A stretch of DNA of 64,000 nucleotides from Bacillota bacterium (GCA_016874655.1 VGTO01000001.1:2777-66776); one strand, 5' to 3'; positions 1 to 64,000 are shown, counted from the first letter of the stretch. Program-made: numbers and translations. Notes: generated from the letters alone by a model not told the origin.

Positions 1-24
1 AGATTCCCTCCCCCTTGAGGGGGG

Positions 25-513
25 ATGGGCGGGGTGGGGGTGAAAAAAGTTTTTTCCAGCAGCTTTAATACGGTTAAAGGTAAATTTACGGTTTTATGGA
101 GCGAAAGAGGAATCTACGAGATATTCTTCCCCGGTTCCGGACCTGCTGAAGAGTATCCGGAGAAAGAGCTGCCCTGGTCGCAGCTGGCCGCTGATTTTGA
201 TCACTATCTGGCCGGCGGGCAGGTATCCTGGTCCGACTACCCACTTGATTGCTGCGATTACGGCACGTTTAGTGCTCGCCTCTTAAAAGCGGTCTGCCTT
301 ATTCCCAGTGGCAAAGTCTGTACTTACCGGCAGATGGCAGAGCAGGCCGGCTCGCCTTTGGCCTGGCGGGCTGCGGGGCAGGCACTGGCCCGGAACCGCC
401 ACCCGATCATTGTTCCCTGTCACCGGGTTGTGGGCAGTAACGGCAAGGCTGGTGGATTCAGCGGACCCGCCGGATGGAAAGAGATGCTGCTTAAACTCGA
501 AGGGGCAAATTGA
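25..513 (+). CDS. ogt: methylated-DNA--protein-cysteine methyltransferase (Ogt/MGMT family); 5' start uncertain near window edge
   Basis: Translated ORF contains the active-site motif IIVPCHRVVGSNG (PCHRV) typical of O6-alkylguanine-DNA alkyltransferases. Confidence 0.75.
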   Translation: MGGVGVKKVFSSSFNTVKGKFTVLWSERGIYEIFFPGSGPAEEYPEKELPWSQLAADFDHYLAGGQVSWSDYPLDCCDYGTFSARLLKAVCLIPSGKVCTYRQMAEQAGSPLAWRAAGQALARNRHPIIVPCHRVVGSNGKAGGFSGPAGWKEMLLKLEGAN

Positions 514-538
514 TTGTTTGGAAGATGAGGTGAAGGTG

Positions 539-1705
539 ATGCGTTACCTTTCCGCGGGCGAATCGCATGGGCCATGCCTGACGGCGATTATCGAAGGATT
601 GCCGGCAGGGCTGAGGCTTTTTACTGAAGACATCAACCGGCAGCTTGAAAGGCGCCAGGGCGGTTACGGTCGCGGCGCCCGAATGAGCATTGAAAAAGAC
701 AGGGTGGAGGTCCTATCAGGCTTGCGCTTTAATGAAACGATCGGCAGCCCCCTGACCCTGCAAATTAAGAACCGTGATTGGGATAATTGGCAGGAATTGA
801 TGTCGCCGGAAGGAAGTGAGCCATCCACCTATAATAAAGTAACCCGCCCCCGTCCGGGGCACGCCGACCTGGCCGCAGGGCTTAAATACAACTATGCGGA
901 CTTGCGGTTGGCGCTTGAGCGTTCCAGTGCCAGGGAAACTGCGATCCGGGTGGCGGTAGGCACTGTCGGGCGTATTCTATTGGAACATTTCGGGATCAGG
1001 TTTTACAGTCATGTAATTCGGATTGGTGATCAAACAGCGGAAATTGAAACGCTTCATTTGCCCGAGCTGTTTGAGATAGTTGAAAGTTCACCGGTTCGCT
1101 GTGCTGACGCGACTGCAGCAAAAAAGATGGTCGCTGCCATTAAGCAGGCCGAGACAGATGGCGATACGCTCGGTGGAGTAATCGAGCTTTTAATAACTGC
1201 CGTTCCTCCAGGTCTTGGCAGCCATGTGCACTGGGACAGACGCTTTGATGGACTGCTGGCCGGGGCGATCATGGCAGTACCGGCGATCAAGGGTGTGGAA
1301 ATCGGTCTCGGCTTTTCTGCTGCAACCCGGCCTGGCTCTGAGGTGCACGACCCGATAGTCAGGAATGCCCGGGGCATCGACCGCCCATCCAATAAGGCCG
1401 GCGGTTTGGAGGGTGGGATTACCAACGGCCAGCCGCTGGTGATCAGAGCGGCGATGAAGCCAATTCCGACCCTGATGAGTGCCTTGCCCAGTGTGGATTG
1501 GGAAACTGGTGCTGCGTCAACAGCTGTGTTGGAGAGATCGGACGTTTGCGCTGTACCGGCTGCAGCTGTAGTGCTTGAAGCGGTTGCTGCCTGGACGTTA
1601 GCGGTAGCATTTATGGAAAAATTTGCCGGCGACTCAATGGAAGAGTTAGACGCAGCTTATCATTATTATCTGGAACAAACCTCAGGACATTTAAATAAGA
1701 GTTAA
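539..1705 (+). CDS. aroC: chorismate synthase
   Basis: ORF track 308..1705 trimmed to the in-frame ATG at 539 (MRYLSAGESHGPCLTAIIEGLPAGL, canonical AroC N-terminus); GAGGTGAAGG RBS upstream; ~389 aa. Confidence 0.9.
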   Translation: MRYLSAGESHGPCLTAIIEGLPAGLRLFTEDINRQLERRQGGYGRGARMSIEKDRVEVLSGLRFNETIGSPLTLQIKNRDWDNWQELMSPEGSEPSTYNKVTRPRPGHADLAAGLKYNYADLRLALERSSARETAIRVAVGTVGRILLEHFGIRFYSHVIRIGDQTAEIETLHLPELFEIVESSPVRCADATAAKKMVAAIKQAETDGDTLGGVIELLITAVPPGLGSHVHWDRRFDGLLAGAIMAVPAIKGVEIGLGFSAATRPGSEVHDPIVRNARGIDRPSNKAGGLEGGITNGQPLVIRAAMKPIPTLMSALPSVDWETGAASTAVLERSDVCAVPAAAVVLEAVAAWTLAVAFMEKFAGDSMEELDAAYHYYLEQTSGHLNKS

Positions 1706-1734
1706 ATATCTATTACATATATCGGGGACAAACC

Positions 1735-2829
1735 TTGGTTAAACGTGAGATAAAAATTAAATCTGCCAATCTGACCTATCGTGTAGTTATCGAAGCAGGT
1801 GTCTTATCTGGCTTAGGTCGGGCTATGCGCCAGCTTTTTCCGTCGACCAAAACTTTCCTGGTTAGCGATACCACTGTTTACAAGCTATATGGTGAAAAAG
1901 TTAAGCAGTCACTCGCTGGTGGAGGGTGGCAGGTATCCGTTGCCCTGATTAAGCCGGGTGAAAGAGCAAAGAGCCTAAAAAATGCAGCCCGTCTCTATGA
2001 TCAGGCCATTAGGGAGGGACTTGACCGCTATTCGCCGCTAATTGCTCTGGGCGGCGGGGTGGTCGGTGACCTGACCGGTTTCGTTGCCGCTACTTACCTA
2101 CGGGGCGTGCCACTGGTAATGATTCCGACTACCCTTTTAGCTCAGGTTGACAGCAGTGTAGGGGGCAAGGTTGCTGTAAACCACACCTGCGGTAAAAACC
2201 TGATCGGTTCAATCTATCCTCCCCGGATTGTGATCATCGATCCTGAAACGCTTAAGACTTTACCGGAACGCCAGCTGAAGGCCGGTTTGGCTGAAGTTTT
2301 GAAATATGGGATAATTGCTGATTCAAATTTTTTCGCCTGGCTCGAGGTAAATTTAGTAGAACTGCTCAAATTTAACATTGCCCTGCTCTCCGATGCGATT
2401 ATGGTCTCAGTGATGAATAAAGCCAGGGTAGTTGAGGCGGATGAGTTTGAAAAAGACTTCCGGCGGATCCTCAATTTTGGCCATACGATCGGTCACGCCC
2501 TGGAAGCGGCGACCGATTACCGGTATTACCTGCATGGCGAAGCGGTTTTAAGCGGCATGCTGGCGGCTGTAAAGCTTTCCTTGAAGCTAAATGGAATCAG
2601 CTTTGAAGATGCAGGTCGGATCGAAAAACTGATTCGGCAAATTGGCCTGAAAAAAGCGCCGGAGGACTTGACCCCGGAAGCGGTAATCGATAAACTAAGG
2701 CAGGATAAAAAACGCCTTGCCGGCGAGATTTTTTTTGTAATGCCTGATAAAGTGGGTTCTGTCTCGCTGAAAGCTCTAAAGGATCAACAGCTGTTGCATG
2801 ATGTGGTGAACTATATCTTGAATGAGTAG
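1735..2829 (+). CDS. aroB: 3-dehydroquinate synthase
   Basis: 364-aa ORF with the AroB glycine-rich NAD-binding region (GGGVVGDLTGFVAATYLRGV) and metal-binding HGEAV; directly follows aroC; TTG start. Confidence 0.85.
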   Translation: MVKREIKIKSANLTYRVVIEAGVLSGLGRAMRQLFPSTKTFLVSDTTVYKLYGEKVKQSLAGGGWQVSVALIKPGERAKSLKNAARLYDQAIREGLDRYSPLIALGGGVVGDLTGFVAATYLRGVPLVMIPTTLLAQVDSSVGGKVAVNHTCGKNLIGSIYPPRIVIIDPETLKTLPERQLKAGLAEVLKYGIIADSNFFAWLEVNLVELLKFNIALLSDAIMVSVMNKARVVEADEFEKDFRRILNFGHTIGHALEAATDYRYYLHGEAVLSGMLAAVKLSLKLNGISFEDAGRIEKLIRQIGLKKAPEDLTPEAVIDKLRQDKKRLAGEIFFVMPDKVGSVSLKALKDQQLLHDVVNYILNE

Positions 2830-2971
2830 CTGTGAAATATTCTGGCCGGGGTAGGATCTGGTTTTGGCAATATGCCGTAAAAGTGGCTTCCACTTTGGAG
2901 GCCCCTTTTACGCTGGTCATAGATGAAGCTAATCTGCTGTAACGGTCGAATGAAATGGAGAGTGGTAAAAA

Positions 2972-4213
2972 ATGAAACCTGCGATCAAACCAGGTCGCCT
3001 GGCCATCCTGCTGGTGCTTTGTCTGCTGATTATGGCTTCTGCTTATTGGGCTTTTCAGAACGCATCGGACAGACAGACAGGGATTAAACGCGGCCTTGAT
3101 ATCGCCGGAGGGCTATATGTTTTACTGGAGGCGGTTGAAACCGGTGATCAGGAATTTGATGAAGATGCCATTGAACGGGCGATCACCGTAATCCGGATGC
3201 GAGTGGATGAGCTGGGTGTAGCCGAGCCCATTATAGCCGCACAGGGAGATAACCGGATCAGAATTGAACTGCCTGACATTGACGATGTTGAGCAAGCCCG
3301 CAGTATTATTGGCAGAACCGCACTGCTCAGGTTTGTTGGTCCTGATGGGATTGAAATAGTTACTGGCTCAAACTTAATAAGGGCCATGGCTGAAAGAAAT
3401 CCACAAATGACCCCCTTCCCCTTTGTATCAATCGAATTTGACTCAGAAGGGGCCAAACTGTTTGGCGATGCAACAGCAAAATTTTTAAACGAGCCGATTG
3501 CTATTGTTCTTGACGACGAGGTTATTTCCAGCCCGGTGGTGAGGGCGGTAATCACTGATGGGCAGGCGGTGATTGAGGGCGATTTTGAAATTGAAGAAGC
3601 AGCTAATTTAGCCCTGCTTTTACGCAGCGGTTCCCTGCCGGTTCAACTGGTTGAGCTTGAATCAAGACTCATTGGGCCAACCCTCGGCCAGCGGACGGAA
3701 GAGGTTGCCGTTTATGCCGCCGGGGCTGGTCTTTTCCTGGTTGTTATTTTTATGATTATCTATTACCGGTTGGCGGGTGTGATCGCCGGTTTTGCTCTTA
3801 TCTTTTACGTGTCGCTGGTGCTCTGGGCTTTAAATTATCTGCCCACGACCCTGACCCTGCCCGGCATTGCCGGTTTAATTCTTTCGATCGGCATGGCGGT
3901 TGACGCAAACGTGATTATCTTTGAAAGGATCAAAGACGAGATGCGTGCGGGCCGCACACCGCGCAGTGCTCTGGAAAGTGGTTTTCAGAGAGCTTTCCGG
4001 GCTATTCTTGATGCCAACGTAACCACTTTGATTGTGACCGTGGTGCTCTTCAGCCTGGCTAGTGGCCCGGTCAGGGGATTTGCTGTAACTCTCTTTATCG
4101 GCATTATCTGCAGCATGTTCACGGCAATTTTTCTGACCCGCCTGCTGATGAGGCTTGCCTTCCAGGCCGGACTGATCCGCAGCGGGGCTTACGTGGGGGT
4201 GAAACTGACATGA
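2972..4213 (+). CDS. secD: protein translocase subunit SecD
   Basis: 413 aa; N-terminal TM segment, large periplasmic domain and C-terminal six-TM block typical of SecD; followed by secF with a 4-nt overlap. Confidence 0.9.
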   Translation: MKPAIKPGRLAILLVLCLLIMASAYWAFQNASDRQTGIKRGLDIAGGLYVLLEAVETGDQEFDEDAIERAITVIRMRVDELGVAEPIIAAQGDNRIRIELPDIDDVEQARSIIGRTALLRFVGPDGIEIVTGSNLIRAMAERNPQMTPFPFVSIEFDSEGAKLFGDATAKFLNEPIAIVLDDEVISSPVVRAVITDGQAVIEGDFEIEEAANLALLLRSGSLPVQLVELESRLIGPTLGQRTEEVAVYAAGAGLFLVVIFMIIYYRLAGVIAGFALIFYVSLVLWALNYLPTTLTLPGIAGLILSIGMAVDANVIIFERIKDEMRAGRTPRSALESGFQRAFRAILDANVTTLIVTVVLFSLASGPVRGFAVTLFIGIICSMFTAIFLTRLLMRLAFQAGLIRSGAYVGVKLT

Positions 4214-5127
4214 TTAATTTTATCGGTAATCGCCGCAAGGCCTATCTACTGTCATCGATACTGGTCGTGGCCAGCCTGGTTTCGCTGGTTCTCTTCGGTC
4301 TCAGCTTAGGCATTGATTTCACCGGGGGCACCGTGTTGCATTTAAACCTCGGCGAAGATTTTTCAATGGAAGAGGTTGAGTCGGTTCTCGCCGAATATGA
4401 AGAACTTGCCGGTGCAACAATCCAGGTAGTTCAGGGACGAGATTTGGATGGAGATCTGGCTGACGAGGGTTTGGTCATCAAGGCTCCCTATATCGAGGAG
4501 GGTCGGCGCAACGAGCTGATGGATAGCTTCAGGAGCCACTGGCCTAATCTTGATCCGGACGATCTGCGCATCGAAAGTGTTGGTGCCGTGGTCGGCGGGG
4601 AGTTAACCCGGCAGGCGCTGCTGTCGCTGGCAGTGGCCACTGTGCTGATGGTGGCCTATATTACTTTTCGATTTGAATTTAAGTTTGCTATCGCTACAAT
4701 TATCTCGCTTCTGCATAATATTGTGATAGTAATTGGGGTCTTTTCAATCCTGCAGATGGAGATTAACTTACCCTTTCTGGCGGCTATTTTAACTATCTTT
4801 GGTTACTCGGTGAACGACACGATCGTAATCATTGACCGGATTCGTGAGAACATCAAGCACAAGAGGAGAAGCGAATATGCTGCTATTGTTAACGAAAGCA
4901 TCAACCAGAACCTGATGCGTTCGATCAATACTTCGCTAACTACACTTTTTGTGCTGATCGCCATGCTCATCGGTTTTTATTACTTTATTGGCAGTGTTGA
5001 CCTGGTCGTTTTCGTCATTGCCCTGATTATCGGGGTGGTGGTCGGCACTTACTCGTCGATCTTCGTTGCCAGCCCGTTGTGGCTTACCCTACAGGATGTT
5101 CAATTCAGGAAGGTAAAGCGGGGATAG
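4210..5127 (+). CDS. secF: protein translocase subunit SecF
   Basis: 305 aa; SecF-like TM topology; translationally coupled to secD. Confidence 0.9.
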   Translation: MINFIGNRRKAYLLSSILVVASLVSLVLFGLSLGIDFTGGTVLHLNLGEDFSMEEVESVLAEYEELAGATIQVVQGRDLDGDLADEGLVIKAPYIEEGRRNELMDSFRSHWPNLDPDDLRIESVGAVVGGELTRQALLSLAVATVLMVAYITFRFEFKFAIATIISLLHNIVIVIGVFSILQMEINLPFLAAILTIFGYSVNDTIVIIDRIRENIKHKRRSEYAAIVNESINQNLMRSINTSLTTLFVLIAMLIGFYYFIGSVDLVVFVIALIIGVVVGTYSSIFVASPLWLTLQDVQFRKVKRG

Positions 5128-5198
5128 TAAACGGAGGGGCAATATGGTTTCATTTTTCAGGATCTTTGGCCTCATCGAAAACCTGGTGAGGATCGCTG

Positions 5199-7640
5199 AT
5201 GAACTTAACTAATCCACTCTGGATCTGGCCTGCCGAGCAGCAGGCACAGGTCCGGAGCCTGGTCCGGGAGGCGAAGATCTCCCCGGCCCTGGCCCGCTTG
5301 CTGATCAACCGGGGCATAGATGATGCCTTGAAAGCACGGGCTTTTTTAAATCCTAATCTAAATGATTTATATTCCCCCTGGTTGATGTGCGGGATGCGTC
5401 AGGCCGTAGCACGAATCCAGGAGGCTCTGCGAAGGGGAGAAATAATCACAGTACACGGTGATTATGACGCTGACGGGATAACAGCAACGGTTATTCTGGT
5501 CGAAGCTTTGCAGGCTCTTGGCGGTACGGTCGGTTATTATTTACCGAGTCGTTTTGATGAAGGTTACGGATTGCACCGCGAGCCTCTTGAGCGGTTCAAA
5601 GAAGAAGGAACCGGTCTGGTGATCACGGTTGACTGTGGAATCAACGCCTTGCCTGAGGTTTCTTTTGCGGCAGAAATCGGTCTGGACTTAATCATCACTG
5701 ATCACCACCAGCAGCTGGTCAAACTTCCGGAATCAGTTACAGTAGTAAATCCCTTGCAGGATGGTTGCTCCTATCCCTTTAAAGGGCTCTCCGGGGCGGG
5801 TATTGCTTTTAAGCTGGCCTGCGCCCTGTTCGAAGAATATCAACAGCCTTTTCCAGAAGCGTTTCTCGATCTGGCTGCTCTTGGAACAGCAGCTGATGTA
5901 GTACCGCTGATTGATGAAAACCGGGTTATTGTAGCTGCCGGTCTGGCTGTGATGAGCAGGCTGGAAAGGATTGGTTTTAGAACCCTCACTGAAGCAGTTA
6001 GCCTTGATCAAAACAAGATCAATAGCACCGCGCTAAGTTTTATCCTAGCGCCGGCCATCAACGCAGCCGGGCGAATGGGAGAAGCAGATCCGGCGGCCAG
6101 GCTGCTACTGGAGAAGGATCCTGCAGTAGCACAGGGGTTGGCAAAGCATTTGCATCAGTTAAATCAGCAGCGCCGCTCCCTGGAGCAGGATATTCTTAGA
6201 GAGTCCACCGCGGCAGCAACTGAATTGCTAAATGAAGCTGACCAGGCTGTTCTTTTGCTGGCTTCAGATCGCTGGCACCATGGTGTGATTGGTATTGTCG
6301 CTTCACGCCTGGCTGAAAAGTTTAAACGGCCGGTGGCGCTGATTGCGGTGGAAGATGATGAAGGCAGGGGTTCGGCCCGCAGTGTGCCGGGTTTTGATAT
6401 TACCGCAGCTCTGGCAGCCCAGGCCGGTCTGCTGATCAGATTCGGCGGGCACGAGCAGGCTGCCGGTTTTACGGTTACGAGAGATAATATTTCTGCCCTG
6501 CGTGAAGCTATTAATGACTATGCCTGTCAACACGAAGAGCTTTGCCAGCTAAAACCAACACTGGAGCTCGAGGTCGAATTAAGCGACGCAGAAATCAATG
6601 ATGACCTTGCTGCCGCTCTGGAGCAGCTTGAGCCCTTTGGCCAGAATAATCCGGAACCGATTTTCGGCAGCCGGCAGTGGCAAGTCTTACAATGGAGGCT
6701 GGTTGGCGCTGACAAGAGGCATCTTAAAGTTGAGGTTAAAAAAGGGAACAGATCTTTTTCGCCGATTTTCTTCTCCGGTGCATCATTTGAACCCAAGCCA
6801 GAGAGTGGCCGGCAGGTAGATCTTGCCTTCAGGTTGAAAGAAGGCCAGTTCAGGGGCGATAAAACGCTTGACCTTATTTTAAAGGCCTTTCGCTACGCAG
6901 ATAGTTTTCAGACAGATCTATTTGATCTGGTAGACAGCCGTGATTGTGCTGACCGAGAGGGTCGCTTAAAGCAATTACTTTACGCAGCCGAGCAGCGACA
7001 AGCTAAAACAATCGTCTTTTGCACTACAAAAGACCGGGCGGGGAAAATTAAACGCTTCACCAGCAATAGCAGCCTGGTGCAAATTATCAGCGGAGGTTTA
7101 TTAAACGGCACAGTTGAGCCTGAAACTGAAGCAGACCAGTTAATCTTTTATGATTTGCCAATCAGTGCAGATCAGGTCAGCTTGCTCTTCGGCAATAACG
7201 CTTTGAGTAATTTTATCGAGGTTCACCTCCTCTATGGCCGTGAAGATCTTGAGGTTAACAAAAAAATGATCGACATGTCTCTTCCATCAGACGAACAGCT
7301 CGAGGCGATCCGGGAAGTGCTTAAATTGACTTCAGTATCTGGCGACGCCGGAGATCTCTCCCGGATTCAAGCCAGCCTGTTTTCCTACCAGACTTTGCCC
7401 CGCTTTTGGGAAAAAGCCGAGCTGATTTTCACCGAATGCGGCCTTCTGCAGCAAGGGCGGTTGTTGGATCCGGCCGGAAAAAAAAGCTCTAAAAAGACAG
7501 AACAGTTTTCTAACTCCCGGACCTATGCTGAGACACAGTACCTGCGTTCAACCAGCGAAGGGTTTCAGCAGCTTCTGCTTGACGGTTCCCTCGAAGAAGT
7601 TGCCACCGCTTTGCACAATCTTTCTTTGTGCAAGTCCTAA
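5199..7640 (+). CDS. recJ: single-stranded-DNA-specific exonuclease RecJ
   Basis: 813 aa; DHH motifs (ITVHGDYDADGITA; DHH at LIITDHHQ) and DHHA1 region (GGHEQAAGF); secDF-recJ-relA synteny as in Bacillus. Confidence 0.85.
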   Translation: MNLTNPLWIWPAEQQAQVRSLVREAKISPALARLLINRGIDDALKARAFLNPNLNDLYSPWLMCGMRQAVARIQEALRRGEIITVHGDYDADGITATVILVEALQALGGTVGYYLPSRFDEGYGLHREPLERFKEEGTGLVITVDCGINALPEVSFAAEIGLDLIITDHHQQLVKLPESVTVVNPLQDGCSYPFKGLSGAGIAFKLACALFEEYQQPFPEAFLDLAALGTAADVVPLIDENRVIVAAGLAVMSRLERIGFRTLTEAVSLDQNKINSTALSFILAPAINAAGRMGEADPAARLLLEKDPAVAQGLAKHLHQLNQQRRSLEQDILRESTAAATELLNEADQAVLLLASDRWHHGVIGIVASRLAEKFKRPVALIAVEDDEGRGSARSVPGFDITAALAAQAGLLIRFGGHEQAAGFTVTRDNISALREAINDYACQHEELCQLKPTLELEVELSDAEINDDLAAALEQLEPFGQNNPEPIFGSRQWQVLQWRLVGADKRHLKVEVKKGNRSFSPIFFSGASFEPKPESGRQVDLAFRLKEGQFRGDKTLDLILKAFRYADSFQTDLFDLVDSRDCADREGRLKQLLYAAEQRQAKTIVFCTTKDRAGKIKRFTSNSSLVQIISGGLLNGTVEPETEADQLIFYDLPISADQVSLLFGNNALSNFIEVHLLYGREDLEVNKKMIDMSLPSDEQLEAIREVLKLTSVSGDAGDLSRIQASLFSYQTLPRFWEKAELIFTECGLLQQGRLLDPAGKKSSKKTEQFSNSRTYAETQYLRSTSEGFQQLLLDGSLEEVATALHNLSLCKS

Positions 7641-7668
7641 TCTATAGTATTTACGGCTTGTTTCTAGT

Positions 7669-9900
7669 ATGATGAATGGTAACTTCGATTTGCCGGGGTC
7701 CTTACATATGGCGGTTAAAGAAAAGAAATTAAGCGATCTAAAAAAAGCAGTTCAGCGCTACTATCCAAAGCTGGAAGATTGGGCCATGGTCGAGAAAGCC
7801 TACAATTTTTCGCAAGAGGCTCACAGCGGCCAGCTGCGTGAATCAGGGGAATCTTACATCATCCACCCGTTGGGCGTAGTGATGATCTTAGCTGAGCTGG
7901 AACTTGATCTAGTGACCATCGTTGCCGGACTGCTGCACGACGTAGTGGAAGACACAGATCTTACGCTTGAAGATATCCGGCGGGAATTTGGCACCGAGGT
8001 TGCTTCACTGGTTGACGGGGTAACCAAATTAAGCCGTCTCGATTTTACATCCAAGGAAGAGCAGCAGGCTGAAACTCTGCGCAAGATGTTTATTGCCATG
8101 GCTCAGGATATTCGGGTTGTAATGATCAAACTGGCTGACCGGACCCATAACCTGCGCACCTTGCGCTACCTCAATACAAACAAGCAAAAAGAAATTGCCC
8201 GTGAAACTTTAGAGATTTATGCACCCCTTGCTCACCGTCTTGGTATCTACATGATTAAATGGGAGCTCGAGGATCTTGCCTTTCGCTATATGCAACCCGA
8301 GGAATATTTTCAGCTGGTGGAAAAACTGGCCAAAAAAAGGCGTGAGCGGGAGCATTTTATAAATCGCATCATCTGGGTGCTGCAGGATCAACTTTCAGAA
8401 GCCAATATCCAGGCGGAAATCCAGGGCCGCCCTAAACATCTTTTCAGCATCTACAATAAAATGAAGACACAGGGTAAGGATTTAAGTGAGATCTACGACC
8501 TGACTGCGGTGAGAATCATTGTTGACTCGATAAAAGACTGCTATCACACGCTTGGCATTGTTCATACGATTTGGAAACCGATCCCCGGTCGTTTTAAAGA
8601 TTTTATTGCGATGCCGAAACCGAACATGTACCAATCACTGCACACCACGGTATTTGCTGCCGAAAACGAGCTGGCTGAAATCCAGATCAGGACCTGGGAT
8701 ATGCACCGAACAGCCGAGTATGGGATTGCTGCGCACTGGCGTTACAAGGAAAAAGTAAAGGATTCCGACGAACTTGACCAGAAGCTGTCCTGGCTGAGGC
8801 AGCTCTTGGAGTGGCAGCATGATTACCGCGATGCCCGTGAATTTATCAAAGATTTAAAGGGGGACCTCTTTACCGACGAAGTATTTGTTTTTACTCCCAA
8901 GGGAGATGTTTTAGACCTGCCCGCCGGTTCGGTCGCCATCGATTTTGCTTATAAGATCCACACCGACGTGGGTAACCGATGCTCCGGGGCCAGGGTTAAC
9001 GGTAGGCTGGTACCCCTGGATTATCAGCTAAAGACCGGTGACATGGTCGAAGTGGTGACCACCAAGAGCGGCTCCCCCAGTCGCGATTGGCTCAATCTGG
9101 TTAAAACCAATCAGGCTAAGAGTAAAATCCGCAGCTGGTTTAAGAAAGAGCGTCGGGAAGAGAATATTGAAAAAGGCAAAGAGATGCTGGAGCGTGAGAT
9201 TCGCAGGGTTAATGTTGAACAGCGCCTGGCGATCAAACAAGACATGCTGGAGGATGTGGGGCGCTCATTCAATCTGTTGTCGGTTGACGATTTGTATGCG
9301 GCTGTTGGCTACGGAGGGGTTTCGATTCACCAGGTGATCAGTCGCCTGCGGGAAGAAAATAACCGCAGAAAAGGCGAAACTGAGGAAGAAGAGGTTTTGC
9401 CTGAGCTCAAACCGGTTAAGCACATTAAATCAGGGCCTGCCGGGGTATCGATCTCTGGAATGGATAACCTGCTGATGCGGGTTGCCCGCTGCTGCAACCC
9501 TGTTCCCGGCGATGATATTGTCGGGTTTATCACCAGAGGGCGGGGGGTGACTGTCCACCGCCGCGATTGTCCTAACCTTGTTCATTACAGCACCGACAAC
9601 GGCCGGTTTATCGGTGCTACCTGGGATAGTATGGTTAAAGCAGCTTACCCGGTTGATGTTGAGGTTTCGGCCAATGACCGTAAAAATTTGCTTTCTGATA
9701 TCATGACTGCAGTTAACGAAAGTAAAATTGATATGACTGCCGTTTCGGCCAAGGCTGATAAAAACCGCATTGCTACCATACATCTGACTATGGTGGTGCG
9801 CGACCAGGATCACTTGGAACAGATCATGAGCAAAATAAAAAAGATCAAAGATGTTTATGCGGTCCGGCGCTATGTCTATGGATCAAGCAACAATAAGTAG
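7669..9900 (+). CDS. relA: bifunctional (p)ppGpp synthetase/hydrolase RelA/SpoT; true start may be the internal ATG at 7708 (MAVKEKK...)
   Basis: 743 aa; HD hydrolase domain (HPLGV...HDVVEDT), synthetase domain, TGS and ACT C-terminal domains. Confidence 0.9.
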   Translation: MMNGNFDLPGSLHMAVKEKKLSDLKKAVQRYYPKLEDWAMVEKAYNFSQEAHSGQLRESGESYIIHPLGVVMILAELELDLVTIVAGLLHDVVEDTDLTLEDIRREFGTEVASLVDGVTKLSRLDFTSKEEQQAETLRKMFIAMAQDIRVVMIKLADRTHNLRTLRYLNTNKQKEIARETLEIYAPLAHRLGIYMIKWELEDLAFRYMQPEEYFQLVEKLAKKRREREHFINRIIWVLQDQLSEANIQAEIQGRPKHLFSIYNKMKTQGKDLSEIYDLTAVRIIVDSIKDCYHTLGIVHTIWKPIPGRFKDFIAMPKPNMYQSLHTTVFAAENELAEIQIRTWDMHRTAEYGIAAHWRYKEKVKDSDELDQKLSWLRQLLEWQHDYRDAREFIKDLKGDLFTDEVFVFTPKGDVLDLPAGSVAIDFAYKIHTDVGNRCSGARVNGRLVPLDYQLKTGDMVEVVTTKSGSPSRDWLNLVKTNQAKSKIRSWFKKERREENIEKGKEMLEREIRRVNVEQRLAIKQDMLEDVGRSFNLLSVDDLYAAVGYGGVSIHQVISRLREENNRRKGETEEEEVLPELKPVKHIKSGPAGVSISGMDNLLMRVARCCNPVPGDDIVGFITRGRGVTVHRRDCPNLVHYSTDNGRFIGATWDSMVKAAYPVDVEVSANDRKNLLSDIMTAVNESKIDMTAVSAKADKNRIATIHLTMVVRDQDHLEQIMSKIKKIKDVYAVRRYVYGSSNNK

Positions 9901-9913
9901 GAGTTAGTCGCAG

Positions 9914-10363
9914 ATGAGAGCAGTTATCCAAAGGGTGCACCGTGCCTTCGTCACCGTTGATAAAACGGAAGTTGGTGCTATTGGACCGGGACTGGTTGTT
10001 TTCTTAGGCATTGGGCGTGGCGATCTGGAAGCCGATGCCGCCTATCTGGCCTCAAAAATAGCGGAGTTAAGGATTTTTGAAGATGATAATGGGTTAATGA
10101 ATCGCTCACTTAAAGACAGCGGTGGAGCGATTCTGGTTATATCGCAGTTTACCCTTTTTGCCGATTGCCGAAAAGGACGGAGACCGGGTTTTTCCGAAGC
10201 TGCCCTGCCAGCTGAGGCGGAAAAGCTTTATGATTTATTTTGTACTTTGATGCGCAAGGAAGGCCTAAAATTATCAACAGGGCGTTTCCAGGCTGAGATG
10301 AGAATCCTGGTTGATAATGACGGGCCGGTGACGATCCTGCTTGACAGCAGGAAACTCTTTTAG
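9914..10363 (+). CDS. dtd: D-aminoacyl-tRNA deacylase
   Basis: 149 aa; MRAVIQRV... N-terminus and the SQFTL motif characteristic of Dtd; follows relA as in Bacillus. Confidence 0.9.
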   Translation: MRAVIQRVHRAFVTVDKTEVGAIGPGLVVFLGIGRGDLEADAAYLASKIAELRIFEDDNGLMNRSLKDSGGAILVISQFTLFADCRKGRRPGFSEAALPAEAEKLYDLFCTLMRKEGLKLSTGRFQAEMRILVDNDGPVTILLDSRKLF

Positions 10364-10484
10364 CTATTATACTTTATCGATTATTCTCAGATTTTAGTTT
10401 AGACTAAATCTCCAATAAGCGTACTGTATTCATAATGATCGATGCTGTTCAGCGCTTATTATTGACAGAAAGCGGAGGTAACAA

Positions 10485-13400
10485 ATGAAGTACAAAGCAC
10501 CTCGCGGCACCCGCGACATTTTACCGGAAGAAGCAGTAAAATGGCAATACATCGAAGCAAAATACAGGGAGCTATGCTCTTTATACGGCTTTGGAGAGAT
10601 CAGGACACCCATTTTTGAGCAGACTGAACTTTTTGCCCGTAGCGTAGGGGAAGACAGCGATATTGTATCGAAAGAGATGTATTCATTTAAAGATCGTAGC
10701 GGACGTGATCTTACCTTGCGTCCCGAGTTGACTGCTTCCGTGGCCAGGGCGTACCTGGAGCATCATTTAAATGAGAAGCAGCAGCCGGTTAAGCTCTACT
10801 ACAGCGGGCCGATGTTTCGTTACGACCGGCCTCAGGCCGGGCGTTACCGCCAATTTCACCAGTTTGGTTTGGAGATATTTGGCGCTGAACATGCGGCAGC
10901 TGACTGTGAGATCATTTCTTTTTGCTACAATTTCTTTAAAATCCTTGACTTAAAAGATTTAAGCATAGAACTGAACAGTGTGGGTTGCCCGGTTTGCCGT
11001 CCGGCTTACCTTGATTTGCTGGTTCCCTACCTGGAGAAATTGGAGCACAATCTCTGCGCTGATTGCCGCAGGCGCTATAAAACCAACCCCTTAAGAGTTC
11101 TGGATTGCAAAGAGGAAAGCTGCCAGGCAAGGGTGGCCGATGCTCCCAAAATGGGTGCTAACCTCTGCGCCGGTTGTGCTGAACATTTTGTTACACTGAA
11201 AACGCTTTTAAAACGGCTTGATATAGCTTTTAATTTAAATGACCGTTTGGTCCGCGGACTCGATTACTATACCCGGACCGCTTTCGAAATCACCACCGGC
11301 TCTCTGGGAGCTCAGGCTTCAGTCTGTGGTGGTGGCCGTTACGACCACCTGGTGGAGCACCTTGGTGGGCCACCGACCCCGGGAGTTGGTGTTGCTTTTG
11401 GAAAAGAGCGCATTCTGTTAAACATAGACTGGGAAAAAGAGCTTTACAGCATAGGAAGTAAAGTTTTCGTGGCCACAGCGGGCAGCGGTCTTGAGGGTGA
11501 AGCCTTACTATTAGCGCAGGAACTGCGTCAGCGGAAGATCGCCGCCGAAGCAGATCTTTTAGAGCGCAGTCTGAAGGCTCAGATGAAGTATGCCGGAAAG
11601 CTTGACTATGACACTGTAGTGATCATTGGAGAGCAGGAGATTGCAGCTGGACGAATTGCCCTGCGTGACATGGCCAGTGGAGAACAACTTGAAATTCTTC
11701 GGACCGAGTTGATTTCGAAGCTGGCGGGTCAGGCACCAACAAGGGGTTCTGCCGACAGAGGCGCTTATGCCCCTGAGGTGCGACTGCCACGCATTGATGA
11801 AGCAACTCTTAAAACACATCATTGCGGCTCACTGACAACTGATCAGATTAACCTTAGAGTTAAATTGGCCGGTTGGGTAGGCCGCCGCCGCGACCATGGC
11901 GGGCTGATCTTCATCGACCTGCGCGACCGGAGTGGTTTAATGCAGCTCGTATTCGATCAGCAAAACGGAGAGGAGCTGTTTGCTCTAGCTGAAAGTTTGC
12001 GCTCTGAGTATGTAGTAGCCATAGAAGGGGATCTGGTCCGCCGTTCCGATGAGAATATCAACCCTTCCCTGCCAACCGGGGAGATCGAAGTTCACGTGAC
12101 TAAAATGGAGATTCTAAACCGCTCCAAAACCCCGCCATTTTATATTGAAGATGATTTAAACGTAGATGAAAACCTGCGTCTGCGTTATCGCTATCTTGAT
12201 TTAAGACGCCCGGAGATGTTCAATCGTCTAAAACTGCGGCACAAAGCAGTCAAACTGGTCCGGGATTACATGGACAGCTATGATTTTCTGGAAGTAGAAA
12301 CGCCGATGTTAACCCGCAGCACACCCGAAGGAGCGCGGGATTTTCTGGTCCCCAGTCGTGTACGCCCCGGCTCTTTTTATGCACTGCCTCAATCACCCCA
12401 GCTATTTAAACAGCTGTTGATGGTTAGTGGGGTAGAGCGTTATTTTCAGATCGTGCGCTGCTTCCGTGACGAAGATTTAAGGGCAGATCGACAGCCGGAA
12501 TTTACCCAGATTGATATTGAAACCTCCTTTTTTGGCAGTGAAAACCTCTTTGCTCTAATAGAGGGGTTGATGGCCCTGCTCTGGAAAGAGATTCACGGTA
12601 TTGAGCTCAGACTGCCATTCTTAAGAATGCCCTACCGGGAAGCGATGAACCGTTTCGGATCAGACAAACCGGACCTGCGTTTTGCCATGGAGCTGGTTTC
12701 TATTGATCATCTTGCTGCAAAAAGCGATTTTAAAGTTTTTAAGAGCGCTTTGGAAGTTGGTGGGGCCGTGAAGGGTTTGCGAGTACCCGGCGGTGGCAGC
12801 ATGAGCCGTAAAGATTTAGATGACCTGACTCTGCTGGCTCGCCAGCTGGGAGCTAAGGGCCTGGCCTGGACCTTTGTCGAAGACGAAGGCTGGCGTTCGC
12901 CAATTGCCAAGTTCTTTAGTGCTGAGTTGATTGCTGATATTACTGAAGAGATGGAAGCCTTGCCTGGAGACGTCCTGCTATTTGTAGCCGATCGCTGGGC
13001 AACATGCTGCCAGGTTCTGGGGGCTTTGCGCCGCCACCTGGCCCCGCAGGAGATGGCAAAAGAACCCCATTTTATGTGGGTTGTCGATTTTCCACTCTTA
13101 CATTATGACGAAGAGGAGCAGCGATTTGATTCCGATCATCACCCTTTTACAGCGCCGCGTGTTGAAGACCTTGAACTGCTGGAGAGCGATCCACTGGCTG
13201 TTCGTGCCCAAGCTTATGACCTGGTTCTTGATGGGGTGGAAATAGGTGGCGGCAGTACCAGGATTCACGATCGGGAAACCCAGGGTAAGATCTTCAAACT
13301 ACTCGGTCTTTCTACTGAAGAGAGCTTTGATAAATTTGGTTTTCTACTGGAAGCGCTGTCTTACGGTGCACCACCCCATGGAGGGCTGGCTCTTGGTTTG

Positions 13401-13577
13401 GACCGGTTGATTGCGCTCCTGGTGGGGGATGATTCGATCAGGCAGGTTATTCCCTTCCCGAAAACCGCTGCTGCAGCGTGCCTGATGACCGGCGCTCCGG
13501 CCCTGGTAGACGAAAAGCAGCTTGATGAGTTGAAGATTATGCTAACCGGCGATGAAGGTGAAGAAGACGAAGAGTAA
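10485..13577 (+). CDS. hisS-aspS: histidyl-tRNA synthetase fused in-frame to aspartyl-tRNA synthetase (single 1030-aa ORF, no stop between the two enzymes)
   Basis: Residues 1-~418 are a complete class II HisS (MKYKAPRGTRDILPEE...ELISKLAGQ). A ~25-aa linker (APTRGSADRGAYAPEVRLPRIDEATL) is followed by a complete AspS (KTHHCGSL...GWVGRRRDHGGLIFIDLRDRSG...). I translated 11700..11880 by hand and found no stop codon. Confidence 0.8.
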   Translation: MKYKAPRGTRDILPEEAVKWQYIEAKYRELCSLYGFGEIRTPIFEQTELFARSVGEDSDIVSKEMYSFKDRSGRDLTLRPELTASVARAYLEHHLNEKQQPVKLYYSGPMFRYDRPQAGRYRQFHQFGLEIFGAEHAAADCEIISFCYNFFKILDLKDLSIELNSVGCPVCRPAYLDLLVPYLEKLEHNLCADCRRRYKTNPLRVLDCKEESCQARVADAPKMGANLCAGCAEHFVTLKTLLKRLDIAFNLNDRLVRGLDYYTRTAFEITTGSLGAQASVCGGGRYDHLVEHLGGPPTPGVGVAFGKERILLNIDWEKELYSIGSKVFVATAGSGLEGEALLLAQELRQRKIAAEADLLERSLKAQMKYAGKLDYDTVVIIGEQEIAAGRIALRDMASGEQLEILRTELISKLAGQAPTRGSADRGAYAPEVRLPRIDEATLKTHHCGSLTTDQINLRVKLAGWVGRRRDHGGLIFIDLRDRSGLMQLVFDQQNGEELFALAESLRSEYVVAIEGDLVRRSDENINPSLPTGEIEVHVTKMEILNRSKTPPFYIEDDLNVDENLRLRYRYLDLRRPEMFNRLKLRHKAVKLVRDYMDSYDFLEVETPMLTRSTPEGARDFLVPSRVRPGSFYALPQSPQLFKQLLMVSGVERYFQIVRCFRDEDLRADRQPEFTQIDIETSFFGSENLFALIEGLMALLWKEIHGIELRLPFLRMPYREAMNRFGSDKPDLRFAMELVSIDHLAAKSDFKVFKSALEVGGAVKGLRVPGGGSMSRKDLDDLTLLARQLGAKGLAWTFVEDEGWRSPIAKFFSAELIADITEEMEALPGDVLLFVADRWATCCQVLGALRRHLAPQEMAKEPHFMWVVDFPLLHYDEEEQRFDSDHHPFTAPRVEDLELLESDPLAVRAQAYDLVLDGVEIGGGSTRIHDRETQGKIFKLLGLSTEESFDKFGFLLEALSYGAPPHGGLALGLDRLIALLVGDDSIRQVIPFPKTAAAACLMTGAPALVDEKQLDELKIMLTGDEGEEDEE

Positions 13578-13586
13578 CATATTTCT

Positions 13587-13615
13587 TGCTCCTTTCCGGC
13601 TTTTGTGCTATCATT
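13587..13615 (+). promoter_or_regulatory. putative sigma-A promoter for the mgtE leader (-35 TTGCTC, 17-nt spacer, extended -10 TGcTATCAT)
   Basis: Hexamers read directly from the sequence at 13587-13592 and 13610-13615 with a TG at -15/-14. Confidence 0.4.
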
Positions 13616-13624
13616 TTTATGGAA

Positions 13625-13860
13625 ACAGTTAGTTTTTAACGAGCATGCCCTGCTGTGTTCGTGACAACCGATAAAGTTTTGAGCTAACACTTTTTTTATG
13701 GGAACCTGGTCTTCGACTGCAGCGCAGCAGCCTTTGTAAAGAGGACCTGTTAAACAGTCGAGAGGGTACCCACCTTTCGGGGAACAGTTCAAAACAACGG
13801 CCCACGGCATGGCGGGGTTTTTTGGTGTTTTTTAACCCTTTGGCATAACCTGTATTTATT
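13625..13860 (+). promoter_or_regulatory. long structured 5' leader of mgtE; candidate Mg2+-sensing M-box (ykoK) riboswitch ending in a GC-rich segment plus U-tract
   Basis: ~260 nt untranslated region between the promoter and the mgtE ATG; contains GTTAG...CUGCUG elements and ends with GGCGGGGTTTTTTGGTGTTTTTT; mgtE is the classic M-box-regulated gene in Firmicutes. Match to the M-box consensus is only partial by eye. Confidence 0.35.
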
Positions 13861-13884
13861 TTCCTTTATCGTAATGGTAAGGCG

Positions 13885-15216
13885 GTGATCATGATGCCGG
13901 TAGACCACATTTACCTGCAGATAGGCCGGGAACTTAAAGCCGGGGCACATCCCGGCGATTTGCTCAATATTTTGGATGAGCTTAATGTTGAGCAAAAAGC
14001 GGAGCTGATACAGCGTCTGCCTGAACCTGATGCCGCTCTTATTTTTCAGGAAATGGAGGACTTTGAGCAGGCTGAAATACTACGACTCCTGAGCGATGAT
14101 CGGGTTAAGATCATTTTAGGAACCATGTCTGCTGATGACGCAGTTGATTTGATCGGTGAACTAACTCCTTCTGAAGCGCAGGAGATGTTAGAACTGATCG
14201 ATGACGAAGATCAGGCTGATTACGGTGATCTGCTCAGATACCCCGAAGATAGCGCCGGGGGTTTAATGACCACCGAATACATATCACTGTTATCGGACAT
14301 ACCGGTTGAAGAGGCGATTCACCGTCTGCGGGAAATTGCTCCGGAGGCGGAGACTATCTATTACGTTTTTGTGGTTGATGAACAGGGCCGCCTAATCGGG
14401 GTGCTTTCTTTGCGAGATCTGATTGCCTCCAGCGACGGGATCTTGCTGAAGGATATTATGAGACGCAATGTGATCAGCGTTAATGCTGCCCTGGATCAGG
14501 AGGAAGTAGCCCGGATCGTCTCCAAGTATGATCTGTTGGCGATACCGGTTGTCGACGATGATGATCGCCTGTTGGGGATCATAACGGTAGATGATGTTAT
14601 TGATGTTTTGGAAGAGGAAGCAACGGAAGATATTTACCGCTTTGCCGGGGCCAGGGAGGTTGAAGGGGTTGGCTTAACCGAGGCCCCGGTGTTTAAGGTG
14701 GTTAAGATGCGCTTACCCTGGCTGATTATCGCTATGCTGGGTGGAATGATCTCGGGAAGCGTCATTGGTGCTTACCGCAGTACTCTGGAAACTATTGTTG
14801 TCCTGGCTATTTTTATCCCGGTGATCATGGGCATGGGGGGTAACGTGGGCACCCAATCGTCAACAATTTTTGTCCGTGGCCTGGCAACAGGGGAGATTGA
14901 TAAGGCTGATGTATGGAACTATTTTTTTCGGGAAATACGTGTCGGTCTTTTAATGGGCATCATTTGCGGAAGCCTGATTTCACTGACCGCTTTCTTCTGG
15001 CAGGGTAACCCCTATCTTGGGTTGGTAGTCGGTTTGTCAATGCTGGTAACAATATTCATGGCAACCCTGATTGGAACCCTCGTTCCGCTGTTGCTTAATA
15101 TGACACAAATAGATCCTGCCATTACTGCCGGCCCATTTGTGACTACGATCAAAGATGTCACCGGTTTGTTAATCTACTTTACGGTAGCGTCATTTTTTAT
15201 CAGGTTTCTTAATTGA
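13885..15216 (+). CDS. mgtE: magnesium transporter MgtE
   Basis: 443 aa; N-terminal MgtE-N domain, tandem CBS domains, C-terminal 5-TM domain (GNVGTQSS motif). Confidence 0.9.
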   Translation: MIMMPVDHIYLQIGRELKAGAHPGDLLNILDELNVEQKAELIQRLPEPDAALIFQEMEDFEQAEILRLLSDDRVKIILGTMSADDAVDLIGELTPSEAQEMLELIDDEDQADYGDLLRYPEDSAGGLMTTEYISLLSDIPVEEAIHRLREIAPEAETIYYVFVVDEQGRLIGVLSLRDLIASSDGILLKDIMRRNVISVNAALDQEEVARIVSKYDLLAIPVVDDDDRLLGIITVDDVIDVLEEEATEDIYRFAGAREVEGVGLTEAPVFKVVKMRLPWLIIAMLGGMISGSVIGAYRSTLETIVVLAIFIPVIMGMGGNVGTQSSTIFVRGLATGEIDKADVWNYFFREIRVGLLMGIICGSLISLTAFFWQGNPYLGLVVGLSMLVTIFMATLIGTLVPLLLNMTQIDPAITAGPFVTTIKDVTGLLIYFTVASFFIRFLN

Positions 15217-15369
15217 TCGAAGCGTGACCTGATCGCGTTTATAGTTATCGAATACCTGTGGTGATTGTGCAGATCAATGCCATTCTCCACCCGGTAAAGA
15301 AAAGCCTTATAAACTATAAGGTTTTAGGTTTCACGCATAATCAGAATAATGGTAATATCTGTTAATAAA

Positions 15370-15412
15370 AAGAGGAAAATAGGCACAATTTCCTCTTTTT
15401 TTTATTTTTTTT
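15370..15412 (+). terminator. rho-independent terminator downstream of mgtE
   Basis: Perfect 9-bp stem AAGAGGAAA / TTTCCTCTT (15370-15378 / 15389-15397) followed by a T-run of more than 20 nt. Confidence 0.7.
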
Positions 15413-15431
15413 TCAATTATTAGCAAGAAAA

Positions 15432-15481
15432 TGGGTAAAAGGGGTTGATAAATGGAGTAAAGTGGTGTAAAGTGGTGCAAA
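15432..15481 (+). promoter_or_regulatory. MraZ operator: five TGGNG/TGGGN repeats with exact 10-bp periodicity upstream of mraZ
   Basis: aTGGGTaaaa gGGGTTgata aATGGAGtaa aGTGGTGtaa aGTGGTGcaa; the last two units are identical 10-mers (GTGGTGTAAA / GTGGTGCAAA). Confidence 0.6.
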
Positions 15482-15514
15482 GCAGTTGAGATCGCTCCAT
15501 ATGGAGGCGAACAT

Positions 15515-15949
15515 ATGTTTATCGGTGAATTCCAGCATATGCTGGATAGCAAGGGTAGGGTTATTATTCCCTCGCGATTGCGTGATGGGTTGGGCGAGCG
15601 TTTTGTCCTCACTCGCGGTATCGAGCCTTGTGTCGCCGTCTATCCGCTGGATGAATGGAATCGAACCGAAGAGAAATTGATCAATAATCCGATGACAAAA
15701 AAAGATCTCCGGGCACTAAACCGGATTATGTTTTCAGGAGCGATGGAGGTTGAACTTGATAAACAGAGTCGGGCTTTGATTCCCCAGTATCTAAGAGAGC
15801 ATGCCCAAATAGATAAGAATGTAATGATCCTGGGTGTCGGTGATCGCGTTGAAATCTGGAACGAAGATACCTGGCGTAAATACTATGAAGAAGTGAGTGA
15901 CAACCTCTCCGAGATGCTCGAAAATCTGGAATTGCCTCATGGCCGGTAA
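15515..15949 (+). CDS. mraZ: division/cell wall cluster transcriptional regulator MraZ
   Basis: 144 aa; MFIGEFQHMLDSKGRVIIPSRLR... canonical MraZ duplicated-domain protein; first gene of the dcw cluster. Confidence 0.9.
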   Translation: MFIGEFQHMLDSKGRVIIPSRLRDGLGERFVLTRGIEPCVAVYPLDEWNRTEEKLINNPMTKKDLRALNRIMFSGAMEVELDKQSRALIPQYLREHAQIDKNVMILGVGDRVEIWNEDTWRKYYEEVSDNLSEMLENLELPHGR

Positions 15950-15960
15950 AATGGTACGGC

Positions 15961-16902
15961 ATGATGGTTGAACTGCATCGACCGGTGATGGAGAGGGAAG
16001 TCCTGGAATACCTTGTATGTTGCCCTGAAGGGATTTATGTCGATGCTACTTTAGGGGACGGAGGTCACGCCGGGGCAATCCTCAGCAGCCTTGCATCGCA
16101 GGGCCGACTGATCGGCCTGGACTGGGACATGGAAGCCTTAAGGCGGGCAGAAAACAGGCTTAATGAATTTACGGGTCGGATGTTTCTGGTTCATGAAAGC
16201 TACACCAACCTGGAAGAGGTTTTACGAAACCTAAAATTTGATCTGGTTAATGGAATTTTGATCGATCTCGGCGTCTCAACATTGCAGTTGATGGATGCTG
16301 AACGTGGTTTTTCTTATCACCAGATTGGCGATTTGGATATGCGCATGGATCGCCGCGGTTCTTTGACAGCCAAAGATATTGTTAACCAATATACCGAGGA
16401 ACAACTTTCAATTATTTTTTTCCGCTACGGGGAAGAGCGCTGGTCGAAAAAAATCGCTACCGGCATCGTTAGGGCAAGAGAACAACACGGACCGTTTGAA
16501 GACAGCAAAGCACTGGCGGAAGTTGTTAAAGAGGCAATCCCGGCCCGCTTTCGTCGCCAGGGCGGTCATCCTGCGCGAAAGGTATTTCAGGCCTTGCGAT
16601 TGGCCGTAAATCGGGAGTTGGAGAACATAGAATTATTCTTACCGCAGGCCTTGAGAAGGCTAAACCCCGGGGGCAGATTGGTGGTAATAGCGTACCATTC
16701 CCTGGAAGATCGGCTGGTGAAAAATTTCCTGCGGGCACATGCCGGGCAGTGTGGCTGTCCTCCAAATTTACCATGTGTTTGTGGTCAGAAAGCGGAGCTA
16801 AGAATTATTACCGGCAAAGCACTGAAGCCTTTGCCCGCCGAAGTTGAAGATAACCCCCGGGCCCGCAGCGCCCGGATGAGAGTGGCTGAAAAGTTGATCT
16901 AA
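15961..16902 (+). CDS. rsmH: 16S rRNA (cytosine1402-N4)-methyltransferase RsmH (MraW)
   Basis: 313 aa; SAM-binding DATLGDGGHA motif; follows mraZ. Confidence 0.9.
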   Translation: MMVELHRPVMEREVLEYLVCCPEGIYVDATLGDGGHAGAILSSLASQGRLIGLDWDMEALRRAENRLNEFTGRMFLVHESYTNLEEVLRNLKFDLVNGILIDLGVSTLQLMDAERGFSYHQIGDLDMRMDRRGSLTAKDIVNQYTEEQLSIIFFRYGEERWSKKIATGIVRAREQHGPFEDSKALAEVVKEAIPARFRRQGGHPARKVFQALRLAVNRELENIELFLPQALRRLNPGGRLVVIAYHSLEDRLVKNFLRAHAGQCGCPPNLPCVCGQKAELRIITGKALKPLPAEVEDNPRARSARMRVAEKLI

Positions 16903-16930
16903 AACCATAGAGAGAAAGTAGGTGTGACGG

Positions 16931-17320
16931 ATGCAAACAGCAAGGCAACTGGCCCCTCAGCAGTTCAGGGGAATGCAAAACCGGCCGTACCGGCATCCGG
17001 TTTACCAGCAAGATCCGCAAAGAAGGGTAAAGAGATTTATACTAGTTACCCTGTTCTTAAGTTGCTTTTTGCTCAGCCTGGTAATAGTTGCCCAGTATTC
17101 TTCGCTGGTCATGACCAACTATCAGATTAGCAGCGCCAAAAATGAGCTTGCTGTCATCCAGGAGAGTGCCAGGCAGCTTGAACTTGAAGTAGCTAAGCTC
17201 AGCTCTGTCGGAGTGATTGAAGAGATTGCCAGAACAGAACTGGGGATGGTTGAACCGGAGTTGGCCCAGTTGAGGATAATTACCGCCGGTCGGGTATTAT
17301 CGACCAGTGTGGGGGAGTGA
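16931..17320 (+). CDS. ftsL: cell division protein FtsL-like (septum formation initiator)
   Basis: 129 aa; single TM then coiled-coil; canonical position between rsmH and the division PBP. Confidence 0.6.
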   Translation: MQTARQLAPQQFRGMQNRPYRHPVYQQDPQRRVKRFILVTLFLSCFLLSLVIVAQYSSLVMTNYQISSAKNELAVIQESARQLELEVAKLSSVGVIEEIARTELGMVEPELAQLRIITAGRVLSTSVGE

Positions 17321-17325
17321 ACTAA

Positions 17326-19059
17326 TTGCCGGGTTTTGCAGTCAGCCGCAGTATGGTGAAGAAAAGGATCCTCTTTATTTTCGTCATGACTTTACTCTTT
17401 TCTCTTTACCTGATTGGCAGGCTGGCTTGGATTCAAATCGTTCGGGCTGATGAATTATATGACCAAGCCTGGAAACAGTGGAATCATAATATTATTGTGC
17501 AGACCGGGCGGGGGGCAATTTATGATCAGCATGGCCGTTTGCTGGCCGGCAGTACCGATGTGCAGACCGTAGTTGCCATCCCGCAACAGATAGAAGATCC
17601 CGGTGTAGTTGCCGGAGCGCTTGCTCCGATCCTGAACATGAATGAACAGGAAATCGCTGAACTGGTCACCCTGGATCGCAGTGCGGTTTACATCAAACGC
17701 AAGGTCGATCCGGAAATAACCGAGGCGGTACGAGAAATGAACTTGCCAGGTATAGTTTTTTTTAATGAAGAGAAGCGTTATTACCCGGGTAGCAATCTTG
17801 CCTCTCAGCTGCTTGGTTTTGTCGGCATGGACCAGGGGTGGTCTGGCTTGGAATTCTATTACGAACAGTATTTAAGCGGCAGCGAGGGCAGATTGCTCTA
17901 CCCGGCTGATGCACTGGGTCGTCAGCTTCCTCATAATTATTTCGGCAACTTTTTACCGAAACAGAGCTGTAATCTTTACCTGGCAATTGATGAATCAATT
18001 CAACATATTGTTGAAAAAGAACTGGAGCGGGTGGTGGCTGAAGCTGCGCCCAGGCAGGCACTGGCCATTGCTGTAGATCCGTACAGTGGTGCAGTGCTGG
18101 CAGCAGCAGCCCGGCCCGACTACGATCCTCTACATTATGATGAATTTGATCCGGAACGCTGGAACCTGGCGCCTTTTACTTCTTCTTTTGAGCCCGGTTC
18201 AACCTTTAAGTTGGTTACTTTGGCCGCGGTTCTGGAAGAAGGGTTATTCGATCCGGAAGAACTGCATTACTGTCCCGGCTATGCCATTGTCGGCGGTCAC
18301 CGCATCAATTGCTGGACTGTCGAGCGCGGTGGCTGTGGCACTATAACTTTTCAGCAATCGCTGGGTACTTCATGTAATACTGCTTACATTGTCTTAGGTC
18401 AAAGACTTGGGGCCCAAAAATTAGCCGAGTATATCGAAGCGTTTGGGTATGGTAAGACAACCGGTATTGATTACCCGGGTGAGGGCAGTGGCCTGGTTTT
18501 TAGAGAGACGATGCTTGGCCCGCTGGAGTTAGCAACTACCGCATTTGGTCAGGGGATATCAGTGACTCCGGTTCAGCAGGCAATGGCGGTGTCGGCAATG
18601 ATCAATGGCGGGTATCTTTATCAGCCTTACCTGGTCAACGAAATCAGGGGTAAAGAGGGTGAAACAATTTTTAAAAGAAAGCCGGAACTGGTCAGGCAGG
18701 TAATATCAGCCGAGACTTCGGAAAAACTGATTGAGTTGATGGAAACAGTGATCCTTGATGGTACGGGAAAAACTGCAGCTCTGGAAGGTTATCGTGCTGC
18801 CGGAAAAACCGGCACCGCTGAAAAGCTGGACGAAGAACATCTTTATAGTAGCGATTCTTTTATCTACTCTTTTGTTGGATTTGCTCCGGTAGATGATCCA
18901 CGCGTTGTGCTTTACGTTGCTGTCGATGGGATTACGCTGGGGCCACGTTATGGCTCAGCGACCAGTGCCCCTCTTTTTAAACGGATCATGGAAGATACCC
19001 TTAATTATCTGCAGGTTACGCCCACGGCGTTAACCATGACAAAAGAAGAGTTGAACTGA
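17326..19059 (+). CDS. penicillin-binding protein, peptidoglycan D,D-transpeptidase (FtsI/SpoVD family)
   Basis: 577 aa; N-terminal TM, PBP dimerisation domain, transpeptidase motifs STFK, SCN, KTGT; TTG start with GGGGGAG RBS. Confidence 0.85.
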   Translation: MPGFAVSRSMVKKRILFIFVMTLLFSLYLIGRLAWIQIVRADELYDQAWKQWNHNIIVQTGRGAIYDQHGRLLAGSTDVQTVVAIPQQIEDPGVVAGALAPILNMNEQEIAELVTLDRSAVYIKRKVDPEITEAVREMNLPGIVFFNEEKRYYPGSNLASQLLGFVGMDQGWSGLEFYYEQYLSGSEGRLLYPADALGRQLPHNYFGNFLPKQSCNLYLAIDESIQHIVEKELERVVAEAAPRQALAIAVDPYSGAVLAAAARPDYDPLHYDEFDPERWNLAPFTSSFEPGSTFKLVTLAAVLEEGLFDPEELHYCPGYAIVGGHRINCWTVERGGCGTITFQQSLGTSCNTAYIVLGQRLGAQKLAEYIEAFGYGKTTGIDYPGEGSGLVFRETMLGPLELATTAFGQGISVTPVQQAMAVSAMINGGYLYQPYLVNEIRGKEGETIFKRKPELVRQVISAETSEKLIELMETVILDGTGKTAALEGYRAAGKTGTAEKLDEEHLYSSDSFIYSFVGFAPVDDPRVVLYVAVDGITLGPRYGSATSAPLFKRIMEDTLNYLQVTPTALTMTKEELN

Positions 19060-19075
19060 GGATAAGGAGCGTGCA

Positions 19076-20476
19076 ATGAACCTGAAAGGAAGCGATGTCA
19101 TCGGGGCCTGTCAAGGCAAACTGCTGCAGGGTAGTCCTGAACAGCAGATTGCCGGCTTCACTATCGACTCGAGAGAGGTTACCCCGGGCGAACTGTTTAT
19201 TCCTTTCAGGGGAGAGAAGACCGATGGCCATCTTTTCATAGCCGATGCCCTTAGCCGTGGAGCTGCAGGGTCGTTGGTTGAAAGCGGGGCAGAAAACCTG
19301 CCACCGGTGGGAGAGGGAGTACTACTGATTGAAGTAGATGATTCTTTGGCGGCCTTGCAGCAGATCGCTGCCTGGTACCGCAAACAGTTTGCGCTTACCG
19401 TAATTGGGGTAACCGGTAGCAGCGGTAAGACAACGACCAAGGATTATCTTGCCGGAGTCCTGGCATCAAGGTTTACGGTTTTGAAAACCGAGGGCAATCT
19501 GAATAATGAAATCGGGCTGCCCCTGACTATTCTTAAGCTGGAAGAAAGCCATCAGGTAGCTGTACTGGAAATGGGTATGAGCGCACCCGGTGAGATTGAT
19601 AAACTGTGTAAAATTGCCAATCCCTCAATTGGAGTGATCACCAATATTGGTGAAGCTCATATTGAGTTGTTAGGATCGATAGAAGCGATTGAAAAAGCGA
19701 AAGGAGAACTACTTGATTACCTCGGCTCAGGCGGGGTAGCCGTTTTGAACGGCGATGATCCCCGCCTCCTAAAGCTTGGGGAACGCTACCCGGGAAAAGT
19801 CTATAACTACAGCTTTAACCAGGGCGATATAGAAGGCTTAGAGTTGTCTCAAAGGGGAGAAAACAGCTTTTTCCGGGTGCGTTTTCCAGATAAATCGGAA
19901 GGGTGGTTTAAGGCGCCCTTACCTGGACGGGAGTCGGTAAGCGATGCCCTGGCGGCTCTTACCGTCGGTTATATCCTGGGTTTAAGTGTGTCGGAGATGC
20001 AAAAAGGGCTTGAAATGAGCCAGACCTCGGCCGGCAGACTCAAGGTTTACCATACCGGTGACGATCTGGTAGTCATCGACGACAGTTATAATGCTAACCC
20101 CAGCTCGGTTAAAGCCGCTGTTGACGTGCTCTTTGAACTGGGCGGCCGTAACAGTGTTGCTGTTCTTGGCGATATGCTGGAGCTTGGGTCGACAGCACAG
20201 GAGGCGCACCAGGAGATCGGCCGTTACCTGGCTGAATCTGGTGTTACCTATCTGGTTACAGTTGGAGAGCTGATGCAGGCGGCAGCCCATGAAGCTTTAA
20301 TTGCCGGCATGACAGTTTATTCCTACCGGAGTCATGAAGAAGCTCTGCAGCGGCTCAGTATGCTTCCCCTTGCTCAGGGATGGCATATCTTAGTGAAGGG
20401 TTCGAGAGGGATGCATATGGATCAGATCGTTGTTGCGCTACTTGGCGGTAATGCGGAAGGAGCCGGCGGACAATGA
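19076..20476 (+). CDS. murF: UDP-N-acetylmuramoyl-tripeptide--D-alanyl-D-alanine ligase MurF
   Basis: 466 aa; Mur ligase P-loop GVTGSSGKTTTKD; N-terminus aligns with MurF rather than MurE. Confidence 0.85.
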   Translation: MNLKGSDVIGACQGKLLQGSPEQQIAGFTIDSREVTPGELFIPFRGEKTDGHLFIADALSRGAAGSLVESGAENLPPVGEGVLLIEVDDSLAALQQIAAWYRKQFALTVIGVTGSSGKTTTKDYLAGVLASRFTVLKTEGNLNNEIGLPLTILKLEESHQVAVLEMGMSAPGEIDKLCKIANPSIGVITNIGEAHIELLGSIEAIEKAKGELLDYLGSGGVAVLNGDDPRLLKLGERYPGKVYNYSFNQGDIEGLELSQRGENSFFRVRFPDKSEGWFKAPLPGRESVSDALAALTVGYILGLSVSEMQKGLEMSQTSAGRLKVYHTGDDLVVIDDSYNANPSSVKAAVDVLFELGGRNSVAVLGDMLELGSTAQEAHQEIGRYLAESGVTYLVTVGELMQAAAHEALIAGMTVYSYRSHEEALQRLSMLPLAQGWHILVKGSRGMHMDQIVVALLGGNAEGAGGQ

Positions 20477-21447
20477 TGACGAAATTATTGATTGCTCTGC
20501 TACTTGCTTTTCTGCTTTCGGTGCTTGCTTTCCCTGTTTTTATCAAACGCATGGATCAGCTGCAATTTGGCCAACAGATTAGGGAAGACGGTCCAGCCCG
20601 CCACGCCCAAAAAAGTGGCACTCCGACCATGGGCGGCCTTGTGATTATTGCCTCGGCAATGATTGCTTCGCTATTCACTGCCGGCCTGGCCAAGCCATTA
20701 CTAGTTGTTCTGCCAGTATTTCTTGGTTGTGGTTTACTGGGGTTTCTTGATGATTACCTGAAAATCGTCAAAAAACAATCGCTGGGCTTCAAAGCCAGAT
20801 CCAAACTATTCGGTATGTTGATCATCTCATTAGTCTTTATGGTTCTTTTAACATTAACCGACCTATATAATCCGGTTGTAAAAATGCCTTTTATTACTGA
20901 TCCGATAAATTTTGGGTACATTTATCCCTTTTTTGTCTTGTTGTTGATTACAGGTTTTAGCAACAGCGTTAACCTGACTGACGGAATAGATGGTCTGGCA
21001 GCCGGAACAGCTGCCCTGGCCCTTATAGCATTTGCCTACATCAGCTACCGGGCTGGAATTCCTTCCGTCGCTCTGTTCTGTGCGGCTTTAACCGGGGCCT
21101 GCTTCGGTTTTTTAGTTTTTAACCGCCACCCGGCGCGGCTCTTTATGGGTGATGTTGGTTCGCTTGCTCTCGGCGGTGTACTGGCCGCGGTTGCGGTGGT
21201 TGCGGCTGCCGATTTATTTTTATTGATTATTGGCGCTGTTTTTGTGCTGGAAGCGCTATCGGTGACCCTGCAGGTGGCCTCCTTCCAATTGACCGGAAAA
21301 AGAATCTTTTTAATGAGTCCACTCCACCACCATTTTGAGCTCAAAGGTTGGTCAGAATGGCGGGTGGTGAGTTTATTCTGGTTTGCCGGTTTACTTTTTG
21401 CCATAACCGGTATCTGGCAGTATAGCTTAGCGGCTGCAGCGCTTTGA
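20473..21447 (+). CDS. mraY: phospho-N-acetylmuramoyl-pentapeptide transferase MraY
   Basis: 324 aa polytopic membrane protein with the MraY motifs (NLTDGIDGLA; HHHFE). Confidence 0.9.
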   Translation: MMTKLLIALLLAFLLSVLAFPVFIKRMDQLQFGQQIREDGPARHAQKSGTPTMGGLVIIASAMIASLFTAGLAKPLLVVLPVFLGCGLLGFLDDYLKIVKKQSLGFKARSKLFGMLIISLVFMVLLTLTDLYNPVVKMPFITDPINFGYIYPFFVLLLITGFSNSVNLTDGIDGLAAGTAALALIAFAYISYRAGIPSVALFCAALTGACFGFLVFNRHPARLFMGDVGSLALGGVLAAVAVVAAADLFLLIIGAVFVLEALSVTLQVASFQLTGKRIFLMSPLHHHFELKGWSEWRVVSLFWFAGLLFAITGIWQYSLAAAAL

Positions 21448-21489
21448 GCTTAGCCTCTTAGGATAGATTGCACTAACGGAGGTAAGGTT

Positions 21490-22911
21490 TTGATTGATCT
21501 GATCAGAGGAAATGAGATCCTGGTGGTTGGCATGGCCAGAAGCGGAGTAGCTGCCGCAGAAGTGCTGGCGGGTGGTGGTGCGTCCAAAATCACTATCACT
21601 GATCGCAAACCGGAAGGTGAACTTCAGGAAGCGCTGATCAAGTTAAAACGCTATCCGCAAATAAAAATAGTTGCCGGTGATCATCCCTCTGATCTGGTGA
21701 CCGCTGATCTATCAGTAATTATAAAAAGTCCGGGTGTGCCGCCCAATCTGGAGATCTTTAAAAAAGCTGAAAAACTGGGGATACCAATTCGGTCAGAGAT
21801 AGAGCTGGCTTATCACTTCCTCCGCGCACCACTGGTGGGCATTACCGGCACCAACGGAAAAACCACTACCACGGCGTTGGTGGCAGAGATGCTCAAAAAA
21901 GCTCGCTTTGATCCGGTAGAGGCTGCTGGTAATATCGGCAACCCCCTAAGCGGCCTGGTCGGCAAATTCAGTGCCCAGGGTTTGATTGTCGCTGAACTAA
22001 GCAGTTTTCAACTGGAAAACATTTGCCACTTTAGGCCCTTTGTCGCTGTCTGGCTAAATTTTGCAGAAGATCATCTTGACTACCATGGTAATCTGGAACG
22101 CTACTTCCAGGCTAAATCCCGCATCTTTGAAAATCAGGTTGCCAGTGATTATGCAGTTTTAAACGCTGATGATCATGCGGTAGCCGGACTGGCCGGTAAA
22201 TATAAAGCAACAGTGCTCTGGTTCGGTCGCAAACCTGTTTCATCAGGATGCGGAGTTGATGGGGGGCTGATCAAGCTTTATAACGGTGAAGCTAACCCGG
22301 TTAATATTTGTTCCGTTTCTGAGCTGGCTCTACCGGGAGAACATAATCTGGAAAACGCCTTGGCAGCGGCAACGGCGGCCTGGGCTGCCGGTGCAGATCC
22401 GGAATCAATTGGGTTGGTTCTGCAGACTTTTAAAGCCATTGAACATCGGCTGGAGCTGGTTAGAACGTTTAACGGAGTTGACTATATCAATGATTCCAAG
22501 GGAACAAATCCGGGAGCAACAATCAAAGCCTTGAGCTCTTTTCCCGGGAAAAAGATTGTCTTGATCGCCGGGGGCAAGGAAAAAGGCGCTGATTTTACTG
22601 AGTTGGCTGAAGTAATCAGGCGCGAAGTGCGTCTGCTGGTCTTACTCGGTGAAACTAAAGATAAGATTGCTAAGGCAGTAGATAAAACCGGTTTTGATCA
22701 TTACCGGTTTGTCGCCACTTTAGAGGAAGCAGTTTACCTGGCTGCGCATGAGGCAAAAAAAGGCGATGTCGTGATGCTTTCACCGGCCTGTGCCAGCTGG
22801 GATATGTTTAACGATTACGAAGAGCGAGGCAAAAAGTTTAAGGAATCGGTAAGTCAGATGGTGACGAACTACTTGTTAAGCGGGGTGCAAAAACATGACA
22901 GCCAGACCTAA
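21490..22911 (+). CDS. murD: UDP-N-acetylmuramoylalanine--D-glutamate ligase MurD
   Basis: 473 aa; Mur ligase P-loop GITGTNGKTTTT; dcw position. Confidence 0.9.
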   Translation: MIDLIRGNEILVVGMARSGVAAAEVLAGGGASKITITDRKPEGELQEALIKLKRYPQIKIVAGDHPSDLVTADLSVIIKSPGVPPNLEIFKKAEKLGIPIRSEIELAYHFLRAPLVGITGTNGKTTTTALVAEMLKKARFDPVEAAGNIGNPLSGLVGKFSAQGLIVAELSSFQLENICHFRPFVAVWLNFAEDHLDYHGNLERYFQAKSRIFENQVASDYAVLNADDHAVAGLAGKYKATVLWFGRKPVSSGCGVDGGLIKLYNGEANPVNICSVSELALPGEHNLENALAAATAAWAAGADPESIGLVLQTFKAIEHRLELVRTFNGVDYINDSKGTNPGATIKALSSFPGKKIVLIAGGKEKGADFTELAEVIRREVRLLVLLGETKDKIAKAVDKTGFDHYRFVATLEEAVYLAAHEAKKGDVVMLSPACASWDMFNDYEERGKKFKESVSQMVTNYLLSGVQKHDSQT

Positions 22912-24028
22912 CTGTCATGAAGCTGACAGCGTTTTACTGTTAACGACTGTTTTGCTATTGGCCGTCGGCTTGGTTATGGTTTTCAGCGCCAGTTTTGTGG
23001 TGGCCGCTGAAAGCATGGGCGATCCCTACTATTTTCTAAAACGTCAGGCTCTCTGGACGGCCATCGGCCTGGTAGGTCTTTTCATCTTTTCTAAAATTAA
23101 CTATTTGGTGCTAAAACGGTTTTCGCTGTTTATTCTCTTTTTAAACTTTATTCTGCTCGGTTTGGTTTTTACCCCGCTGGGGACCGCGCTGGGAACGGAA
23201 GCCCAACGCTGGTTGGTCCTGGGACCGGTTGTTCTGCAACCTTCAGAATTCAGCAAGCTGGCCTTTATTATCTTTACTTCTGCCTATATGAGCAGCCGCA
23301 GCCTAAATGTCAGGCATACCTGGACGGCGACGATTCTGCCCTTGGCCATAGCCTTTGTAGCATTTTTGCTAATCCAGATCCAACCCGACATGGGTACAGC
23401 TTTAGTGGTTCTGGCTGGGGCCTTCCTGGTTGTTTTTTGTGCCGGAGTGCCGGTTTTCAAGGCTGCCTGCCTCTCGTTAATATCAATTCCACCGGTAGCT
23501 TGGTTGACACTACAGGAAGAATACCGGGTTCAACGGCTGTTTACTTTTTTCGATCCCTGGGCTGACCCTACAGGTTCCGGCTACCAGATTATCCAGTCGC
23601 TCTATGCTTTGGGTCCCGGTCATATTTTCGGCAGCGGTCTTGGACAGGGCCGCCAGAAACTATTCTATTTACCGGAGCCACATAATGATTTTATTTTTGC
23701 TGTAATCGGTGAAGAGCTTGGTTTCATAGGTGCGGTTACTATTATATTGCTCTATCTTTTAATGATCTGGCGTGGTTACCAGATAGCCGCAAAAGCACCG
23801 AATCTATTCAGCTCTCTTTTGGCTACCGGTATAACTTTTATATTCGGCCTACAGACGCTGATCAATATTGGGGTGGTAACTGCTTCAGTGCCGGTCACCG
23901 GGATTAACCTGCCATTGATCAGCGCCGGGGGCAGTTCGGTTTTCTTTACCCTGATCTCAATTGGCATTTTACTTAATATTTCCCGATATACAAGGGAAGA
24001 ATCCTCATTGATGGGGAGGGCGTCCTGA
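22895..24028 (+). CDS. ftsW: SEDS-family peptidoglycan glycosyltransferase FtsW/SpoVE
   Basis: 377 aa, ~10 TM SEDS protein; dcw position between murD and murG. Confidence 0.85.
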   Translation: MTARPNCHEADSVLLLTTVLLLAVGLVMVFSASFVVAAESMGDPYYFLKRQALWTAIGLVGLFIFSKINYLVLKRFSLFILFLNFILLGLVFTPLGTALGTEAQRWLVLGPVVLQPSEFSKLAFIIFTSAYMSSRSLNVRHTWTATILPLAIAFVAFLLIQIQPDMGTALVVLAGAFLVVFCAGVPVFKAACLSLISIPPVAWLTLQEEYRVQRLFTFFDPWADPTGSGYQIIQSLYALGPGHIFGSGLGQGRQKLFYLPEPHNDFIFAVIGEELGFIGAVTIILLYLLMIWRGYQIAAKAPNLFSSLLATGITFIFGLQTLINIGVVTASVPVTGINLPLISAGGSSVFFTLISIGILLNISRYTREESSLMGRAS

Positions 24029-25116
24029 TGAAATTACTGATCGGCGGAGGTGGTACCGGAGGCCATATTTATCCTGGACTTTCTCTGGCCAGATATCTGC
24101 TCTCGGTCAGCGCCGGCAGCGAGATTCTTTTCGTCGGCAGTGAAGCAGGGCTGGAGCAGAAGATCGTTCCTGCCTCCGGTTTTAGACTGGCAACCATACC
24201 CGCCAAAGGATTCCAGCGCAGTTTCAAACAGTTTGGCCTGGTTATCAGGAATCTCTATGGCGGAATCAGGCAGGCTGTTAAAATAATTGAGGATTTCAAA
24301 CCGGATGCCGTTCTTGGCACTGGAGGTTACGTAGCTGCACCCGTGGTCATCGCCGCACTGACTAAAAGGGTACCGGTCGTCATTCATGAACAAAATGCTT
24401 TACCCGGCCTGACTAATCGCTTGCTTGCGCCTTTTGTCAGCAGAGTTTGTATATCTTTTGCCGGGTCGGCTAAAAAAATGTCTCGTCTCAGCCGGGTTGT
24501 GCATACCGGAAATCCACGCTCGACGGAGGTCTTAAGCTTAAGCCGCGAAGAGGGTTGCTCAGCACTTGGGCTTGATCGGAATAAAGTAATTGTTTTAATT
24601 TACGGTGGTAGTCGAGGCGCTATGCGGTTAAACGAGGTGGTCACCGATTATCTTGTTGAGACGACCCTGCCACAGCAGATCGCGGTTGTTTTTGTAACCG
24701 GTGAACTATATTTTCAGGAGATCAGCGGCAAACTTAACCCGCTGCCGGAGCAAGTTAAATTATATCCCTATCTTAACCAAATGCCTGAAGCCCTGGTTGC
24801 CGCTAATCTTGTTGTTACCCGCAGTGGAGCGACCACTCTGGCCGAACTGACCGCCCTCGGCTTACCGGCAATTCTGATCCCATCGCCAAATGTAGTCAAT
24901 AATCACCAGTATTACAATGCAAGGATGTTATCAGACGTGGGGGCGGCAGTCTTGATCGAAGAAAAAGAATTTAACCGTAAAATACTTGAACAGGAGATTA
25001 ACCTGCTGATTGATAACCCGGATTTGAGAAGTGCGATGCAGGGAAATAGTAAAGCGCTTGGTGTAACTGATGCTGCCCAAAGGCTGTACCGCACTCTTGA
25101 GGAGGTTCTGTCATGA
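24028..25116 (+). CDS. murG: UDP-N-acetylglucosamine--N-acetylmuramyl-(pentapeptide) pyrophosphoryl-undecaprenol N-acetylglucosamine transferase MurG
   Basis: 362 aa; GGTGGHIYP N-terminal G-loop typical of MurG. Confidence 0.9.
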   Translation: MKLLIGGGGTGGHIYPGLSLARYLLSVSAGSEILFVGSEAGLEQKIVPASGFRLATIPAKGFQRSFKQFGLVIRNLYGGIRQAVKIIEDFKPDAVLGTGGYVAAPVVIAALTKRVPVVIHEQNALPGLTNRLLAPFVSRVCISFAGSAKKMSRLSRVVHTGNPRSTEVLSLSREEGCSALGLDRNKVIVLIYGGSRGAMRLNEVVTDYLVETTLPQQIAVVFVTGELYFQEISGKLNPLPEQVKLYPYLNQMPEALVAANLVVTRSGATTLAELTALGLPAILIPSPNVVNNHQYYNARMLSDVGAAVLIEEKEFNRKILEQEINLLIDNPDLRSAMQGNSKALGVTDAAQRLYRTLEEVLS

Positions 25117-26018
25117 GTATCGTTGAGTTGTTAAATCACAAGCTGATCAACGGAATCAAGGTCAACGAACCGATGGCTGATCACACCTCCTGGCAGGTCG
25201 GAGGCCCGGCAGATTACTACGTCAGTCCTGTAGGGTTAGATGAACTGGTTGAAGTATTAAGCGTTTGTTGTGAAAGAAAGATCCCCGCACTGGTCATTGG
25301 CAATGGCACCAATCTGCTGGTTTTAGATGGTGGCATCAGGGGTATGGTGATTAATATCGGTCCATCATTTTCGTACGTTAAACCCGTCGGCGAAAAACTT
25401 ATTGTTGGGGCTGGAACCCCGATGACACTGCTTGCTTTCACCGCCGCTGAAGAATCACTCAGTGGGCTGGAATTTACCGTTGGTATTCCCGGTTCGCTCG
25501 GGGGCGCGGTAATCATGAATGCTGGAGCATTTGGCGGTTATATTGGCGAAAAAGTTGGTCTGGTTAGATTGGTTAATCTGGAAGGTAAGCTTGTTGAATT
25601 GAAGCGAGATGAGCTTGAATTTGGTTACCGCACCAGCAACCTGATTGGCAAAGGTGTTGTTTATGAGATTGAGCTTAATCTAACAAAAGGTGAGCAAGCG
25701 GTATCCAAAAGACAGATTGATTATTTTCTTGCCGAGCGCCAACGCCGCCATCCCAATTTACCGAGCGCGGGATCTGTTTTCAGGAATCTGCCTGATCAAC
25801 CTGCCGGCCAGATCATTGAACAGGCTGGGGCCAAGGGCATTTGTATCGGGGGTGCCGAAGTATCAACCCAGCACGCCAACTTTATTGTTAACACCGGCAA
25901 AGCTACGGCGGCCGATGTTCTGAAACTGATCAAAACAGTACAGGCGCTGGTAAAAGAACAATATGGTCTAGAACTGAAACCGGAGGTAAAAATCGTCGGA
26001 GAGGAGCTTGCAGAGTGA
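25113..26018 (+). CDS. murB: UDP-N-acetylenolpyruvoylglucosamine reductase MurB
   Basis: 301 aa; FAD-binding domain (GGPADYYV...IGNGTNLL) and MurB C-terminal domain. Confidence 0.9.
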   Translation: MSIVELLNHKLINGIKVNEPMADHTSWQVGGPADYYVSPVGLDELVEVLSVCCERKIPALVIGNGTNLLVLDGGIRGMVINIGPSFSYVKPVGEKLIVGAGTPMTLLAFTAAEESLSGLEFTVGIPGSLGGAVIMNAGAFGGYIGEKVGLVRLVNLEGKLVELKRDELEFGYRTSNLIGKGVVYEIELNLTKGEQAVSKRQIDYFLAERQRRHPNLPSAGSVFRNLPDQPAGQIIEQAGAKGICIGGAEVSTQHANFIVNTGKATAADVLKLIKTVQALVKEQYGLELKPEVKIVGEELAE

Positions 26019-26806
26019 AAGGGACCGGGAAAAACAGCAATTTAAATCTAAAACGCAAAGAAATGACCGGTTGGAAAAGAGCCCTGCGTAATCTGTTCAG
26101 GCTAACTCTTCTGGCAAGTTTATGTTTTTTAGCGGTTCAAGGGGAATCATTTTTTACAATTACAGAAATCAGGGTTACCGGAGACAGTGCAGTGCCAACC
26201 GCGGATATCATCAGCGTTTCCGGTGCTGAAAGCGCACGCAACATTTTTATGCTGAGGGAGAAAAAGGCGGTTCAGAAGATTAAAGATAAATATCCACAGC
26301 TGGAAACAGTGGAGGTTACCCGTAATCTGCCCGGTTTGGTTGTGATCCAGGTCACTGAGCGGGTTCCGGTTGCCACGGTGATGACAGCAGATGGTTACTT
26401 TATGATTGACAAAAACACGGTTTGCTTTAATCTATCTGCAGAGCAAGATCAGACATACCCTTTGATTACAGGGCTTGACGGCAGTATAGGTCTACCGGGC
26501 CAACCGCTTGGCTGCCCGGTGAGGGCGAAGCTATTAAGAGATTTTTTTGCCCTATGGGCCGAAAGAGAGTTTATCGCACTAAAGAAGCTTGATGTAAGCA
26601 GCAGCTATAACCTGATTATCTATACCGCTGATCAGCTGGAGATCTGGCTTGGCGACAGTTCTTCTCTGGCAAATAAATTACTGCTGGTTGAAAGTAGTTT
26701 GCCCTATCTGCAGAAAGATGGACAGATTAAAATTGATGTGCGCTCCGGAAGTCGCCTGATCGTAGCCGGCAGCGTAGCAATCAGGGACAGGGAGGTGGAG
26801 CCATAG
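26015..26806 (+). CDS. ftsQ: cell division protein FtsQ/DivIB (POTRA domain)
   Basis: 263 aa; N-terminal TM followed by POTRA/FtsQ-type domain; sits between murB and ftsA. Confidence 0.7.
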   Translation: MKGTGKNSNLNLKRKEMTGWKRALRNLFRLTLLASLCFLAVQGESFFTITEIRVTGDSAVPTADIISVSGAESARNIFMLREKKAVQKIKDKYPQLETVEVTRNLPGLVVIQVTERVPVATVMTADGYFMIDKNTVCFNLSAEQDQTYPLITGLDGSIGLPGQPLGCPVRAKLLRDFFALWAEREFIALKKLDVSSSYNLIIYTADQLEIWLGDSSSLANKLLLVESSLPYLQKDGQIKIDVRSGSRLIVAGSVAIRDREVEP

Positions 26807-26897
26807 CGCGCAAAAAAGGGAAATTGTTAAGATGTGTTGAAGTATTCAAGTATTAGGACAACTGTATCCATGATTGGAAGGGTAAGGGGGTTTTACA

Positions 26898-28130
26898 GTG
26901 AGTAAAAGAAACTACCTGGTGGGAATTGATGTTGGTACGGCTGAGGTTAGGGTTGGACTTGGCGAACCCCGTCCGGACGGTACAGTCAATATTATTGGTT
27001 TAGGTCTGAGCCCTTCCGATGGAGTCCGCAAAGGTGTTATCGTCGACCTTGATAAAACAGTCGATGCGATTGCCACTGCGGTAGATGAAGCTGAACGAAT
27101 GGCTGGTTTAAAGATCGATTCGGCCTATGTTGGTCTGAAAGGTTTAAATATCGAGCTGATCAGTAATCGCGGAGTAGTGGCGGTGAGCGGCGAAGACCGT
27201 GAGATCAGGGAAGAGGATATTGATCGGGTTATGCAGGCTGCCAGAGTTGTGGCGCTGACCATGGACCGTGAAATTGTTGACATTATTCCCCGGGAATTTA
27301 TTGTTGACGGTTTTGACGGTATCAGGGATCCGCTTGGTATGCTCGGCGTAAGGTTGGAAGTTGATGCCCTGGTGGTGACCAGTCTGATTACTTCCCTACA
27401 CAACCTGTTGCGCTGTGTCAACAAGGCAGGGATTAACATCAGGGGCCTGATTTTGCAAGCACTGGCTAACGCTGAGATCTCGTTGTCGCCCGATGAAAAA
27501 GACTTGGGCGTTTTTCTTGTTGATATTGGGGCCGGAACAACTGAAATTTCACTCTTTCAACACGGAAAGCTCCAGAAAATGGCAGTAATTCCACTTGGGG
27601 GCGACCATATAACCACTGATTTGGCAGCCGGTTTACGCATCAATTATTTTAAGGCTGAAGAACTGAAACGCGAACATGGTTCAGCAAACCTGACCTATAC
27701 CGAGGGTGAACCGAAAATTGAAATCAAGACAGTAGGCAGCAATGAGCTCAGGCTGGTGTCGGAAAGAGAGCTCACTGGATTTATCGAGCCGAGGGTCCAG
27801 GAGATTTTGCAAATCACCAGAGGAGAAATGATTAAACTAGGCTGGCCATACTTGCCTCCGGCCGGGGTTGTTCTGCGCGGTGGTGTTTCCACGATGAAAG
27901 GGATCGTCGAAGTCGCCCGCCAACATTTCGAGAGTAACCAGGTCCGGTTGGCTAATTTTGATGTGGTCGGCGTTCAAAACCCTATCTATTCGACAGTGAT
28001 TGGCCTCTTATATTACGCTCAGCACAACCAGCCCCGGATGTTTACTGCCGAGAGAGGCAAATCGGCTAAACGCAAGGGTTCGGGTTTCTGGCAGCGTCTG
28101 AAAGACTGGATGACCGACATTATTGACTAA
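26898..28130 (+). CDS. ftsA: cell division protein FtsA
   Basis: 410 aa actin-like ATPase ([13 protein letters not shown]...); GTG start with GGGGG RBS. Confidence 0.9.
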
Positions 28131-28159
28131 AGCAGACCACTATTGGGAGGTGTTTTAAA

Positions 28160-29233
28160 ATGATCGAGTTTGATATAGAAATGGAACAGTTTGCTTCCAT
28201 CAAGGTCGTTGGCATCGGAGGGGGAGGCAGTAACGCTGTCAACCGGATGATTGCCGCTGGATTAAAAGGAGTCGATTTTTGCGCCGTTAACACCGATGCC
28301 CAGGCGCTTTATCTGGCCAATGCCGCAACTAAAATTCAGATCGGCGAACAACTGACCAAGGGTCTCGGAGCCGGGGCTAATCCGGAAATTGGACGTAAGG
28401 CAGCTGAAGAAAGTCGTGACGCCCTGGAAGCGATGCTTAAGGGTGCCGATATGGTATTCGTTACAGCCGGCATGGGTGGCGGTACCGGTACCGGAGCCGC
28501 ACCGATTGTGGCCGAAGTTGCCCGCAAGCTTGGCGCTCTGACTGTTGGGGTCATCACCAAACCCTTTACTTTTGAAGGCAATAAGCGCAAACAGCAAGCC
28601 GAAGAGGGAATGGCTGTTTTAAAGGAGAAAGTCGATACACTGATTACCATTCCGAACGATCGGCTGCTGCAGATTGTTGAAAAGAAAACCCCGTTACTTG
28701 AGGCTTTTCGGGTAGCAGACGATGTATTACGCCAGGGTGTGCAGGGTATTTCCGACCTGATCGCGGTCCCGGGCCTGATTAACCTTGATTTTGCTGATGT
28801 GCGGACGATTATGGCTGAAACTGGTCCGGCCCTGATGGGTGTCGGCCAGGGCAGCGGTGAAAACCGAGCTGCCGAAGCGGCGAAAGCGGCAACTAGCAGT
28901 CCGCTGCTCGAGGTTTCGATCGAAGGGGCGAAAGGGGTTCTGATCAACATTACCGGTGGATCCGATATCAGCCTTTACGAAGTCGAGGAGGCAGCCAGTA
29001 TCGTTTCCAGCTATGCTGATCCGGAAGCCAACATCATTTTTGGTTCGGTCATTGATGACAATTTTAAGGATCAGGTCAGGGTTACCGTTATCGCTACCGG
29101 CTTCAGGGAGGCCCAGCAAGCTTTTCGGCCCAAACTGGCAGCAGTTGGCGGTATTGCAGTAAATCGTGGAGAAAACTTAGATTCGCCAACCTGGTCACGC
29201 TGGCAGCAACAGGAAAGGATTGTAAACGAGTAA
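28160..29233 (+). CDS. ftsZ: cell division GTPase FtsZ
   Basis: 357 aa; tubulin signature [10 protein letters not shown] and NTDAQAL motif. Confidence 0.95.
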
Positions 29234-29322
29234 GCTAATATTAGTCTATTCACTCTAATCAGGCGGCTTTCTTCTAACAGGAGGGGGCTGCCTTTTTTAT
29301 CGAAAAAAAATAACATTTGTCT

Positions 29323-29350
29323 TTACACACAAGATGTTGTGTTCTATAAT
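29323..29350 (+). promoter_or_regulatory. putative sigma-A promoter of nrdR-nrdD-nrdG (-35 TTACAC, 16-nt spacer, -10 TATAAT)
   Basis: Hexamers at 29323-29328 and 29345-29350 read directly from the sequence. Confidence 0.5.
29327..29342 (+). promoter_or_regulatory. NrdR box 1 (16-bp palindrome ACACAAGATGTTGTGT) lying in the promoter spacer
   Basis: ACACAA/TTGTGT arms are perfect reverse complements; fits the NrdR-box consensus acaCwAtATaTwGtgt. Confidence 0.55.
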
Positions 29351-29357
29351 ATTCTAA

Positions 29358-29373
29358 ATGCAATATATTGATA
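29358..29373 (+). promoter_or_regulatory. NrdR box 2 (atgCAATATATTGata) between the -10 and the RBS; centre-to-centre 31 bp from box 1
   Basis: Perfect 10-bp palindrome CAATATATTG; the 31-bp (three helical turns) spacing matches the typical tandem NrdR-box arrangement. Confidence 0.5.
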
Positions 29374-29385
29374 GGAGGGCTCTTC

Positions 29386-29883
29386 GTGAAATGCCCATTC
29401 TGCGGTGAAGCCGAAACCCGGGTTCTTGATTCAAGAGCTACTCAGGATGCTACCACCATCAGACGCAGGCGCCAATGCACCGCCTGTGCCAATCGTTTTA
29501 CTACCATGGAAAAAATGGAAGAAGAGCCGCTGGTGGTTATCAAGCGGAATGGTCGCCGGGAACTGTTCGATTCGGCAAAAATTCTTAAAGGGCTGCTCTT
29601 AGCCGGGCAAAAACGCGACATTCCACTTTCTGTCTGGGAAGAGGTTGTTGAAAACTTAGAACAGGAGCTACGCAGTAACTATATGCGGGAGGTCACCACT
29701 GATCGCATCGGAGACGTCATTCTGGCCCGGCTACGTGAAATTGACGAAGTTGCTTACGTCAGGTTTGCCTCTGTATTCAGGCAGTTTCCTGACGTTGAAA
29801 CATTTAATGCCGAACTGGAAACAATGCTCACAGAAAAGAAGAAACTTACCCGGCCTTTGGCCGAGCGTGGTTTGCCTGAATAG
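29386..29883 (+). CDS. nrdR: transcriptional repressor NrdR
   Basis: ORF track 29368..29883 trimmed to GTG at 29386 (VKCPFCGEAETRVLDSR... zinc ribbon + ATP-cone); AGGAGGG RBS 6 nt upstream. Confidence 0.9.
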   Translation: MKCPFCGEAETRVLDSRATQDATTIRRRRQCTACANRFTTMEKMEEEPLVVIKRNGRRELFDSAKILKGLLLAGQKRDIPLSVWEEVVENLEQELRSNYMREVTTDRIGDVILARLREIDEVAYVRFASVFRQFPDVETFNAELETMLTEKKKLTRPLAERGLPE

Positions 29884-29918
29884 ACTTTTATTGCGATTAT
29901 TCTGGAGGGGTAAGCTAA

Positions 29919-32900
29919 TTGAAAAACGACATAACTGCAACTGAAACCGTAAAGGGGCAGCTGACCGGCATTTCATTTAAAGAGATCCGCAAACGCGACG
30001 GTCGGGTGGTGCCTTTTGATGCTGTAAAGATCACTGAAGCGATCTTTAAAGCAGCTACCGCAGTAGGTGGTAGCGATCGCGGCATTGCCGAAAACCTGAC
30101 GAATCAGGTGATAAAAAGCCTGCAACAGAAGGCTCACAACGCCATTATTCCCAGCGTCGAAGAGGTTCAGGACGAAGTGGAAGTGACGCTGATTGAAAAC
30201 GGACATGCCCGTACTGCTAAAGCCTATATTCTTTACCGTGATCGCCGGACACGCATCCGTGATGGCAAATCGGAACTGATGGATGTGGTAAAAGACATCC
30301 TGGTTGAAACCAGCCGGGAAAATGCCAACATCAGCAATTCCCCCTCGGCCAAAATGCTGCAGATTGCTTCGGCGGCCAGTAAGCAGTATTACTTAAGTAA
30401 TTTAATACCGGAAGAATATGCCCAGGCTCATGAGGATGGAGCGATGCATATTCATGATCTAGATTATTACAGTAAAACCTTAAACTGCCTGCAGATCGAC
30501 CTGACCAAACTGCTACAGCAAGGTTTTAATACCGGTTACGGTTACATCCGCCCCCCGAAACGGATCGGGTCAGCCGCTGCCCAGGCCGCTATCATTCTGC
30601 AAAGCAACCAGAACGATATGTTCGGTGGGCAAAGCTTCCCCCATTTTGACCGCAGCATAGGCGAGGTAATCCGCAGCTTTAAAACCACCCCCGGCTATGA
30701 AGAAATCTACCAGGCTATGGAAGGATTGATTTATAATCTAAATACCATGCATTCTTTGAGTGGTTACGAACGGATTTGGGTTTATGATAAGATAACCGAA
30801 GAACTTTTTGCAATTACAATGGCTGATTTTGATCATAAGTTTGAATCCGATAGATATCAAGCATTAAGCATCAATTATTCTACCGGTAAAACTGAACTTA
30901 AAGATATTACGGCTTCTTTTAAGCATAAGAATGCAAACAAACTTTACACAGTGAAACTCCAGTCGGGACAAAAGGTGACTGTTACCGATAACCATTCTCT
31001 GATGACTCTCGATGAATCGGGAAGCATTACTACTGCACCGCCTGCCTGGCTGAAAAGGGCGCTTGTTCCTCGGGAGCTACATTTAGAAAGAAAAGATATA
31101 ACTTTTGATTTAAGCACCTATCCCAGTTCCAGGAAATACCAGTTTGATAAACTTGAACTAACTCCCATCCTGGCAAAATTAATGGGTTATTACTTAGCTG
31201 AAGGGACTGCGGATGGATCAACTCTTCTGTTAGCTCTTTTTGATCGAAAGCTTGAAAGCGATGTTGAAACTATACTTAAGCAGATTCATCCTGATTTTAC
31301 AGTCAGGCTGCGCACTAGGGAAGGGAAACCCCGTGACATCGCCTGTAATGTCGGGCGGCAGTTCACAACTTTTATGGCTGATAAGTGTGGTCGGGGTGCA
31401 GTCAATAAGAAGGTTCCATCAGAGATGTTCTTTGCAACTTCTTCAGTGATTAGAGCTTTTCTAGACGGTTATCTTTCAGGAGATGCAACAGTAGGTTCAA
31501 ATCGCATCGTAGCGGGGACAGTTTCTCCTTCATTAAGAGAAGGGCTTCAGTTGCTCTTTTATAAAATGGGGATTCCTGTTTCTATTAGAGAAGAGATGCC
31601 GCAAACTCAGTTTGCGACTGCCAATGAGAAATGCATGATCTCAGCGGGTGGTTATTACTGCGATAAGCTTTCATTAAGCTCAGATAAAGCAGATAAACTC
31701 ATCAGTTTATCTGCCGTTGAAACTGAGCAGACCGCCTATGATTATGAATTTCTTAGGCCTTCGATTAAAGAAGTGTATGGTATAAAATGTAAAAATACTT
31801 ATAATTATCGCTTAAGGCCTCAATATTTAGATGAACTAGTAGAAGACCTTGCTAAAAGGATCCTTTCGGAACATGAATTGACCACTCTTAGTGAGTTGTC
31901 AACTGAAAACTTTTGGTTTAACCGGCTAGAAGAGATTTTGCCTGCGATCAAGACATCTGAAAGGTTTCAACTTATCAGAAAACTGAAAGCGAAAGCGCTG
32001 CCGCGATTTTGCTCTTATTTGCCAACATACTTTGCTTACAAGGATATACTTAAAAGGTTTTATCTTCCAGAGACTGTTAAAGAAACAACTGGCAGCAGGA
32101 TTTCTAATAAATGTAAAAGCCCTCAATTGATTATTTGTTGGGCGAAGATGATTTTGAAGCAAAACGTAAAAATGATCGAATTAATGGACACAATTAAACG
32201 TGCCAGACGTTTGTGGCCGATTAGAATTAGGGAACTGGCTGAAGAAAATTTTGAACCATATGTGTTTGATATTTCTGTTGCAGATAACGATAATTTCCTA
32301 ACTGCATCAGGCATTTTTGTTCATAACTCAAGGGCGGGTGCTCAGGTTCCTTTCAGTTCACTAAACTTTGGCACCGAGACAACAGAAGAGGGGCGCATGG
32401 TCAGCAAGGCGGTGCTGGAGGCTTTCCGCCGCGGCCTGGGACGGGGCGAGACGCCGATCTTTCCCAATCTCGTTTTCCGGATCAAGAAAGGCGTCAACTT
32501 TAATCCCGGTGATCCCAACTATGATCTTTATCGTCTGGCCCTCCAGGTAGCCGCCCGCCGGATGAACCCGACATTTAGCTTTATGGATAGCAGCTTTAAC
32601 AAGGACTACGGTGACGAGGTTTCTTACATGGGATGCCGGACACGGGTTATTGCCAACCGTCATGGCGCAGCGGTTTCAGCCGGCAGAGGCAATATCGCCC
32701 CGGTTACCCTCAACCTACCGCGCATTGCCCTTGAGAGTAAAGGTCAGCAGGAGTTATTTTTTGTTCAGCTGGATCGGGTATTACGTATTGCTACCCACCA
32801 GCTGTTGCACCGTTTTGAGGTGCTGGCCAGGCTCCAGGCCCGAGATCTTCCTTTCCTGATGGGACAAAAGCTATATCTCGGCTCTGATGAAATCGGCCCT

Positions 32901-33590
32901 GATGATACTATACGCGAGGTGATCAAGCACGGCACTTTGGCTATTGGTTTTATCGGTCTGGCCGAAACTTTGCAGATGCTGATTGGTAAACATCATGGCG
33001 AAGATCAGGAGGCCTTGAAGCTGGGGTTGCAAATCATTGAGCACATGCGGCGACGGACCGACAGCTACGCTGAAGAATACGATTTAAACATTGTGCTGGT
33101 GGCCACGCCCGCCGAAGGTTTAGCCGGAAGGTTTGTGAAGATTGACCGGGAACGTTTCGGCACAATCCCGGGGGTAACGGATAAAGATTACTACAGCAAC
33201 TCTTTCCACATCCCGGTTTATTACGCAACGTCGATGTTTGAAAAAATTGCAAGCGAGGGGCAGTTCCACCATCTCTGCAATGCCGGGCATATCAGCTATA
33301 CAGAGCTTGAAGCGCCGCCGGCCAACAATATTGATGCCGTCGACAGTATTGTCCGCAAAATGGCTGCTTCCGATTTTGGCTACGGCGGGATCAACTTTCC
33401 AATTGATGAATGCCGCAACTGCTCGCACAACGGGGTTTTCAGCGGGGATTGTCCGGAATGCGGAAGCCCGAATATCAGGAGGATCCGCAGGATAACTGGC
33501 TATCTTTCTACCGATGAACGTTTTAACGAAGCCAAATTCAGTGAGCTCAAAGATCGCCGGGTCCATTACAAACCCGATAATCGCCGGTGA
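29919..33590 (+). CDS. nrdD: anaerobic ribonucleoside-triphosphate reductase NrdD (class III) interrupted by a 525-aa intein; mature enzyme ~698 aa
   Basis: N-terminal ATP-cone; the conserved class III motif NLNTMH|SRAGAQVPFSSLNFG is split by the insertion; C-terminal Zn-ribbon (CRNCSHNG...CPECGSP) and glycyl-radical motif (RRITGYL); TTG start with GGAGGGG RBS. Confidence 0.9.
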   Translation: MKNDITATETVKGQLTGISFKEIRKRDGRVVPFDAVKITEAIFKAATAVGGSDRGIAENLTNQVIKSLQQKAHNAIIPSVEEVQDEVEVTLIENGHARTAKAYILYRDRRTRIRDGKSELMDVVKDILVETSRENANISNSPSAKMLQIASAASKQYYLSNLIPEEYAQAHEDGAMHIHDLDYYSKTLNCLQIDLTKLLQQGFNTGYGYIRPPKRIGSAAAQAAIILQSNQNDMFGGQSFPHFDRSIGEVIRSFKTTPGYEEIYQAMEGLIYNLNTMHSLSGYERIWVYDKITEELFAITMADFDHKFESDRYQALSINYSTGKTELKDITASFKHKNANKLYTVKLQSGQKVTVTDNHSLMTLDESGSITTAPPAWLKRALVPRELHLERKDITFDLSTYPSSRKYQFDKLELTPILAKLMGYYLAEGTADGSTLLLALFDRKLESDVETILKQIHPDFTVRLRTREGKPRDIACNVGRQFTTFMADKCGRGAVNKKVPSEMFFATSSVIRAFLDGYLSGDATVGSNRIVAGTVSPSLREGLQLLFYKMGIPVSIREEMPQTQFATANEKCMISAGGYYCDKLSLSSDKADKLISLSAVETEQTAYDYEFLRPSIKEVYGIKCKNTYNYRLRPQYLDELVEDLAKRILSEHELTTLSELSTENFWFNRLEEILPAIKTSERFQLIRKLKAKALPRFCSYLPTYFAYKDILKRFYLPETVKETTGSRISNKCKSPQLIICWAKMILKQNVKMIELMDTIKRARRLWPIRIRELAEENFEPYVFDISVADNDNFLTASGIFVHNSRAGAQVPFSSLNFGTETTEEGRMVSKAVLEAFRRGLGRGETPIFPNLVFRIKKGVNFNPGDPNYDLYRLALQVAARRMNPTFSFMDSSFNKDYGDEVSYMGCRTRVIANRHGAAVSAGRGNIAPVTLNLPRIALESKGQQELFFVQLDRVLRIATHQLLHRFEVLARLQARDLPFLMGQKLYLGSDEIGPDDTIREVIKHGTLAIGFIGLAETLQMLIGKHHGEDQEALKLGLQIIEHMRRRTDSYAEEYDLNIVLVATPAEGLAGRFVKIDRERFGTIPGVTDKDYYSNSFHIPVYYATSMFEKIASEGQFHHLCNAGHISYTELEAPPANNIDAVDSIVRKMAASDFGYGGINFPIDECRNCSHNGVFSGDCPECGSPNIRRIRRITGYLSTDERFNEAKFSELKDRRVHYKPDNRR
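30753..32327 (+). mobile_element. intein with LAGLIDADG homing endonuclease domain inserted in nrdD (Ser1 ... His-Asn | Ser+1)
   Basis: Boundaries come from hand translation: ...NLNTMH-[SLSGYERIW...ASGIFVHN]-SRAGAQ... Block A SLSGYERIWVYD, block B VTVTDNHSLMT (TxxH), two LAGLIDADG motifs (LAKLMGYYLAEGTADG; IRAFLDGYLSGDATVGS), block F VFDISVADNDNFLTASG, block G IFVHN/S. The intein DNA is markedly AT-rich compared with the flanking nrdD sequence. Confidence 0.85.
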
Positions 33591-34102
33591 TGCTACAGCT
33601 GGCCGGATTTAAAGAAGAGAGTATTGTTGACGGACCGGGGATCAGGGCTACTGTCTATTTTCAGGGTTGCCCGCACCATTGCCCGGGCTGTCACAACCCT
33701 GAAACACACGATCCGCAGGGCGGCTTAAGGATTCCTTTAGAAGAGCTGGTGGGAATGATCAACAAAAACCACGGTATTACCGGGGTAACTTTTTCCGGTG
33801 GAGAGCCCTTTCTACAGGCTTCGGCCGCCGCGGTGCTTGCCAGCCAGGTAAGTTCACTCGGTTTAAACCTGGTTGTTTACAGCGGTTATACATATGAAAA
33901 GCTGCGAGCTGCAGGCCAATTGGATTCATCAATCAGGCAGCTGCTCGAAGCAGCCTGGCTGCTGATTGACGGACCTTACCTGAAGAACAAACAGGATCTA
34001 AACCTTCCTTACCGGGGTTCACGCAATCAGCGCATCATTGACCTCAAAAAGACCCTGAGCGAGGGTATCGTGACTAAGTGGGCAGGTTCCGGCGATGGGT
34101 AG
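33587..34102 (+). CDS. nrdG: anaerobic ribonucleotide reductase activating protein NrdG (radical SAM)
   Basis: 171 aa; CPHHCPGCHNPETH (CxxxCxxC cluster motif); overlaps the nrdD stop by 4 nt. Confidence 0.85.
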   Translation: MMLQLAGFKEESIVDGPGIRATVYFQGCPHHCPGCHNPETHDPQGGLRIPLEELVGMINKNHGITGVTFSGGEPFLQASAAAVLASQVSSLGLNLVVYSGYTYEKLRAAGQLDSSIRQLLEAAWLLIDGPYLKNKQDLNLPYRGSRNQRIIDLKKTLSEGIVTKWAGSGDG

Positions 34103-34937
34103 GGGCAATAAATCTTTTTCGCTGATTAAATGCGGCAGCCAGGCTTACCTGCAGTCTGATCTATTTAAAGCAAGTGGCCTTGTAGAACATGCCTTCTCAA
34201 CCCGTTCTGGCGGTTGCAGCAGCGGTAATCTGGCATCACTTAACATGGCCTTCCATACGGAGGACAGCGTCGATAATGTTCTCGAGAACAGGCGCCGCTT
34301 TTTTAACCTTTTTAAGGCCGATTACCGGCAGATTGTCTCAGCGATCCAGGTGCATGGCACGGAGATTGCTGTTTTTGACAAAAACCACAAAGGTGAGGGA
34401 GCACTGCCCCACAGCGCAACAAGAAGCTGCGACGCTTTAGTTACCACTGAGCCGGGTTTGATCCTCTCCGCCTATGCCGCAGATTGTCAGCTCCTTTATT
34501 TCTGCGCACTGGACAGGCCACTTGTAGCGCTTGCGCATGCCGGAAAACAGGGAGCGTTAGGCCGTATTGGACCACAGGTGGTAAACTATCTCCAGGAACA
34601 ATTCCAGGTAAAACCGGACCGTTTGTTGGTTGCGATGAGTCCTGCGGTTTGTTGGTGCTGTTATCAGGTAGGTAGCGGGGACGCTGCTGCATTCCGGCTG
34701 GCAGGCTGGAATGGGCAGCCCTACCTGGAACCTGCAGCGGAAGACAAATTTAATCTTGATCTTGTAGCGATTAACTTAGATCAGCTACTGACGGCCGGTG
34801 TCAATCATGATAATATTGCCATAAGTGAATTATGCACTTCCTGTAACCCCGATCTATTCTACTCTTACCGGCGTGATCGAGGTATAACAGGAAGAATGAT
34901 CGGTTTTATAGTCCTGAAAAGCGAAGTTACGGGGTAG
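34095..34937 (+). CDS. pgeF: peptidoglycan editing factor PgeF / YlmD (DUF152, laccase-domain protein)
   Basis: 280 aa; YfiH/YlmD family features; conserved position downstream of ftsZ in Firmicutes. Confidence 0.75.
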   Translation: MGRGNKSFSLIKCGSQAYLQSDLFKASGLVEHAFSTRSGGCSSGNLASLNMAFHTEDSVDNVLENRRRFFNLFKADYRQIVSAIQVHGTEIAVFDKNHKGEGALPHSATRSCDALVTTEPGLILSAYAADCQLLYFCALDRPLVALAHAGKQGALGRIGPQVVNYLQEQFQVKPDRLLVAMSPAVCWCCYQVGSGDAAAFRLAGWNGQPYLEPAAEDKFNLDLVAINLDQLLTAGVNHDNIAISELCTSCNPDLFYSYRRDRGITGRMIGFIVLKSEVTG

Positions 34938-34942
34938 GGGCA

Positions 34943-36076
34943 ATGGAAAATAAGCGTCTGAGAAAGGCGAAACAGCGTTTTGAAGTACTGCCCGGAGAAG
35001 GCAAGCGCTTTAGCTTCAGAAACATCAGGCAGGCGGCGGTTTTTTACATCCTGTTACTGCTGGCGTTGGTCATTTTGGTACAGCTTGGCTATCACTGGCT
35101 CGGAGAGCAGTTCCAATCCTGGCGTCTGGGGGTTATTGAAGCTGAACCGGGTCAGATGCTGCAGCAGGCTGAAATAAGGGGGATCGTCACCCGCGATGAA
35201 AAGGTAATCGCATCACCTGTCGATGGCTTTATTCTTCAACTCGCAGCTGTCGGAGAACGCGTTCCCGTCGGCTTCGAACTGGCCAGAATCGGCCAGCTAA
35301 CCACAGCGGAAATGCAAATGCTGCTCGATTCCGCAGAGCCCGGCCCGGGTAAAGAGCTGTGGGTTAGGATTCAGCAATACTGGCAAGAAGTTTTCCCGGA
35401 TGCGGGGCCAGAATTAGCGGAATCAGGAGAAAGTGGACCCTTATTTACAACCTTTATCACTATCGATAGCCCGGAAGCAGGTTTTGTCTCCTATTACCTC
35501 GATTCCTGGGAGGACCACACCCAACCTTACTATTTCAACGAAACAGAATCAGATCTGCAGATTCCAACTGGCACCTATACGATGGAAGGTGACCTTGTAC
35601 AGCGTGGACAGCCGATTTTAAAAATAGTTGATAACTGGCAGTGGTATTTTAGCGCCGTTGTTCCATTCCATCCTGGCCGGATGATCGCTGTTTTGCCACA
35701 AGTGGAGTTAGCTTTTGAGTTTGCCCCGGAAGAACCGGTGCAGGCCACATTAATTAGCCATGAGATTGACGAAACAGCACAAGAGGTACGTCTCACTTAT
35801 CAAATCAACAGGCAGTTACCGGGTTTTGACCTGGTGCGTCTGACTAGTGCTACTTTGCTCTACGAGCAGAAGAGCGGTATAATTGTGCCTGAAGCAGCTG
35901 TTTTTAAAAAAGAGAATCTTACCGGCGTGTATCTGAACCAGAGCGGTCGGGTGATATTTGTCGAGATAACTGTTGTAGAAAAGCAGGATGATCAAGTGAT
36001 GGTTGAAGGCCTGCAACCCGGTAGCCTGATTATAACCCGCCCCGATCTGGTTACCGAAGGTCAACGCCTGAACTGA
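34943..36076 (+). CDS. HlyD-family-like membrane protein (N-terminal cytoplasmic tail, one TM, biotin-lipoyl-like and beta-barrel domains)
   Basis: 377 aa; TM segment AAVFYILLLLALVILVQLGYHWL; C-terminus ...GVYLNQSGRVIFVEITVVEKQDDQVMVEGLQPGSLIITRPDLVTEGQRL resembles the C-terminal barrel of membrane-fusion/HlyD proteins. The call is weak. Confidence 0.45.
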   Translation: MENKRLRKAKQRFEVLPGEGKRFSFRNIRQAAVFYILLLLALVILVQLGYHWLGEQFQSWRLGVIEAEPGQMLQQAEIRGIVTRDEKVIASPVDGFILQLAAVGERVPVGFELARIGQLTTAEMQMLLDSAEPGPGKELWVRIQQYWQEVFPDAGPELAESGESGPLFTTFITIDSPEAGFVSYYLDSWEDHTQPYYFNETESDLQIPTGTYTMEGDLVQRGQPILKIVDNWQWYFSAVVPFHPGRMIAVLPQVELAFEFAPEEPVQATLISHEIDETAQEVRLTYQINRQLPGFDLVRLTSATLLYEQKSGIIVPEAAVFKKENLTGVYLNQSGRVIFVEITVVEKQDDQVMVEGLQPGSLIITRPDLVTEGQRLN

Positions 36077-36104
36077 TTATTTAATTCACTTTAGGAGTAA
36101 TCTA

Positions 36105-36773
36105 TTGAGTCAGTTGGAAAAAAGATATGCTGAAGTTAAAGCAGAAATCGCGGCTGTTGCAAAAACTGCCGGCCGTGATCCACGTGAAATTAAAGTAGTA
36201 GCGGTCACAAAAACTGTTGGCATCGAAGAAGTGCGTCAGGCCCTGGCACTCGGCATTGATGATTTCGGGGAAAACCGGGTCCAGGACGCCGCACCGAAAA
36301 TTGCGGCTTTGCCTAAGGCCCACTGGCATTTCATCGGACACCTGCAATCAAACAAGGTAAAGGATGTATTACCATTTTACACTTTGATCCACTCCCTTGA
36401 TCGCCATACTCTGGCTGCTACTATGCAAAATACTGCCGAGAGTCTTGATATCATGGTAGATGCCCTAGTGCAGGTGAATGTCTCTGGTGAAGAGAGCAAA
36501 TTTGGCCTGGACCCTTCTGCACTGGCGGACTTCCTGGTTTACCTGAACGGCTTAGAGCGCATTAGAATCTGCGGCCTGATGACGATGGCTCCTTTTGTTG
36601 ATGATCCTGAATCAGTAAGATTCGTATTCCGCCGTCTGCGAGAGTTGCGTGATCTTTACGCTACTTCCGGTAACGGGTTTAATGAACTATCAATGGGGAT
36701 GACCAATGACTACAAGGTAGCGATTGAGGAAGGGGCAACCATCGTCAGGATCGGTAGTGCCCTCTTTTCTTAA
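36105..36773 (+). CDS. ylmE: PLP homeostasis protein YggS/YlmE family
   Basis: 222 aa; alanine-racemase-fold single-domain PLP protein (KTVGIEEV...HFIGHLQSNK). Confidence 0.85.
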   Translation: MSQLEKRYAEVKAEIAAVAKTAGRDPREIKVVAVTKTVGIEEVRQALALGIDDFGENRVQDAAPKIAALPKAHWHFIGHLQSNKVKDVLPFYTLIHSLDRHTLAATMQNTAESLDIMVDALVQVNVSGEESKFGLDPSALADFLVYLNGLERIRICGLMTMAPFVDDPESVRFVFRRLRELRDLYATSGNGFNELSMGMTNDYKVAIEEGATIVRIGSALFS

Positions 36774-36795
36774 AACTAAATTTAACAGATAGCAG

Positions 36796-37092
36796 GTGAT
36801 GATGATCAGATTAGTAGCAGATGGTTTGTTGTTTTTCTTACAGATTTATAACATTGTTATTTTGGCACGGATTATCTTGTCCTGGTTTATGGTTGGTGGC
36901 GCCGGTAGTAATCAGTCAGTGGCGGCTATATACCAGGTGGTGTACGGCCTTACCGAGCCCTTGCTTGCACCGATCAGAAATATAATCCCACCAATTAAAA
37001 TGGGCATGGCTTATTTAGATCTGTCGCCTTTTATTTTGCTGGTCCTGATCAGTCTGGTCCGGCAACTGGTGTTTCGCTATATCTATTTTTAA
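36796..37092 (+). CDS. ylmG: YggT/YlmG family membrane protein
   Basis: 98 aa, two TM segments; canonical position after ylmE. Confidence 0.7.
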   Translation: MMMIRLVADGLLFFLQIYNIVILARIILSWFMVGGAGSNQSVAAIYQVVYGLTEPLLAPIRNIIPPIKMGMAYLDLSPFILLVLISLVRQLVFRYIYF

Positions 37093-37097
37093 AGAGC

Positions 37098-37880
37098 TTG
37101 GGAGCGCTGCACTTGATCACAACATCGCCTCTATCTGAGGCCGAAAAACAGTGGCTGCAAAATTTTGAGCGAAAGCTGGAAACTCTCATTGGCAATCGCA
37201 CTCTGACCACAGCTTTCCTGGATCCGCGTCAGCTTGAACTGGCTGAAGTGGCACTCAGGCGTGAAAATGATTTAGGATATACTGTTTTTGGCGGTTACCC
37301 TGAAGCTGAGCGAAACCTGCTCTATATTTTCCCCGCCCAGTATCAGGAGAATCTGCCGGATCTGGAAGCAATCCAGGTTAGCTGGAAGGGACCGGTTGGG
37401 CAAATCGGGCATCGTGACCTGCTTGGTGCGGTGCTGGCACTTGGTTTAAAACGCGATCAGATTGGCGATATAATAGTAACAGATGAACAAAAGGCTGTAG
37501 TGATCGTTGCTGCTGCCCAGGCCGCTTACATTAGTGTTAACCTGACAGAGGTAGGGCAGGTAAAGGTTGCATGTGCTATCACAGATATCAGCAGCCTGCC
37601 ATTGCCGGAAGATGATGGCCGTGATATTAAGGGGACTGTACCCAGCTTGCGACTGGATGCCGTTGCCTCATTAGGGTTTGGTCTTTCACGGTCACGGGTG
37701 GTTCTGCTCATCAAGGGAGGTTTGGCCCGGGTTAACTGGCGACCGGTAAACTCTCCGGCGCTACAGTTGAAAGAGGGTGATCAGGTTTCCATAAGAGGTA
37801 AGGGCCGATTGCTGTTAACTGCTGTTGAAGGTGAAACCCGCAAGGGCAGAATACACCTTAAACTGAAACGATATAGTTAG
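37098..37880 (+). CDS. ylmH: S4-domain RNA-binding protein YlmH; start may be the TTG at 37113, which has a GGGAG RBS
   Basis: 260 aa; C-terminal S4 domain (LRLDAVASLGFGLSRSRVVLLIKGGLARVN); precedes divIVA as in Bacillus. Confidence 0.7.
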   Translation: MGALHLITTSPLSEAEKQWLQNFERKLETLIGNRTLTTAFLDPRQLELAEVALRRENDLGYTVFGGYPEAERNLLYIFPAQYQENLPDLEAIQVSWKGPVGQIGHRDLLGAVLALGLKRDQIGDIIVTDEQKAVVIVAAAQAAYISVNLTEVGQVKVACAITDISSLPLPEDDGRDIKGTVPSLRLDAVASLGFGLSRSRVVLLIKGGLARVNWRPVNSPALQLKEGDQVSIRGKGRLLLTAVEGETRKGRIHLKLKRYS

Positions 37881-38010
37881 CAGAAAGATTGGTTCATAGT
37901 CAGCAATCAAAATCAGTAGACTGTTTTGTTTTACTTAATGTTGTTCGATTTGTCAGGAGCTGCTTCGTAAGGCATCTTTGTTAAACTATTGATCAAGGGG
38001 GAGATCAGGG

Positions 38011-38655
38011 ATGACCATCACACCGCTCGATATCCAGGACAAGGAGTTTGAAAGGGCCTTCAGGGGTTACGATATTGAAGATGTAGACGAGTTTTTGGAT
38101 CGGATTGCCAAGGATCTTGAGCAGATGATCAGGGAGAACAGCGATTACAAGGAACAGATCGAGCTGCTGCAGGAGAAAAATAAAACATACCATAAAATGG
38201 AAGAAGCTATGCACAATGCAATTGTTGTAGCCCAGGAAACAGCCGAAGAAGTAAAGCGGAGTGCTAAGCGTGAGGCTGAACTGATTAAAAAGGATGCCGA
38301 GAGGGAAGCAAAGCAGATCCTTGAAGAAGCGCGCACACGGGCTGGCCGGGTCCTTGGTGAACACGAAGAGTTGCTTAAGCGAGCCCGGGTTTTTAAAATG
38401 CGCTTTAAGGCTTTTCTGGAAACCCAGCTTGCAAATCTCGACAGCGATGAATGGATGACCGAGCAGCTTAAAGGACAGGGTTTGGCAAGCACAACGAGGC
38501 AGCAGGTGACCACAGAGCCTGAACCTAAACCGCCTGCTCCTGAACCGACAAAAGATACGGTCGATGAAAACGTTATCAAAGGAGACAATCCACCTACCCG
38601 TCCGCGACTGGAGCTAGCTCCCAACCGGGAACCGGAATCTGATCAACAAGATTAG
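38011..38655 (+). CDS. divIVA: cell division protein DivIVA
   Basis: 214 aa; N-terminal MTITPLDIQDKEFERAFRGYDIEDVDEFLD DivIVA lipid-binding domain then coiled-coil. Confidence 0.85.
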   Translation: MTITPLDIQDKEFERAFRGYDIEDVDEFLDRIAKDLEQMIRENSDYKEQIELLQEKNKTYHKMEEAMHNAIVVAQETAEEVKRSAKREAELIKKDAEREAKQILEEARTRAGRVLGEHEELLKRARVFKMRFKAFLETQLANLDSDEWMTEQLKGQGLASTTRQQVTTEPEPKPPAPEPTKDTVDENVIKGDNPPTRPRLELAPNREPESDQQD

Positions 38656-38677
38656 GTGTGTGCTTTCGCAGGCTTGT

Positions 38678-38705
38678 TGCAATTATAGACTGGTCATGCT
38701 AAAAT
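38678..38705 (+). promoter_or_regulatory. putative sigma-A promoter of the ileS leader (-35 TTGCAA, 17-nt spacer, -10 TAAAAT)
   Basis: Hexamers at 38678-38683 and 38700-38705. Confidence 0.45.
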
Positions 38706-38961
38706 TTACCGCAAGTGCTGTGAACGGGACGTATTGGCGTATGGTCTGCTTATCAAGAGAGCCGGTGTCAGGTGAGAGTCCGGTTAAGCGAAGGCGTCTA
38801 AGATCACCCGGGAGCTTCCGTACCAAATTCCTGATTGGAAGAGTAGTAGCGGGCGGCCGCCACCGTTAACGGCTTAGAGCTAAGGTTATGCCGACTGATG
38901 AGGCTGGCCTTGTGGGTGGTACCGCGGGATATAATCTCGCCCCTCGTCGGGGCGATTTTTT
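38706..38961 (+). promoter_or_regulatory. T-box riboswitch leader controlling ileS
   Basis: Conserved T-box sequence TGGGTGGTACCGCGGG at 38913-38928, immediately followed by the terminator TCGCCCC-TCGT-CGGGGCGA + TTTTTT. The ORF-track start 38898 would translate through this leader, but the real IleS N-terminus (MDYRDTLNLPKT) begins at 39003. Confidence 0.8.
38937..38961 (+). terminator. intrinsic terminator of the ileS T-box leader (attenuator)
   Basis: 8-bp perfect GC-rich stem (TCGCCCC/GGGGCGA), 4-nt loop, 7-T run. Confidence 0.75.
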
Positions 38962-39002
38962 ATTATGGCGGGATAATATCAATTACCTGGAGGATACAAA
39001 TC

Positions 39003-41765
39003 ATGGATTATCGCGATACACTGAACTTACCAAAGACCGAATTTCCAATGCGCGCCAACCTGCCGGTTCGGGAACCTGACCTGCTAAAATTCTGGGCCGA
39101 GCTTGATATTAACAGCCTGGTTTACGAAAAGCGCAGCGGATCACCGACCTACATTTTGCACGATGGACCGCCATACGCCAACGGTGATATCCATATGGGT
39201 ACCGCACTAAACAAGGTGCTTAAAGACATTATAAATAAGTATAAGACTATGCGCGGCTTTAACTGCCCTTATGTTCCCGGATGGGATACCCATGGCCTGC
39301 CGATTGAACATCAGATTATCAAAACTAAAAAAGTAAACCGCAAAGAGATTTCCGATCTCGAGTTCCGCAAAATGTGTCATCAGTATGCACTTAACTATGT
39401 CGATATTCAACGCGAACAATTTAAGCGACTCGGTGTTCGCGGCGACTGGGATAACCCGTACCTGACCCTGGTTCCCGCCTACGAGGGACGTCAGATTAAA
39501 ATATTTGGCACCATGGCTGAGAAGGGCTACATCTATAAAGGCATGCGTCCGGTATATTGGTGTGCCGACTGCGAAACAGCCCTGGCCGAAGCGGAAATTG
39601 AATACGGGATGAAAACGTCTGATTCAATCTATGTTAAATTTGCGGTTGTCGATGATCTGGGGCTGCTTGGCGGAACTGATCATAAATATTGCCTGATCTG
39701 GACCACTACTGCCTGGACCATCCCCGCCAACCTGGCCATTGCTGTGCACGCCAATTTTGATTATGTTCTGGCCGATGCCGGAGGCGAGCAGTATCTCCTG
39801 GCCGAAGGGCTTCTGGAAGATGTTGCTAAAATCGCCGGGGCAGAAAAGCCCTGGACGATATTGAAGAGGTTTAAAGGCAGCGAACTGGTCGGTATCCGCT
39901 GTCGCCATCCTCTCTACAAGAGGGAATCGGTCCTTTTGATCGGTGATCACGTAACCCTGGAGCAGGGAACCGGTTGTGTGCATATTGCCCCGGGCCATGG
40001 TCACGAAGACTTTGCGATCGGTCAGGCCAACAACCTGCCGGTGCTCAGCCCCCTTGACGATAGCGGATTTTTTACTGAGGAAGCTGGTCAGTATGCGGGC
40101 TTGCGCTACGATAAAGGAGGGCTGCAGGTAATTGAAGACCTTAAGAGCAATGGAGCCTTAATCCGCTCTATACCTATTGAACATCAGTATCCCAACTGCT
40201 GGCGCTGCAAGCAGCCGGTTCTCTACCGTGCTACGGAACAGTGGTTTGCTTCCATAGACGGCTTTCGCAAAGAGGCGCTTGATGCCATTAAAAAAGTGAA
40301 CTGGACTCCCTCCTGGGGTGAAGAACGTATCTATAATATGATTGCTGAGCGTCAGGATTGGTGTATTTCCCGCCAACGGGTCTGGGGGGTACCGATTCCG
40401 ATCTTTTACTGCACTTCATGCAACGAAGCAGTGATCAACCGAGAGACGATCGATGCGGTTAGCGATCTTTTTACTGCTGAAGGTTCTGATGCCTGGTTTG
40501 CCCGCGAGGCGGCGGAGATTCTGCCCGCAGGATTTAAGTGTCCGCACTGCGGCGAGGGCGACGAATTTCGTAAGGAAAAGGATACCATGGATGTGTGGTT
40601 TGACTCGGGTTCCAGCCACGATGCGGTGTTGGAGACCCGCGCTGAACTGAGTTGGCCGGCGGATCTATATTTAGAAGGCAGCGATCAGTATCGCGGCTGG
40701 TTCCATTCATCGCTCCTTACAGCCGTAGCAGCCAGGGGCGAGCCGCCTTACCGGGCGGTACTCAGCCATGGCTGGGTTGTCGATGGCGAAGGTAAAAAGA
40801 TGTCCAAGTCGCTCGGTAACGTTATCGCACCGGAGCAAATAATCAAGCAATACGGGGCCGATATTTTAAGGCTTTGGGTGTCATCTGCCGACTTTACCAG
40901 CGATATTCACCTATCTAATGATATTCTCAAACAGCTGATCGAGGTTTACCGTAAAATCCGCAATACAACCCGCTTTTTATTAGGTAACTGTTTCGATTTT
41001 AACCCGGAAACCGCTATTGTCGATTACGGGTCAATGGAAGAGCTTGATCGCTGGGCGCTGTTCAGACTGACCGAGTTGGTGGAAAAAGTGACCACTGCCT
41101 ACGAAAAGTATGAATACCATCAGTTTTTCCATGCCCTGCATAACTTTTGTGTTGTTGACATGAGTAACTTCTACCTTGATATCATCAAGGACCGCCTTTA
41201 CTGCTCTGCTCCGGGTGATCCGGCAAGGCGTTCGGCACAAAGTGTTTTGCTGATTATCTCAGAGTACCTGGTAGTGTTGATGGCGCCAATCCTGACTTTT
41301 ACCGCGGATGAAATCTGGCAGCACCTGCCCGGCTGCCATGGAAAAAGTGTACAGATAGCAGATTGGCCTGTGCCCGATCCGGTTTGGCAAGATCAGGAGC
41401 TGGGCGCACGCTGGCAAGCGATCCTGGAGTTGCGCGAGGAAGTTAACTGGGCGCTGGAGCAGGCTCGCAAGGAAAAAGTGATTGGCGGATCTTTGGAAGC
41501 TGAAGTGACGATTTGGGCTGATGAACATCTTTTTCATCAGCTGAAAGGTTTTGAAGATCAACTAACCGTGCTCTTCATCGTATCGGCTGCCAAACTGCAG
41601 GAAGGTTATTCAGGCGCGCCCTCTACGACCCTCAAGGGACAGCGTCTTCCGGTTAGCATCCTGGTTGAAAAATCGAAAGGACATAAATGCCCGCGTTGCT
41701 GGATTTTTACTGAATCGGAAGAGGAGCTTTGCCCGCGCTGCAGCAGCGTCGTAGCTACACTTTAG
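39003..41765 (+). CDS. ileS: isoleucyl-tRNA synthetase
   Basis: 920 aa from ATG 39003 (GGAGG RBS 10 nt upstream); HIGH motif (PYANGDIHMGTA), KMSKS motif, C-terminal zinc finger (CPRCW...CPRC). Confidence 0.95.
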   Translation: MDYRDTLNLPKTEFPMRANLPVREPDLLKFWAELDINSLVYEKRSGSPTYILHDGPPYANGDIHMGTALNKVLKDIINKYKTMRGFNCPYVPGWDTHGLPIEHQIIKTKKVNRKEISDLEFRKMCHQYALNYVDIQREQFKRLGVRGDWDNPYLTLVPAYEGRQIKIFGTMAEKGYIYKGMRPVYWCADCETALAEAEIEYGMKTSDSIYVKFAVVDDLGLLGGTDHKYCLIWTTTAWTIPANLAIAVHANFDYVLADAGGEQYLLAEGLLEDVAKIAGAEKPWTILKRFKGSELVGIRCRHPLYKRESVLLIGDHVTLEQGTGCVHIAPGHGHEDFAIGQANNLPVLSPLDDSGFFTEEAGQYAGLRYDKGGLQVIEDLKSNGALIRSIPIEHQYPNCWRCKQPVLYRATEQWFASIDGFRKEALDAIKKVNWTPSWGEERIYNMIAERQDWCISRQRVWGVPIPIFYCTSCNEAVINRETIDAVSDLFTAEGSDAWFAREAAEILPAGFKCPHCGEGDEFRKEKDTMDVWFDSGSSHDAVLETRAELSWPADLYLEGSDQYRGWFHSSLLTAVAARGEPPYRAVLSHGWVVDGEGKKMSKSLGNVIAPEQIIKQYGADILRLWVSSADFTSDIHLSNDILKQLIEVYRKIRNTTRFLLGNCFDFNPETAIVDYGSMEELDRWALFRLTELVEKVTTAYEKYEYHQFFHALHNFCVVDMSNFYLDIIKDRLYCSAPGDPARRSAQSVLLIISEYLVVLMAPILTFTADEIWQHLPGCHGKSVQIADWPVPDPVWQDQELGARWQAILELREEVNWALEQARKEKVIGGSLEAEVTIWADEHLFHQLKGFEDQLTVLFIVSAAKLQEGYSGAPSTTLKGQRLPVSILVEKSKGHKCPRCWIFTESEEELCPRCSSVVATL

Positions 41766-41785
41766 CACTTAAAAAGGAGACCATA

Positions 41786-42247
41786 TTGCGCCTTATAATA
41801 ATAGCTGTCCTAATCATATTTGCCGATCAACTAAGTAAATACTTCGTCACATCGCTGATGCAGGCCGGCGAGTCGATCCCTTTAATTGAGAACTTTCTGC
41901 ATCTAACCTATGTTCGTAATCCGGGCGCTGCATTCGGCATGCTACCCTACCAGAAGATATTTTTCATCGTTATTACAGTAGTGGTTGTGATCTTTATCAT
42001 CTATTATTACCGGCTTTTGTCTGCAGATCACCGATTGCTGCGTTTTTCATTAGCCCTGTTGCTCGGCGGCGCAATCGGCAACCTGATTGACCGCTTGCGC
42101 AGCGGCTATGTAATTGATTTTATTGATTTTAAAATCTGGCCGCCTGTTTTTAATATTGCTGATTCGGCAATTGTAATCGGTATCGGGTTGTTTCTTTTCG
42201 CCTATTGGCGGGATGGTTCTTTTAAACGATCAAAGGAGATGAGTTAA
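41786..42247 (+). CDS. lspA: lipoprotein signal peptidase (signal peptidase II)
   Basis: ORF track 41729..42247 trimmed to TTG at 41786 (AGGAG RBS); LspA motifs (NPGAAFG; FNIAD) and four TM segments. Confidence 0.8.
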   Translation: MRLIIIAVLIIFADQLSKYFVTSLMQAGESIPLIENFLHLTYVRNPGAAFGMLPYQKIFFIVITVVVVIFIIYYYRLLSADHRLLRFSLALLLGGAIGNLIDRLRSGYVIDFIDFKIWPPVFNIADSAIVIGIGLFLFAYWRDGSFKRSKEMS

Positions 42248-43029
42248 TGTATCCGGAGCTTTTTCGCATTGGCAGTCTGACTGTTCACTCTTATGGTCTA
42301 ATGATGGCGCTGGCTATCCTGGTTGCTACCCTTGCCCTTTATCGTGAGGCTCCACGGGAGGGGATTAATCCGGACCATTTACTCGAGGCGATAATCGTTG
42401 CCGCATTTTTTGGGTTGATTGGGTCACGGATACTCTATATTGTTTTACACTGGCGCTATTACAGCACCCAGCCGTTTTTAAAAATATTAACTGAATTTGA
42501 GGGGCTCACCTTTTATGGGGCTATGTTTGGTGGTGTCATCGCCCTCTTAATCTGGTGTTCCCGGCGCAAGATTGGCTTTATGAAACTGGCCGACTTGTTT
42601 GCTCCTTACTTGGCACTTGGCTACGGGTTCGGGCGGGTAGGCTGTTTTTTAAACGGCTGCTGCTACGGTAAAGAAACGGATTTACCCTGGGCTTTGCCGA
42701 TCAACATGGCCGATAGTGTATTACGTCACCCGGTTCAGCTTTATGCCGCCCTGGGAGGCCTCTTAATTTTTTTAATTCTAAAGCTTTTGAAACCACGCAG
42801 ACCTTTTATCGGTTTTATTTTGCTAATGCTCTTTGCGCTTTATGGTATGCTGCGTTTTACTACTGAGTTTTTCCGTCATGGTTATGAGATTGCAGCAGGT
42901 CTGACCGCGGCCCAGATCTTTAGCCTGAGCCTATTTCTACTCGCAGCAGCCGCTATGGCCCTGATCTGCTACCTGCTTCCCGATTCGAAGGCTTCAGATA
43001 AGAAGAAGAAGAAAGCAGTGGAAAAATGA
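42247..43029 (+). CDS. lgt: prolipoprotein diacylglyceryl transferase
   Basis: 260 aa; MYPELFRIGSLTVHSYGLMMALA... Lgt signature; poly-Lys C-terminal tail. Confidence 0.9.
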   Translation: MYPELFRIGSLTVHSYGLMMALAILVATLALYREAPREGINPDHLLEAIIVAAFFGLIGSRILYIVLHWRYYSTQPFLKILTEFEGLTFYGAMFGGVIALLIWCSRRKIGFMKLADLFAPYLALGYGFGRVGCFLNGCCYGKETDLPWALPINMADSVLRHPVQLYAALGGLLIFLILKLLKPRRPFIGFILLMLFALYGMLRFTTEFFRHGYEIAAGLTAAQIFSLSLFLLAAAAMALICYLLPDSKASDKKKKKAVEK

Positions 43030-43967
43030 GGGAGCAAAAGTCCCCTGTTGAGCTAACTGTCTCTGAACCTGAGCTTGGCCGGCGTCTCGATCTCTTCCTG
43101 GCTGGAGAGGCTGCCGATCTGACGCGCAGCCGGGTACAGAAACTGATTGAAGACGGTAGGGTAAAGGTAAATGATCTGGTCTGTACTGATAAGAATTACC
43201 GGGTTCGCACTAATGACCGGATTAGCTGTTTCTTACCGGATCTGACAGAGCCCTCGACCCTGCCTGAAGAAATTCCCCTTAAGATTGTTTTCGAAGACCG
43301 GGATTTGCTGGTCATTAACAAATCAAGGCAGATGGTAGTCCATCCTGCTCCGGGTCACAGTAGTGGAACCCTGGTAAATGCACTGCTTCACCATTGCCGG
43401 GATCTTTCCGGGATTGGTGGTGTAATGCGCCCCGGTATTGTGCATCGTCTTGATAAAGACACATCGGGTTTGCTAATTGTAGCCAAGAACGATAAAACAC
43501 ACAATTCTCTTTCAAGCCAACTCAAAAGCAGGCTTTTAAAGCGCATGTATCTGACTCTAGTCTGTGGGCGGGTAAAACCAAAGGTCGGCAGGATCGAAGC
43601 TCCGGTGGGGCGACATCCTCAAAACCGCAAAAAAATGGCGGTTATCACCGGTGGCCGCGAAGCGGTAACCCGCTACCGGGTTTTAAAAGATTTCGGACAG
43701 ATCAGCCTGTTGCAGCTTAAACTTGAAACCGGGCGCACTCACCAAATCAGGGTCCATCTCGCCCAGATCGGTTACCCGGTAGTCGGTGATTTTGTTTATG
43801 GGCCGGGGGGTTGCGCCGGTCTACCGCCGGAACTGCTCTTTACCCACGCTCTGCATGCTTACCGGCTTTCTTTTGTTCATCCGGGCAGCAAAGAAGCCCT
43901 CACTTTTTCTGCCTCCCCCCCGCCAGAATTCCAGGCCCTGCTCCACTATTTAGCCAAAGGGTTCTAA
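43026..43967 (+). CDS. rluD: 23S rRNA pseudouridine synthase RluD (RluA family)
   Basis: 313 aa; N-terminal S4 domain and catalytic HRLDKDTSGLL motif. Confidence 0.85.
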   Translation: MREQKSPVELTVSEPELGRRLDLFLAGEAADLTRSRVQKLIEDGRVKVNDLVCTDKNYRVRTNDRISCFLPDLTEPSTLPEEIPLKIVFEDRDLLVINKSRQMVVHPAPGHSSGTLVNALLHHCRDLSGIGGVMRPGIVHRLDKDTSGLLIVAKNDKTHNSLSSQLKSRLLKRMYLTLVCGRVKPKVGRIEAPVGRHPQNRKKMAVITGGREAVTRYRVLKDFGQISLLQLKLETGRTHQIRVHLAQIGYPVVGDFVYGPGGCAGLPPELLFTHALHAYRLSFVHPGSKEALTFSASPPPEFQALLHYLAKGF

Positions 43968-44193
43968 AGTGACAGTTTTTTGAATGGAAATATTCTTATA
44001 ATCTTCACTTTTCATTAAAAAGATCAAGCAAAAAGAGCTTCAGCAGAAGTCAAAGGCGAACATAAAGCGAGCGATCGTGAGCACTGACTCTTGCTGAAAC
44101 TCTGTCTACAATGATCTCAACTACGTCAATACCAAGTCAAGTACAAATGCAAATTATCCGATTGAGTAGTTGCACATTCAAATCGAAGTAGAT

Positions 44194-45933
44194 TTACTGT
44201 AGATTGAACTGTTTCCTTAAATCCTGAGCAAGAGGATTGACGGTGACTGTTTCGTAGTTTTCATAGAAAACCTGCCCCGGATTGCTTCCCGGCCGGCGTC
44301 TGACATGACGCACCTCGGTATAATCAACATCGGCAGTCCTGCTTTCCCGCCCTTTGCTGAAATAGGCGGCCAGAAAAGCAGCATCCGCAAGATCAACTTC
44401 TTCGGGCGGCCAGCCGGTTTCTTTGAGGATCACGTGGCTGCCCGGAAGCTGGCGAATATGGAACCAGATATCTCGTCGCACAGCCGCTTTGAATGTAACA
44501 TAGTCATTCTGACGGTTATTGCGCCCTACCATAATTGTTTTCCCCGATCCACTTTTAAAGATGAGGGGCTGTGGCAGTACGGTTTCTTTCTTTTTGCCTT
44601 TTTGTTTATCACGTAAGTAACCGGCATCAATTAACTCCAAACGAATTTCTGCCAGGGAATTGCCGCCGGCACTTTCAATACTGTACAGGAGACTGCGACA
44701 GTATTCAGTTTCTGCATCTGTTATTTTTAACTGGCGCAGCAACTCATCCCGACCCGTTTTAGCTTTTCGGTAGCGGTTAAAATAATGTTGCGCATTAGCA
44801 GCAGCTGTTCGCGAGGGGTTAAGGGGCACTATTACTTTTTCATCCGGCTGATAAAGGTCAGGAAGGAGAGCAGTATCAGCGCCACGGGGGACCTGATCAC
44901 CGTAAGCCAGCAGCAGTTCACCAAAATGGCGGTGCTGGGAGGCCAACTCTGTTGTTTTCAGATCTTTCTTTAAAGCCAGCTCTTTTCGTTTTAAGGCAGA
45001 GAGTCGTCGATTAACTGCATTTTGTAGAAGGCCTTTAAGTGCTATTTCAAATTCAGTACGAATCAATCCGGAGTAGAAGCGATCCAGCATTTCATTGATT
45101 ACGGCATGTTCAATCTGCACCTCAGCAGACAGATGATTTAGCCGAATTGCGGCATAGATATTTTTATCCGGCAGCAACACCGGAGTAAACTGTTTTTCGT
45201 TGATAGCGCTAAAGAGTGATCTGGTTTCATTGAAGATAACTGTGGAATCATTCTTTACGTCGGCACTAATGCCTTTCTGCCTGCTGCGGTAAATCAGTTC
45301 TTGCGCAACAAGTGGGCTGATGCCATCAACTGATGCTAGCAGCGCCTGCTCAGGTTTCTCTTTTAAGGCCAGATTCTCCAAAAATACAGTAGTGAATTCT
45401 TCAGTGTTCATCTGCAGGGGATTGAGTTTGTTCTGCTTCGGCACCGTTCTGTACTTTTCTCCGGGGTAGATTGCCCGCAGCGGGTTTTTCTCCCAACCGA
45501 CGATTTTGGCTGCACCCAGGATCAACCGGTCTTCTCCAACTAGGATCAGATTGCTGCGGCGGCTCATAATTTCCGCAATTAGCGAAACAGGAATTAGTCC
45601 GGCCTGTGGTTCAAAAGTGATTTCAAGGATCCGTTCCAGCGGTGGGTTGCTTAGATTTAAGATTCGGCAGCCGGTCAGGTATTTACGCAACAACATGCAA
45701 AAAGGTGAAGGTTGAGTATTATGTTTTTCCTTTTTATCTGCTTTGCCGGAAAGATGCACACGCGCATACTTGGAATCGATGGAAAAAAGCAAATTAAGTT
45801 GTCGTCCCTGATGGTAAAGGTTAAGGATTATTTCACCGCGGATCGGCTCAGTTACTTTTTGCACAACAGCGCCGGGCAGTTCTTCCTGCAACTCGGCAGT
45901 GACTACCTGCATAATTAAGGTGTCAAAAGACAT
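44194..45933 (-). CDS. rqcH: NFACT-family RNA-binding protein (FbpA-like / ribosome quality-control protein RqcH homologue)
   Basis: 579 aa on the minus strand; NFACT-N, coiled-coil and NFACT-R/DUF814 C-terminal region. It is the only minus-strand gene in the window. Confidence 0.75.
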   Translation of the reverse strand: MSFDTLIMQVVTAELQEELPGAVVQKVTEPIRGEIILNLYHQGRQLNLLFSIDSKYARVHLSGKADKKEKHNTQPSPFCMLLRKYLTGCRILNLSNPPLERILEITFEPQAGLIPVSLIAEIMSRRSNLILVGEDRLILGAAKIVGWEKNPLRAIYPGEKYRTVPKQNKLNPLQMNTEEFTTVFLENLALKEKPEQALLASVDGISPLVAQELIYRSRQKGISADVKNDSTVIFNETRSLFSAINEKQFTPVLLPDKNIYAAIRLNHLSAEVQIEHAVINEMLDRFYSGLIRTEFEIALKGLLQNAVNRRLSALKRKELALKKDLKTTELASQHRHFGELLLAYGDQVPRGADTALLPDLYQPDEKVIVPLNPSRTAAANAQHYFNRYRKAKTGRDELLRQLKITDAETEYCRSLLYSIESAGGNSLAEIRLELIDAGYLRDKQKGKKKETVLPQPLIFKSGSGKTIMVGRNNRQNDYVTFKAAVRRDIWFHIRQLPGSHVILKETGWPPEEVDLADAAFLAAYFSKGRESRTADVDYTEVRHVRRRPGSNPGQVFYENYETVTVNPLAQDLRKQFNLQ

Positions 45934-46064
45934 TTTTGCTTCAACTCCCGGGATTCAGTATAATTCTTCTTGATCAAGATGGCAAATAAAGACCCTGATT
46001 AGCTTGAGCTTGCCGTTGTTTGATGGTAATATTAACGCAGTGTTGGAGAGCCCGGGAGGAATAA

Positions 46065-46943
46065 TTGATGATCAGCAGTATGACTGGTTACGGCCAAGGT
46101 GTCGGAACAGAAAATGGTTTTACCTTTTCAGTGGAACTTCGTTCTGTTAATCATCGCTATGCTGATTTTTCGCTGCGCCTTCCGCGCGACCTTTACGCTT
46201 TGGAAGACCGCATTCGCCGCTTGCTGCAGGAATCAATCAAGCGCGGACGGGTAGAAGTTAACCTGACGTTGGATGAAATGCCGGCTGCTTTACGGCAGGT
46301 TAAGATCAACCATGATTTAGCAGAGGACTACTATCGCTCTCTGGTGGAGCTTTCGGAACGACTGGGAATTGAAAGTGAGGTCAAGCTGAAGCACCTGCTG
46401 CAGGTTCCCGAGCTATTTAAGTCACCCGGATCTTCATTGACCGAGGAAGAACTCTGGCCTGCCGTTGCCGCTGCGCTGGAGGATGCCCTGGAAAAGCTGC
46501 TAATGCAAAGAAAAATGGAAGGTGAAAACCTTTGCCGTGATCTTTTAGAGCGGTGCACCAGGCTGGAAGAGCTGGTTGCGGAAGCGGTGATCAGAGCCGA
46601 AAGGGCCAAAGAGGATTGTCGTAAAAGAACTGAAGAAAAAGTAGCTGATTTGCTGGCCGGTAAATTTGAAGAAACCAGACTACTGATGGAATGTGCCCTG
46701 CTGGTTGAAAGGATGGGCATTGATGAAGAGCTGGTCCGCCTGAAAAGTCACCTGGCAGCCTTCAGAAAGATTATCATGGACACAGAGGCTGCCGGGCGTA
46801 AACTTGATTTTATTGCGCAGGAAATGTTCCGCGAAGTTAATACGATCGGCTCGAAGGCTGGCGACTATCAGCTTACCAACCTTGTGGTCGAGATGAAAGC
46901 GGAGCAGGAAAAGATGCGTGAGCAGATCCAGAACCTGGAGTAG
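46065..46943 (+). CDS. yloC: YicC/YloC family stress-induced protein
   Basis: 292 aa; MISSMTGYGQG N-terminus typical of the YicC family; precedes remA-gmk-rpoZ as in Bacillus. Confidence 0.8.
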   Translation: MMISSMTGYGQGVGTENGFTFSVELRSVNHRYADFSLRLPRDLYALEDRIRRLLQESIKRGRVEVNLTLDEMPAALRQVKINHDLAEDYYRSLVELSERLGIESEVKLKHLLQVPELFKSPGSSLTEEELWPAVAAALEDALEKLLMQRKMEGENLCRDLLERCTRLEELVAEAVIRAERAKEDCRKRTEEKVADLLAGKFEETRLLMECALLVERMGIDEELVRLKSHLAAFRKIIMDTEAAGRKLDFIAQEMFREVNTIGSKAGDYQLTNLVVEMKAEQEKMREQIQNLE

Positions 46944-46958
46944 AGAGCGAGGTTAAGC

Positions 46959-47243
46959 ATGGCTATTAAACTAATTAATATCGGGTTTGGTAATATCGTT
47001 TCAGCCGGCCGCATAGTTGCCATTGTCAGCCCTGAATCAGCGCCAATTAAAAGGGTGATTTCTGAAGCAAGGGAGCGCGGTATTTTAATAGATGCCACCT
47101 ATGGCCGGCGCACTAGGGCGGTTATTGTAGCCGACAGTGGTCATATTATTCTCTCCGCAGTTCAGCCTGAGACGGTTAAACACCGCCTGCAGACGAAAGA
47201 AAGCAGCGCTGAAAGCGGAGATAGCGAACAGGAGAAAAGTTAG
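46959..47243 (+). CDS. remA: extracellular matrix/biofilm regulator RemA (DUF370, YlzA)
   Basis: 94 aa; [32 protein letters not shown]... near-canonical RemA sequence. Confidence 0.8.
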
Positions 47244-47247
47244 ATTT

Positions 47248-47853
47248 ATGGCCGAAGGAGTATTATTGATCATATCCGGTCCTTCCGGCGTCGGGAAAGG
47301 CACTGTTTGCCGTCATCTGATGTTAGTCCGACAGAAGCTTAATCTCTCTGTGTCAACTACCACCAGGCCACCGCGACCAGGTGAGGAAGAGGGCCGGGAA
47401 TACAATTTTACCTCTGTTGATCGGTTTAAGGAAATGATTGGCAGCGGTGATTTCTTGGAGTGGGCGGTTGTGCACGGCCACTACTATGGAACGCTGAAGA
47501 CTACCGTTCGCAATTATTTGTCAAAGGGTGAAGACCTGATCTTAGAAATTGATGTGCAGGGAGCAGCCCAGGTCAGAAAGAATTCACCGGGTTCTGCATT
47601 AATTTTCCTGGCGCCGCCATCGCTTGAAGCCCTGGAAGCGAGGATTCGGGGGCGTGGGACAGAAGATGACCTGCGCATTAAACAGCGCTTAGTTGCTGCC
47701 CGTGAAGAGATGGAGGCTTATTATCTTTACGACTATGTTGTTGTAAATGATCAGGTAGAAAACGCAGCAGGCCTGATTGGTGCGATTATTGATGCCGAAA
47801 AATGCAAGGTAAATCGTGGCGTTCGTCCGCCGGGATGGGGAGGTGTAGAATAA
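47248..47853 (+). CDS. gmk: guanylate kinase
   Basis: ORF track 47137..47853 trimmed to ATG 47248, just after the remA stop; P-loop ISGPSGVGKGT. Confidence 0.9.
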   Translation: MAEGVLLIISGPSGVGKGTVCRHLMLVRQKLNLSVSTTTRPPRPGEEEGREYNFTSVDRFKEMIGSGDFLEWAVVHGHYYGTLKTTVRNYLSKGEDLILEIDVQGAAQVRKNSPGSALIFLAPPSLEALEARIRGRGTEDDLRIKQRLVAAREEMEAYYLYDYVVVNDQVENAAGLIGAIIDAEKCKVNRGVRPPGWGGVE

Positions 47854-48059
47854 TGATTTATCCCTCAATTGATGTTTTGTTGGGAAAAGTTGACAGTAAG
47901 TATACATTGGTTATCGCCGCAGCCAAGCGGGGCAGGCAGTTAAGAAGTGGCAGTAAAAAGACTATCGATAAGAGTTTCCGTAAAGAAGTGACCACTGCGC
48001 TGCACGAGATTGAACGCGACAAGATCGTTTATGAGCGAGTACGTGACGGAATTAAGTAG
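47853..48059 (+). CDS. rpoZ: DNA-directed RNA polymerase subunit omega
   Basis: 68 aa from ATG 47853 (TAATG overlap with gmk); MIYPSIDVLLGKVDSKYTLVIAAAKRGRQL omega signature. Confidence 0.85.
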   Translation: MIYPSIDVLLGKVDSKYTLVIAAAKRGRQLRSGSKKTIDKSFRKEVTTALHEIERDKIVYERVRDGIK

Positions 48060-48068
48060 GGGTGTGTT

Positions 48069-49259
48069 TTGGTGAACAAGGTATTGCTGGGCGTAACCGG
48101 TGGCATTGCCGCCTATAAATCAGCCGAACTGGCCCGTCTTTATATTAAAGGCGGCGCTGCAGTTCAGGTGGTGATGACGCCTGCTGCGGCCCGTTTTATA
48201 ACTCCGCTTACTTTTCAAACCTTAACTGGTAATACGGTGTTCAGCGAAATGTTTGCCGAACGCAGCGAAGCGTGGATACCCCATATTGAACTGCTTGATG
48301 GTGTTGACCTGCTGGTGATTGCCCCGGCATCAGCCAACACGGTGGCCAAAATGGCTGCCGGTATAGCTGATAACCTGCTGACCACCCTCTACCTTGCCGC
48401 CGTTTGCCCTGTTGTGGTTGTCCCCTCCATGAATGTCAATATGTTTAACCATCAAACAGTGATCGACAATCTTGATCGTTTAAGAGCCGCTGGTTGCCGG
48501 GTGATGGATCCTGACTCCGGTGAGTTGGCCTGTGGGGTCTATGGTAAAGGAAGAATGCCTGAACCTGAAGATATATATAGCTATTCGCTGCAGGCCGCCA
48601 AGGTAAAAGATTTTGAAAATATTAATGTGCTGGTTACCGCCGGTCCAACCAGGGAAGCGCTTGATCCTGTCCGGTTTATCAGCAACCCTTCAACCGGCCT
48701 GATGGGGTATGCCATTGCCCATGCTTTACGGGAGCGTGGCGCCAAAGTGACCCTGATCAGCGGACCGACGGCGCTTAAGGCACCACCGGCAGTTATTTTA
48801 ATACCGGTAACTACTGCCGAGCAAATGCACAAGGCCGTAATTGATCATTTCGATCAAAACCAGCTGGTAATCAAGGCTGCCGCTGTTTCAGATTTTAAAC
48901 CATCACAATTTAGCGGGCAAAAGGTGAAAAAAAACACTGCCGGTCTGACCCTTGAGCTTACCCCGACAGCCGATATTCTGATGGAGCTTGGTCGACGCAA
49001 AAAAGATCAGGTACTGGTCGGATTTGCAGCCGAAACGGAAAATGTGATTCAAAATGCCCGTGACAAGTTAAACCGTAAAAACCTTGATCTGATTGTTGTT
49101 AATGACCTGGCGGAAGAAGGTGCCGGTTTTGCTTCATCCACTAACCGGGTTACGCTCATTGATCGTAGCGGAGCCGTGGAAGAGCTGCCCCTAATGAAAA
49201 AAGAAGAACTTGCGCACAGATTGCTGGACCGCATTGCCCCACTTTTCGCTACCCATTGA
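48069..49259 (+). CDS. coaBC: bifunctional phosphopantothenoylcysteine decarboxylase / phosphopantothenate--cysteine ligase
   Basis: 396 aa; N-terminal flavoprotein domain and C-terminal DFP ligase domain. Confidence 0.9.
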   Translation: MVNKVLLGVTGGIAAYKSAELARLYIKGGAAVQVVMTPAAARFITPLTFQTLTGNTVFSEMFAERSEAWIPHIELLDGVDLLVIAPASANTVAKMAAGIADNLLTTLYLAAVCPVVVVPSMNVNMFNHQTVIDNLDRLRAAGCRVMDPDSGELACGVYGKGRMPEPEDIYSYSLQAAKVKDFENINVLVTAGPTREALDPVRFISNPSTGLMGYAIAHALRERGAKVTLISGPTALKAPPAVILIPVTTAEQMHKAVIDHFDQNQLVIKAAAVSDFKPSQFSGQKVKKNTAGLTLELTPTADILMELGRRKKDQVLVGFAAETENVIQNARDKLNRKNLDLIVVNDLAEEGAGFASSTNRVTLIDRSGAVEELPLMKKEELAHRLLDRIAPLFATH

Positions 49260-49277
49260 TTAATTATTCAGCAATAA

Positions 49278-51512
49278 ATGGAAACGGCAGGTATTTTCAT
49301 GCATGAGTACGCCGAAATAATTGTTGACCTGATCAGCAACGCGGTTGATCGCCCTTTCCACTACAAAATACCTCCAGCTCTTAGGGGAAAAGTTATGCCA
49401 GGCATGAAAGTAGCTATACCCCTGGGCCCACGTCGCTGTGAGGGTTACATTTTACGACTGCTAAGTTCTACCTCTGTTGATCACGCAGCGCTTCGGGATA
49501 TCTATGCGGTAAGCGATCCGGAGCCTTTGCTTACCGCAGAACAGCTTACCCTTCTTCATTGGCTTGCCCACCGCTGCTATTGCCGTAAAATAGATGCCTT
49601 AAATGCCATAGTACCGGCTACCTTTCGTCAGGGTCACCGCTCTCAGAAACCTTACCTTTTTGCTGCGACGGCAGAAGCTGAAGCACAAATTGTAAAACTG
49701 ACTAAAGCTCCTGCCCAACAGAAAGTGCTCCAAATCCTTCTTGATCAGGGACCGCAGGACCGTAAAGCTCTCGATAAAAAGGGGATTACAAGCGCTACTC
49801 TGCGAGCACTCGAGACCAAGGGCTTAATCGAAAAACGCAATAAAAGCCGCTATCCTACCGGTGAGCCAGCCGCAGAAGTTTCAACGGATCCTTTGCAGCT
49901 GGGAAGTGAACAGGCGGTCTGCTTCGAGCGGATCGGGGCCGCTCTTGACAGTAACCGTGCTCAGCGTTTGCTGCTGCACGGTATCACAGCCAGTGGTAAG
50001 ACGGAAGTTTACATGCAAAGTATCAGTAAATGCCTGAAGAGTGGCAAAAGCGCATTGGTAATGGTGCCGGAAATCGCTCTTACCCCTCAGATGATCAGCC
50101 ATTTTGAAGGCCGGTTTCCCGGTCATATTGCCGTATTGCACAGCAGGTTGACCCCGGCTGAGAAAAGTCGTGAGTGGCAGGCAATCAGGGAGGGAGAAGC
50201 CAGGGTTGTTTTAGGAGCCCGTTCTGCAGTTTTCGCCCCTCTTGCCAACCTGGGACTGATCGTAATCGATGAAGAACATGAAACAACTTACAAGCAGGAA
50301 GAGGCACCCCGTTATCATGCCCGCGATGTAGCCTGGTGGCGTGCCCGCTATAATAAAGCGGTTCTGGTTTTAGGCAGCGCTACTCCTTCACTGGAGAGTT
50401 ATACCCAGGCAGTGGAGGATAAGGGGCAATTATTGACGATGACCGGGCGGATCACTCCCACCCAGCTGCCCCCGGTAACCATAGTTGATATGCGCCAGGA
50501 GCTAAAAGAAAACCACCGTCAGATCTTTAGTCGCCTGTTGCTGACAGAACTCGATGGAGTTTTGGAGCGGGGCGAACAGGCGCTGCTCTTCATTAACCGC
50601 CGTGGTTTTGCCGGATTTGTGCTTTGCCGTGAGTGTGGTTATGTAGTGCGTTGTTCATCCTGTGATGTATCATTAACCCTGCATCTGGATCGGCAGTTAA
50701 TGTGCTGTCATTATTGTGGTTTTGAAGCGCCGGTTCCCCAGACCTGTCCGGAGTGCAGTGGCATTAAAATTCGCTACTTTAGCGCCGGAACCCAGCGGGT
50801 GGAGGATGAAATAAAGAAACTACATCCCGGGGTGACCCTGATTCGGATGGACAGCGACACTACCACCAGCCGTCAGGCGCACAGCCACTATTACCGCCGT
50901 TTCCGAGAGGGCAAGGCCAGCATCTTAATTGGCACCCAGATGATTGCCAAAGGTTTTGACTTTCCCTCGGTTACCCTGGTTGGGGTTGTCGCTGCTGACA
51001 CAACTCTCAACCTGCCAGATTTCAGGGCCCCCGAACGTACTTTCCAGCTGCTGACCCAGGTTGCCGGGCGTACTGCTCGTGGTAAGCTCGGCGGCAAAGT
51101 AATAATCCAAACTTATCACCCCGGGCATTACGCTATCCAGGCTGCTGCCAAACACGATTACTGTGTTTTTTATAACCAGGAAATTGAAAACAGAAGGCAG
51201 CTGGCTTATCCGCCTTTTAGCGATTTGCTGCGCTTCCTGTTCAGTGATAGTGACGAACAAAAAGTTTTCGAAGCCGCAACCTGGCTAACCGGTCAACTGC
51301 AGCAAGTCATCAGCAGTGCCGAGATATTAGGACCGGCGCCTGCTTCGCTCTATAGAATTAAAGATCAGTATCGGGTTCAGACCATTATCAAGGGGCAGCA
51401 GTTAAATGCAATCAACCCTGCAGTTAAAAAAGTGATTCGGACTTACCATGAGCACAAGCCTCCCTATTCTGTTCGCCTCGCAGTGGATTTTAATCCATTG
51501 GTAGTGCTATAA
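49278..51512 (+). CDS. priA: primosomal protein N' (replication restart helicase PriA); the start is more likely the ATG at 49299
   Basis: 744 aa; Walker A GITASGKTEVY, DEEH box, Zn-finger CxxC...CxxC cluster, C-terminal domain. Confidence 0.9.
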   Translation: METAGIFMHEYAEIIVDLISNAVDRPFHYKIPPALRGKVMPGMKVAIPLGPRRCEGYILRLLSSTSVDHAALRDIYAVSDPEPLLTAEQLTLLHWLAHRCYCRKIDALNAIVPATFRQGHRSQKPYLFAATAEAEAQIVKLTKAPAQQKVLQILLDQGPQDRKALDKKGITSATLRALETKGLIEKRNKSRYPTGEPAAEVSTDPLQLGSEQAVCFERIGAALDSNRAQRLLLHGITASGKTEVYMQSISKCLKSGKSALVMVPEIALTPQMISHFEGRFPGHIAVLHSRLTPAEKSREWQAIREGEARVVLGARSAVFAPLANLGLIVIDEEHETTYKQEEAPRYHARDVAWWRARYNKAVLVLGSATPSLESYTQAVEDKGQLLTMTGRITPTQLPPVTIVDMRQELKENHRQIFSRLLLTELDGVLERGEQALLFINRRGFAGFVLCRECGYVVRCSSCDVSLTLHLDRQLMCCHYCGFEAPVPQTCPECSGIKIRYFSAGTQRVEDEIKKLHPGVTLIRMDSDTTTSRQAHSHYYRRFREGKASILIGTQMIAKGFDFPSVTLVGVVAADTTLNLPDFRAPERTFQLLTQVAGRTARGKLGGKVIIQTYHPGHYAIQAAAKHDYCVFYNQEIENRRQLAYPPFSDLLRFLFSDSDEQKVFEAATWLTGQLQQVISSAEILGPAPASLYRIKDQYRVQTIIKGQQLNAINPAVKKVIRTYHEHKPPYSVRLAVDFNPLVVL

Positions 51513-51525
51513 TTTAAAGCAAGAG

Positions 51526-52011
51526 GTGGTTTTGTTGGCGATCAGAATAATTTTGCGTGACGACCATCCGGTGTTGCGCCAGAAAACAGCAGAAGTAAAA
51601 AACATTAACAGCGGTGTGTTCCGTTTGCTTGATGACATGCGTGAAACGATGCGGGAAGCGGATGGAGTCGGCCTGGCTGCTAATCAGGTTGGCGTATCAA
51701 AAAGGATTTTAATTGCCGCTGAGGGTGAAGAAACAATCTATGAACTAATAAACCCTTGCTGTGAATTAAGTGAGGGAGATGAGGTCGGAACAGAAGGGTG
51801 CTTAAGTGTTCCCGGAAAGTACGGTGAGGTGCCGCGTTCGACCAAGATCATCGTCACGGCCCTGAACCGGGAAGGGCAGAAGATTCGCCTGACTGCTGAA
51901 GGATTATTGGCGAGGATCTTGCAGCACGAGATGGATCACCTTGATGGAATTCTTTTTACCGATAAAGCTTTACGTCTGCTTGATCCCGAAGAACTAAAAA
52001 GCGAGGATTAA
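51526..52011 (+). CDS. def: peptide deformylase
   Basis: 161 aa; motifs GVGLAANQ, EGCLS, HEMDH. Confidence 0.9.
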   Translation: MVLLAIRIILRDDHPVLRQKTAEVKNINSGVFRLLDDMRETMREADGVGLAANQVGVSKRILIAAEGEETIYELINPCCELSEGDEVGTEGCLSVPGKYGEVPRSTKIIVTALNREGQKIRLTAEGLLARILQHEMDHLDGILFTDKALRLLDPEELKSED

Positions 52012-52013
52012 AG

Positions 52014-52970
52014 TTGAAGAGTTTAAAACTGCTTTTCATGGGCACACCGGCATTTGCCATTCCTGCCCTTGATTTACTGAACAGTTCTCCCCACAACATT
52101 GCAGCCATTGTCACCCAACCAGACCGACTTTCAGGGCGCGGACAGGTGCTGAGTTATTCTGCTGTAAAAAAATGGGCAGTTAGCAACAGCATTGAAACCT
52201 GCCAACCGGAAAAATTGAGTAAAGACGCATTTCTTCACTGGCTTGAAAATCTGAAACCGGATTTAATCGTCACCGTTGCCTTTGGACGGATGCTATCAAA
52301 AAGCCTTCTTGCAACCCCGCCACTTGGTTGTATAAACTTACACGCCTCGTATCTGCCGGCTTATCGCGGGGCAGCCCCGATACACCGGGCAGTAATTGAA
52401 GGCGCTGAATATAGCGGAGTTTCCATTATTGACCTGACAGAAGAGCTAGATGGCGGTGATGTTTATTTCCAGGAAAAAGTGGCTATTAAACCTGATGATA
52501 CAGCTGGCATGCTTCACGATTCCCTTGCAGTAAAGGGATCCGTACTGCTCTTAAGAACAATTAACGCTCTGGCAGACGGTTCAGCCGTCAAAACCCCACA
52601 GGATCAAACACTGGCTACTTATGCGCCACCGCTGAGCCCGGCTGATGAAGTTCTCGACTGGCATTTAAGCTCTTTAGAACTCCATAACCGGATTCGAGGT
52701 TTAAGTCCCTGGCCAGGCGCTTATACCACTTTTAAGGGCAAAAGGGTCAAGGTTTGGAAAAGTAGATTATCTATTATTACTGATCAAAACGAGCGTCAGG
52801 GTGTTCCCGGAACAATCTTGAGTGTGGAAAAAGCTTCATTAGAAGTTGCAACCGGTAATGGCAGTCTGTTTCTAATTGACCTGCAGCCGGCCGGAAAGAA
52901 GCAGATGCAGGCGGCTTCGTTTTGTTGCGGCTACCGGATTGTGCCGGGCGATCGCCTGGGAGACGGGTAG
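52014..52970 (+). CDS. fmt: methionyl-tRNA formyltransferase
   Basis: 318 aa; formyltransferase N-domain (HASYLPAYRGAAPI) plus C-terminal domain. Confidence 0.9.
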   Translation: MKSLKLLFMGTPAFAIPALDLLNSSPHNIAAIVTQPDRLSGRGQVLSYSAVKKWAVSNSIETCQPEKLSKDAFLHWLENLKPDLIVTVAFGRMLSKSLLATPPLGCINLHASYLPAYRGAAPIHRAVIEGAEYSGVSIIDLTEELDGGDVYFQEKVAIKPDDTAGMLHDSLAVKGSVLLLRTINALADGSAVKTPQDQTLATYAPPLSPADEVLDWHLSSLELHNRIRGLSPWPGAYTTFKGKRVKVWKSRLSIITDQNERQGVPGTILSVEKASLEVATGNGSLFLIDLQPAGKKQMQAASFCCGYRIVPGDRLGDG

Positions 52971-54340
52971 CGGCCTTGATCATTAAACCAGCGCAAAGCG
53001 CTAGCGCTCGCGAAGCGGCCTTAAAAGCCCTGGTCCGGTATGAAAAGGATCGGGCTTACCTCAAATTGGTTTTGCCGAATCTAACTCAGGCTCTGCCTGA
53101 TCAGGAAAAAGCGCTGGCTGCAAAATTAGCCGCTGGTACAATTCAACATCTGAACACAATTGATTGGGCACTTCGGCTTTATGCAAAGCGCGAACTTGAT
53201 ACATTTACCCCCTGGTTAAGAAATCTGTTGCGGGTTAGTGCTTACCAGTTGATCTATCTGGATCGGGTTCCTGTTTATGCTGTAGTTAACGAAGCGGTCA
53301 ACCTTGCTCGTCACTACGGTCATCGGGGGGTAGCTGGCTTAACCAATGCGCTGTTACGTAAACTGGCTGCAGAAGTCGATCAATTGCCCTGGCCTGACCC
53401 GAAAAAGGAACCCCTCGATTATTTAGTAATACGCTATAGCTACCCGTCCTGGCTGATTAAAAGAGTTTTGGAACGATACGGCTTTGAAGAAGCCGTGAAA
53501 TGGTGCCTAGCCAATCAGGAAAAACCGCTTTTTACAGCCCGGGTTAACTGCTTGCGGATAAAACCGGATGAGCTGATCGAAAAGCTGAGAGAAGAGCAGA
53601 TCGAAGCAGTCCATGATCAAATGGTTCCGGATATGCTGATCATCAACTCAGGAACGGGAAAGCTCTCCCGTTGTCGCTCTTTTACGGAAGGTCTTTTTAC
53701 AATCCAGGGGTCTAGTTCTGCCCTGGTTGTTGCCTTGCTCAATCCGCAACCGGAAGAGGTAGTTATAGATCTTTGCAGCGCTCCTGGTGGCAAAACCACG
53801 CACTTAGCTGAACGGCAACAGGATCGGGGCGTGATTTATGCAGTGGAGCTGCATGAAAGCCGGATCAGCCTGGTTGAAAAAGCGGCGGCCAGGCTTGGGC
53901 TAAAGAGTATCATTATTGTTCAGGGTGACGGGCGTGAAATTGATAGCCTCAACCTGCCGGCCGCAGATGCAATTCTAGTCGATGCTCCCTGCTCCGGCCT
54001 GGGGGTAATCAGGCGCCTGCCAGAGATTAAGTGGCGTCGCAGCGAAGCAGACCTGCTTACCTTTAAGCAATTGCAGTTCGAGCTGCTGGCGGCAGCTGCC
54101 GGCCAGCTTCGCTCCGGCGGCAGGCTGATGTACTCGGTCTGCACTACCGAACCGGAGGAGACAGTTCAGGTGGCAGAGGCTTTTTTGCAAAATAATCCAG
54201 ATTTTACAACCCTGCCTGTTTTCCCACTGCTTCCGCCACCGCTCCAACCGGTATTTAAAGGTTCACAAACCCTGACCTTCCTGCCGCACCGGCATAACCT
54301 CGATGGTTTTTTCATCGCCCTGTGGCAGAAAATAAGATAG
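52922..54340 (+). CDS. rsmB: 16S rRNA (cytosine967-C5)-methyltransferase RsmB (Sun); start uncertain (ORF overlaps fmt by 48 nt)
   Basis: 472 aa; NusB-like N-domain and SAM-MTase (DLCSAPGGKTTH, DAPCSGLG). Confidence 0.85.
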   Translation: MLRLPDCAGRSPGRRVAALIIKPAQSASAREAALKALVRYEKDRAYLKLVLPNLTQALPDQEKALAAKLAAGTIQHLNTIDWALRLYAKRELDTFTPWLRNLLRVSAYQLIYLDRVPVYAVVNEAVNLARHYGHRGVAGLTNALLRKLAAEVDQLPWPDPKKEPLDYLVIRYSYPSWLIKRVLERYGFEEAVKWCLANQEKPLFTARVNCLRIKPDELIEKLREEQIEAVHDQMVPDMLIINSGTGKLSRCRSFTEGLFTIQGSSSALVVALLNPQPEEVVIDLCSAPGGKTTHLAERQQDRGVIYAVELHESRISLVEKAAARLGLKSIIIVQGDGREIDSLNLPAADAILVDAPCSGLGVIRRLPEIKWRRSEADLLTFKQLQFELLAAAAGQLRSGGRLMYSVCTTEPEETVQVAEAFLQNNPDFTTLPVFPLLPPPLQPVFKGSQTLTFLPHRHNLDGFFIALWQKIR

Positions 54341-54475
54341 CAATTCTTAATCGCTCGCTCTATATTCCCTTTCGATTACCGTGACCACTCGCTGCACGGC
54401 AGCAATATTGTTAAATAAAGGATTTTTGTTTAATTGTTGATTAACAGCTGTAGTTATTCTGGAAATGGCTGTATG

Positions 54476-54504
54476 TTGCCCGAATGCGGCCACTTTGCTA
54501 TACT
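54476..54504 (+). promoter_or_regulatory. putative sigma-A promoter for prpC-prkC-rsgA-rpe (-35 TTGCCC, 17-nt spacer, -10 TATACT)
   Basis: Hexamers at 54476-54481 and 54499-54504 in the 195-bp rsmB-prpC gap. Confidence 0.4.
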
Positions 54505-54534
54505 GAGGGTTAAGCAAGAAGGTGTTTTAAATAA

Positions 54535-55299
54535 ATGGAGGCCAATCAATTGCAGGCAGTAGCGCTAACTAACCAGGGACTGGAACGTTCCCGTAATGAA
54601 GACAGCTGCTTCGCTGCATCAAGCGGCGAAAACGCTTTGCTGGTTGTAGCTGACGGTATGGGCGGCCATAGGGCCGGTAATGTGGCCAGCGAACTGGTGA
54701 TTATAGAAGCAGAAAATGCTTGGCTTGAACTTGAAAAATGCTGTGCAGAAAAAGGTGCGGACATCCGGAAAATAATCGAAGATTTTATCCGTGAAGCAAA
54801 CAGGTTAATCATCGAAGAGGCGGATCAGAACCCTACCCAGAAGGGGATGGGTACCACAGTAACTGCGGCTTTTCTCTGTAGACAGAATCTGACTGTCGGT
54901 CATGTCGGTGACAGCCGTGCTTATCTGATCAACGCCGAAAAAATAACGCTAATCACCAAGGATCACTCTCTGCCTGAACAGCTCATTGAATCGGGTCAGA
55001 TCACGGAAGAGGAGGCCCGCTGTCACCCTCAGCGTCATATCCTGACCCGGGCCCTGGGAATCTCGTCAAAACTGACAGTTGATCTTTTCGAAGAACAGGT
55101 TGAACAAGGCTCAACGGTTTTACTGTGTACAGACGGCCTGACCAATCTGGTCCAGGATGAAGAAATTCTGGCTCTAGTCAATCAATATGGAGATCCGCAG
55201 CAGACAGCAGAAGCGCTTATTGAGCAGGCTAATCGATATGGCGGCTTTGATAATATAACCGTTGTTATTGCAACCGGTATTGGAGGTCGGCAGGCTTAA
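54535..55299 (+). CDS. prpC: PP2C-family Ser/Thr protein phosphatase
   Basis: 254 aa; PP2C motifs (RSRNEDS; VADGMGGH; DGLTN). Confidence 0.85.
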   Translation: MEANQLQAVALTNQGLERSRNEDSCFAASSGENALLVVADGMGGHRAGNVASELVIIEAENAWLELEKCCAEKGADIRKIIEDFIREANRLIIEEADQNPTQKGMGTTVTAAFLCRQNLTVGHVGDSRAYLINAEKITLITKDHSLPEQLIESGQITEEEARCHPQRHILTRALGISSKLTVDLFEEQVEQGSTVLLCTDGLTNLVQDEEILALVNQYGDPQQTAEALIEQANRYGGFDNITVVIATGIGGRQA

Positions 55300-56936
55300 T
55301 GGTCGGTAAAATACTGGCTGAACGTTACGAGATTATCGAAAAGATTGCCGAGGGTGGAATGGCCCGTGTTTATTGTGGCCGTGATCTGCTTCTTAAAAGA
55401 ACGGTTGCTATTAAAGTGCTGAAAGATCAGATGACCGGTGATGCCGCTTTTATCCGCCGTTTTGAGCGGGAGGCCCAGTCGGCAGCGGCGCTTTCGCATC
55501 CCAATATCGTCAATATTTATGACGTAGGTGAAGAAGAAGGTACCTACTTCATGGTTATGGAATATGCTGAAGGCTTAAACCTGAAGCAGTACATCCGGGA
55601 AAAAGGCCGGCTGCCCGCTATTGAGGCTGTTTTCATCGCCCGCCAGATTGCTGAAGCTTTGGATAGAGCTCACAAAGCCGGAGTGGTGCACCGTGATATT
55701 AAACCGCAGAACATTCTTTTTTCCAGCGACGGTAAGGTTAAGGTAACTGATTTTGGTATAGCCATCGCCGGCGAAGGAGTTACTGTAACCGTTGGCGATG
55801 AAATAATTGGTACGGTGCAGTACATTTCCCCCGAACAGGCAAAAGGAGAACTGGCTGACAAGCAATCAGATTTATATTCCTTAGGGATCGTGCTCTACGA
55901 AATGGTAACCGGCAAAGTGCCCTTTGGGGGAGAAAGCCCTGTAGCTGTGGCGATGAAGCATATTCAGGACCAGATTGTCCCTCCAGGGGTTTTAACAGAA
56001 GACTTGCCGCTGGCCTTGGAACAGATAATCATCAAGGCAGTGGAGAAAGATAAGGCTAATCGCTATGAAAGCGCCGCTGAACTGCTGGAGGATTTAAAGC
56101 ATGCAGGGGAAAGCCAGCTTCCTGTCAACGAAAAACAGCATAAACCGATTTCGTTAAAAAATGGCGAAGAAGTCGATCTGATTAAACGACCGGTTACTAC
56201 CGCAGCAAACCGCAATAATTTCAGCGTACCTCCAAAGATCAGGCGCAACTGGGCCAAGCCGCTGCTTACTATTCTCCTCTTGCTACTGATCATTGCTGTC
56301 GGTGGTTACGTTCTCAGTAGTTTTATATTGGTTCCCGAAGTGGTGGTGCCGACAATCAGAGATCTCACCCAGGGCGATGCCGTACAGATCCTGAAAGAAG
56401 CAGGCCTGGTGCCGAATGAAGAAATATATTACATCTACGACGAGACAATTTTGGTCGGTAATGTTGTTAAAACTGAGCCACCTGAAGGGCGGGTAGTCCG
56501 AAAAAACCGCATGGTAGATCTCTATATCAGTAAAGGACCAGAATTCATAGTAACACCTGATCTCTTTGGGCGGACCGAGATGGAGGCCAGGGTTATCCTG
56601 CGCGATCTTGAATTGAATATGAGTGTCGTACGCGATTATAACGAAGAGATAGCCGAAGGGGTTATCTACCGCCAGGTTCCAAGTGAGTCTTTCCGCATTT
56701 CGCGTGGCGAAGAGGTTGTTGTTTACATTAGCCAGGGGCGCGGACCGTTTACACTTGCTGATTTAACTGGTTACTCCGAAGCCGGGGCAATTGAATATCT
56801 TGAAGAAAATGATCTTAGACCCCGTGTCCGTTATAAATTTACGATTGGGTCAACCGGGCATGTTGTGGAACAGCTCCCGGAACCCGGATCAGAAGTTATC
56901 CCCGGGCAGTTTGTTGATATTATCGTTGGCGAGTAG
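55299..56936 (+). CDS. prkC: Ser/Thr protein kinase PrkC with three extracellular PASTA repeats
   Basis: 545 aa; Hanks kinase domain (HRDIKPQNIL, DFGIA), single TM, three PASTA domains; TAATG overlap with prpC. Confidence 0.9.
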   Translation: MVGKILAERYEIIEKIAEGGMARVYCGRDLLLKRTVAIKVLKDQMTGDAAFIRRFEREAQSAAALSHPNIVNIYDVGEEEGTYFMVMEYAEGLNLKQYIREKGRLPAIEAVFIARQIAEALDRAHKAGVVHRDIKPQNILFSSDGKVKVTDFGIAIAGEGVTVTVGDEIIGTVQYISPEQAKGELADKQSDLYSLGIVLYEMVTGKVPFGGESPVAVAMKHIQDQIVPPGVLTEDLPLALEQIIIKAVEKDKANRYESAAELLEDLKHAGESQLPVNEKQHKPISLKNGEEVDLIKRPVTTAANRNNFSVPPKIRRNWAKPLLTILLLLLIIAVGGYVLSSFILVPEVVVPTIRDLTQGDAVQILKEAGLVPNEEIYYIYDETILVGNVVKTEPPEGRVVRKNRMVDLYISKGPEFIVTPDLFGRTEMEARVILRDLELNMSVVRDYNEEIAEGVIYRQVPSESFRISRGEEVVVYISQGRGPFTLADLTGYSEAGAIEYLEENDLRPRVRYKFTIGSTGHVVEQLPEPGSEVIPGQFVDIIVGE

Positions 56937-56947
56937 GGAGGTCTTTT

Positions 56948-57853
56948 TTGAATCAGGGGACAATCATCAGGGCCGCCGGTGGTTTTTTTACTGTCTACAC
57001 AGTAACAGGAGAAAGTTACCTGTGCCGGGCCCGCGGTAACCTGAAAAGAGACAACCAGTCACTGATGGTAGGCGACCGGGTTTTGTTTGTGCCTCCTCTG
57101 AAGCCGGCATTGTCTGCCGTAGCTGAAGCTATTGATCATGGTACAATCGAAGAGCTGATACCCCGCAAAAATAGTCTTAACCGCCCCAATGTAGCCAATG
57201 TCGATCAACTGGCAGTAGTCATTTCTCTAAAGCAACCTTCATATGACTGGCAGCTGGCCAGTCGCTTGCTGGTCCAGGCTGAAAAAGAGGGAATGGAAGC
57301 CCTGCTCTGCCTTAATAAAGCGGATTTGGTTGAAGACGATGAGCTATATGAGATCGAAAAACAGCTTAATCCCTTTCCGTACAGGGTTTTAATCAGCAGC
57401 GCGCACAGTGGCCGGGGGCTTGACAGTCTGGCTGAAAGGTTATCTGGTAAATGTTCGGTTTTTGCCGGACCATCAGGTGTCGGTAAATCTTCTCTGCTAA
57501 ATTCTCTGCAACCTGGCCTGACCCTGAAAACAGGTGCGGTGAGTGACAAGATTAAACGCGGTCGGCATACAACCCGTCAGGCCGAGCTTTTACCACTTAA
57601 TTTTGGAGGCTCGGTTGTTGACACGCCCGGATTTTCCCGTCTTGAACTGGCCGACCTGAAGCCGGAAAATTTAGCATTGCTCTTTCCCGAATTTGAAGCA
57701 TACTCCGGCAGGTGTGCCTTTCGTGATTGCCAGCATCTTACTGAACCGCGTTGTGCCATCAGGCAGCACCTTGGTGATCAGATCAATCCGCTTCGCTATG
57801 GGCACTATTGTTATTTTATGGATGAGCTATCTAAACGGCAGGAGGTTTACTGA
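56948..57853 (+). CDS. rsgA: ribosome small-subunit-dependent GTPase A (RsgA/CpgA)
   Basis: 301 aa; circularly permuted GTPase motifs (LNKADL...; GPSGVGKSSL), C-terminal zinc finger (CAFRDCQHLTEPRC). Confidence 0.9.
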   Translation: MNQGTIIRAAGGFFTVYTVTGESYLCRARGNLKRDNQSLMVGDRVLFVPPLKPALSAVAEAIDHGTIEELIPRKNSLNRPNVANVDQLAVVISLKQPSYDWQLASRLLVQAEKEGMEALLCLNKADLVEDDELYEIEKQLNPFPYRVLISSAHSGRGLDSLAERLSGKCSVFAGPSGVGKSSLLNSLQPGLTLKTGAVSDKIKRGRHTTRQAELLPLNFGGSVVDTPGFSRLELADLKPENLALLFPEFEAYSGRCAFRDCQHLTEPRCAIRQHLGDQINPLRYGHYCYFMDELSKRQEVY

Positions 57854-57855
57854 AA

Positions 57856-58506
57856 ATGACGGTAAAAGTGGCCCCCTCTTTACTATCAGCTGATTTTGGC
57901 ATTCTGCGCGAAGAGATCAAAAAAATTGAAAAACACGGAGCCGACTGGATTCATTTTGATGTGATGGATGGCATTTTTGTCCCGGCTATTACGGTTGGAC
58001 CGATCGTTGCCGGCTGGCTGCGCTCGCATACCAAACTGTTTATGGATGCTCACCTGATGGTTAGTGATCCGGAAAGTCAGGTTGAACCTTTTGCCGGAGC
58101 TGGAATAGACCTGATTACTGTACAGGCTGAAGCAACCGCCCACCTTGATCGGTTATTGCGTAAAATAAAAGCTGTTGGCGCCAAGGCTGGAGTTGCCCTT
58201 AACCCGGCAACCCCTGCTACTGTATTAGAATACGTCTGGCCGTTGCTTGACCTGGTGCTGGTAATGAGTGTAAACCCAGGCGCGGGAGGTCAGCTTTTTA
58301 TCCCCGAAATGCTGCCGAAGATCGCTTATTGTGCCGAACAGATTAAATTACGAAAACTGAACGCCGAACTGCAGGTCGATGGTGGAGTTAACTTAGGTAC
58401 TGCACCGGCAATTATCAAAGCCGGTGCAACAGTGTTGGTTGCCGGCTCCGCTATTTTTAAAGCACCCGATGGTATGACCCTGATCAAAAAACTGAAACTG
58501 CTTTAA
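57856..58506 (+). CDS. rpe: ribulose-phosphate 3-epimerase
   Basis: 216 aa; PSLLSADF, HFDVMDG and VMSVNPG motifs. Confidence 0.9.
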   Translation: MTVKVAPSLLSADFGILREEIKKIEKHGADWIHFDVMDGIFVPAITVGPIVAGWLRSHTKLFMDAHLMVSDPESQVEPFAGAGIDLITVQAEATAHLDRLLRKIKAVGAKAGVALNPATPATVLEYVWPLLDLVLVMSVNPGAGGQLFIPEMLPKIAYCAEQIKLRKLNAELQVDGGVNLGTAPAIIKAGATVLVAGSAIFKAPDGMTLIKKLKLL

Positions 58507-58549
58507 AGCCTGATCATCTCAGCCAGCATTGCATAAAGTTCGCGTTTCT

Positions 58550-58577
58550 TTACCTTAGGCTGATCTGAAGTTATAAT
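58550..58577 (+). promoter_or_regulatory. possible promoter for the rib operon (-35 TTACCT, 16-nt spacer, -10 TATAAT)
   Basis: Read from the sequence in the 96-nt rpe-ribD gap; weak -35. Confidence 0.3.
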
Positions 58578-58602
58578 ATCTTTAAGAAAACTGATTATTG
58601 TT

Positions 58603-59730
58603 GTGAAAAGAGGTGAGTGGCAGGTGGATGCTGATGATCGATATATGTGGATGGCTCTGGACCTTGCCCGCCAGGGGCGCGGTCGCACCAATCCCAACCC
58701 GATGGTTGGTGCGGTCTTAGTCCAGGGAGCAGAGGTGGTAGGCAGCGGATATCATAGAGCTGCCGGCACTGCTCATGCTGAAATTATTGCCTTAGAAAAG
58801 GCAGGCGAAAAAGCAAAAGGAGCCACTCTCTATATCAACCTTGAGCCATGCAACCACCATGGACGAACCGGACCTTGCACAGAGGCGATTATCAAACATG
58901 GAATCGGCAGGGTTGTTGTAGCCATGCAAGATCCCAACCCGCTGGTATCAGGCCGTGGTATCGCCCGCCTGCAGGAAGCAGGGATCAAGATCCGTGAAGG
59001 GGTTCTTGAACAGAGAGCCCGTCACCTGAATGAAACCTTTATCAAGTATATTACTAAAAAGCTGCCTTATGTTTCGGTCAAGGTAGCGATGAGCCTCGAC
59101 GGAAAAATAGCCACCGCATCCGGTGAATCACACTGGATAACCGGCGAGAAAGCACGCCAGTTTGTACACCGGCTGCGTGATCACACTGACGTAATCATGG
59201 TTGGCATTGAAACTGTGATCAAAGACAATCCACGGCTGACGACCAGGTTGGAAGGCGGGGCTGGGCATGATCCGGTGAGGGTCATCGTTGACAGCAGTGC
59301 CCGATTGTCGCTTGATGCCAAAGTGATTGAAAGCGGTTCGGCGTCAAAAACAATTGTGGCGATAACTGCTAAAGCGCCACGGGAAAAATGTAAGGCCTTA
59401 AAATCTAAAGGTGTTGAAGTCCTGGAACTGCCTGATGAAGGTGGCCGTGTTGATCTAAAGGCCCTGATGAAGGAACTGGCTAACAGAGAACTATCCGCCG
59501 TTCTGGTAGAAGGCGGAGGTACTTTAAACTATAGCATGCTCGAACAGGGTCTGATCGATAAGCTCTTTATCTTCATCGCTCCCTTGATCATCGGCGGCAA
59601 AGAAAGCCCTACCGCTTTTTCCGGTTCCGGCATTCCGGCGCTGGAAAAGGCATGGGCTGTTGAAGGTGTGGAGTTGAAACAATTTGATCGCGATCTGCTC
59701 CTGATCGGTTATCCGAAGAGAATGCAGTGA
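58603..59730 (+). CDS. ribD: bifunctional diaminohydroxyphosphoribosylaminopyrimidine deaminase / 5-amino-6-(5-phosphoribosylamino)uracil reductase
   Basis: 375 aa; CMP/dCMP deaminase zinc motifs (HAEIIA; PCNHHGRTGPC) and C-terminal reductase domain. Confidence 0.9.
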   Translation: MKRGEWQVDADDRYMWMALDLARQGRGRTNPNPMVGAVLVQGAEVVGSGYHRAAGTAHAEIIALEKAGEKAKGATLYINLEPCNHHGRTGPCTEAIIKHGIGRVVVAMQDPNPLVSGRGIARLQEAGIKIREGVLEQRARHLNETFIKYITKKLPYVSVKVAMSLDGKIATASGESHWITGEKARQFVHRLRDHTDVIMVGIETVIKDNPRLTTRLEGGAGHDPVRVIVDSSARLSLDAKVIESGSASKTIVAITAKAPREKCKALKSKGVEVLELPDEGGRVDLKALMKELANRELSAVLVEGGGTLNYSMLEQGLIDKLFIFIAPLIIGGKESPTAFSGSGIPALEKAWAVEGVELKQFDRDLLLIGYPKRMQ

Positions 59731-59749
59731 TCATTGGATGGTGTGATTA

Positions 59750-60406
59750 TTGTTTACTGGTATTATTGAAGAGCTTGGTCTAGTGCGCCGGACTCATCAC
59801 TCAGCTGATGGGGCGTCAATTGTGATTGCGGCAAAAGAGATTTTAAGAGATCTAAAAATCGGCAACAGCATTGCAGTCAGCGGTCCTTGTTTAACCGTTA
59901 CTGCTTTTGATCGAGATACATTTACGGCCTTTGTAATGCCTGAGACCTTGAAAAGAACTACTCTTGGTGCTCTGAAAACGGGATCTACGGTTAACCTGGA
60001 AAGGGCCCTGGTCCTTGGCGGGCGACTGGGCGGCCACATGGTGAGTGGTCATATTGATGCAGTTGTAACTCTTATCCAAAACAAACCGCAAGGCGGGGCA
60101 GCTGTTCTAAGCTTTGAGACCCAGCCGGAGTTGCTGCGCTATATCGTGCCAAAGGGTTCAGTTGCGCTGGATGGTGTTAGCCTGACCGTCATTGAGGTTA
60201 ATACCTCAGGTTTTTCTGTCGGCATTATTCCCCATACCGGCCAGGAAACTACCCTGGGCACAAGAGAGATTGGTTCAGCGGTTAATCTGGAAGTAGATCT
60301 GATTGGAAAATATGTTGAAAAAATGCTGGAACCCCGGCTTCACGATGAAGGTAAAGAAACTAATAAAATAACGATGGACCTTTTAATGGAAAAGGGTTAC
60401 CTCTAG
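59750..60406 (+). CDS. ribE: riboflavin synthase alpha subunit
   Basis: 218 aa; MFTGIIEELG start, duplicated lumazine-binding domains. Confidence 0.9.
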   Translation: MFTGIIEELGLVRRTHHSADGASIVIAAKEILRDLKIGNSIAVSGPCLTVTAFDRDTFTAFVMPETLKRTTLGALKTGSTVNLERALVLGGRLGGHMVSGHIDAVVTLIQNKPQGGAAVLSFETQPELLRYIVPKGSVALDGVSLTVIEVNTSGFSVGIIPHTGQETTLGTREIGSAVNLEVDLIGKYVEKMLEPRLHDEGKETNKITMDLLMEKGYL

Positions 60407-60426
60407 TCTTAAGGAGTGGACAATAA

Positions 60427-61629
60427 ATGTCTTTTAGTACTATTGAAGAAGCCCTGGAGGATTTAAAAGCAGGGCAGATGGTTGTGGTCGTTGATGACGA
60501 AGACCGTGAAAATGAGGGCGATCTGATCATGGCTGCTGCCAAGGTTACCCCGGAAGCAGTGAACTTTATGATCCGCAATGCCCGTGGCTTAGTATGTGCC
60601 CCGCTGACCTCTAAAAGGTTACGTGAACTTGACCTGCCTCAGATGGTAACTCAAAACACCGACACTCACTGCACTGCTTTTACTGTTTCAGTTGATGCCG
60701 GTTCCTGTGCTACAGGAATATCTGCTTTTGAGAGGTCTAAAACGATCAAAGCCTTGATCGATCCGGCCACCAGGCCTGCAGATTTGAAACGCCCCGGCCA
60801 CATTTTTCCCTTGGAAGCAATGGAAGGCGGAGTCCTGCGCCGAGCAGGGCATACTGAGGCGGCAGTAGACTTAGCGACGCTTTCCGATCTTGAACCGGCA
60901 GGGGTGATTTGTGAGATTATCAATGAGGATGGCAGCATGGCCCGTCTGCCCCAGTTGATCGAATTCTGCAAGGAACACAAATTAAAGCTAATTTCAATTG
61001 CCGATCTGATTAATTACCGGATGAAGAAAGAGAAACTGGTCTGGCGTGGTGCAACGGCCGAGATGCCAACCATATTTGGCACATTTAAGTTGATCGCTTA
61101 CGAAAACAATATTGACAATCAGACCCACCTGGTTTTGGTAATGGGGGAAATTGAATCCAACGAGCCCACTCTGGTCAGAGTGCATTCCGAGTGTCTTACC
61201 GGGGATGTTTTTGCTTCGCTGCGCTGTGATTGTGGCAACCAGCTGCATCAGGCTATGAAGCAGATTGCCGAAGCCGGTACCGGTGCCCTGATTTACATGC
61301 GCCAGGAAGGCCGTGGTATAGGGCTCTTGAACAAAATTAAAGCGTATGAACTACAGGATTTGGGGAAAGACACCGTTGAAGCCAATGAAGCGCTCGGCTT
61401 TGCCGCCGACCTGCGTGATTATGGTGTTGGGGCTCAGATTATGGTTGACCTGGGATTGAAAAAAATCCGTCTCCTGACTAACAATCCCCGTAAAATAAAG
61501 GGACTCGAGGGTTACGATATCAATATTGTAGAGCGGGTTCCGCTTGAAGTGAAGCCATGCAGCTATAATTGTAATTACCTTTCAACAAAGAAAGAAAAAC
61601 TCGGCCATATCCTCAACATGGCTAAATAA
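60427..61629 (+). CDS. ribBA: bifunctional 3,4-dihydroxy-2-butanone-4-phosphate synthase / GTP cyclohydrolase II
   Basis: 400 aa; DHBP synthase ([11 protein letters not shown]) plus GCHII (CxC...C zinc site, RQEGRGIGL). Confidence 0.9.
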
Positions 61630-61646
61630 CGGACGGAGGTAAAACA

Positions 61647-62108
61647 TTGAAAACTATTGAAGGAAAACTGGTAGCGCGAGATTACCGATTTGGGATTGTC
61701 GTCAGCCGTTTCAATGAGTTTATTTCAGGACACCTGCTTAGCGGCGCTCTTGATTGCCTGAAGCGCCATGAGGCTGACGAAGGCAAAATTGAGATCATCT
61801 GGGTGCCGGGGGCTTTTGAGATTCCCTTTGCTGCGAAAAAGGCGGTACTCAGTAAACGGTACGACGCTGTTATCTGCCTCGGTGCTGTAATCAGGGGCTC
61901 AACCCCTCATTTTGATTATGTCGCCTCTGAAGTGGCTAAAGGTGTTGCTCAGGTCAGTCTTGAAAGCGGGATGCCCGTAATCTTTGGCGTGATCACCAGT
62001 GATACCCTGGAACAGGCGATTGAAAGGGCAGGTAGCAAGGCCGGTAACAAGGGCTGGCAGGCAGCTGCTGCAGCCATCGAAATGGCTGACCTAAACGGCC
62101 AGTTTTAG
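61647..62108 (+). CDS. ribH: 6,7-dimethyl-8-ribityllumazine synthase
   Basis: 153 aa; lumazine synthase fold (VPGAFEIP; [14 protein letters not shown]). Confidence 0.9.
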
Positions 62109-62133
62109 CCACTATTTAAAGGAGCCATGTTAC

Positions 62134-64000
62134 TTGAGCTTAACAGAACCGGAAAAATTTGTCGTCATCGATGGTAACAGCCTGCTTTACAGAGCTTTTT
62201 ATGCCTTACCCCTGCTGCAAAACCGTCGCGGCGAACATACCAACGCTGTTTACGGTTTTACAACTATGCTTTACAAATTGTTGGAAGAAGAACGGCCAGA
62301 CTACCTGGCCGTTGCTTTTGATCCACCGAAACCCTCATTCCGGGTGAGAATTGATGCAACCTATAAAGCCCAGAGAGAAAAAACTCCGGCTGAGCTTAGT
62401 GAGCAGGTTGACAAGGTGCGGGATATTTTATCCGCTATGCAGATTGCTGTTTTTGAAATTGATGATTTTGAGGCAGATGACGTGATTGGCACCCTTGCCG
62501 ATCGTTTTATCGCTTTAGGTCGGAAAGTTGTTGTGGTTTCCGGCGACGCTGACCTGCTGCAGTTGGTTGACGATCAGATCACAGTCATGCTTACTAAAAA
62601 AGGGATCAGCATCATACAACGATATGATCGCGAGCAGCTAAAAAAAGACTATGGCTTAGATCCGGAACAGATCATTGATTTTAAGGCTCTCAAAGGTGAC
62701 CCTTCCGATAATATTGCCGGGGTACCAGGAATTGGTGATAAAACTGCCCGCGATTTGCTTGTTGAGTATAAAACACTTGATTTGATTTATGCTCATTTTG
62801 ATCAGCTAAAACCCAAGACGGCAGAAAATCTAAAGAATTATCGTGACCAGCTTTTTATTGGGCGAGAACTGGTTACACTCAGGCGGGATGTACCACTTAC
62901 TTTAGACTCAGAAGACTGCCGTTTTCGTGAGCCTGACTATAATCGCTTGCTGCCGCTTTTCGAACAGCTTGAATTCAAAAGCCTGATCAACCGACTTAAG
63001 GCAAACAAGGATAAGCAGAGTGAACTACACCAGGATCATCATAATTGTTACAACGTCGAAAAAATTACCGATTTAACCGGATTAGAAGCAGTGTTCAACT
63101 CGCTGCAGAATAACTCGCAATTAGCTATTTGTTGTGAACCGGAAGCAGGCCGCCCCTACTGGCAACAGCCGCTAAAATTTGTAGCCCTGGCGATCGACCG
63201 CAGCAAAGGTTTTTATCTGGATCCGGAGTTGGTTGCAAAGAAGAGCAAGGATATTTTCAGCCTGCTCGCTGCTCTCAAGAGCAGAGGGGTCAGTCTTTTA
63301 GTCCATCACAAAAAATACATTGATCACTTATATCTGAAATACAACCTGCCTCTTCCGGCGGTGGCTTTTGATGTTCAGTTGGCAGCTTACCTGGTTGATC
63401 CAGCTGCGAACAATTATGACCTGGTTGCTCTTTTACAGCACTATTTAGGGATCACCACTGGTTGTGTGCTTGATTCCAGGAAAAAGGATTTTAATCAGGA
63501 GCGTTTTAACGAACTAAAGGCTGAAACTGCCCGTAATCTCTTCTTGCTTCAGGATGAGCTAAAGGCTGGGCTGGCAGAGCAAAAACTGGAGCCCCTGCTA
63601 TATGACCTTGAACAACCCCTGGCCTCCGTATTGGCCAGGATGGAAAAACGGGGTTTAAAGGTTGATGCTGATTACCTGCGAACCCTTTCAGTAGAGATTA
63701 AGAAACGACTTTTAGATCTGGAGCAGGAAATCTATGGGCTTGCCGGTGAGAGTTTCAATATTAATTCGCCCCAGCAGCTGGCTGCTATTCTTTTCGACAA
63801 ACTTGGTTTGCCGGTATTTCGCAAAACAAAAACAGGGCGTTCAACTGACGCACGGGTTCTTGAAGAGTTGGCCGATCAGCACGAAATCGCCAGCCTGCTT
63901 ATTAACTACCGCCAGCTGGCGAAGCTGGAGGGAACTTACCTCACAGGTCTTGTTGAGCTGGTTGATCAGCAGGAGCAGAAGATCTACACTACCCTAAACC
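62134..64000 (+). CDS. polA: DNA polymerase I, N-terminal 5'-3' exonuclease and start of the polymerase domain; runs off the window end (partial)
   Basis: TTG start at 62134 (AAAGGAG RBS). I translated the frame by hand: SLTEPEKFVVIDGNSLLYRAFYALP... (5'-nuclease), continuing to ...LVELVDQQEQKIYTTLN at the window edge. It is absent from the ORF track because no stop falls in the window. Confidence 0.85.
   Translation, partial: MSLTEPEKFVVIDGNSLLYRAFYALPLLQNRRGEHTNAVYGFTTMLYKLLEEERPDYLAVAFDPPKPSFRVRIDATYKAQREKTPAELSEQVDKVRDILSAMQIAVFEIDDFEADDVIGTLADRFIALGRKVVVVSGDADLLQLVDDQITVMLTKKGISIIQRYDREQLKKDYGLDPEQIIDFKALKGDPSDNIAGVPGIGDKTARDLLVEYKTLDLIYAHFDQLKPKTAENLKNYRDQLFIGRELVTLRRDVPLTLDSEDCRFREPDYNRLLPLFEQLEFKSLINRLKANKDKQSELHQDHHNCYNVEKITDLTGLEAVFNSLQNNSQLAICCEPEAGRPYWQQPLKFVALAIDRSKGFYLDPELVAKKSKDIFSLLAALKSRGVSLLVHHKKYIDHLYLKYNLPLPAVAFDVQLAAYLVDPAANNYDLVALLQHYLGITTGCVLDSRKKDFNQERFNELKAETARNLFLLQDELKAGLAEQKLEPLLYDLEQPLASVLARMEKRGLKVDADYLRTLSVEIKKRLLDLEQEIYGLAGESFNINSPQQLAAILFDKLGLPVFRKTKTGRSTDARVLEELADQHEIASLLINYRQLAKLEGTYLTGLVELVDQQEQKIYTTLN

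Follow-up and report, generated by a model that had tools for sequence, protein, structure and literature searches.

Inteins and homing endonucleases have repeatedly targeted the genes for class III ribonucleotide reductase (RNR). An nrdD intein has been described in Clostridium phages c-st and D-1873 (PMC3653736), nrdD intein remnants are present in Lactococcus phage 949 and a mobile group I intron in T4 nrdD (PMC3653736, PMC1865063), and the nrdD of Jug phage carries insertions that match Intein_splicing (PMC12880540), while RNRdb lists about 80 curated RNR inteins (PMC2795772). The element described here likewise interrupts nrdD, although the phage inteins sit in phage genes and the family to which this one belongs is chromosomal.

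The characterized inteins that most resemble it in structure reside in other host proteins. PI-TkoII (PI-PkoII, DNA polymerase intein-2 of Thermococcus kodakarensis; 2cw7/2cw8) is archaeal and shares 14–22% identity with it, TliVMA/PhoVMA and PI-SceI (VMA1) have V-ATPase hosts, and PI-PfuI (1dq3) interrupts the archaeal B12-type RNR of Pyrococcus furiosus. The V-ATPase elements and PI-PfuI occupy sites different from that of the NrdD intein, are mostly Cys1 inteins, and none of them has its 170-aa helical module. We analysed the nrdD locus within a 64-kb stretch of Bacillota DNA (the window). The explanation that best accounts for the data as a whole, and that we consider very probable, is a canonical class 1 intein between His278 and Ser279 of mature NrdD that houses a nested double-LAGLIDADG homing endonuclease and would both splice and home. 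The features of the locus are collected in Table 1.

Table 1. Features of the nrdR-nrdD-nrdG locus, numbered from the first nucleotide of the window; residue numbers within the intein count from Ser1
Feature	Position (nt)	Strand	Description
Terminator-like hairpin	29261–29293		After ftsZ
Promoter-like site, TTTACA-17-TATAAT	29322–29350	+	Upstream of nrdR
NrdR-box palindrome	29327–29342		ACACAAGATGTTGTGT; perfect; in spacer of promoter-like site
nrdR	29386–29883	+	165 aa (gene callers); Zn-ribbon and ATP-cone repressor; first gene of unit
nrdD precursor ORF	29919–33590	+	1223 aa; TTG start seven bases after GGAGGGG
N-extein	29919–30752	+	278 aa; ATP-cone (residues 22–111), NxN flap region, HIHD motif; last residues ...IYNLNTMH
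Intein	30753–32327	+	525 aa, Ser1 to Asn525, in frame
N-terminal Hint segment	30753–31076	+	Residues 1–108; block A SLSGYERIW, block B T78-x-x-H81; beta-strands in model
Double-motif LAGLIDADG endonuclease domain	31077–31667	+	Residues ~109–305
LAGLIDADG motif 1	~31164–31205	+	LAKLMGYYLAEG, E150
LAGLIDADG motif 2	~31446–31487	+	IRAFLDGYLSGD, D244
Family-specific all-helical domain	31725–32222	+	Residues ~325–490 (~170 residues), between second LAGLIDADG subdomain and block F
C-terminal Hint segment	32223–32327	+	Residues 491–525; block F VFDISV (D506), block G FVHN (H524, N525)
C-extein	32328–33590	+	420 aa; first residue Ser+1 of loop 2 (SRAGAQVPFSS)
nrdG	33587–34102	+	Radical-SAM activase of NrdD; start overlaps nrdD stop

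A class 1 intein at specificity loop 2 of NrdD

The nrdD ORF and its junction codons were read directly from the DNA. His278 ends at 30752, TCT (Ser1) occupies 30753–30755, AAC (Asn525) ends at 32327 and TCA (Ser+1) occupies 32328–32330, confirming the original prediction of a 1223-aa ORF with an insert inside NLNTMH-SRAGAQVPFSS. Since the identical protein is called on seven metagenome contigs, with the gene order ftsA-ftsZ-nrdR-nrdD-nrdG unchanged, the long ORF is no assembly artefact. The whole protein matches Pfam NRDD (PF13597) at 2.2e-186, in two pieces, together with ATP-cone, Intein_splicing and LAGLIDADG_3, and the NCBIfam NrdD model PRK07111 (NF005497) scores 994 bits on the precursor (cut-off 764) with its match split around the insert; no intein-containing NrdD model was present among the NCBIfam matches. 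Beyond the profile and the ATP-cone, the protein has the features of a class III RNR: a thiyl-radical cysteine loop (MGCRTRV, aligned to PcNrdD Cys416), C-terminal Zn-ribbon cysteines and a glycyl-radical motif (RRITGYL, aligned to the Gly711 region), all within the C-extein, and an adjacent nrdG.

Removal of the insert yields a 698-aa product that is collinear with Prevotella copri NrdD (8p23, 1e-160) and, across the junction, with the NrdD proteins of Streptococcus thermophilus and T4. The alignment to 8p23 is gapless at the junction (query ...YNLNTMHSRAGAQVPFSSLNFG... versus ...HNMNTIHSRGGNQVVFSSINYG...), with NTMH-SRAG opposite NTIH-SRGG, so that the solved NrdD structures bear out the proposed boundaries; the peptide predicted to span the ligated junction in spliced NrdD is ...NLNTMHSRAGAQVPF....

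The chain index of 8p23 equals the numbering of the P. copri paper plus 4, as the GCR cysteine at chain position 420 is Cys416 of the paper and the Arg/Gln pair at 309/313 is Arg305/Gln309, and after this offset the junction falls at His303/Ser304. Loop 2 of P. copri NrdD comprises residues 304–311 and relays the specificity signal from the effector site at the interface of the dimer to the active site, with Gln309 touching the substrate (PMC11226230). Judged from this alignment, the intein lies at the exact N-terminal edge of specificity loop 2, with Ser+1 as the first loop residue, and the insertion point is placed within the barrel core beside the substrate, with the thiyl cysteine about 100 residues further downstream. 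A site at the radical-chemistry residues was considered and rejected, because the junction maps to the loop 2 boundary once the 4-residue offset is applied. The earlier description of an insert splitting the catalytic core is therefore acceptable in that the site is inside the barrel core, but the radical residues are not split and specificity loop 2 is the more accurate designation. An unspliced precursor would, by inference, be without a functional substrate or specificity site.

When the insert was searched alone against Pfam, Intein_splicing scored 61.1 bits (cut-off 35.8) and LAGLIDADG_3 41.2 bits (cut-off 22.5), well over the cut-offs and hence far beyond a chance match. TIGR01445 (intein_Nterm) scored 31 bits (cut-off 24.5) on the N-terminal Hint segment and TIGR01443 (intein_Cterm) 26 bits (cut-off 15.6) on the C-terminal one, which shows 83% mean pairwise identity within the NrdD loop-2 intein family; the profile searches thus agree with the intein assignment. 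SLSGYERIW occupies residues 1–9 and VTVTDNHS residues 75–82, and LAKLMGYYLAEGTADG, IRAFLDGYLSGDATVG and VFDISVADNDNFLTASGIFVHN were also located where they had been predicted, so that the proposal of a full-size LAGLIDADG intein with all hallmark motifs holds in every motif. The full class 1 residue set is present (Ser1, T78-x-x-H81, D506, H524-N525 and Ser+1), and S1, T78, H81, D506, H524 and N525 are invariant columns in the family alignment (A2). The roles of these residues, and the requirement for Cys/Ser at position 1 and Cys/Ser/Thr at +1, have been described (PMC7765530).

An AlphaFold model of the intein built from an 11-row alignment reached a pLDDT of 74, single-sequence AF2 being unusable (pLDDT 38). 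Foldseek comparison of the model with the PDB returned PI-TkoII (8e-17), the TliVMA intein, PI-PfuI and PI-SceI, then I-Tsp061I and I-DmoI. The Hint domain was found both by profile and by predicted fold, and the endonuclease by a profile match and, in the model, a duplicated alpha-beta-beta-alpha-beta-beta-alpha fold. With its identity, boundaries and fold established in this way, the insert is a bona fide class 1 intein, within which a monomeric two-motif LAGLIDADG endonuclease is nested.

From these residues we infer a conventional course of splicing. The whole precursor would be translated as a single 1223-aa chain; Ser1 would undergo an N-O acyl shift assisted by T78 and H81, Ser+1 would attack the resulting ester, Asn525 would cyclize with the help of H524 and D506, and an O-N shift would restore the peptide bond; the product would be a 698-aa NrdD in which the NLNTMH-SRAGAQVPFSS loop is intact. 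Since 525 residues at this site would prevent loop 2 and the barrel from forming, splicing presumably must precede an active enzyme that NrdG can activate.

A family of NrdD loop-2 inteins and its operon context

One genome per GTDB species was scanned, and 16 Bacillota loci, from as many species, proved to carry a homologous intein at the same site (37–63% amino-acid identity). The carriers are metagenome-assembled genomes of Syntrophomonadaceae, Dethiobacter, Peptococcia, Desulfotomaculum, Tindallia, Syntrophothermus, Clostridia and Veillonellaceae, along with the cultured Syntrophaceticus schinkii Sp3 (NZ_CDRZ01000010.1). The reading frame is open and the N-terminal junction reads NLN[TS]MH/SL... 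in all 16, and the C-terminal junction reads ...FVHN/SRAG in each of the 15 loci that reach the intein C-terminus, the remaining contig (L020) ending inside block F. The four-part architecture, helical domain included, is common to the family save for the endonuclease-less L019 and L020. Apparent frameshifts were seen in P0007 and P0014, which are fragments of one ENA contig, and in P0002.

Word-indexed protein searches gave 5 matches with the intein, 10 with the family alignment and 1 with the helical-domain alignment; with 16 species recovered by the genome scan, these counts are no guide to the true distribution and we make no claim of rarity from them. A literature search found no paper that describes this intein family or site. 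The data thus point to a populous, apparently undescribed NrdD loop-2 intein family in anaerobic Bacillota.

The nrdR product matches Zn_ribbon_NrdR (7.9e-19) and ATP-cone (2.2e-18), and that of nrdG matches Fer4_12 (7.1e-34) and Radical_SAM. The terminator-like hairpin after ftsZ sets nrdR-nrdD-nrdG apart as an operon, and the NrdR box is the sole zero-mismatch match to ACACWANATNTWGTGT within the window; as a perfect box within a promoter-like site, it makes autoregulation of the three genes plausible on sequence grounds. Among the related loci, nrdR lies directly upstream of nrdD in 16/16 and nrdG downstream in 13/16 (tblastn), the three loci with no nrdG match (L013, L018 and L020) all being short contigs.

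Three features had been put forward as unusual, namely the Ser1 nucleophile, an anaerobe whose class III RNR harbours an endonuclease intein, and the autoregulated operon context, and none of them proved to be so. Ser1 is a canonical class 1 nucleophile and occurs in all 16 genomic homologues, with Cys1 in one distant metagenomic fragment (P0004); such an intein is present in at least 16 other species, inteins in nrdD having been reported before; and the upstream position of nrdR is a conserved arrangement. Being family-wide, all three features are ordinary.

The endonuclease, base composition and homing

In the LAGLIDADG motifs, LAKLMGYYLAE150G and FLDGYLSGD244 are placed at the C-terminal ends of predicted helices 138–150 and 230–244. 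Once freed, the intein would cleave nrdD alleles that lack an intein, within the fused site at about ATTTATAATCTAAATACCATGCAT^TCAAGGGCGGGTGCTCAGGTTCCT, and would spread through repair-mediated homing after cleavage. The 48-bp fused target is conserved family-wide at codon positions 1 and 2, with the consensus aTaTAtAAcCT.AATAC.ATGCAc^TCcCG.GCgGG.GC.CAgGT.CC.

The GC content of the intein is 0.392 (GC3 0.339), against 48.4% (GC3 53.2%) for the N-extein, 52.5% (GC3 58.6%) for the C-extein, 0.509 for both exteins together and 0.491 for the window outside the nrdD segments, and between 30780 and 30960 it is 0.315. When every 1575-nt window of the 64 kb is considered (mean 0.488, sd 0.019), the lowest value, 0.389, falls on the intein and values of 0.40 or less are confined to starts at 30626–30826, making the element about 5 sd more AT-rich than average. 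The predicted strong AT-richness relative to the flanks is therefore real (39.2% versus 49–51% GC, the lowest in the window). The contrast is indirect evidence for mobility, but low intein GC could partly reflect intrinsic composition instead of recent arrival.

The scan of one genome per GTDB species yielded no intein copy above 63% identity and the IMG/VR scan no viral copy; in 50,697 phage records, tblastn matched unrelated genes only, weakly and at the LAGLIDADG level. We therefore rejected a phage or viral origin and regard the NrdD loop-2 family as chromosomal and distinct; with no copy more than 63% identical and no viral one, the collections searched speak against recent transfer.

Under a different reading, the intein still splices but its endonuclease no longer homes: the element would be inherited vertically, would persist only because it is seldom deleted precisely from an essential loop, and would owe its low GC to intrinsic composition. 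We regard this as possible but doubtful. The nearest homologue (L006), with an intein just 63% identical, is also the one with the closest extein (81%), as vertical descent would predict, yet across the family intein and extein identities are poorly correlated (pairwise Spearman 0.34), and L011 and L019, which have the most divergent exteins, carry inteins that are not the most divergent and are closer to others than their exteins are. Composition is similarly divided, since intein GC lies below extein GC in most family lineages, in keeping with an intrinsic bias, whereas the intein-extein GC3 gap varies by lineage: it is close to zero for L007 and L009, while L015, L016 and the window (about 0.2) have a large one.

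Decay of the nuclease itself is documented in several members: an acidic catalytic residue is lost in L008, L010 and L021, and the entire endonuclease (residues about 110–302) in L019 and L020, indicating that homing has not been kept up in every family member. Against a general loss of homing, both E150 and D244 are intact in the intein of the window, and the endonuclease domain evolves under purifying selection, with a dN/dS of 0.10–0.18 in close pairs, which is unexpected in a useless nuclease and argues that it is useful now or was until recently. The unchanged synteny across relatives and the absence of phage and viral copies would agree with vertical inheritance.

The helical domain and significance of the family

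A Hint domain with a LAGLIDADG domain takes about 330–450 residues, and the additional helical domain explains the intein length of 525 aa. This domain does not figure in the original prediction. PI-TkoII superposes on the NrdD intein over about 217 residues only, and residues 325–490 have no counterpart there. The model gives a helix bundle with a pLDDT of about 90 (residues 360–480), whose final 30-residue helix leads into block F. All 16 members keep the domain, with 14 invariant and 19 near-invariant columns, and its dN/dS of 0.06–0.18 indicates purifying selection. No Pfam match was obtained for it in any family member, nor any sequence match in the PDB. Among 1.84 billion cluster representatives, searched exhaustively with HMMER, only two true matches emerged, both NrdD inteins: P0011, inserted at the same site, and P0012, a divergent 1500-aa NrdD with two inteins, the second of which belongs to the NrdD loop-2 family. 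The domain is missing from P0005, a related LAGLIDADG intein whose host is a radical-SAM activase.

The helical domain is most likely an accessory module of the NrdD loop-2 family, serving either in DNA-target recognition for the endonuclease or as a structural brace for the Hint fold; our best guess stops at this pair of roles, between which the evidence does not discriminate. The endonuclease-deleted L019 and L020 retain the domain with every invariant residue, and a relative-rate comparison of L019 with L011 revealed no acceleration. That it is kept without an endonuclease is as compatible with a role in splicing or structure as with DNA binding, or more so. The stronger proposal, that it is a new family-restricted module not for homing, which is needed for Hint folding or splicing or gates splicing and with it the timing at which the oxygen-sensitive NrdD matures, seems improbable to us; if true, it would explain why the domain survives with its invariant positions unchanged in the endonuclease-deleted lineage.

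A further step would be to regard the intein as a conditional switch on NrdD maturation, with the helical domain as its sensor, which would detect nucleotides, DNA or the redox/metal state and gate splicing accordingly. We hold this to be very unlikely. The conservation, purifying selection and confident predicted fold of the domain would suit a sensor, and so would the insertion within allosteric loop 2 of an enzyme that is under several levels of regulation, but Pfam, PDB sequence and structure comparisons gave no ligand-binding or sensor homology, and Ser1/Ser+1 chemistry offers no cysteine for redox control. The intact, unaccelerated domain of L019, which a switch would explain, is offset by the 98% identity of L019 and L020, as the endonuclease deletion may simply be recent; the two differ at 11 codons (5 synonymous, 6 non-synonymous), too few to test selection since the deletion. 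Extra DNA-binding domains are, moreover, present in other large intein endonucleases such as PI-PfuI and PI-TkoII.

Bacterial intein-like (BIL) domains sit in the variable regions of proteins that are not conserved and are often secreted; they usually lack both an endonuclease and the Asn/+1-nucleophile pair. That the insert is such a domain, or a non-splicing fusion that stays in the mature protein, was rejected as almost certainly wrong, because it interrupts an otherwise continuous and highly conserved barrel loop of a conserved essential enzyme rather than of a variable surface protein, possesses, along with all class 1 catalytic residues, the Asn525/Ser+1 pair, these being invariant over the 16 species, and leaves the ORF intact in all 16 loci.

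The preferred reading, a class 1 homing-endonuclease intein at loop 2, leaves the understanding of inteins or of RNR unchanged. For annotation, the 1223-aa "NrdD" is better entered as an intein-containing precursor, with loop 2 as the insertion site, and the NrdD loop-2 intein family merits a name or model of its own. An all-serine intein with an intact endonuclease, accompanied by a natural mini-variant, may serve as a cysteine-free splicing tool. The finding adds a well-populated, chromosomal, all-serine (Ser1/Ser+1) family at a single class III RNR site, whose natural variants (full, catalytically dead and endonuclease-deleted) between them illustrate the stages of the homing cycle of a single element.

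Surroundings of the nrd unit

The nrdR-nrdD-nrdG unit was found to be preceded by a strong sigma-70-like promoter carrying a perfect NrdR box in its spacer (see table), while a second box-like sequence, located ~31 bp downstream, was much weaker, with 5 mismatches by eye. The two genes downstream of nrdG, coding for a Cu-oxidase_4 protein and an HlyD-like protein, are ordinary and mark the 3' boundary of the unit; their order was repeated on an independent metagenome contig.

Elsewhere in the window, we observed an apparent hisS-aspS gene fusion, in which both halves of the product were complete. The HisRS half presented the tRNA-synt_His (residues 8-308) and HGTP_anticodon (326-414) domains, and the AspRS half the OB (459-544), tRNA-synt_2 (561-994) and GAD domains, with the two joined in frame by a linker of ~45 aa (...AGQAPTRGSADRGAYAPEVRLPRIDE...). 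Since gene calls on 8 or more contigs, originating from several samples, gave the identical 1030-aa product, the ORF is not an assembly error.

Features located in the window and in two further loci of the NrdD intein family
Feature	Position	Strand	Remarks
HisRS and AspRS in a single ORF, 1030 aa	window 10485-13577	+	domain matches
Sigma-70-like promoter	window 29322-29350		11/12 matches; upstream of nrdR
NrdR-box palindrome, 16 bp, perfect	window 29327-29342		in promoter spacer, upstream of nrdR itself
Cu-oxidase_4 gene (YfiH/polyphenol-oxidase-like)	window 34095-34937	+	downstream of nrdG
HlyD-like gene	window 34943-36076	+	downstream of nrdG, after Cu-oxidase_4 gene
335-aa derivative of NrdD intein	L019:6001-7005; L020:4584-5537		two closely related MAGs

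Relatives of the window intein

Among the proteins retrieved by sequence searches, P0012 was a divergent NrdD of 1500 aa with two inteins. The first, a mini-intein of 213 aa, was located just before the conserved Cys that follows the HxHD motif (...RPY|S...SHN|CGGHS), while the second, a Ser1 intein of 574 aa, was a member of the same family as the NrdD intein of the window. A three-sequence alignment placed the junction of this second intein (...NQLAGARG|SQVVF) within loop 2, 4 residues downstream of that of the window intein.

Outside NrdD, the closest relative of the window intein's endonuclease was the endonuclease region of P0005 (35% identical across an alignment covering 25% of the query), a radical-SAM protein of 826 aa annotated as a pyruvate formate-lyase activating enzyme. 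Its 452-aa Cys1 LAGLIDADG intein did not present the helical domain, unlike the NrdD intein of the window.

Endonuclease loss and signs of decay within the family

In the MAGs carrying L019 and L020, whose inteins were 98% identical to each other, a clean deletion had removed the entire LAGLIDADG domain (residues ~110-302) but left both Hint segments and the helical domain intact (the L020 contig ends within block F), and the nrdD ORF of the variant remained open (1042 aa).

Other inteins of the family also show signs of endonuclease decay. In the family alignment (A2), the catalytic acidic residue was substituted at loci L010 (AGGS), L008 (SGH) and L021; in the retrieved sequence P0002 the reading frame appeared to be lost downstream of the second LAGLIDADG motif, and a single ENA contig carried the two fragments P0007 and P0014, both of which belong to one intein.
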